NCBI GenBank assembly: GCA_942490885.1
Contig: CALNYT010000002.1
Span: 1,184,807 to 1,216,806, forward strand
Direction: 5' to 3'
DNA length: 32,000 nt
Origin: an uncultured Clostridiaceae bacterium
GTDB lineage: Bacteria > Bacillota > Clostridia > Clostridiales > Clostridiaceae
Of this stretch, positions 1 to 32,000 are shown in pieces. Positions within the stretch are counted from its first letter, which is position 1, and each line of letters starts with the position of its first letter. Both the position numbers and the translations under genes were made by a program. The notes below the pieces were generated by a model that saw only the letters and a program-made list of their open reading frames with translations, was not told where the DNA came from and did no database searches.

Positions 1-236
1 ATATAGCTGATTCCACAATTAAGGAAATATGGAATAACAATAAGATGATTAGATTGATAGATGAGGTTAAAAAGTATAATCCTAAAGACTGTGAGGGATG
101 TGAATATAAGGAGTATTGTACTAGATGTCCTGGTATGGTTTGGGAGAATCATGAGTATGAAAATATAAAAGATGAAATAATGTGTTTCAGAGCAAAAGCC
201 GCATATAATGCTGCAAGAGAGGAGCGGGTAATATGA
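1..236 (+). CDS. radical SAM/SPASM-domain peptide maturase, C-terminal end (5' part outside window)
   Basis: Frame is open from the window edge (codons phased from nt 3) to TGA 234-236. The tail ...DCEGCEYKEYCTRCPG... is a CxxCx5CxxC cluster typical of SPASM auxiliary Fe-S domains. The stop overlaps the ATG of the next gene (ATGA at 233-236). Confidence 0.7.
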   Translation, partial: IADSTIKEIWNNNKMIRLIDEVKKYNPKDCEGCEYKEYCTRCPGMVWENHEYENIKDEIMCFRAKAAYNAAREERVI

Positions 237-1477
237 AGTATCAGATTTGTGAAGAGATTACTACAAGATTAAAAGGAAATCAACTTCTTGTAATAAAGGG
301 TAAAAATGGTAGACAATATAAATTAAAAAAGGAAGTCATGAATATATGGAAAGGAATTATGGAAGGAAATAGTGAAGAGGAGATTTTGGAAGAGACAGGT
401 ATATCAGAAGAACTTCTTAGAAATTATTTAGAAGAATTTGAAAAACAAAATTTGATCAAAGAAGGAGAAGCAAAATTACAAATTGAAAAGCAAATTTTAT
501 GGGAACCCTATGATAGAAAATATACAATACACAAAGCAGGATTAGTTGTAACTGATGAGTGTAATTTAAGGTGTAGACACTGTTACAATGAATTTGAAAG
601 GGAAAATAGAAAAGTACTATCACTTGAACAGTGGAAAGATGCTGTAATTCAACTGAAAAATTTAGGGTGTTACAACTTAATGATAACAGGTGGTGAAGCT
701 TTTTTATATAAGAATATTTTTGAGCTATTAGATTTCATTGATAAAAGTGGTTTTACTTTTTCAATAAATAGCAATGGTACATTAATAGATGAGAATATTG
801 TTTTAAAACTTAAGGAATATTCTAATCTTGAGTGTATATGTATATCATTGTATGGATTGAGTAAAGAGACATATAGAGATTTTTCTAGAAGAGAAATTGA
901 GCCTGAAAACATAGTAAATAATATTAAACTATTGAATAAAAATGGGATAGAGACTATTGTCCAATTTAATTATAATAATAAAACCTTTGAAGATGCTTTA
1001 GATCTTAGGAAGTTTGAGAAGAAGCACAATTTAAATCTACTAAAGCAAATTTCATATATATATTCAAATTTGACATCCACAAAATCAGAAGATTTTAATT
1101 TGAATGATGAGCAATTACAAAGGTTATACGATGAAAAAATAATTGAGATAAATGATAAATGCAATCCTTGTACAAGCTGCGGAAGGGAAAGATGTTCAAT
1201 AAATTCAAGAGGAGATGTATCTATCTGTGAGTTAATGGGTGGATATCCTGTTGGAAATATTAAAGAAAATAGCTTAATGGACATATGGAGTTCTTTTGAG
1301 TGTGATACGTTTCTTGAAAACACAGAACCTAATAAAGAATGTAATAGTTGTGATGTAAAAGAGTTCTGCATACGGTGTGATGGAGTGGCATTAATTGAAT
1401 CTGGTGACAGAAAGGGTATAGCAAAGAGGCTATGTGAGTATACTAGAAAATTAAAAAAGGTATCCCAATGTAATTGA
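233..1477 (+). CDS. radical SAM/SPASM peptide-modifying enzyme with N-terminal PqqD-like RiPP recognition element
   Basis: 414-aa ORF. CNLRCRHC (CxxxCxxC radical SAM cluster) lies near residue 110. C-terminal Cys clusters CNPCTSCGRERC and CNSCDVKEFCIRCDG are SPASM-type. The N-terminal ~90 aa (KEVMNIWKGIMEGNSEEEILEETGISEELLRNYLEEFEKQNLI) resembles a PqqD/RRE winged helix. Translationally coupled to the upstream rSAM gene. Confidence 0.85.
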   Translation: MKYQICEEITTRLKGNQLLVIKGKNGRQYKLKKEVMNIWKGIMEGNSEEEILEETGISEELLRNYLEEFEKQNLIKEGEAKLQIEKQILWEPYDRKYTIHKAGLVVTDECNLRCRHCYNEFERENRKVLSLEQWKDAVIQLKNLGCYNLMITGGEAFLYKNIFELLDFIDKSGFTFSINSNGTLIDENIVLKLKEYSNLECICISLYGLSKETYRDFSRREIEPENIVNNIKLLNKNGIETIVQFNYNNKTFEDALDLRKFEKKHNLNLLKQISYIYSNLTSTKSEDFNLNDEQLQRLYDEKIIEINDKCNPCTSCGRERCSINSRGDVSICELMGGYPVGNIKENSLMDIWSSFECDTFLENTEPNKECNSCDVKEFCIRCDGVALIESGDRKGIAKRLCEYTRKLKKVSQCN

Positions 1478-1637
1478 GTTTAGTAAGATGGATGGTGCTA
1501 TAATGGTGCTGTCCATTTTCAATTGTATTTGAAAGCTAAGTCCCAATATGTATAAACTATTGTATTTTAAAGAAAAAGACTATAATATTAAATATGACAA
1601 GTATTTATTGAGATAATAATAGAACGGAGAGGGAAAC

Positions 1638-2129
1638 ATGGGACAAACTAATACTGAAGAAATGCAAATAGAAAGTAAAATAGAATTTGAAAGACCATTT
1701 GCGGGGCTTCTAGCAGGAATAATGGGAGCTGTATTGGGGACTATCTTTTTTGTTTTATATAGTATTCTTTTTAGAGGTACAAATATAATCATATATGGTT
1801 TAGTTGGATTTTTTATTGGAATAGTGATAAAGAATCATGGAAGAGGAAAACATATCTTTTTTTCTATAATTGCAGTGATTTGTACTACTGTATCCTGTAT
1901 TATGGGACAAGCTATAGTATATATATACATGGTGTATTTGGCTGCAGCGGAATATGAAATTAAACTACTGATGATTATAGATACAAATAATTTCCAAACA
2001 TTATTTAACGGAGTAATATATTTATTCAAAAGTGGGACGATAATTTATATCTTATTTGGGTCATTATTTGCATACCAACACTCAAGGATAAAGAACAGAG
2101 AGCAGAGAATAAAGAGCGAAGAGAGATAA
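1638..2129 (+). CDS. small integral membrane protein, unknown function
   Basis: 163-aa ORF with a GGAGAGGG Shine-Dalgarno a few nt upstream of the ATG. Several long hydrophobic stretches (LLAGIMGAVLGTIFFVLYSILF, IIIYGLVGFFIGIVI, FFSIIAVICTTVSCIMGQAIVYIYMVYLAA). No family recognised. Confidence 0.6.
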   Translation: MGQTNTEEMQIESKIEFERPFAGLLAGIMGAVLGTIFFVLYSILFRGTNIIIYGLVGFFIGIVIKNHGRGKHIFFSIIAVICTTVSCIMGQAIVYIYMVYLAAAEYEIKLLMIIDTNNFQTLFNGVIYLFKSGTIIYILFGSLFAYQHSRIKNREQRIKSEER

Positions 2130-2149
2130 GAGAGTTGTTAAAAGAGTTA

Positions 2150-2203
2150 CCCCTGGGGAAATTTCCCCAGGGGAATTAACCCCTGGGGAAATTTCCCCAG
2201 GGG
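2150..2203. repeat. tandem pair of identical perfect 24-bp GC-rich palindromes (hairpin pair)
   Basis: CCCCTGGGGAAATTTCCCCAGGGG occurs at 2150-2173 and again at 2180-2203, separated by AATTAA. Each copy can fold as a 9-bp stem with an AAATTT loop. The pair lies between the stop at 2129 and the RBS of the next gene. No U-tract follows either hairpin. Confidence 0.9.
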
Positions 2204-2258
2204 TAAGTATATTCCGTGATGAGTAAAAAGTAGGACAAACTACTTTAAAATTAGGAGG

Positions 2259-2957
2259 ATGTTTATGGAAATAAAAATATTCCATTTAATAGATGGAGCA
2301 AAGAAAGCAGAAGGATTAACAGTAATAATTGATGTTTTCAGGGCATTTTCTGTTGCATGTTATACATTCAGTAAAGGAGTAAAAAGGCATATTCCTGTTG
2401 GAGAAGTTGAGTTTGCACGTAAATTAAAAGTAGAAAACAATGATTATATTTTAGTTGGAGAAAGAAATGGAATTACTTTACCAGGATTTGATTTTGGTAA
2501 TTCACCATCTCAAATTATTGAAGCTGATTTATCAGATAGAACTGTAGTTCATACAACAACTGCAGGAACTCAAGGAATAGTTAATGCAAATGGAGCAGAA
2601 GAAATTATTACAGGAAGTTTTGTTAATGCATCAGCAATAGTTAGATATATTAAAGAGAGAAATCCTAAAATTGTTTCTTTAGTTTGTATGGGGTATGCAT
2701 ATGAAGATGAAGCAGAGGAAGATACTTTATGTGCGGAGTATATTAAGAGTGCGTTAGAGGGGAAAATTTTAGATCCCAATGAAATTAAAGAAAGATTAAG
2801 ACAAGATGCAGGGAAACGATTTTTTCAGCCTGAGAGTCAAGAGTGGGCACCTGAAAGTGACTTTGATTTATGTTTGGACTTTAATAAATTTAACTTTATT
2901 TTGAAAGCTGAAAAGGATAATGATGGATTATTCTATTTAACAAAGATTGATATTTAA
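2259..2957 (+). CDS. comB: ComB-family 2-phosphosulfolactate phosphatase-like protein
   Basis: 232-aa ORF with an AGGAGG RBS. VIIDVFRAFSV and VGERNGITLPGFDFGNSPSQI match the hallmark DV(F/L)RA and GERxG...GFDxGNSP motifs of the ComB family. Confidence 0.75.
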   Translation: MFMEIKIFHLIDGAKKAEGLTVIIDVFRAFSVACYTFSKGVKRHIPVGEVEFARKLKVENNDYILVGERNGITLPGFDFGNSPSQIIEADLSDRTVVHTTTAGTQGIVNANGAEEIITGSFVNASAIVRYIKERNPKIVSLVCMGYAYEDEAEEDTLCAEYIKSALEGKILDPNEIKERLRQDAGKRFFQPESQEWAPESDFDLCLDFNKFNFILKAEKDNDGLFYLTKIDI

Positions 2958-2965
2958 ATAATGGC

Positions 2966-3262
2966 TTGTGGGAAAATAATCAACTTATTTCTCCAAAATA
3001 CATACAAGAATCAACAAAGGAGCATGTGTACGGCAGTTTTCCTGAAAGTAATCCATACGGTTATTTATGGTGGATAAATGATATTGAAAAACACAAAGCT
3101 TTTTATGCAGGAGGATTTGGTGGTCAATATCTTTATGTAATACCTGACTTACAATTAATTTTTGTAATTACATCTAATATGGATAAGCCCCATCAAGAGA
3201 ATAAGTTACTTGTAAAGGAATTTGTAAAAATGATAATATCAGATAGTGATAAAGTTACATAA
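2966..3262 (+). pseudogene. C-terminal fragment of a beta-lactamase-fold serine hydrolase (N-terminal catalytic part missing)
   Basis: 98-codon ORF that starts only at a TTG, with no RBS. YLWWINDIEKHKAFYAGGFGGQYLYVIPDLQLIFVITSN is the conserved C-terminal sheet region of class-C beta-lactamase/PBP-like hydrolases. The SxxK nucleophile region is absent. Confidence 0.6.
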
Positions 3263-3310
3263 ATAAAATATTATTCTAGTATTCGACTGAATTTAAATAA
3301 ACAATGGGGG

Positions 3311-4558
3311 ATGAAAGTGTACAACATAAATATTGAAAAAACAGAAGTAAAAAAGAATTGGTTATGGACAAAGAATTTTACTCTATTGTGGCTAGGTCAG
3401 TTTGTTTCAAGTTTAGGGGATTCTTTTTATGGTATGGCATTAAGTGTATTTATTTTAGATATAACTGGATCTGTTTCGTTTTTAGGATTTATTAAAGCAG
3501 TTTCCTTAATACCACGGATTATTATTTCGCCTTTTGCTGGTGCTGTTGCTGATAGTCATGATAGGAAAAAAATCATAGTATTATCAGATTTAATTTGTGG
3601 TATAGCTTTAATATTATTGTTTATAGCAATTAAATTAGGATATACAAATTTATGGATGTTTTTAGTTGTTGGGATTATTATTGGTATTGCAAGTTGCTTC
3701 TTTAACCCTGCTGTAAACTCAGTGATTCCAGATGTTGTAGATAAAGATAATTTGATAAAGGCAAATTCTTCCTTATCTATTATTTATAAAGGAAACAGTT
3801 TGTTAGGGAGTGCGGCAGCTGGTACAGTAATTAATTTAATTGGAGCACCTTTGTTATTCCTTTTCAATGGGATTAGTTTTATCTTCTCTGCAGCATCGGA
3901 GTCCTTTATTGAAATTCCTAAAAGTGATAAGAAAGTTGAAAAAGTCAACTATTTTAAAGATGTAATGGCTGGAGCTAGGTATGTTATTAGAAACAAAGGA
4001 TTAGTTTATCTATACATTGTAGTTGCATTTCTAAATTTCTTTGGGAGTATAGGATTTATGTTAGCTCTACCATATTTTAAAATGACTGAAGGCTTGGGAA
4101 TTCAGGCTTATGGAATTGCTCTTTCTTTTTCATCAGCAGGATTGATAGTTGGTTTTTCAATTTTACCAAAGGTTGATTTAAAAAAAGTGAGTAAGTTTTC
4201 CCTATTTATCATGAGTGGAGTTATAACTTCTGTTGCAATGATTGCAGTAGCCAATGTTAATAGTGTGTTTTTAACTTTTTTACTAATGTTCTGCAATGGA
4301 CTAGGTATATCAATTACAAATTCGATTTTACAAGTTACATTTCAACGAAAAATTCCTAGAGATTTGAGGGGGAAAGTATTTGGGTTCAAAAAGATGTTAG
4401 GATTATCTTTAGTTCCTATTGCTTTGATGGTTGGGGGTGTATTAGCAGAGATTTTCACAACTCGAGTAGTGATTTGTTTTTCATACTTTATTTTGCTTTT
4501 ATTATTTTTAGTAACAAGTACTGTTAAAGATATTAGGGAATACATCAATATTGATTAA
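3311..4558 (+). CDS. MFS transporter (EntS/macrolide-efflux-like subfamily)
   Basis: 415-aa ORF, about 12 hydrophobic segments. The N-terminal NFTLLWLGQFVSSLGDSFYGMAL and loop GAVADSHDRKKI are typical of the MFS_3 (EntS-like) group. Confidence 0.8.
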   Translation: MKVYNINIEKTEVKKNWLWTKNFTLLWLGQFVSSLGDSFYGMALSVFILDITGSVSFLGFIKAVSLIPRIIISPFAGAVADSHDRKKIIVLSDLICGIALILLFIAIKLGYTNLWMFLVVGIIIGIASCFFNPAVNSVIPDVVDKDNLIKANSSLSIIYKGNSLLGSAAAGTVINLIGAPLLFLFNGISFIFSAASESFIEIPKSDKKVEKVNYFKDVMAGARYVIRNKGLVYLYIVVAFLNFFGSIGFMLALPYFKMTEGLGIQAYGIALSFSSAGLIVGFSILPKVDLKKVSKFSLFIMSGVITSVAMIAVANVNSVFLTFLLMFCNGLGISITNSILQVTFQRKIPRDLRGKVFGFKKMLGLSLVPIALMVGGVLAEIFTTRVVICFSYFILLLLFLVTSTVKDIREYINID

Positions 4559-4565
4559 AGTTATT

Positions 4566-4648
4566 TATGAAGTTTAGAGGGGGTTATGAAATATAAAGAC
4601 GGAATAATTAGGAGATATGTAGGGTTCTATGTTACAGAAATAGAATAA
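4566..4648 (+). repeat. orphan copy of the 3' end of the small ORF at 12388-12576
   Basis: The last 63 nt (ATG 4586 to TAA 4648) encode MKYKDGIIRRYVGFYVTEIE. Compare MKYKEGIVRQYVGFYVTEIE at 12514-12576, with about 8 nt mismatches by eye. Similarity continues ~20 nt upstream. Confidence 0.7.
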
Positions 4649-4681
4649 CCATTTGGATGAGGGCCGTTTCAAAATAAACAA

Positions 4682-4718
4682 ATAGCAAGAAGAACTACCA
4701 CTAGTTTCTTCTTGCTAT
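4682..4718. terminator. bidirectional intrinsic terminator between convergent genes
   Basis: ATAGCAAGAAGAA (4682-4694) pairs perfectly with TTCTTCTTGCTAT (4706-4718). T-rich on the + side and A-rich upstream. Sits between the MFS gene (+) and the 4756-5778 gene (-). Confidence 0.75.
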
Positions 4719-4755
4719 TTACATTTAATATCTATTAAGTTAGCTTATATATTTT

Positions 4756-5778
4756 TTATTGAAGTACTGGAGTAAATCCCGAATTATTTGTAGGATTTAA
4801 TGATGATTCATCAGAATCATTATTGTAACTTTCATATGCTTCCTTCACTTCATTTACACTGTTAGTAACTGTTTCTTTAATGTTTAAGAATGAATCTTTT
4901 AAAGTATTAAATATGTTTATGCTAGCATTTTTAATTTCACTAGCTACAGTTTTTACTGTAGAAATCACATCTTTACTTACAGATACTATAGTGTTTTTAA
5001 CTGTATTTACTTCAGACATAGAGTTTTTAACGGTAGATACTGTATTTCTGTAATCTTTAACAATATCTTCATATGCCTTTGGAACATTTGTTGATATTGA
5101 TTTTATAGGTTCTTTTATAGAATCTATACCATCTTTTATAGCTTTAACAGAGTCTGAGCCTTTTGTTAATATTCCTTTATTAGGATCATGTAGAATAGTT
5201 CCTATATTATTTGCTGTATCTTTGCATTTGCTTACTATGCTTTTAACATCGTTACTTACAGAAACAGCAGTTTTTGATATTGTATTAGTTATAGAAGTAA
5301 CAGAGTTTTTAATTTCTTCAGCAGCTGTTCTCAAATTAGAGGAAGTACTTGTAACTTGCTTAACTGTACTAGCTATTTGTGAAGCTGTTTTACTTATTTT
5401 ATTAGATACCGATTCAGCAACATCAAGTACAGCTTTACTTACTGAATTAAAGGTATCTTTAATATTTTTTGCAACTTTAGTCACAGCATTCTTAACACTT
5501 TTACTTATAGACACTGCTGTTTTTGCTACCTTTTTTACAGTGTCTGCTGCAACGGATAAGGAATTCCATATTGATTTAAAAAAGCCACTAGCAGAACTTT
5601 TAGTTGTATCTTTCTCTTTGTTTTCAACTTCCTTAGGAGTGTTAGCGTCCTTAACAATTGATGTTTTTTCAGTATCTTTAACATCCTTTGAATTTTTAGG
5701 AGTTGCATTTACTTTAGTTGTATTTGTAGGTCTTACTTTATACATTGTATTGTTGTTAATAGTAGTTGTGTTAATCAT
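4756..5778 (-). CDS. low-complexity Ser/Thr/Lys/Val/Asn-rich amphipathic-repeat protein, unknown function
   Basis: 340-aa ORF with an AAGGAGTG RBS. No signal peptide or TM segment. The central ~250 aa have hydrophobic V/I/F every 3-4 residues with recurring SKxV/TVK/VKN motifs (e.g. VKKVAKTAVSISKSVKNAVTKVAKNIKDTFNSVSKAVLDVAESVSNKISKTASQIASTVKQV). Lies 34 nt downstream of the CBM48-like gene, so likely the same operon. Confidence 0.65.
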   Translation of the reverse strand: MINTTTINNNTMYKVRPTNTTKVNATPKNSKDVKDTEKTSIVKDANTPKEVENKEKDTTKSSASGFFKSIWNSLSVAADTVKKVAKTAVSISKSVKNAVTKVAKNIKDTFNSVSKAVLDVAESVSNKISKTASQIASTVKQVTSTSSNLRTAAEEIKNSVTSITNTISKTAVSVSNDVKSIVSKCKDTANNIGTILHDPNKGILTKGSDSVKAIKDGIDSIKEPIKSISTNVPKAYEDIVKDYRNTVSTVKNSMSEVNTVKNTIVSVSKDVISTVKTVASEIKNASINIFNTLKDSFLNIKETVTNSVNEVKEAYESYNNDSDESSLNPTNNSGFTPVLQ

Positions 5779-5812
5779 AATCTATCACTCCTTCGATATA
5801 TTCTTATTTTTG

Positions 5813-6499
5813 TTAATACGTTACCTTACCATTAGCTGAGTATCTGTTTGCTTTTACTAAATTGAATTCATCTTCTAGGATAAACTCTCCATCTACAAAA
5901 AGTTTCATTGTCCATGTTCCAGTAGGATATTTTTGTGTATCATTTTTTAAATCCATCCAAAACCACTGACATATAGGTTTGTCCTCATTTTCAGGTTTGA
6001 ATAAATTATTTTCCACTACTTGGAACAATTCTCCTTTAGGTGTATACCATGCTGTTGTTACAGTGTGTAAACCTGTTACATTAATAAATTCAAATCTTGT
6101 AACTACTTTTTTATCTAATAATGTGTTAAAGACTTTTTTATTAGCAGTTGGTAATTTTTCACTAATACTAGAACTAATATTATATTTGTCTATATGCACT
6201 GTATATTCAGTGTTGTTGTAAAGCCTTTGGTCTTCATCGTTAATCATAACTATTGACCAAACTTCCTCATTATCATCTGGAAGATATATATTAGCCGTTG
6301 AATCATTAAGCTTTAATTCTCCATTAATAAGAAACTTATATTTATGTTCTCCAGATGGTAGATTGCAATTAAAACTCCATATATTGTTGTCTTTTACCAT
6401 TTTACATTTGCTAGGTTCATAATTATTAAATGAACCAATAACAGAGATGGTGTTAATAGGTAAGTATTCAGTTTCTTCATAAGTAAAATTAATTGTCAT
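5813..6499 (-). CDS. CBM48 / AMPK-beta glycogen-binding-domain-like protein with a second beta-rich domain
   Basis: 228-aa ORF with a GGAGG RBS. The N-terminus VIGSFNNYEPSKCKMVKDNNIWSFNCNLPSGEHKYKFLINGELKLND closely parallels the AMPK-beta GBD/CBM48 signature (W...LPxGEHxYKFxVDG). No catalytic domain recognised. Confidence 0.7.
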   Translation of the reverse strand: MTINFTYEETEYLPINTISVIGSFNNYEPSKCKMVKDNNIWSFNCNLPSGEHKYKFLINGELKLNDSTANIYLPDDNEEVWSIVMINDEDQRLYNNTEYTVHIDKYNISSSISEKLPTANKKVFNTLLDKKVVTRFEFINVTGLHTVTTAWYTPKGELFQVVENNLFKPENEDKPICQWFWMDLKNDTQKYPTGTWTMKLFVDGEFILEDEFNLVKANRYSANGKVTY

Positions 6500-6954
6500 A
6501 AAGTACCTCCTAATTTTTTTATATAGTAGATTTTAAAACTATCTAAAAAATGTTATCAATATAAAATAAGAGTTTTAATTAGGTTTTAGTTATAAGTAAT
6601 ATTAGTGATAATAGTACACTTTAACCTAAAATTTATTTGTTTTTTCTGTATAGTATATTATCGTACAATAATGCAAGATATTTATACCAATTTTTCAATT
6701 TATAATAAAATTATTATTTATGGTGGAAATAATAGAAAAGATAGACTAGAGAAATATTACCAAGAATCACTATCAGATTATTCATAGAGACCTTTGGTAA
6801 ATGAATTTTGAACTATAGGAATCTTATAAGAAATGCTCAACTTTAGTTATGTGCTATTTATGAGGTTTTTAGAGAAAGGGAGTTATGATATCATTAAATA
6901 ACAATATATGTATTAAAAGAAAATATTATTTCAATAATAGATGGAGATGAGAAA

Positions 6955-7640
6955 ATGAAGAACAAGATATTATCTCTAATAAAAATTGCTACACATTATT
7001 CACCATTTTATTTCACAGTATGCTTATTGTTAACCATTGTAGAAGGATTAATGGTGCCTTTTATGCTGTTTACAGTGGCAAAATTTATTGATGCAGCTAT
7101 GACAGTAACATCAGCAAATCCGGAAATTAGAATAATGTTAATATACTTAGGGTTGACAGTTATTGGTTATCTATACATGCAATTAGGCCAAGATTTTCGA
7201 CAATATAGTTACAATCAGATATCAGCGAAGTGATTAGGTTGATGGAGTTAGAGGGGTTGGTTGATAATTTACCAAAGAAAGAGCATAGTCATCTTGGTAA
7301 AATCTATTAGGATGGAAGTGATATATCTGGAGGGTAATGGCAAAGAATTGCAATCGCCAGTGGATTTTACCGCCCACATACCCTAATTGTCTTAGATGAA
7401 CCTACTGCAGCGATTGACCCAATTGAGGAGGCTAATGTGTTTGAGTCTTTTAAAAGGATAAGTGTTGAGAAAACATGTGTCTTTGTAACTCATAGATTAG
7501 GTTCTACTAAAATTGCAGACAGAATTATAGTTATGGATAAAGGTGAAATAGTAGAAGAAGGAACACATTTAGAGCTGTTAAACATGCAAGGTAGGTATTA
7601 TGAATTACTACAATCCCAAGCGCAATGGTATGAACGCTAG
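6955..7640 (+). pseudogene. ABC exporter (fused TMD-NBD type) pseudogene with a large internal deletion and two in-frame stops
   Basis: 6955-7233 encodes only the first ~90 aa of a TMD. From ~7225 a different frame reads EVIRLMELEGLVDNLPKKEHSHLGKIY*DGSDISGG*WQRIAIASGFYRPHTLIVLDEPTAAIDPIEEANVFESF...THRLGSTKIADRIIVMDKGEIVEEGTHLELL, covering the signature, Walker B and H-loop. It has TAG at 7308-7310 and TAA at 7335-7337, the latter replacing the Q of LSGGQ. Walker A and most of the TMD are missing. Confidence 0.8.
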
Positions 7641-7643
7641 GGT

Positions 7644-7868
7644 GTGTATGATGAAACGGAAAAGGAATTTGGGAATCGTTTTGAAGAGAATATTACTAAA
7701 AATAAATTCGCTTGTATAATAGCATCAAATAAAAAGTATGTATTGCAACGAGCGGATAAGATTATATTTTTGGAGAAGGGGTATGTCATCGGCTGTGGAA
7801 AAGCAGATGAAATGGCAATGGGGTGTGAGGAATTTGGTAGGATTTTAAAGTGGAGCATGAATTCCTAG
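7644..7868 (+). pseudogene. C-terminal remnant of a second ABC ATPase (partner of the previous pseudogene)
   Basis: 74 codons. ACIIASNKKYVLQRADKIIFLEKGYVIGCGKADEM aligns with the degenerate H-loop/C-terminal region (TxIxIAHRLSTIxxADxIxVLxxGxI) of ABC exporters. Nothing upstream of the H-loop remains. Confidence 0.55.
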
Positions 7869-7889
7869 AATTCATGCTCCACTTTAAAA
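7843..7889. terminator. long perfect hairpin, bidirectional terminator between convergent genes
   Basis: TTTTAAAGTGGAGCATGAATT (7843-7863) and AATTCATGCTCCACTTTAAAA (7869-7889) form a perfect 21-bp stem with loop CCTAG. A/T runs are built into both arms. Confidence 0.75.
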
Positions 7890-7895
7890 TTACTA

Positions 7896-9596
7896 TCAAA
7901 TTGATTTATAATCTTTTTCTCTAGCAGCTTTTGTAGATTGTACAAAAATAGGTTGAGAAAAGGCAATATATTTTTCTTTAGAACCACCATGTTTACCTGT
8001 TACTCGCTGTTGTTCAATTTCTACTCTCACATACAGTTCTTTTCCACAGCATTCATAGGAAGCAGTTCGCCCCGTTTTAGTTACAGTATTAGGTACATGA
8101 ATACTATTTGCTATTAAGCTTCCGACCCCATTGCCTGTAATAAATCTAATTGTTGAGTCTTCCAAGTCAGTATTTACTTTAATAATCTTTCCAACTACTT
8201 TTATTTCCAACACTGGTCCTAAATCTATTGTTCCTTTATTGTCTCCATCAACTTCCTTTGGAGAACGAACTACAGCGTAAAAATTTCCACATTTTATATT
8301 ATTTAATATTTCTTCTTGTAAAATGGCTTTATAACGGTATCCTTCGTAGGCTCTAAATAAAACATCAGCTTTTTTATTAGAACTTAATCCATCAAGTTTA
8401 TCACGATACTCTGTTTCAAATTTTTTAATAAAATTAATATATGGAAAAGTCTCTGAAAAGTTTTTGCTTGAGTTAACCACTATCCATGCGCGATTGAAGC
8501 CATTGCCTTTTATGTTATGACAATCATCAGTAGCAAATCCCCAGACTGCATATTTCTTATGCTTTAAAACTTCATCCCACCAACTTACTGTATTATTGGA
8601 ATTACTATCATAAGGATTATACACACTCCAAATGGGATGACTTCCTGCTGCATTACAAATTTCTATTCCAGTATACCCCACATTACCCTTTAATTCATTA
8701 AGGGTAAACCCTATGCCGTCTGGAGAATGACTTCCAGTTGGATGAGCCATCACTGATACAGTTTCTTGAACAAAGGAAATATAATTAATTCTCTCTTGAA
8801 TATTCCCACAAGGTCTTGATTTACGATCATCAATTCCATCTAAATTTGCATCCCTTTTAACATCTAACTTATCCTTGTTTATCCCTAAGGCTAAAATGTG
8901 ATGACGATCACTTTTACCATCTTCTCCACTACCAATATGTAATAGATTATCAACAAATGGATCCTCTGTATGTCGATTGTGATCTGTAAGACAAACAAAG
9001 GTATACCCTTTATCTTTATAGGCTTGTTCAATATTTTGAGGGGAATCATTACCATCTGATTTAGTACTATGACAATGACACTGCCCTTTATAATGGTATG
9101 AATTGGATTTATAAGGATTTTCAATAAAAAACTCTGGATTAGGTGATTTAGATTCTTGTAAAATAGCCTCTAAAGTATAGTAAGGTGGCTCATCCTGTGC
9201 CAACCAACCAATATTTGACCAGTTTTTATATATTCGTGTACAATTTGAGTTTTCGAAAAGAATGCTTATTTTTACATCTTTACAATACCAACCCGCTTTA
9301 GAATTTGTGTTATCGTGATATAATCGAATTTGAGAGTCTCTCAGCTTTCCTAACGTAATATTCGTGTTAAAATGATAACTATCCCTAGCACCTTTTTCAA
9401 AATCATCATAATTAGGCTTATCTAAAAGATAATTTCCACCTGCAAATTCTAGATAAACATTGGCACTAGTACCAGCAGAATCTAATTTGTGAGTTGAAAT
9501 TGTTACATAAACACCTAAAATACGTTGTGAATCCGGCCACCCCTTAGTATGTCCAACTTCCGGAACTAAGGATATAATTGGTTTAGATATTGTCAT
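7896..9596 (-). CDS. PLAT/LH2 domain fused to a PHP-family (CehA/McbA-like) metallo-phosphoesterase
   Basis: Start moved to the second ATG (9596) because AAAGGTGG lies just upstream of it; the track ORF starts at 9614. The N-terminal VTISTHKLDSAGTSANVYLEFAGGNYLLDKPNYDDFEKGARDSYHF...LGKLRDSQIRLYHDNTNSKAGWYCKDVKISI fits the PLAT consensus (T..AGT.A.V...G...L...FE.G..D.F...LG.L..I.I.HD...W....V.I). Then come PHP metal ligands: CHCHSTKSDG, CLTDHN, MAHPTG, ATDDCH. The C-terminal part ending AFSQPIFV resembles CehA/McbA-type PHP proteins. No signal peptide. Confidence 0.75.
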   Translation of the reverse strand: MTISKPIISLVPEVGHTKGWPDSQRILGVYVTISTHKLDSAGTSANVYLEFAGGNYLLDKPNYDDFEKGARDSYHFNTNITLGKLRDSQIRLYHDNTNSKAGWYCKDVKISILFENSNCTRIYKNWSNIGWLAQDEPPYYTLEAILQESKSPNPEFFIENPYKSNSYHYKGQCHCHSTKSDGNDSPQNIEQAYKDKGYTFVCLTDHNRHTEDPFVDNLLHIGSGEDGKSDRHHILALGINKDKLDVKRDANLDGIDDRKSRPCGNIQERINYISFVQETVSVMAHPTGSHSPDGIGFTLNELKGNVGYTGIEICNAAGSHPIWSVYNPYDSNSNNTVSWWDEVLKHKKYAVWGFATDDCHNIKGNGFNRAWIVVNSSKNFSETFPYINFIKKFETEYRDKLDGLSSNKKADVLFRAYEGYRYKAILQEEILNNIKCGNFYAVVRSPKEVDGDNKGTIDLGPVLEIKVVGKIIKVNTDLEDSTIRFITGNGVGSLIANSIHVPNTVTKTGRTASYECCGKELYVRVEIEQQRVTGKHGGSKEKYIAFSQPIFVQSTKAAREKDYKSI

Positions 9597-9696
9597 ATTA
9601 ATACCACCTTTCATCTTTTTATATGTTTTGATACATATAAAATTATTACCATTTATTATATATGCCTAATATTTAGCTACTATTCAAAATTTATAT

Positions 9697-9822
9697 TATG
9701 ATTTAACCACAAAAAGTAGTCCTAACTAAAATCATATACAATATATACTGCAGATTGAAACGTTCTGACACTATATATTGTATATGAAGTAGGAATAAAA
9801 TACTTTTTGTGGTTGAATCATA
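9697..9822. mobile_element. MITE-like palindromic element related to the IS remnant at 17287-17848
   Basis: Terminal inverted repeats ATGATTTAACCACAAAAAGTA (9698-9718) and TACTTTTTGTGGTTGAATCAT (9801-9821) differ at 1 position. An inner inverted repeat is TCATATACAATATATA (9732-9747) / TATATATTGTATATGA (9772-9787). No coding capacity. The TIR is nearly identical to ATGATTAGACCACAAAAAG at the IS remnant ends. Confidence 0.7.
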
Positions 9823-10048
9823 TTATTGATATTTTTAAACACTGTTATTTCGTAACTTAATACGATAAAAGACTTTATCATCATTCCGATTATATTAATG
9901 TACCAGAAAAGAGGATTTGCATATAATCAGGAAATTAACTCATCATGTATTATCTATGAGGTTTTAAGAAAAAAAAAGCTATGTTACCATGAATGTATAG
10001 TTAAAGTTGCAGAATAGTAATACATAACGGTGTTTAAGAGCAAATAAC

Positions 10049-10861
10049 ATGGGGATTTCATTAAAACAAATAACAAAAGAAAATTGGTATGAATGTACTA
10101 GTTTAGAGGTTTATAAAGAACAAGAAGGAAATGTAGCACCAAATTGGAATTCAATCATTGTAAGCTTATTATGGGGAAATAAGGGGGAATTAAAAGAAAA
10201 CAATGAATATAAGATTCATCAAATGCAATTCTCATTTGATGCAGTTTTTTTCTGGCAGCACAGGTATTTTAGTGAAGAAGATATTATGCCTATGTTTGAA
10301 ATGGAGAAACCTTTTGCAGAGGAACCTGAAATAAGAGAAGTACTGAAAAAATTCCAAGAGGGATATACAAAGAGAGATTTGAATTATCTGGAGGAATTCA
10401 CTGAGATTTTTACAATGGATGAAGACATGATAACCATTGGAACAGATGCAGATGAGTTTTTTTCTGGACCAGAAGGATTAAAAGATATAATTGAAGGAGA
10501 TTGGCAGTACTGGGGAGATTTTAAGCTCAATGTAGATGGAGCTATTATTGTACAAAATGAAGATTCAACTTTTTTTACTACAAAGGCCATGATTAAATCA
10601 GTGATTAGTACTGAAAAAATGTTAGAGTATGCTATTAAAACTTGTGAATATAAAATTGATGATAAAGAAGTACAAAGCCCAAAGGATAAACTTTTGGAAG
10701 CGTTATTTTCTATGACAGTTTTTATGCATGAGAGAGAACTAGGAGAGACTTATTATTCACCTATGAGATTTTCAGGCTTTTTAATAAAAAGAGATGGAAA
10801 GTGGTTAATTCAACACGTACAATATTCTGATTCTATTAATGTGCCTGAAAAAAGGATTTAA
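10049..10861 (+). CDS. NTF2/SnoaL-like fold protein; first ~40 aa resemble a GNAT N-terminus
   Basis: 270-aa ORF. Residues ~95-265 (REVLKKFQEGYTKRDLNYLEEFTEIFTMDEDMITIGTDADEFFSGPEGLKDIIEGDW...MRFSGFLIKRDGKWLIQHVQYS) look like a SnoaL_3/DUF4440-type NTF2 domain. The N-terminal ISLKQITKENWYECTSLEVYKEQEGNVAPNWNS resembles the start of small GNAT acetyltransferases, so the gene may be chimeric. Confidence 0.5.
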   Translation: MGISLKQITKENWYECTSLEVYKEQEGNVAPNWNSIIVSLLWGNKGELKENNEYKIHQMQFSFDAVFFWQHRYFSEEDIMPMFEMEKPFAEEPEIREVLKKFQEGYTKRDLNYLEEFTEIFTMDEDMITIGTDADEFFSGPEGLKDIIEGDWQYWGDFKLNVDGAIIVQNEDSTFFTTKAMIKSVISTEKMLEYAIKTCEYKIDDKEVQSPKDKLLEALFSMTVFMHERELGETYYSPMRFSGFLIKRDGKWLIQHVQYSDSINVPEKRI

Positions 10862-10919
10862 AAAATAATAAATCGATGACATTATTTAAAAAAGATTATA
10901 AAAACCTTGAGGTGAAAAA

Positions 10920-11186
10920 ATGAAAATGAAATTATATTCTTTGATTGCAATAATTCTTATAATTTTATGCTCTTGTAAAGGAAATCATCATGAAACTAAA
11001 ATACTGAAAGTTAATAGCATTATTGATAAGAATAAGATAGTGCTGTTTTTAGCATTTACACGCTCAGAAACCACAGCTACAGATAAGATAGATGAAATAA
11101 ATTTCTATTATAAAAAACTTGAAGCTGTGAAATTGAAATTGATGATAATACAGAACAATTTATCAAATCCATCAATAATTTTTTAA
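10920..11186 (+). CDS. small probable lipoprotein
   Basis: 88-aa ORF with a GAGGTG RBS. It has an N-terminal hydrophobic signal followed by LCSC (a possible lipobox cysteine). Confidence 0.5.
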   Translation: MKMKLYSLIAIILIILCSCKGNHHETKILKVNSIIDKNKIVLFLAFTRSETTATDKIDEINFYYKKLEAVKLKLMIIQNNLSNPSIIF

Positions 11187-11355
11187 AGGAAAATAAATAA
11201 AATCGTCCAACAATATGTTTATATGAAACAATAAACTAGAAGAATTAGTGCGGTTGAGTAAATATCAACTAGCCATTGCTAGTAAGGCTTATAAGGCTAA
11301 TGTATAATTGTATTATGAACAGTCGACGGTTCACCAATAATAAAGGAGTGAACAT

Positions 11356-12288
11356 ATGAATATAAATATTTGTAAAAATATCGCAAAACTGCGAAAAGAA
11401 AATAAAATGACTCAGGCACAAGTTGCAGAATATTTAGGGGTATCACCTCAAGCTGTTTCTAAATGGGAACAAGAAGCAGCGATACCTGATGTTTACCTCA
11501 TCCCTAAAATTGCTTTTTTCTTCAATGTATCAATAGATACTTTATTTGGCACTTCAAATTTAGATGCTACAGATTTGTTGGTCAGCAAGTATTCTACTGT
11601 AAGAAATGATAAGAATTATAAAGACGCTAAAGAAGCAGTAGAAACACTTTTAGATATGAATGGTGAAGATATGAAAGTTTTGGGATTATTGTGTCATCTA
11701 GAATATCAACGAGCTTTAGAATTTTTATTAAAAAGTAAGGCAGCTTGTGAAAAGTTACTAAATGTTTCAGATGGGAAAGATATAAATTGGACAAAACGTT
11801 CAAACATACAGTTGATGCGTCTTGATGCTATGCTAGGTAACTTTAGTTTTATTGAAGATTACATGAAAAAATTTGAAACAACAAAATCAGTAGATGACAT
11901 TAATTATCTATTAGTGGCTCTTGGACAAAGACATCAATATGAAGAGATACTTAGATGGGGTAATGATTATATTGAAACATTCACCATAGAAGAACAAGTT
12001 ATGATTTACCCAAATTTAATGGAAGCTGCTTTGGTACTTGAAGATATAGAGTATACAAAGGTATGTTTTAATAAAATTGTAGAAAATAATCAAGATAAAC
12101 ATCAGATTTTCAATGCATGGTGGTTATTATGGAAACTTTATAAGAAGGTAGGAAATACTGAACAAACAGAAACTTGTAGAATAGAGTTGCTTAGACAGTT
12201 GCCATCACAAGGACTAAATGATTTTTCTTTTGAAAATATCAAAAATCATATAAATGGTATTGGAGAAGAAATTGTAACTATTCTTTAA
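11356..12288 (+). CDS. XRE-family HTH transcriptional regulator with helical/TPR-like C-terminal domain
   Basis: 310-aa ORF with an AAGGAG RBS. MTQAQVAEYLGVSPQAVSKWEQEAAIPDVYLIPKIAFFFNVSIDTLFG is a canonical HTH_3 domain. The remaining ~240 aa are helical-repeat-like. Confidence 0.8.
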   Translation: MNINICKNIAKLRKENKMTQAQVAEYLGVSPQAVSKWEQEAAIPDVYLIPKIAFFFNVSIDTLFGTSNLDATDLLVSKYSTVRNDKNYKDAKEAVETLLDMNGEDMKVLGLLCHLEYQRALEFLLKSKAACEKLLNVSDGKDINWTKRSNIQLMRLDAMLGNFSFIEDYMKKFETTKSVDDINYLLVALGQRHQYEEILRWGNDYIETFTIEEQVMIYPNLMEAALVLEDIEYTKVCFNKIVENNQDKHQIFNAWWLLWKLYKKVGNTEQTETCRIELLRQLPSQGLNDFSFENIKNHINGIGEEIVTIL

Positions 12289-12387
12289 CTTGGAATTTCT
12301 AACTTCATTTTATAGCTAATGGAAAATAAAAATTTATCTATAGTTAGAAAAGCTCAAAAGTAATTTATTAATTTTAAACAGATATTT

Positions 12388-12576
12388 ATGATAAAAATAA
12401 AAAAGGACGTGAACACATATAAACTAACTTTTGAATTGGAAAATGGTGATGAAATGAGTTTTCCTGTGGATGATAGACATTATGTCACAATCCTTGAAGG
12501 TAATAAGGGGATTATGAAGTATAAAGAGGGAATAGTTAGACAATATGTAGGGTTTTATGTTACAGAAATAGAATAG
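12388..12576 (+). CDS. small hypothetical protein (62 aa)
   Basis: ORF without an obvious Shine-Dalgarno. Its 3' third is duplicated at 4566-4648, which argues that it is, or was, a real gene family member. No family recognised. Confidence 0.35.
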   Translation: MIKIKKDVNTYKLTFELENGDEMSFPVDDRHYVTILEGNKGIMKYKEGIVRQYVGFYVTEIE

Positions 12577-12703
12577 AATTTTATGATCAAAAATTAGGCG
12601 ATTTGTTTTCTTGTTGTAAAACAACCTCTTTTGGTATAAAATTTTAATATATGTATATATATACTACAAATCCTAAAAATGTCAACAAGATAGGGGTGTG
12701 TAA

Positions 12704-13003
12704 ATGTTTGATTTTATCTTAGAATTCTATAAACGTAACAGACAAAATAAGTTAAAACATTTTTTATTACGAATATCTTTGACTATTATTTATCTTATAA
12801 TATTTTCAAGAGTAGTAAATTATGTGATCAACGATTTAATCTTTAAGAGCCCTAGATCATATCTAATTATAGATGAAAATTCATCGAATTTTCTTTATTA
12901 TATTTTTAATAAAGAAGGGTTTGCAATTTGTATTTTGGTAATATTAGTTCTATTTTTAATAGATTTATTTTCTTATAAAAAAAATAAGTCTATTAAAAGA
13001 TGA
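12704..13003 (+). CDS. small membrane protein, unknown function
   Basis: 99-aa ORF with an AGGGGTG RBS and two hydrophobic helices (LLRISLTIIYLIIFSRVV; FAICILVILVLFLIDLF). Confidence 0.45.
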   Translation: MFDFILEFYKRNRQNKLKHFLLRISLTIIYLIIFSRVVNYVINDLIFKSPRSYLIIDENSSNFLYYIFNKEGFAICILVILVLFLIDLFSYKKNKSIKR

Positions 13004-13110
13004 TAAATATCTAAATATATTATTTGAATTAAGCTATTCAAATTTAAGCAAAATAAGGACTATTCAAGCATCAAACTGTTAATGCTATTATAAAACATAG
13101 CTAAATTTTA

Positions 13111-13146
13111 AAAGGGTTAAACTGACACTGTACAGTTTAACCCTTT
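13111..13146. terminator. hairpin terminator downstream of metG
   Basis: AAAGGGTTAAACTG (13111-13124) pairs with CAGTTTAACCCTTT (13133-13146). A/T runs flank both arms. The hairpin is 8 nt beyond the metG stop. Confidence 0.7.
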
Positions 13147-13153
13147 AATGATA

Positions 13154-15145
13154 TTAATTAAATTGACTCTCATGTTTCGTGAAGAAATCAATACGTGGTT
13201 CCAAGAACTTTATTTCATGGTCAGCAGGAGTTTCCATAAAGGCACTCATAGGCTCAAAAATATGCTCCCAATCCCAAATGTTTTCATTAACTCTTAAATA
13301 TTCTCTAACCATTTCACAACTATTTGGTGCAATAGGATGAATTAATGTCAGTGCAGTTCTAATCCCTTGGAATGAATCTACTAAGATTTGTGTTCTAAGT
13401 TCATCGTTTTCATCTGTTTCTGCTTTTTTCATTTGATTTGCCCAATGTTTGTTTAACTTACGTATAAAACTATCAAGAACATATATTATACGATGGAAAT
13501 CGTGGTTAAACATATGACGTTCATACTCAAGAACTGAATCTTTACATAAAGTAAGAATTTCTTCGCTCACTTCACCTTGTGGTATCTTTGTGTCATAGAA
13601 TTTTTGTGCTGTGTAGAAACATGATCTTAAAAGACGATTAAATACGTTAGTAAGTAGGTTTCCATCTTTTAATACTGTATCAGGACCTTGACGGTCTTCC
13701 TCAGGCATATAAACTTGAGGCATAAAACTTACACTCTTCTTAGCTAAGCCAAGACTTAAAAAGTGCATACGTAATTGCTCTGGAGTGTAATGATCCAATA
13801 ATTCTTTTGCCATTGGTGGTTTGATGTCACTACTACTACTTGCTTTTTTATCAAGGAAAAGTACATGATTATTTGGAATTAAATGAGGTAAATTTGTTGT
13901 TTCCCAGTTAATTTCATCTTTACTACCTTTACCTTGTAGAGCTAAGAACATTGCCATTTCAGCAATTCCATAGAAATAAATATTATCCTCGCCTATGAAT
14001 TGATAAACTTTGGAATCTGCTCCTTGCCACCACTCAGTCCATTCTTCAGGGTTTTTACCAATTGATTCTAAATAAGTTCTAGTGAAAGAGATTGGTGCCC
14101 AAAGAGATTCTGGCCATACCCAGAAAGTTAGATCATCAAGACCTTCTTTTTCAGGTACTTTAATACCCCAATCGATATTTCCTGTTAATCTAAATGGAAC
14201 AAGTGTCTTACCAGTTCTAAAATTAAGGCCCATCTCTTCTAACACTTCTCTTCCTTTGTCACGGTCAGCTAAGTTTTCAAAGATAAAAGTAAGGGATGGT
14301 TTCTTTGGTTCGTCAATAAGAGTATGCTTTGGCATTTTATTTACAAGACCTTCAACATCTCCATCTAATTGCTTACGTGTTACATAGATTATTGGTTCTT
14401 TAAGGAACTCTTCAATTGTATTTAAAAGATATTTTCTTGCATTTGAATTTCTTTTTAAATCATCTACTTGGCTTTGAAGAGAATCTTTGTATTCATCCAA
14501 TTTAAAATACCAGTTAGTTACTTCTACTAGCTCTGGTTTCTTACCTGATAATGTACTGATAGGATTAATTAACTCACTTGGCATATACATATGTCCCAGG
14601 GAACATTCGTCTGCATAGCCTTTATCGGATTGACACCCTTCAATAGGACACTTACCAACAACTTGACGTCCATTTAACAATACTTTAAATTCAGGATCAA
14701 AAAATTGTGGTGTAGATAGCTTTTCAAGGAATCCACCTTCATATAACTCATTGAAAACTTCTTCTGAAACATCTTTGTGTATCTCGCTAGCACGGTCTAA
14801 TCCTGAGGCAGCATAAAGATTAAGACTCATTTCATATTCATCTAAAACAGCCTTCTGTTTGTTATGATTTTCTCTAACATAGTCTTCTATACTTCCAGTG
14901 AAGTTTTCTTCATCAACAAGCTTGCGATAGTTAGCTGAGATAGGTGATCCATAACAATCTGTACCAGATACAAAAATAACGTTGTCTTTACCGATACGGT
15001 CTCTTAAAAATCTTGCATATGTGTCAGCATGAACAAACACACCACCAACATGGCCGAAGTGAAGTTCTTTATTACCATAAGGCATACCAGCTGTAATAAC
15101 AGCTTTTTTAGGGAATACAGGTCGTTTTATATTTTTCTCTCTCAT
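13154..15145 (-). CDS. metG: methionine--tRNA ligase
   Basis: 663-aa ORF with an AAGGAGTG RBS. It has a class I HIGH motif (HFGHVGG), a connective-peptide Cys knuckle (CPIEGCQSDKGYADEC) and overall MetRS-like order. The KMSKS-equivalent loop reads KKASSS. The upstream T-box leader carries an AUG specifier candidate, independently supporting Met. Confidence 0.9.
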   Translation of the reverse strand: MREKNIKRPVFPKKAVITAGMPYGNKELHFGHVGGVFVHADTYARFLRDRIGKDNVIFVSGTDCYGSPISANYRKLVDEENFTGSIEDYVRENHNKQKAVLDEYEMSLNLYAASGLDRASEIHKDVSEEVFNELYEGGFLEKLSTPQFFDPEFKVLLNGRQVVGKCPIEGCQSDKGYADECSLGHMYMPSELINPISTLSGKKPELVEVTNWYFKLDEYKDSLQSQVDDLKRNSNARKYLLNTIEEFLKEPIIYVTRKQLDGDVEGLVNKMPKHTLIDEPKKPSLTFIFENLADRDKGREVLEEMGLNFRTGKTLVPFRLTGNIDWGIKVPEKEGLDDLTFWVWPESLWAPISFTRTYLESIGKNPEEWTEWWQGADSKVYQFIGEDNIYFYGIAEMAMFLALQGKGSKDEINWETTNLPHLIPNNHVLFLDKKASSSSDIKPPMAKELLDHYTPEQLRMHFLSLGLAKKSVSFMPQVYMPEEDRQGPDTVLKDGNLLTNVFNRLLRSCFYTAQKFYDTKIPQGEVSEEILTLCKDSVLEYERHMFNHDFHRIIYVLDSFIRKLNKHWANQMKKAETDENDELRTQILVDSFQGIRTALTLIHPIAPNSCEMVREYLRVNENIWDWEHIFEPMSAFMETPADHEIKFLEPRIDFFTKHESQFN

Positions 15146-15508
15146 TAATAATCACTCCTTAAATAATTATATTTTCATAGATAAAGCCACATTTTTAAAT
15201 AAGGTACTCTGAAATCTTAAAAATTGGCTAAAAAAGTATATAAAAAAACACCTCCTATAGCTATCTATAGGGGCGATTGTTTCGCGGTACCACCCTATTT
15301 TATTAATATGTCACCATATTAATCTCATGAAGTACAAAATTATACTTTAGTTCTGTAACGTGAACAAACGTCATAGCATCACCTATTTTTAAATAAGATC
15401 CGTATGAAGCTCCAAGCCTTGGTTCATCAAATTTTCCGCTGTTCCCTCTCAGCACTAGGAACTCTCTGTATGCTTCTAATATGATTACTCTTCTCTTCAT
15501 TGCCTTTA
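15146..15508 (-). promoter_or_regulatory. T-box riboswitch leader (Met specifier) controlling metG
   Basis: On the minus strand: the canonical T-box AGGGTGGTACCGCG (complement of 15283-15296), immediately followed by a terminator hairpin CCUAUAG-AUAG-CUAUAGG and a U7 run (complement of ~15242-15276). The upstream stem-I-like region contains AGAGAG, and the candidate specifier loop GAAAAUUUGAUGAACC has AUG followed by A (complement of 15425-15427). The 65-aa track ORF at 15303-15500 lies entirely inside this leader. Confidence 0.85.
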
Positions 15509-15514
15509 TGTTTG

Positions 15515-15543
15515 AATATATTAGATAAATTGTGTTTTGTCAA
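15515..15543 (-). promoter_or_regulatory. sigma-A type promoter for the T-box/metG transcript
   Basis: Minus strand TTGACA (complement of 15538-15543), a 17-nt spacer, then TATATT (complement of 15515-15520), directly upstream of the T-box stem I region. Confidence 0.6.
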
Positions 15544-16105
15544 GGGGGCAGAAGTATTTTTGAAATTAAATATTGATTTTTTCTCATATCAAGGCTCCAC
15601 TTTAGTTATGTAGTATTTAACATAATAGGCACAAATCTCTCATTTTTTATAAGTGGTAGGAATGAGTAATCTTAAATTAATACTTTGATGAAAAATTATA
15701 AATGTGAAATAAATTGTAATTTAATGAATTTAAATAAGAACGAAAATATTTAATAAATTCTTAAAAAAAGTAAGCAAGAAAATATTATTTATAAAATATA
15801 ATAAAACGTTTTAAAAATATAGTTTTTAAATACGTATTAATGTTGAAAAATTTAATGGTTAATAATACATAATAATACAAGAATGGAACTAATAGTGTGA
15901 TATCGTTAAACTAGAAAATTAAGAGGGACAAGTTGTTATGAAAAACTATATTTTTACTGACATTGGATGTGAAAAAATATCAGTTATTTAAATTTTAAAA
16001 GTTGGGTAGTCATTTACATAGCATACTTCTAAAACTTGGGTTGAATTTAGTCTGTTAAAAAATTAATTTATACTGTACTCATCTTGAAATGATAATTTAA
16101 TTTGA

Positions 16106-16690
16106 CTGTATAAGTATAGAATAATCCACCGTAAAAAACATAAGTTTAGGAATAATGTAAGGGAATATTTGCAAAATAATTGGTTTAGACCAGCATAAAG
16201 GGTTTTAATAAAGCGGATAGATAGTGAGAATTATGCTTGGCAGGAATTTGTAGAATATAAACTATGTAGTTCTTTGGATGAAGCAAGACGGTATTATCAT
16301 AGGTGTGGAGTATATTTATCAATATTTTATTTTTTAAATACTTTTGATATTCACGATGAAAATATAATTTGTAATGATCAATATCCGGCACTTATTGATT
16401 TAGAAACACTGTGTAACGGTAGAATTAACAATATATATACTGTTACTGAATGCCGTGATTTATTAAACGGGGTTTTAAATACTTCCTTTATACCTTATGT
16501 GAATCCTAATGGGGTATTTGATTTAAATATAAGTGGAATACTTTTGAACCAGATATCTCAAAAAAATGGGAAAGTATGTTTTGGTTGAAGATGATAAATT
16601 AGATTTAGCATATGAAAAAGTTAATTTAGCTTTTTCGGTGTCTGAAAATGTTTTGAAAATATCAATCAATGAACAGTTGGTGGATCTGAT
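16106..16690 (+). pseudogene. class II lanthipeptide synthetase (LanM) pseudogene, dehydratase-domain fragment only
   Basis: One frame reads LYKYRIIHRKKHKFRNNVREYLQNNWFRPA*RVLIKRIDSENYAWQEFVEYKLCSSLDEARRYYHRCGVYLSIFYFLNTFDIHDENIICNDQYPALIDLETLCNG. This matches the LanM motifs YKPR, WLN, YGWxEF, YYxRxG and D(L/I)HxENII...P.LIDLE. There is an in-frame TAA at 16196-16198 and a frameshift at the A7 run 16560-16566. After the shift it continues as VEDDKLDLAYEKVNLAFSVSENVLKISINEQLVDL. The fragment ends by ~16690, so about 800 aa, including the LanC-like cyclase, are missing. Confidence 0.7.
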
Positions 16691-16861
16691 GATGGTGGAG
16701 ATGCTCAAGAGTCAGCAGTTGATTCAACAATAGGTACTTCAATTGTTGTAACTGAGGTTGTATCAAAGGCTGTAACTGCTGTTACAGCACTAACAGTAGT
16801 AGCAAGTATTTTATATAGTTGCACAAAAAATACTGTTGTATGTAAAAGAAAGAAAAAATAA
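16673..16861 (+). pseudogene. possible lanthipeptide precursor fragment (Ser/Thr/Cys-rich core-like peptide without start codon or leader)
   Basis: A 62-codon open frame follows TGA 16670-16672: TVGGSDDGGDAQESAVDSTIGTSIVVTEVVSKAVTAVTALTVVASILYSCTKNTVVCKRKKK*. It contains GG/GDAQ cleavage-like motifs, is very Ser/Thr-rich, and has two Cys near a basic C-terminus. It has no in-frame ATG/GTG/TTG and abuts the truncated lanM frame, consistent with a deletion that joined lanM to a downstream lanA. Confidence 0.3.
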
Positions 16862-17046
16862 GTAGTAAAATTAAAAATTTAAAATAATTTAAGTAAGAGA
16901 CCTAACATACATATTAGTATGAAACCACCATAATTATATAAATTTCTATTTTAAATGTTTTATCAGCTTGGTATATGGAGTTAAGTCTCTTACTATAAAT
17001 ACTATTATATATATTTTTTTAAAAAATATGAAAGAGAGAAATCAAT

Positions 17047-17202
17047 ATGAATAGATTTAAATATCAAATAGAACCAGCTATACTAGTAATATTTTCGTGT
17101 ATTGGTGTGATTTTCGGAATAGCATTACATAATATTTGGATAATTATAGTTTGGCTAATATTAGGTATAGCTATTGGTGTAAATAAAAAAAGTAATGAAT
17201 AA
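17047..17202 (+). CDS. small two-helix membrane peptide (51 aa), possibly a leftover immunity-type gene
   Basis: Not in the supplied track (<60 aa). AAAGAGAGAAA lies upstream of ATG 17047. Sequence: MNRFKYQIEPAILVIFSCIGVIFGIALHNIWIIIVWLILGIAIGVNKKSNE. The function is an inference from context only. Confidence 0.35.
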   Translation: MNRFKYQIEPAILVIFSCIGVIFGIALHNIWIIIVWLILGIAIGVNKKSNE

Positions 17203-17286
17203 TGAAGGAATAGAATGGTTGCAGCTAAAGGTAACTCTATTTAGCTCTACTGATTAAGACATCACAGACATTGCAGAAATTATATT

Positions 17287-17848
17287 ATGATTAGACCACA
17301 AAAAGATTAGTTTTTCACTGTGGTCTAATTCATTATTATCTTCATTCTTTTATGAAAAAGCTTTAAAGTAAAATACTGGAATAAATTTCGAAATATAAAA
17401 GTATCCTGTTTGTTTAATGTTTTGCCTCCTTTATCTATGGCTTTTAGTAGCTTCTTCACAGTATTAGCCGTGATTTTAAACCCAAACCATAATTTTGAGC
17501 GCAAATATCCCTTTACAAGCGTATTATCAACTCCCATTACAGTAACTACATCACTAGATAGCGACTCAATTTACTCTTTTAATAAATCTATTCCCTTTTT
17601 CAATTCAGATTCTAATAATCTACACCTAAAATTATACAGTGTATTAATTGAAATAGGTTGTTTATCGTAGCTAGTTGTTCCTACAGCATATTGATATATA
17701 ATATCATAGTGTAGTGAACCCACAAGTTCCTCATCTGTCTGTTGAAATAATTCCTTTAATATTAATAATGAGATTATTACATTAAGTATTATTATATCAA
17801 TTAACACGGTCATTTGGTAAGAATTTCATGCTTTTGTGGTCTAATCAT
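17287..17848 (-). mobile_element. internally deleted IS element remnant (IS1182/IS5-like transposase fragments) with terminal inverted repeats
   Basis: TIRs are ATGATTAGACCACAAAAAG (17287-17305) and CTTTTGTGGTCTAATCAT (17831-17848). Minus-strand ORF 17571-17813 (LKELFQQTDEELVGSLHYDIIYQYAVG...TLYNFRCRL) resembles the DUF772-type N-terminus of IS1182/IS5 transposases. ORF 17325-17537 (KGYLRSKLWFGFKITANTVKKLLKAI) resembles their C-terminal tail. The ~400-aa DDE core is missing. The left end also folds back on itself (17290-17300 pairs with 17319-17329). Confidence 0.65.
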
Positions 17849-17871
17849 CACATATAATCTTACTTATAAGG

Positions 17872-18630
17872 TTAGCCCTTTTGCCCAATAATAGAATACC
17901 ACTCAATATCTTCAAAACTTTTATCATTAATAATAGGAAAACTATTTATTTCAATATTATGAAAACCTAGATTAGTAAGAGTTTCTACTATGAATTCTTT
18001 TTTAAGAGGATAATATATTTCGCTAAATTCTTCACGTCTAATGATTTTATTATTCTTTTCAAATGAATAAAGTATGTTAAATGTCATCGTTTCATCAGAG
18101 TTATAATCCCATACCTGCATAAGATTTATTCTCTCATCACCCTTAAAGGCAGGGTTATAATAGTAAAATCTTTGCTTCATATCTAATATTCTGTCCCAAT
18201 TTCTAGTGTCTATATGGATATAACCATTCTTTTTTACAAGAATACTCATCTCCCTTAATGTTTTTTTTACATCATTATTATTGACATGGGCAAGTGAATT
18301 ACCTGTGCTTAAAACACAATCAAAGGTTTTATGTATTTTGCTGGATAACTCTCTAAAATCACATTGTAATAAATCTACTTCTAATCCTTTTGAATTCATC
18401 TTCTCTTTTGCAGTATCTAACATATCAGTGCTAATGTCTGAACCAGAAAGTTCATATCCCATTTTTGATAAAACAAATGATAAGTTGCCAGTTCCAAAAC
18501 TACAATCAAATATAGTTTTAATGTCGTTGTTATTAAAAACTGTAGAATAGTATTTTAACAGTACTTCCTCTAATTTTTCTGAATAGGTTATATCGTATAT
18601 ATCAGGTCTACTATAAAAACTTTTATTCAT
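17872..18630 (-). CDS. class I SAM-dependent methyltransferase
   Basis: 252-aa ORF with a GGGGTG RBS. Motif I is IFDCSFGTGNLSFVL (DxGxGxG-like), followed by acidic GSDIS and the post-I/II pattern CDFREL...FDCVLSTGNSLAH. Confidence 0.8.
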   Translation of the reverse strand: MNKSFYSRPDIYDITYSEKLEEVLLKYYSTVFNNNDIKTIFDCSFGTGNLSFVLSKMGYELSGSDISTDMLDTAKEKMNSKGLEVDLLQCDFRELSSKIHKTFDCVLSTGNSLAHVNNNDVKKTLREMSILVKKNGYIHIDTRNWDRILDMKQRFYYYNPAFKGDERINLMQVWDYNSDETMTFNILYSFEKNNKIIRREEFSEIYYPLKKEFIVETLTNLGFHNIEINSFPIINDKSFEDIEWYSIIGQKG

Positions 18631-19016
18631 TTAGAAATCACCCCTTAAATCAATTGTTATTATTCATGTTTTATATAAGTTATATTTATGAAACTAAATT
18701 GTATTATACCATTTTATTAAATTTATTCCAATGATAAATGTTAACTTGATAAAATTTTTGATAAATAAGATGTAAAGGTTGGACAGTATAAAAATAATTT
18801 TAAGATTATTAACTGCGACATAAGTACAAAATGATTATAAGCATTCTTCACCTATGCTTGGACAACAAAAAATGTAATAATATAGTTGAAGATAGTAAAT
18901 GATTCAAGTGCATTTGGTAAATAAACGTGAAAGGGGATGACTAAGATGAGAATTAAGAGGTGGCATGTAAGATAACTGTTTATAACCTAGACAGTACAAG
19001 GTGGAGGGGAAATTTA

Positions 19017-19490
19017 ATGGTTGGAAATATTGAAATTCGTTCATTTTGCAATAATGATTTTTATGCTTTTACTGAAATGTTTAGCACTTATTTTAGAAGT
19101 GATTTTAATTTTGAAATAATAGATAATAAGGTGGAAAAGTTATGCTCTAAAATAGCAGAAAGTTTAACATCTGGAATTACCTTGTTAGATATGTTATTAC
19201 TTGATGGAAAAATGGTTGGTTTTGTATCTTATCAAATTGACACACCTCATAGTGATTGGTGTGAACGAGAAGGTTGGGGATTTATTAGAGAAATTTACGT
19301 TGATCAAACTTTAAGAGGAAAAGGTCTTGGGCAAAGATTAGTTACTCATGTGGAAAAAAATCTTTATGCTAAAGGTATAGAACATATTTACCTTACTTCA
19401 GATGAAGGCGGAGAGTTTTGGAACTCATGTGGATATAAAGAAACGGGAGAAGTGAGTGATATTAATCATGATCCTATATATCAAAAATAG
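19017..19490 (+). CDS. GNAT family N-acetyltransferase
   Basis: Start placed at ATG 19017, which has GGTGGAGGGG 7 nt upstream; the track ORF begins at GTG 18960. The acetyl-CoA motif is IYVDQTLRGKGLGQRLVTHVE (Q/RxxGxG/A). Confidence 0.8.
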   Translation: MVGNIEIRSFCNNDFYAFTEMFSTYFRSDFNFEIIDNKVEKLCSKIAESLTSGITLLDMLLLDGKMVGFVSYQIDTPHSDWCEREGWGFIREIYVDQTLRGKGLGQRLVTHVEKNLYAKGIEHIYLTSDEGGEFWNSCGYKETGEVSDINHDPIYQK

Positions 19491-19506
19491 AATAAGAAAT
19501 TCTGGG

Positions 19507-19532
19507 ACGGTTCATAAGAAATTATGAACCGT
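19507..19532 (+). terminator. hairpin terminator after the GNAT gene
   Basis: ACGGTTCATAA (19507-19517) pairs perfectly with TTATGAACCGT (19522-19532), loop GAAA, followed by TAATTAT. Confidence 0.55.
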
Positions 19533-19761
19533 TAATTATGCAAAACTTGTTGATCTATTTGAATGCTTATAGGTGAATGTTGTATAATATAGAAAAATTA
19601 ACATATGTATTTTAAATTATAGTTGTCAGACAATGATAAAATTATATTGCTGGGAGATGTAATTACCTTTAGTAAATAAGAGACCTGTGTGATGCAATAG
19701 GACAAGCTGATGTAGATAGAAGAAAGATATATTAATTGAATTATAAGGGAGGATATATATA

Positions 19762-20976
19762 ATGGAAAAATCATTATTAAGAAGTAAAAAAATTATAGAA
19801 TTAGAAGAAAAGATTCAATACGGAAATAATGAAGCATTACAAGAATTTTGGGATATGTTAGAAGAACAAGGTACTCCTATAATAGAAAAAATAGAAGGAG
19901 ACCAGGAAAATGACTTAGTAACTTTTATTTATAAAGCCGATGAAGAGCCTGAAAATGTAGTGTTTTTATCACCAGTGGTGGGAATGGCTAATTTAGAAGA
20001 TAACAAGATGGAAAGACTTCTAGATTCAAATTTATGGTACAGAACATATAAGGTGAGAAATGATGTGCGTTTTGGTTATTATTTTTCTCCAAATGATCCT
20101 TTTGATGATGATTGGGAGAAAAGATTTGATAGAGTAGCCCATGATCAATTTAATAATAATATAACAGTTTTTAAAGGTACCAAAGATGATGATGTGTTAA
20201 GATCGAATGTGATAATGTCAAATGCAGAAGAAGACTTTTGGATCAAGGAAAGAAACGATGTACCTAAAGGAAAGCTAGAAGAATTCAAATTTAAAAGTGA
20301 GAATTTTAAAGAAGACCGTAGAGTTAGAATTTACACACCTCATGAATATAGTAAAGTGAATAAACCATATGGATTTTTAGTATTATCTGATGGTGATGAA
20401 TATATTAACTTGCTTTCAGCAGTACATGTACTGGACAACTTAATCGCTGATAAAAAAATACCACCAATAGTTACAATATTTATTGATTCAACTGAGACTA
20501 GGCGTGAAGAATTAAGGTGTAGTGATACCTTTGGAGATATAATAGTTAAAGAGTTAATTCCTTGGGTTAGAGATAATTATAATATTTCAAACAAATCAGA
20601 GGAAGCTATAATTGGAGGACTAAGCTTAGGGGGATTAACAGCAACTTATTTAGGATTAAAACATTCAGAAGTTTTTGGAAATGTACTTTCCCAATCTGGT
20701 TCACATTGGTATATACCAGAGGGAGTAGAAAGTGACGAAAGTAATTGTTGGATGAGCACTCAATTTCAAGAAATAGATAAATTACCACTTAAGTTTTACT
20801 TAAACGTAGGGGTTCTTGAAACTAAAGAAAGCATGATTGATACAAATATAAATCTAAGAGATGTATTAATATCTAAAGGATACACTGTTGACTTTGAAGA
20901 GTTTAAAAGTGGACATGATTATTTAAGTTGGGGAGAGACTTTGGCTAATGGGTTGATTTCATTGATTGGTTATTAA
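19762..20976 (+). CDS. fes: enterochelin (catecholate siderophore) esterase, Fes family
   Basis: 404-aa ORF with a GGGAGG RBS. Matches to E. coli Fes as recalled: N-terminal EFWDMLEEQGTPIIEKIEGDQENDLVTFIYK; DRRVRIYTP; GGLSLGGLTATYLGL (GxSxG nucleophile); VLSQSGSHWY (Fes VLSQSGSYWW); and C-terminal SGHDYLSWGETLANGLISL (Fes GGHDALCWRGGLMQGLIDL). Confidence 0.85.
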   Translation: MEKSLLRSKKIIELEEKIQYGNNEALQEFWDMLEEQGTPIIEKIEGDQENDLVTFIYKADEEPENVVFLSPVVGMANLEDNKMERLLDSNLWYRTYKVRNDVRFGYYFSPNDPFDDDWEKRFDRVAHDQFNNNITVFKGTKDDDVLRSNVIMSNAEEDFWIKERNDVPKGKLEEFKFKSENFKEDRRVRIYTPHEYSKVNKPYGFLVLSDGDEYINLLSAVHVLDNLIADKKIPPIVTIFIDSTETRREELRCSDTFGDIIVKELIPWVRDNYNISNKSEEAIIGGLSLGGLTATYLGLKHSEVFGNVLSQSGSHWYIPEGVESDESNCWMSTQFQEIDKLPLKFYLNVGVLETKESMIDTNINLRDVLISKGYTVDFEEFKSGHDYLSWGETLANGLISLIGY

Positions 20977-21185
20977 AGAAAATTAAAGAATTGGCTTAAG
21001 GTGGTTCAGTGACGGTAATAAGTGTAATTGAAATGATTGAGTTTTATAAGAAAAATTTTAGGTGAAGAAATTGTTTTTATACTTCTTAGAGGAATTTTAT
21101 GGGGTACTACGCTAGATAGAGAGGACACATATCAACAAAATTAAAAACTGAAATATATTATAGAAGGACAAGTGGGGGAGATTCT

Positions 21186-21881
21186 ATGGTAGAGGTTTTT
21201 GCTGTAAATGTAAATAGAGATATGAAAGAATTTGAGTTTGAGAAATTATTGAGACTAGTTTCAGAGGAAAAAAAAGAGAGAATACAGAGATTTCGTAGAT
21301 ATAAGGATTCACAGATGTGTCTTGTTGCTGATGTTCTCATGAGAAAAATAATTTGTGACAAGTATAATATTAATAATAGGGAAATCACATTTATAAAAGG
21401 TATTAATGGTAAACCAGAACTAAATAAACCACATAGTAATATTAAGTTTAATTATTCTCACTCAGGAGATTGGATCGTATGTGCAGTGAGTGAAGTTCCT
21501 GTCGGAGTTGATGTGGAGAGAATTAAGGAAATAGATATGGCAATTGCTGAGAGATTCTTTTCCAAGAGTGAATATGATGATCTTATGAAATTAGAAGGTG
21601 ACAAGCAATTAAACTACTTTTACGATCTTTGGACTCTTAAAGAGAGTTATATTAAGTGGGATGGTAGAGGACTATCGATTTCACTGCAGGATTTTTCATT
21701 TAAGATAAAAAATAATAATTTTGTAAAATTCCAATCTGAAAAACACAATAATCTTTGCTTTTTTAGGCAGTATTTAATAGATAGTGAATATAAACTATCA
21801 GTGTGTTCATGTGAAGATGATTATAGTAATGAGGTAGATATTTTTGAGTTTGATAAATTAATAGAGAGTTTATGTAAATAG
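21186..21881 (+). CDS. Sfp-type 4'-phosphopantetheinyl transferase
   Basis: 231-aa ORF with a GGGGGAG RBS. Motifs: GKPEL, FNYSHSGDWIVCAVSEVPVGVDVERI and WTLKESYIKWDGRGLS (W/FxxKESxxK). Confidence 0.85.
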   Translation: MVEVFAVNVNRDMKEFEFEKLLRLVSEEKKERIQRFRRYKDSQMCLVADVLMRKIICDKYNINNREITFIKGINGKPELNKPHSNIKFNYSHSGDWIVCAVSEVPVGVDVERIKEIDMAIAERFFSKSEYDDLMKLEGDKQLNYFYDLWTLKESYIKWDGRGLSISLQDFSFKIKNNNFVKFQSEKHNNLCFFRQYLIDSEYKLSVCSCEDDYSNEVDIFEFDKLIESLCK

Positions 21882-21904
21882 GTATGATAGTGTCAGGACA
21901 AGCG

Positions 21905-21954
21905 CAAAGAAGAGGAGAGTTCAATATAATTTTAATGAACTCTCCTCTTCTTTG
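21905..21954 (+). terminator. intrinsic terminator after the PPTase gene
   Basis: CAAAGAAGAGGAGAGTTCA (21905-21923) pairs perfectly with TGAACTCTCCTCTTCTTTG (21936-21954). The 3' arm is T-rich. Confidence 0.7.
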
Positions 21955-22153
21955 TAGGTACATAGATTTAAAAATGAATAATATAAAGTTTTAAGTCGAA
22001 TTTAAATATGAAAAAAAATGCAACAAAGAAAATAAAAAGAAAAAGTCGAAAAAGTTTACAAAAGAATTATAAAGTAATAAAATTATACTTACATATTGTG
22101 TTTTTTGATGGAATGCTATGTATTTTTGTAAAAAAAAGATATAGAATAGGGGT

Positions 22154-23482
22154 GTGCCAAAGTTGAAGAGTTATATTGAAAACGAAGAGAAAATTAAATC
22201 ACCAATTAAATATTATAGAAATTTGCTTGATATTACACAGAAAGAGTTGGCAGGTGAAAAGTATACAAGAGGGTATATACAAAGTTTGGAATCAGGTAAG
22301 AGGGTTCCAGCATATAAATGTGCTGTGTACTTGATAGAAAAAATAAAAGAAATTGCAAATGAAAAGAAAATTAAAATTGATATAACAATAGATGAGATTA
22401 TGAAAAATGAAAAAGAAAGATTGCACGACTTTTTTTTAAAAAGAATTGTGCATATGAATGTAGAGCAAAAAAGTGAAAGTGATATAAAAAACTATAAAGA
22501 TTTAGTAAGTGTTATTAAGGAGTATAATTTTACTGATCTTCAAAAAAAGGTAAACACATTGATTGCAGATGAATTGTTAAAATGCAAAAAATATATGGAG
22601 GCAATAGAGTACTACAATACTGTAATAGAAGGATTAGAATGTAAGGAATTTACATTAAATGGAATATCTATTTTGAGAAGAATTGGTACTTGTTTTTATA
22701 TGATTCAAGATTATGATAAGAGCATTCAAAATTATAGTAAAGCAGAAGAATTATATATATCCAATCAGTTAGATGATAGTGATGAATATATTAAAATTTT
22801 AATAAATATTAGTCTTGCATTAAAAAAGAAGAAAGATATTGTTAAAAGTATTCAATATATAAAAAAGGCACTATGCCTTGAAAACGTAAATGAAAAAATG
22901 GTTTATAATCTAAAATTACAGCTAGGAAATAATTATCAAGATATCAAAAAATATGAAAAAGCTTTAGGAATTTATGAAGAACTGTATAAGCAGTATTCTG
23001 ATGATTACCTTTTAAATTATAATATAGCAATAACATATGACTTTCTTGAAAAAAGAGATCAAACAGAAAAGTATCTTGAGAAATGCTTATCAAGTAAATT
23101 TGAAAACAATGAAGAAAAATCTATATATTCTCTCATGTTACTTGGCAAGATAAAGCTTGAAAAAAAAGAAAATGCTCATGCAGAAAAGTGTTTTGATTAT
23201 GCACTAGATATTGCAAGCAAATTTAAAGATGGTGAGATGATTATTTATACTATAAGCAATATTTATGAGTTATTACAAAAAAATGGATTAAGTTACAAGT
23301 TTGTTAAATATTTTGAGTCTATAATTTTAAACGAAGATATTATTTTAAAAAATAAAAATAATATTTCTGAAATTTTGATTGTTTTATTAAAGTGTTCTGT
23401 TGAAATAGAACTTTCTAAAGAAGATAAGGATAAAATTAAAAATATTATAGAGATAATTGAAAGGGGAAAAAGAATATGTTAA
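22154..23482 (+). CDS. RNPP-type (PlcR/NprR/Rap-like) HTH + TPR transcriptional regulator
   Basis: 442-aa ORF starting at GTG 22154; TTG 22163 is an alternative start better spaced from AGGGGTG. An N-terminal XRE-type HTH (ITQKELAGEKYTRGYIQSLESGKRVP) is followed by ~350 aa of TPR-like repeats (YMEAIEYYNTVIEG, YDKSIQNYSKAEELY, YEKALGIYEELYKQ, AEKCFDYALDIA). The stop overlaps the start of a small secreted-peptide ORF. Confidence 0.75.
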   Translation: MPKLKSYIENEEKIKSPIKYYRNLLDITQKELAGEKYTRGYIQSLESGKRVPAYKCAVYLIEKIKEIANEKKIKIDITIDEIMKNEKERLHDFFLKRIVHMNVEQKSESDIKNYKDLVSVIKEYNFTDLQKKVNTLIADELLKCKKYMEAIEYYNTVIEGLECKEFTLNGISILRRIGTCFYMIQDYDKSIQNYSKAEELYISNQLDDSDEYIKILINISLALKKKKDIVKSIQYIKKALCLENVNEKMVYNLKLQLGNNYQDIKKYEKALGIYEELYKQYSDDYLLNYNIAITYDFLEKRDQTEKYLEKCLSSKFENNEEKSIYSLMLLGKIKLEKKENAHAEKCFDYALDIASKFKDGEMIIYTISNIYELLQKNGLSYKFVKYFESIILNEDIILKNKNNISEILIVLLKCSVEIELSKEDKDKIKNIIEIIERGKRIC

Positions 23483-23649
23483 AAAAATTATTAGTAGGTA
23501 TGTTATCAGTAATGATTATTGGTGTGGGATTTAATGGGATAAATACTACCATTAGTAGGGAGAAACAACAACCTATAGAAATAGCAGAATTAGGGTCAGG
23601 AGATATTAGTCCTGTGTTATTTGTGATAGATAATAATCAAGAAGGGTAA
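23476..23649 (+). CDS. candidate secreted signalling pro-peptide (57 aa) cognate to the RNPP regulator
   Basis: Not in the supplied track (<60 aa). ATG 23476 overlaps the regulator stop (ATGTTAA). Sequence: MLKKLLVGMLSVMIIGVGFNGINTTISREKQQPIEIAELGSGDISPVLFVIDNNQEG. It has a basic N-terminus plus a hydrophobic export segment, then a hydrophilic tail. Position and size match PapR/NprX/Phr/Qsp-type genes. Confidence 0.55.
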   Translation: MLKKLLVGMLSVMIIGVGFNGINTTISREKQQPIEIAELGSGDISPVLFVIDNNQEG

Positions 23650-23702
23650 TAAAATAAGTTTTATAGAAAATTAATTAGCTTAGTATATTAAAGGAGAATA
23701 AA

Positions 23703-24410
23703 ATGATTCTATTTTGCTTACCTTATGCAGGTGGTTCTGAGGCTATTTATTATAAATGGAGACAATTATTGGGAGAATCCATAAAGTTGTATCCAATAGA
23801 GTTAAAAGGTAGAGGAAAAAGATATAACCAGAACTTTTACACAGATATTAATGAAGCAGTTAATGATATCTACAACTTTATAAAAGAAGACATTGAAGAA
23901 AATGAATATGCAATTTATGGACATAGTATGGGAAGCCTTTTAGCATTTGAACTTTACTATAAAATAAGTAGCATGGGAAAAAGAAAGCCAAAGCATATTT
24001 TCTTCTCTGGATACAGTGCGCCATGTAGTATAAAAGAGCGAGAAATAACCTATACTTTACCAGATTATGATTTTATGAATAAAATTATAGAACTTGGTGG
24101 AACACCACAAGAATTAATGGATAATAAAGAGCTACTTGATTTATTCATTCCAATATTGAAAAATGACATTAAGATATTGGAGAACTATACATATAAGGAT
24201 AGAGAAGAGAAAATTAGTTGTGATATATCAATATTAAATGGTAGTAAAGATTCCATTAAAATAAATGAAATTACTGAATGGAGAAAGCATACTAGTGAAA
24301 AATGTAATATGTATACATTGAATGGAAATCATTTCTTTATAAATGATAATGTAGAAAATATAACAAATATTATAAAACATACTCTATTGGAGGTGGAAAA
24401 TGTATCATAA
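23703..24410 (+). CDS. type II (editing) thioesterase
   Basis: 235-aa ORF with an AAGGAG RBS. LFCLPYAGGSEAIYYKW, the GHSMGS nucleophile elbow and a C-terminal GNHFF (His) are typical of NRPS/PKS TEII. The stop overlaps the NRPS start. Confidence 0.85.
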   Translation: MILFCLPYAGGSEAIYYKWRQLLGESIKLYPIELKGRGKRYNQNFYTDINEAVNDIYNFIKEDIEENEYAIYGHSMGSLLAFELYYKISSMGKRKPKHIFFSGYSAPCSIKEREITYTLPDYDFMNKIIELGGTPQELMDNKELLDLFIPILKNDIKILENYTYKDREEKISCDISILNGSKDSIKINEITEWRKHTSEKCNMYTLNGNHFFINDNVENITNIIKHTLLEVENVS

Positions 24411-27400
24411 TTTATCCCATCCGCAGAAAAGAATTTGGTACATAGAAAAAATTAATTCAAGTTCAAATCTTCATAATCTTGGTGGATGTTTAAAGATTAA
24501 TGGAAAAATCGACTTAAAAATACTTGAACAAGCAATCAAGAAAATAGTTAAAAATAATGATGGGTTACGATTAAGGGTTATAGAAAAAGATGGGCAACCG
24601 TATCAATGCGTAACAGATTACGAAAGAGAAGAAATTGAAATGTTTGATTTTAGTTTAGTTGAAAATTCCTATGAAGAATTTATTTCTTGGTCAGAAGGCG
24701 TTTTTAAGAAGAGATTCAACATAGAAAATAGTCCACTATACTACTTTGCAATATATAAGATAAGCGAAAAAGAGTGTGGTGTGTTACTGAATATTCATCA
24801 TATTATTGCAGATGGATGGTCAATAAACCTTATAGAAAAACAGATATGTGATATTTATAATAATCTTATAAATGATAAACAGTTTGAATATTCATGTGAA
24901 TACTCATATGTTGATTACATGGAAAGAGAAAGAAAGTATTTAAATTCTGATAGATTTAAAAAGAATAAAGAATTTTGGAATGAAAAATTTACTAAACTGC
25001 CAGAGACTTTCCTATATAAAGGGGGGAAGGAATTAGCGGGAGAACGAAAGACTTTTAATGTTAATAAGGAATTATCAATTAAGATTAATAAATTTTTAAA
25101 AGAACAAGGATGGTCATTAAATACATTTTTTATAGCTACAATGCTTATTTATTTGAATAAGATGACCCAGGAAGAAGATATAGTTATTGGAACACCAGTA
25201 CTTAATAGATCAGGAAAAAAAGAGAAAAGCACAATAGGGATGTACACAAGTACAATGCCATTGAGAATTAGTGTAAATCAGAATATATCAGTAGGTGAAT
25301 TCATAAATGAAGTTAACTCAGAACTGAAATCATGCTTCTACAATCAAAAGTATCCATATGATATTTTAGTTAGTGATTTAGAGCTTACTAAAAAAGGATA
25401 TGATGGGCTGTTCCAAATGTGTGTAAATTATTACAATACTAAGAATACCAATGAAATTAAAGGGGTACCAGTGCAGGTTGAAGAGTATTACTGTGGTAAT
25501 CAAAGCTATTCGCTTCAGTTAATCGTCAAAGAATGGGAAAATGATGATAGGATTACACTTAGTTTTGATTATAAAACAAGTGAGTATTCTAGGGAATATA
25601 TTTCAAACATGTATAAGTATTTTATGATTATTTCACTTCAAATATTGAAAAACAAAGATGAAAACATAAAAAACTTGAACTTACTTGATAATGAAGAAAT
25701 TAAAGGACGAGTATATGAATTTAACTCAACAGAGGTAGATTATCCAAAAGATAAGACTATATGTGAATTATTTGAACAGCAGGTTATGGAAACGCCAAAT
25801 AAAATTGCTATTAAATTTTTGGAAAATGATTTTACATACATGGAGTTGAATGAAAGAGTAAATCAAATGGCTTCATATTTAATAAAAAGTGGTGTTACTA
25901 AAGGAAGCTTAGTTGGGATAATGGCCAATCATTCTGTTGAAATGGTTGTAGGGATTTTAGCAGTAATGAAAGCAAGGGGGGCATACATTCCTATAGATCC
26001 CACGTATCCTACTGAGAGAATAACGTATATGCTTGAAGATTCAGGGGCAGTATTGTTACTTACTAATATAAATGTAAGTGAAGATATTAGATTTGCAGGA
26101 AAAATTCTAGAGCTAAATAATGATGAAATCCAAATAGAATATTCGAAAAATTATGAAATTTTACATGAGATAGGGAGTGCAGATGATTTAGCGTATATTA
26201 TTTATACCTCAGGATCAACAGGAAAACCTAAGGGCGTTATGATTAAACAAAGAGGATTAGTAAATTATATATGGTGGGCTAAAAAAATGTATTTAAAAGG
26301 AGATGATGAAGTATTTGCTTTATATTCATCTATATCTTTTGATCTTACAGTTACATCAATATTTGCTCCACTAATCTCAGGAAATACAATTGCAGTTTAT
26401 TATGATGATGGAAGTGAATTTATATTATATAAGATTTTAAATGATAACGTGGCAACTGTTGTTAAATTGACCCCTTCACATTTGACATTACTTAAAGATA
26501 TGGACAATAGTAAATCTTCTATTAGACGGTTTATTGTTGGAGGAGAGAATCTTAAATCCACCTTAGCTAAAGATATTTATAATAGCTTTAATTCCAATAT
26601 AGATATATATAATGAATATGGTCCTACAGAGACCGTGGTGGGATGTATGATACATAAATATAATCCATTAGAAGATACTAAACCATCTGTACCGATAGGA
26701 ATACCTGCAGATAATGTTCAGATATATTTACTGGATAAAAACTTGAAAGTTATTCCAAAAGGTGCAATTGGAGATATGTATGTTTCAGGGGATGGTGTTG
26801 CTAGAGGGTATCTGAATAGAGAAGATTTAACAAAAGAAAGATTTATAAAAAATCCTTTTATTGAAGGTAAGAGGATGTACAAGACTGGAGATAAGGGAAG
26901 ATATTTAGATAATGGAATTATTGAATATGTAGGTAGAAGTGATAGTCAGGTTAAGATACGAGGCCATCGTATCGAACTTGGAGAAATCGAAGAATATCTA
27001 TTAGAAAATCAATTTATCAATGAAGCACTTGTGATAGATAAAGATAACAAAAATGGAGATAAGGTGTTATATGCTTACTTGATAGGTGATAAGAAGTTAG
27101 ACAATTCAGAGTTAAAAAAATGGCTATTATCATTTATTCCTAAATATATGATTCCAGTTGATTATATATATTTAGAGGAATTTCCACTAACACCAAATGG
27201 AAAGGTGGATATTAAGCAACTCCCAGAAGTTAAGGAAATAGAAAAAGAATTTATTAATTCAAGAAATGATATAGAAGATAGTTTAGTTGAAGTATTAAAA
27301 GAAATACTAGTTATCGATGAGATAAGTATGAATGATAATTTTTATCAGCTTGGAGGAGATTCAATAAAGGCTATTCAGATTGCATCAAAGTTGAAAAATA

Positions 27401-32000: not shown

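Follow-up and report, generated by a model that had tools for sequence, protein, structure and literature searches.

The Qsr-Qsp pairs (QssA-H) of Clostridium acetobutylicum are RRNPP systems (Kotte et al. 2020, PMC7376267) in which the Qsr proteins are mutually 31-55% identical and the signalling region of the Qsp partners features a conserved Leu, a Pro (at -5) and a terminal Trp; in QsrB/QspB the active heptapeptide AEPTWGW is internal, and the Qsr systems influence solvent formation and sporulation rather than adjacent genes (PMC7376267). Table S5 of RRNPP_detector places 'subfam_11_QsrB' pairs in antiSMASH NRPS regions of C. beijerinckii, C. felsineum and C. saccharoperbutylacetonicum, and gives an LGN-type TPR (3ro3) as the signature of QsrB-subfamily receptors (PMC10075063). 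In Streptococcus salivarius the NrpR-NIP system switches on the adjacent sar PK/NRPS cluster (salivabactin) at high density (PMC12186490). The locus presented here shares features with each of these systems and lies in a window of 32,000 nt, by which we mean the whole stretch of DNA that was analysed. Among RRNPP(A) members, all except Rap possess an N-terminal HTH, and NprR of the Bacillus cereus group controls nprA and a necrotrophism regulon and, in a second role, binds Spo0F. NRPS clusters of the prodrug type, with an N-acyl-D-Asn cap and a periplasmic or extracellular peptidase, are known for xenocoumacin (XcnG), colibactin (ClbN/ClbP) and zwittermicin (ZmaM). Most NRPS clusters of clostridia stay silent under laboratory conditions and have no known product. 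To our knowledge there is no earlier report of RRNPP control of a prodrug-type NRPS cluster, and we know of no defined binding site for a Qsr protein.

Our data are best explained by a self-contained quorum-sensing cassette of the RRNPP type (Qsr/NprR-like), consisting of a conserved promoter/operator, an HTH+TPR receptor and a translationally coupled pro-peptide gene, which would have been inserted into a prodrug-type (N-acyl-D-Asn) NRPS cluster and would regulate it; we put the probability of this reading at roughly 0.7. The mechanical ORF list gives a regulator ORF at 22154..23482 (+), of 442 aa if the GTG start is used, and a small ORF of 57 codons at 23476..23649 (+) whose product is MLKKLLVGMLSVMIIGVGFNGINTTISREKQQPIEIAELGSGDISPVLFVIDNNQEG. 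The two overlap in the string ATGTTAA, which holds the ATG of the small ORF (23476-78) and the stop codon TAA of the regulator (23480-82). Upstream of the cassette lies the first gene of the biosynthetic cluster, encoding an Sfp-type 4'-phosphopantetheinyl transferase (PPTase; 21186..21881, +; PF01648 1.8e-19, PF22624 2.9e-18). On the 3' side, 53 nt beyond the small ORF, a type II thioesterase gene (TEII; 23703..24410, +; PF00975 3.9e-38) starts at 23703, followed by an NRPS starter module C-A(Asn)-T-E of 1493 aa (24400..28881, +; NCBIfam, including TIGR01720 at aa 1343-1490) and a gene for a beta-lactamase-fold peptidase fused to an ABC exporter (29029..32000, +; PF00144 3.7e-68, PF00664, PF00005), which continues past the window end at 32000; the remaining assembly line lies beyond the window. 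An earlier sequence-only reading had described an HTH+TPR regulator overlapping a 57-aa pro-peptide ORF at the head of the NRPS genes, and this arrangement is confirmed by the ORFs, the Pfam matches and the ATGTTAA overlap. From this gene architecture we infer that cell density governs the NRPS genes.

The regulator is an RRNPP-type receptor, as judged from Pfam, an AF2 model and the homologues P0002 and P0003. Its start, earlier set at 22154, is most likely the TTG at 22163, because the start codons of both homologues align there and GTG 22154 is contained in the ribosome-binding site AGGGGTG (22149-55). The resulting protein of 439 aa (22163..23482, +) is also the version found as a product in a public collection (P0001). 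Its N-terminal part is an Xre-type HTH, encoded at about nt 22190-22372 (+), and some nine TPR-like helix pairs follow, encoded at about nt 22409-23473 (+). The repeats are matched by TPR_12 (2.2e-13), TPR_1 (4e-12) and TPR_2 (4.6e-11), and the AF2 model is all-helical (pLDDT 84.5, pTM 0.73), with about nine helix pairs beyond aa 86. In the single protein the HTH is marginal, as HTH_3 at aa 18-52 (E 1.4e-4, 22.3 bits) falls just under the Pfam cut-off of 23; across the family, 22 of the 32 members match HTH_3 and 18 match HTH_19. The HTH segment (aa 13-73) is near-invariant among the three close proteins and aligns with the HTH of QsrG in both BLASTP and hhalign. TPR-type repeats, an N-terminal HTH and homology to an established member, which together characterise RRNPP(A) receptors, are thus all present.

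The family profile (A3) aligns end to end with CA_P0040/QsrG (hhalign 99.85%, E 1.2e-30, 424 columns), and the regulator as a single sequence is 24% identical to QsrG over aa 14-277 (BLASTP, E 1e-11); the QsrG locus on pSOL1 has its own overlapping QspG ORF. Among natural bacterial proteins in the PDB, the profile matches NprR best (E 5e-17, one collinear stretch of ~290 columns), and RapH (1e-16), RapF (1e-15) and RapJ (3e-15) are matched as well. A check of the TPR family, on which the sequence-only reading had made its proposal depend, therefore comes out in its favour: the receptor profile groups with QsrG, NprR and RapH/F/J. The relationship to NprR is visible with the family profile only, because phmmer with the single sequence against PDB retrieved just designed or generic TPR proteins. 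The structural placement is unspecific: in Foldseek, the AF2 model is led by CTPR, OGT and LGN/Pins, with the first Rap at rank 49, and we left these matches out of the placement, TPR solenoids being poorly discriminated. A tblastn search against plasmids matched cyanobacterial TPR proteins alone.

By these sequence comparisons the cassette is a real, conserved and distant relative of the clostridial Qsr-Qsp pairs, with which it shares an Xre-type HTH plus TPR receptor of ~430-440 aa and, co-directional with the receptor gene and overlapping or abutting it, an ORF of 39-59 aa whose product starts with a basic/hydrophobic stretch. It is a new and divergent example of a Qsr-type pair, of a kind already listed in silico in clostridial NRPS regions: compared with QsrG, the one of the eight Qsr proteins (from pSOL1) that was used, the receptor's 24% identity is below the range seen within Qsr. 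The catalogued QsrB-type pairs are assigned to NRPS regions; the cassette in the window stands inside an operon, between the PPTase and TEII genes. With NprR-NprX it has in common the HTH, about nine TPRs, a pro-peptide gene that immediately follows the receptor gene, and a mature peptide from within the precursor, the last as predicted below; the targets differ, and the likeness is detectable by profile only.

Between the terminator of the PPTase gene and TEII, the sole sizeable intergenic DNA is a conserved non-coding region of 150 nt (22010..22162, +). It aligns without gaps at 75-81% identity across the three loci, compared with 47-63% in the DNA immediately 5' of it and 68.7% for the coding sequence of the window and L001, and it contains the conserved blocks ATGCAACA-N17-AAGTCGAAAA and TATGTATTT. 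Such conservation suggests that the region probably holds the promoter, one or more operators and a 5' leader of ~70 nt, and the near-invariance of the HTH (aa 13-73) is matched by that of this DNA. A sigma-70-like promoter candidate, TTTACA-17-TAAAAT (22055..22083, +), has 10/12 matches, and both of its hexamers fall in blocks that are invariant across the three loci; it is this conservation that speaks for the candidate, since the promoter scan as a whole stood at chance level (29 sites found, 25 expected). The region would also be a candidate operator for Qsr-like receptors. Dyad symmetries seen by eye are not kept across the three loci, and we claim no operator from them. A gene-finder call of a 52-aa ORF at 22008-22166 was rejected as coding, since both homologues have stops within it and the three codon positions have accumulated substitutions to an even extent. 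The ~150 nt were likewise rejected as a known or structured RNA, with no match in Rfam and an RNAalifold energy of -4.7 kcal/mol lacking covariation. A metagenome scan with AAGTCGAAAANGTTTAC gave at least 120 matches, and among the matches listed none had extended similarity (identity 45% or lower).

On the 5' side of this region, a hairpin 3' of the PPTase gene (21904..21955, +), formed by a 25-nt inverted repeat with 92% complementarity (fold -33.8 kcal/mol, z = -7.8), resembles an intrinsic terminator and would insulate the PPTase gene from the cassette; L002 has a hairpin followed by U7 at the equivalent place. At the other end, no terminator-like structure was found at 23585-23710 (z = -1.1 and 0.0), nor is there a terminator between the pro-peptide gene and TEII in either the window or L002. 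Because of this absence, transcription starting from the promoter around 22055-22083, which would drive the receptor and pro-peptide genes, is expected to continue into TEII, the NRPS and the peptidase/ABC gene.

The cluster itself has the two features of a prodrug-type cluster, a starter C-A(Asn)-T-E module and an S12 beta-lactamase-fold peptidase with an exporter part. The NRPS possesses the motifs HHIIADGWS, FDLTVTSIF, VVKLTPS, NEYGPTETVVG and PNGKVD and, in the E domain, HHLIVDGVSW, and the specificity residues of the A domain, read from the motifs, are DLTKIGEVGK, which we take to specify Asn according to the Stachelhaus code. In the fusion protein, PF00144 (aa 47-363) is followed by ABC_membrane and ABC_tran. 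It has 850 homologues at E<1e-30, mostly named 'cyclic peptide export ABC transporter' and including proteins of B. cereus and B. thuringiensis; the Oceanirhabdus copy is 52% identical, and the C. felsineum homologue stands in another cluster, which has no cassette. The prodrug metabolite that had been proposed from the sequence fits with the module, its specificity code, the E domain and the peptidase/ABC fusion. The same combination of starter module and peptidase is seen in the xenocoumacin, colibactin and zwittermicin systems, the peptidase here being fused to an ABC part.

In C. tagluense, which has the closest relative of the cluster, the cassette is absent and the PPTase and TEII genes are 15 nt apart, and the cassette has consequently been inserted between these two genes. 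C. tagluense (without the cassette) and the genome of the window (with it) would form a before/after pair for the recruitment of quorum sensing to a biosynthetic operon. Only two relatives of the receptor with more than 50% identity (69% and 55%; P0002, P0003) were found among 5.8 billion proteins, and a scan of genome contigs with the three-sequence alignment recovered Oceanirhabdus alone (Oceanirhabdus sp. W0125-5, CP115913). Both adjoin the same type of NRPS cluster, one with a different gene order. The subfamily has three members known so far, every one of them associated with one prodrug-type cluster. The order PPTase-cassette-TEII is common to the window and L002. In Oceanirhabdus the NRPS, the peptidase/ABC gene and a 1493-aa NRPS come first, followed by the cassette, which thus closes the cluster on its 3' side and stands as a separate unit that ends in a terminator of its own; read-through is impossible there as a means of coupling, because the cassette is separately terminated.

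This last locus is among the evidence for the strongest competing explanation, namely that receptor and pro-peptide are a genuine pair but do not have the NRPS cluster as their target. They would instead control themselves or distant genes (e.g. for sporulation or metabolism), and transcription of the biosynthetic genes would start at an internal promoter that has escaped recognition or result from read-through without regulation. Such a role is known from the characterised Qsr systems, with their effect on solvent formation and sporulation and not on neighbouring genes, and more distant members of the family are found in ordinary, non-biosynthetic surroundings (ABC transporters, FabH, arginase). 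In addition, a search of the window and the other loci turned up no second copy of the upstream element ahead of a biosynthetic gene. Against this stand the association of all three subfamily members with one and the same type of cluster, in spite of two gene orders, and the terminator upstream but none downstream in the window and L002, so that no promoter other than that of the cassette is evident there for the TEII-NRPS genes. We therefore regard this explanation as unlikely. Experimental precedent for the function proposed here is provided by NrpR-NIP, likewise a cytosolic RRNPP(A) receptor and a peptide next to an NRPS cluster. NrpR, however, is Rgg/RopB-like, works with a leaderless peptide and is divergent from its cluster, whereas the cassette in the window has a Qsr/NprR-like receptor and a signal-bearing pro-peptide and is co-directional with the cluster, apparently in one transcription unit.

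The two placements of the cassette also permit a more tentative suggestion, possible but on balance doubtful: the ~1.8 kb of promoter/operator, receptor and pro-peptide may be a portable plug-in that has moved whole to prodrug-type NRPS clusters of one family, landing either within or next to them. Placed at the head, in one lineage, it would split an older PPTase-TEII operon and become the cluster's sole promoter; placed at the tail, in another genus, it would stand alone. If true, this would be a natural re-wiring of a biosynthetic operon to cell density by a complete autoinduction cassette, and Qsr-like receptors would have a new operator in the 150-nt conserved element.

The pro-peptide gene (23476..23649, +; 57 aa), recognised by its layout and conservation, is preceded by a ribosome-binding site AAAGGGGA (23459..23466, +), read from the sequence within the last codons of the regulator, and the same GAAAGGGGAA precedes the small ORF in L001 and L002. 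Its product begins with a basic N-terminus and a hydrophobic segment, which form a signal-like part from aa 1 to about 27 (nt 23476-23556, +; hydrophobicity heuristic), and ends with a hydrophilic tail. No clear AXA cleavage site is visible in the pro-peptide; possible -3/-1 sites, identified by eye, follow G18 or S27. In the alignment (A2) of the three pro-peptides, which are 57, 47 and 59 aa long, the conserved core is AELGSGDISP (aa 37-46; 23584..23613, +), corresponding to AELGSADAEP and AGIEPGDCEP in the others. The pro-peptide of the 69% homologue stops one residue past the Pro, because a TAA stands there for TTA of the window and the DNA further downstream stays homologous, and the final 10-11 residues of the 57-aa product are not conserved. 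The tail after AELGSGDISP appears dispensable, and the mature signal is therefore probably internal rather than C-terminal; the core is the best candidate for the signal or its centre, and the natural variant of 47 aa sets a boundary for it. The C-terminal 5-9-mers suggested earlier as test peptides would probably miss the signal, given an unconserved tail and an internal core. A likely internal active part and a dispensable C-terminal extension are also features of QspB. In contrast to Qsp, all three pro-peptides lack Trp; they retain the Pro, two of them also have a Leu, and the core is acidic (G-D/A-D...P), while QspG ends in ...LSVSPMTPW.

As the sequence-only reading required, the small ORF is conserved: it follows the regulator in frame and at the same position in both close homologues (69%, 55%), and a signal-like ORF lies directly downstream of the regulator in five distant relatives with 22-30% identity. 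The ORF is complete in the window, L001, L002, L004, L005, L007 and L008 and cut at the contig end in L009. Signal-like ORFs were defined by at least two K/R among the eight N-terminal residues, a hydrophobic window of 12 aa and a hydrophilic tail; all seven complete ORFs downstream of family regulators have this layout, compared with five of 210 small ORFs in six loci, of which probably four are pro-peptides themselves, so that the background rate is about 0.5-2%. Distant relatives carry D-x(2,3)-P-x-P-S motifs, in one case as five tandem repeats. For the small ORF, dN/dS over 45-55 codons was 0.51-0.62, and for the regulator it was 0.26-0.34, which points to weak purifying selection on the former.

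Together with the absence of a clear cleavage site and a hydrophobic segment that could anchor in the membrane, this weak selection would fit a different role for the two genes: the regulator might sense another ligand, such as the NRPS product or the released N-acyl-D-Asn fragment, and the small ORF might encode a membrane-anchored or secreted mini-protein, e.g. for immunity or anchoring. We give this alternative a slim chance, as the receptor/small-ORF pairing is kept down to 22% receptor identity, the conserved motif is situated in the hydrophilic and not in the hydrophobic part, its fivefold repetition in one relative is typical of a processed signal precursor, and the receptor is homologous to the peptide-binding Qsr and NprR. 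That the 57 codons are a chance open frame without expression is hardly credible: the ORF is short and its dN/dS over 47 codons statistically inseparable from neutrality, but a stop-free run of this length at 29% G+C has an estimated probability of about 1%, frame and conserved ribosome-binding site are kept in all homologues, and the layout recurs in all seven complete ORFs, whereas its background rate is 2% or less.

For the quorum-sensing cassette that we favour, the following course of events can be envisaged. The N-terminal signal would direct export of the 57-aa product, and extracellular trimming would then leave a short peptide from around ELGSGDISP. At high cell density this peptide would be re-imported, as happens through Opp in RRNPP(A) systems, and bound by the TPR domain, and the peptide-bound receptor would then act differently at the conserved upstream DNA, either by activation (cf. 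NprR, PlcR) or by relief of repression (cf. QsrB). A positive-feedback loop would result, in which the cassette and the downstream cluster are switched on jointly. If the cassette does gate the operon, a prodrug-type metabolite could be elicited in a simple way, either by adding a synthetic peptide that takes in ~7-12 residues around ELGSGDISP or by over-expressing or deleting the regulator.

The small ORF had been expected to escape routine annotation, but this does not hold: the 57-aa product has already been gene-called in NCBI- and Logan-derived sets (exact match), and its homologue in Oceanirhabdus is annotated as the hypothetical protein WP_271226238.1. A separate observation concerns the same genus, since one neighbouring protein of the window clusters at 90% or more with a protein of Oceanirhabdus seepicola.

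The regulator gene of the window, an ORF of 442 aa when read mechanically (22154-23482, + strand), encodes a protein with TPR_12, TPR_1 and TPR_2 matches and a marginal HTH_3 match at aa 18-52 (Pfam), and it shares the motif ATGTTAA with a small ORF of 57 codons (23476-23649, +; product MLKKLLVGMLSVMIIGVGFNGINTTISREKQQPIEIAELGSGDISPVLFVIDNNQEG), the ATG of the latter lying at 23476-78 and the regulator stop TAA at 23480-82. This overlap was described by the sequence-only reading and is borne out, as is the order of HTH+TPR regulator, small ORF and TEII-NRPS-peptidase genes, with the type II thioesterase (TEII) gene 53 nt past the small ORF. Two details have to be revised. The regulator does not appear to start at 22154, as the start codons of both close homologues align with TTG 22163, which is preceded by AGGGGTG and yields the 439-aa product in the public protein collection (P0001). 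Nor is the small ORF missed by annotation, as had been expected: gene calls derived from NCBI and Logan include its exact 57-aa product, and WP_271226238.1, a hypothetical protein, is the annotated Oceanirhabdus homologue.

The regulator is rare: only two relatives with more than 50% identity were found among 5.8 billion clustered proteins, P0002 on a 2.4-kb Logan contig (69% identity; locus L002) and P0003 of Oceanirhabdus sp. W0125-5 (55%; locus L001). Conservation of the small ORF in related genomes, on which the sequence-only reading made its proposal depend, extends to both of these and to five distant relatives. At L001 and L002 it begins 1-2 nt past the regulator stop behind the same GAAAGGGGAA ribosome-binding site, with the products MFKKIIKGTIVVLLGIMIVNTLSGNITTRSEEKKQIHFAGIEPGDCEPESYSIVKNRVS and MLKKMLGVMLSVMVIGGVINYNNIGVNMEKKQCIQVAELGSADAEPM, respectively, and the three aligned peptides have in common M-[LF]-K-K, a hydrophobic stretch, EKxQ and the core A-[EG]-[LI]-x-x-[GA]-D-x-x-P. 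A HMMER search with the three regulators against 1.84 billion representatives retrieved about 30 full-length HTH+TPR relatives (405-436 aa, 18-30% identity). A small ORF lies directly downstream in all five distant relatives examined, and the four complete ones all have the basic/hydrophobic/hydrophilic layout, with related motifs in their hydrophilic parts (...EDIVHPKPS..., ...EDVIDPKPS..., ...QDIANPGPS...). One distant relative (regulator P0011; L008, a contig from Logan SRR22334933) is followed at 1741-2148 by a 135-aa ORF with a signal-like N-terminus and then five tandem copies of DNRLDPPPMSLP, which resembles a precursor carrying multiple copies of a signalling peptide. Fixed signal-like criteria selected 7 of 7 complete downstream ORFs, compared with 5 of 210 background small ORFs in six loci, four of which are probably these pro-peptides themselves. 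The constraint on the small ORF is weak (dN/dS 0.51-0.62 versus 0.26-0.34 for the regulator), which is consistent with a fast-evolving signal peptide and by itself proves nothing.

A single-sequence PDB search with the regulator matched only designed TPR proteins, and Foldseek with its AF2 model (pLDDT 84.5) returned generic TPR solenoids. A family profile built from 32 members was more informative: the top-ranking natural bacterial protein in the PDB is NprR (5dbk/4gpk; E 5e-17), with a single collinear alignment of about 290 columns, ahead of RapH, RapF and RapJ. For comparison we used CA_P0040 from pSOL1 of C. acetobutylicum, one of eight Qsr regulators (Kotte et al. 2020, PMC7376267) and QsrG by the listing order in that study, at which we found the known overlapping QspG ORF (...LSVSPMTPW). 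It is 24% identical to the window regulator over aa 14-277 (BLASTP, E 1e-11) and matches the family profile with 99.85% probability across 424 columns (hhalign). The TPR domain thus falls among peptide-binding families, as the proposal required. The likeness to NprR-NprX and Qsr-Qsp pairs holds for the receptor profile, which matches NprR, Rap and QsrG, but does not extend to membership of the Qsr subfamily proper: Qsr proteins are mutually 31-55% identical and all Qsp peptides share a terminal Trp (PMC7376267), whereas the identity to QsrG lies under this range and the pro-peptides of the window subfamily lack the terminal Trp. By sequence, the regulator thus belongs, as a distant member, to the Qsr/NprR-like RRNPP receptors and lies outside the narrowly defined Qsr subfamily of C. 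acetobutylicum.

The adjoining cluster comprises the TEII gene (from 23703, +), a 1493-aa NRPS gene (24400-28881, +) and, from 29029 to the window end (+), a gene for a fusion of a beta-lactamase-fold peptidase with an ABC exporter, all recognized by domain matches. The NRPS has the order starter C, A, T, E (HHLIVDGVSW, TIGR01720), and its A-domain residues D-L-T-K-I-G-E-V-G-K correspond to a published code that we take to be that of Asn. Together with the peptidase/ABC fusion, this C-A(Asn)-T-E architecture would follow the N-acyl-D-Asn prodrug logic known from xenocoumacin, colibactin and zwittermicin. The fusion is widespread (850 matches at E<1e-30, many in Clostridium); the closest relative, C. 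tagluense (72% identity), has the order PPTase, 15-nt gap, TEII, 1494-aa NRPS, peptidase/ABC gene, large NRPS, with neither regulator nor small ORF, both of which are also absent at the C. felsineum relative of the fusion gene. The C. tagluense order marks window 21882-23702 as an insertion between PPTase and TEII. Outside the window, the same 5.28-Mb contig encodes a shorter second paralogue of the fusion, P0224 (749 aa; 88% identity over 40% of the query), pointing to either another such cluster or a gene fragment. An enterochelin-esterase-like protein (Esterase + Enterochelin_N) is encoded at 19762-20976 (+), immediately before the PPTase gene.

Behind the PPTase gene there is a strong hairpin (-33.8 kcal/mol, z = -7.8), and neither the window nor L002 has a terminator-like structure from the small ORF to TEII. 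A separate promoter in the 53-nt gap before TEII is unlikely, because a promoter-like match is possible there only with a -10 overlapping the ribosome-binding site. Across the three loci, some 150 nt preceding the regulator (22010-22162) can be aligned gap-free at 75-81% identity, compared with 47-63% for the DNA immediately upstream of this segment and 68.7% for the coding sequences of the window and L001 (dS ~1.2). Gene finders call a lysine-rich 52-aa ORF here (22008-22166, +), but it meets stops in both homologous loci and its substitutions are spread evenly over codon positions without codon periodicity, so we regard the segment as conserved non-coding DNA and not a gene. It matched no known RNA, and neither a fold conserved across the loci nor a second copy elsewhere in the window or these loci was found. 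Within it, TTTACA-17-TAAAAT falls in invariant blocks, ATGCAACA-N17-AAGTCGAAAA forms a block upstream, and a 46-nt stretch of leader is 91% conserved between the window and L001. Since the HTH segment of the three close regulators is nearly invariant, the segment is most simply read as a promoter together with a candidate operator for the receptor itself.

What the analysis shows is architecture, conservation and homology; for export, binding and the direction of control we infer a scheme in which this promoter would transcribe the receptor and pro-peptide genes and read through into the biosynthetic genes; once exported and processed, the peptide would accumulate, be re-imported and bind the TPR domain, whereupon the receptor would either activate the promoter (NprR/PlcR style) or cease repression (QsrB style), both leading to joint autoinduction of cassette and cluster. 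The main rival is a true quorum-sensing pair with targets other than the NRPS cluster, as distant relatives of the regulator sit in non-biosynthetic contexts and, in Oceanirhabdus, the cassette forms a unit apart with its own strong hairpin behind. There it follows homologous genes, for an NRPS (C-A-T-TE), the peptidase/ABC gene (52% identical) and a 1493-aa NRPS; at L002 it lies between PPTase and TEII as in the window. Its presence beside one cluster type in two different gene orders speaks for a functional link.

The signal itself is probably not among the C-terminal 5-9-mers that had been proposed as test peptides. L002 has TAA in place of the window's TTA (Leu48), with the DNA beyond still homologous up to the window's stop, and the L001 tail is unrelated, so the last 10-11 residues are dispensable or variable. 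The conserved part (aa 29-46) is internal and followed by an extension, as in QspB, whose active heptapeptide AEPTWGW precedes a 7-aa extension of the precursor (PMC7376267), and the signal probably lies around ELGSGDISP.

RRNPP pairs next to biosynthetic clusters have been listed for 196 candidate clusters, including QsrB-subfamily pairs within antiSMASH NRPS regions of C. beijerinckii, C. felsineum and C. saccharoperbutylacetonicum (Bernard et al. 2023, PMC10075063), and RRNPP-family control of a PK/NRPS cluster was shown experimentally for NrpR-NIP of S. salivarius (PMC12186490). The window pair is therefore a new, divergent instance of an already catalogued arrangement. Noteworthy here is that the insertion can be seen, that the cassette appears to share one transcription unit with a prodrug-type cluster, that a non-coding element is conserved and that a natural truncation bounds the signal; its value is mainly practical, as a potential handle to elicit a silent clostridial metabolite.

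Elsewhere in the window, 11356-12288 (+) encodes a 310-aa protein with a clear Xre-type HTH (HTH_3 3e-13), whose C-terminal ~240 aa match no Pfam family at E<=1e-5 and no PDB entry at E<=1; it clusters at >=90% with a 137-aa Oceanirhabdus seepicola protein, a hint at the affiliation of the organism, and is followed by small ORFs of 62 aa and 99 aa (membrane-like). The methionyl-tRNA synthetase gene (13154-15145, -) is preceded by an ordinary T-box leader (15266-15509, -; 107.6 bits). In the ORF-poor stretch ~15600-17870, a 104-aa ORF (16274-16588, +) has a match confined to the central part of DUF4135, the domain at the N-terminus of class II lanthipeptide synthetases, and is probably the remnant of a decayed LanM gene. 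A radical SAM/SPASM-domain enzyme (233-1477, +), possibly a peptide-modifying maturase, neighbours a 163-aa protein of no known family, a 2-phosphosulpholactate phosphatase-like protein and an MFS transporter.
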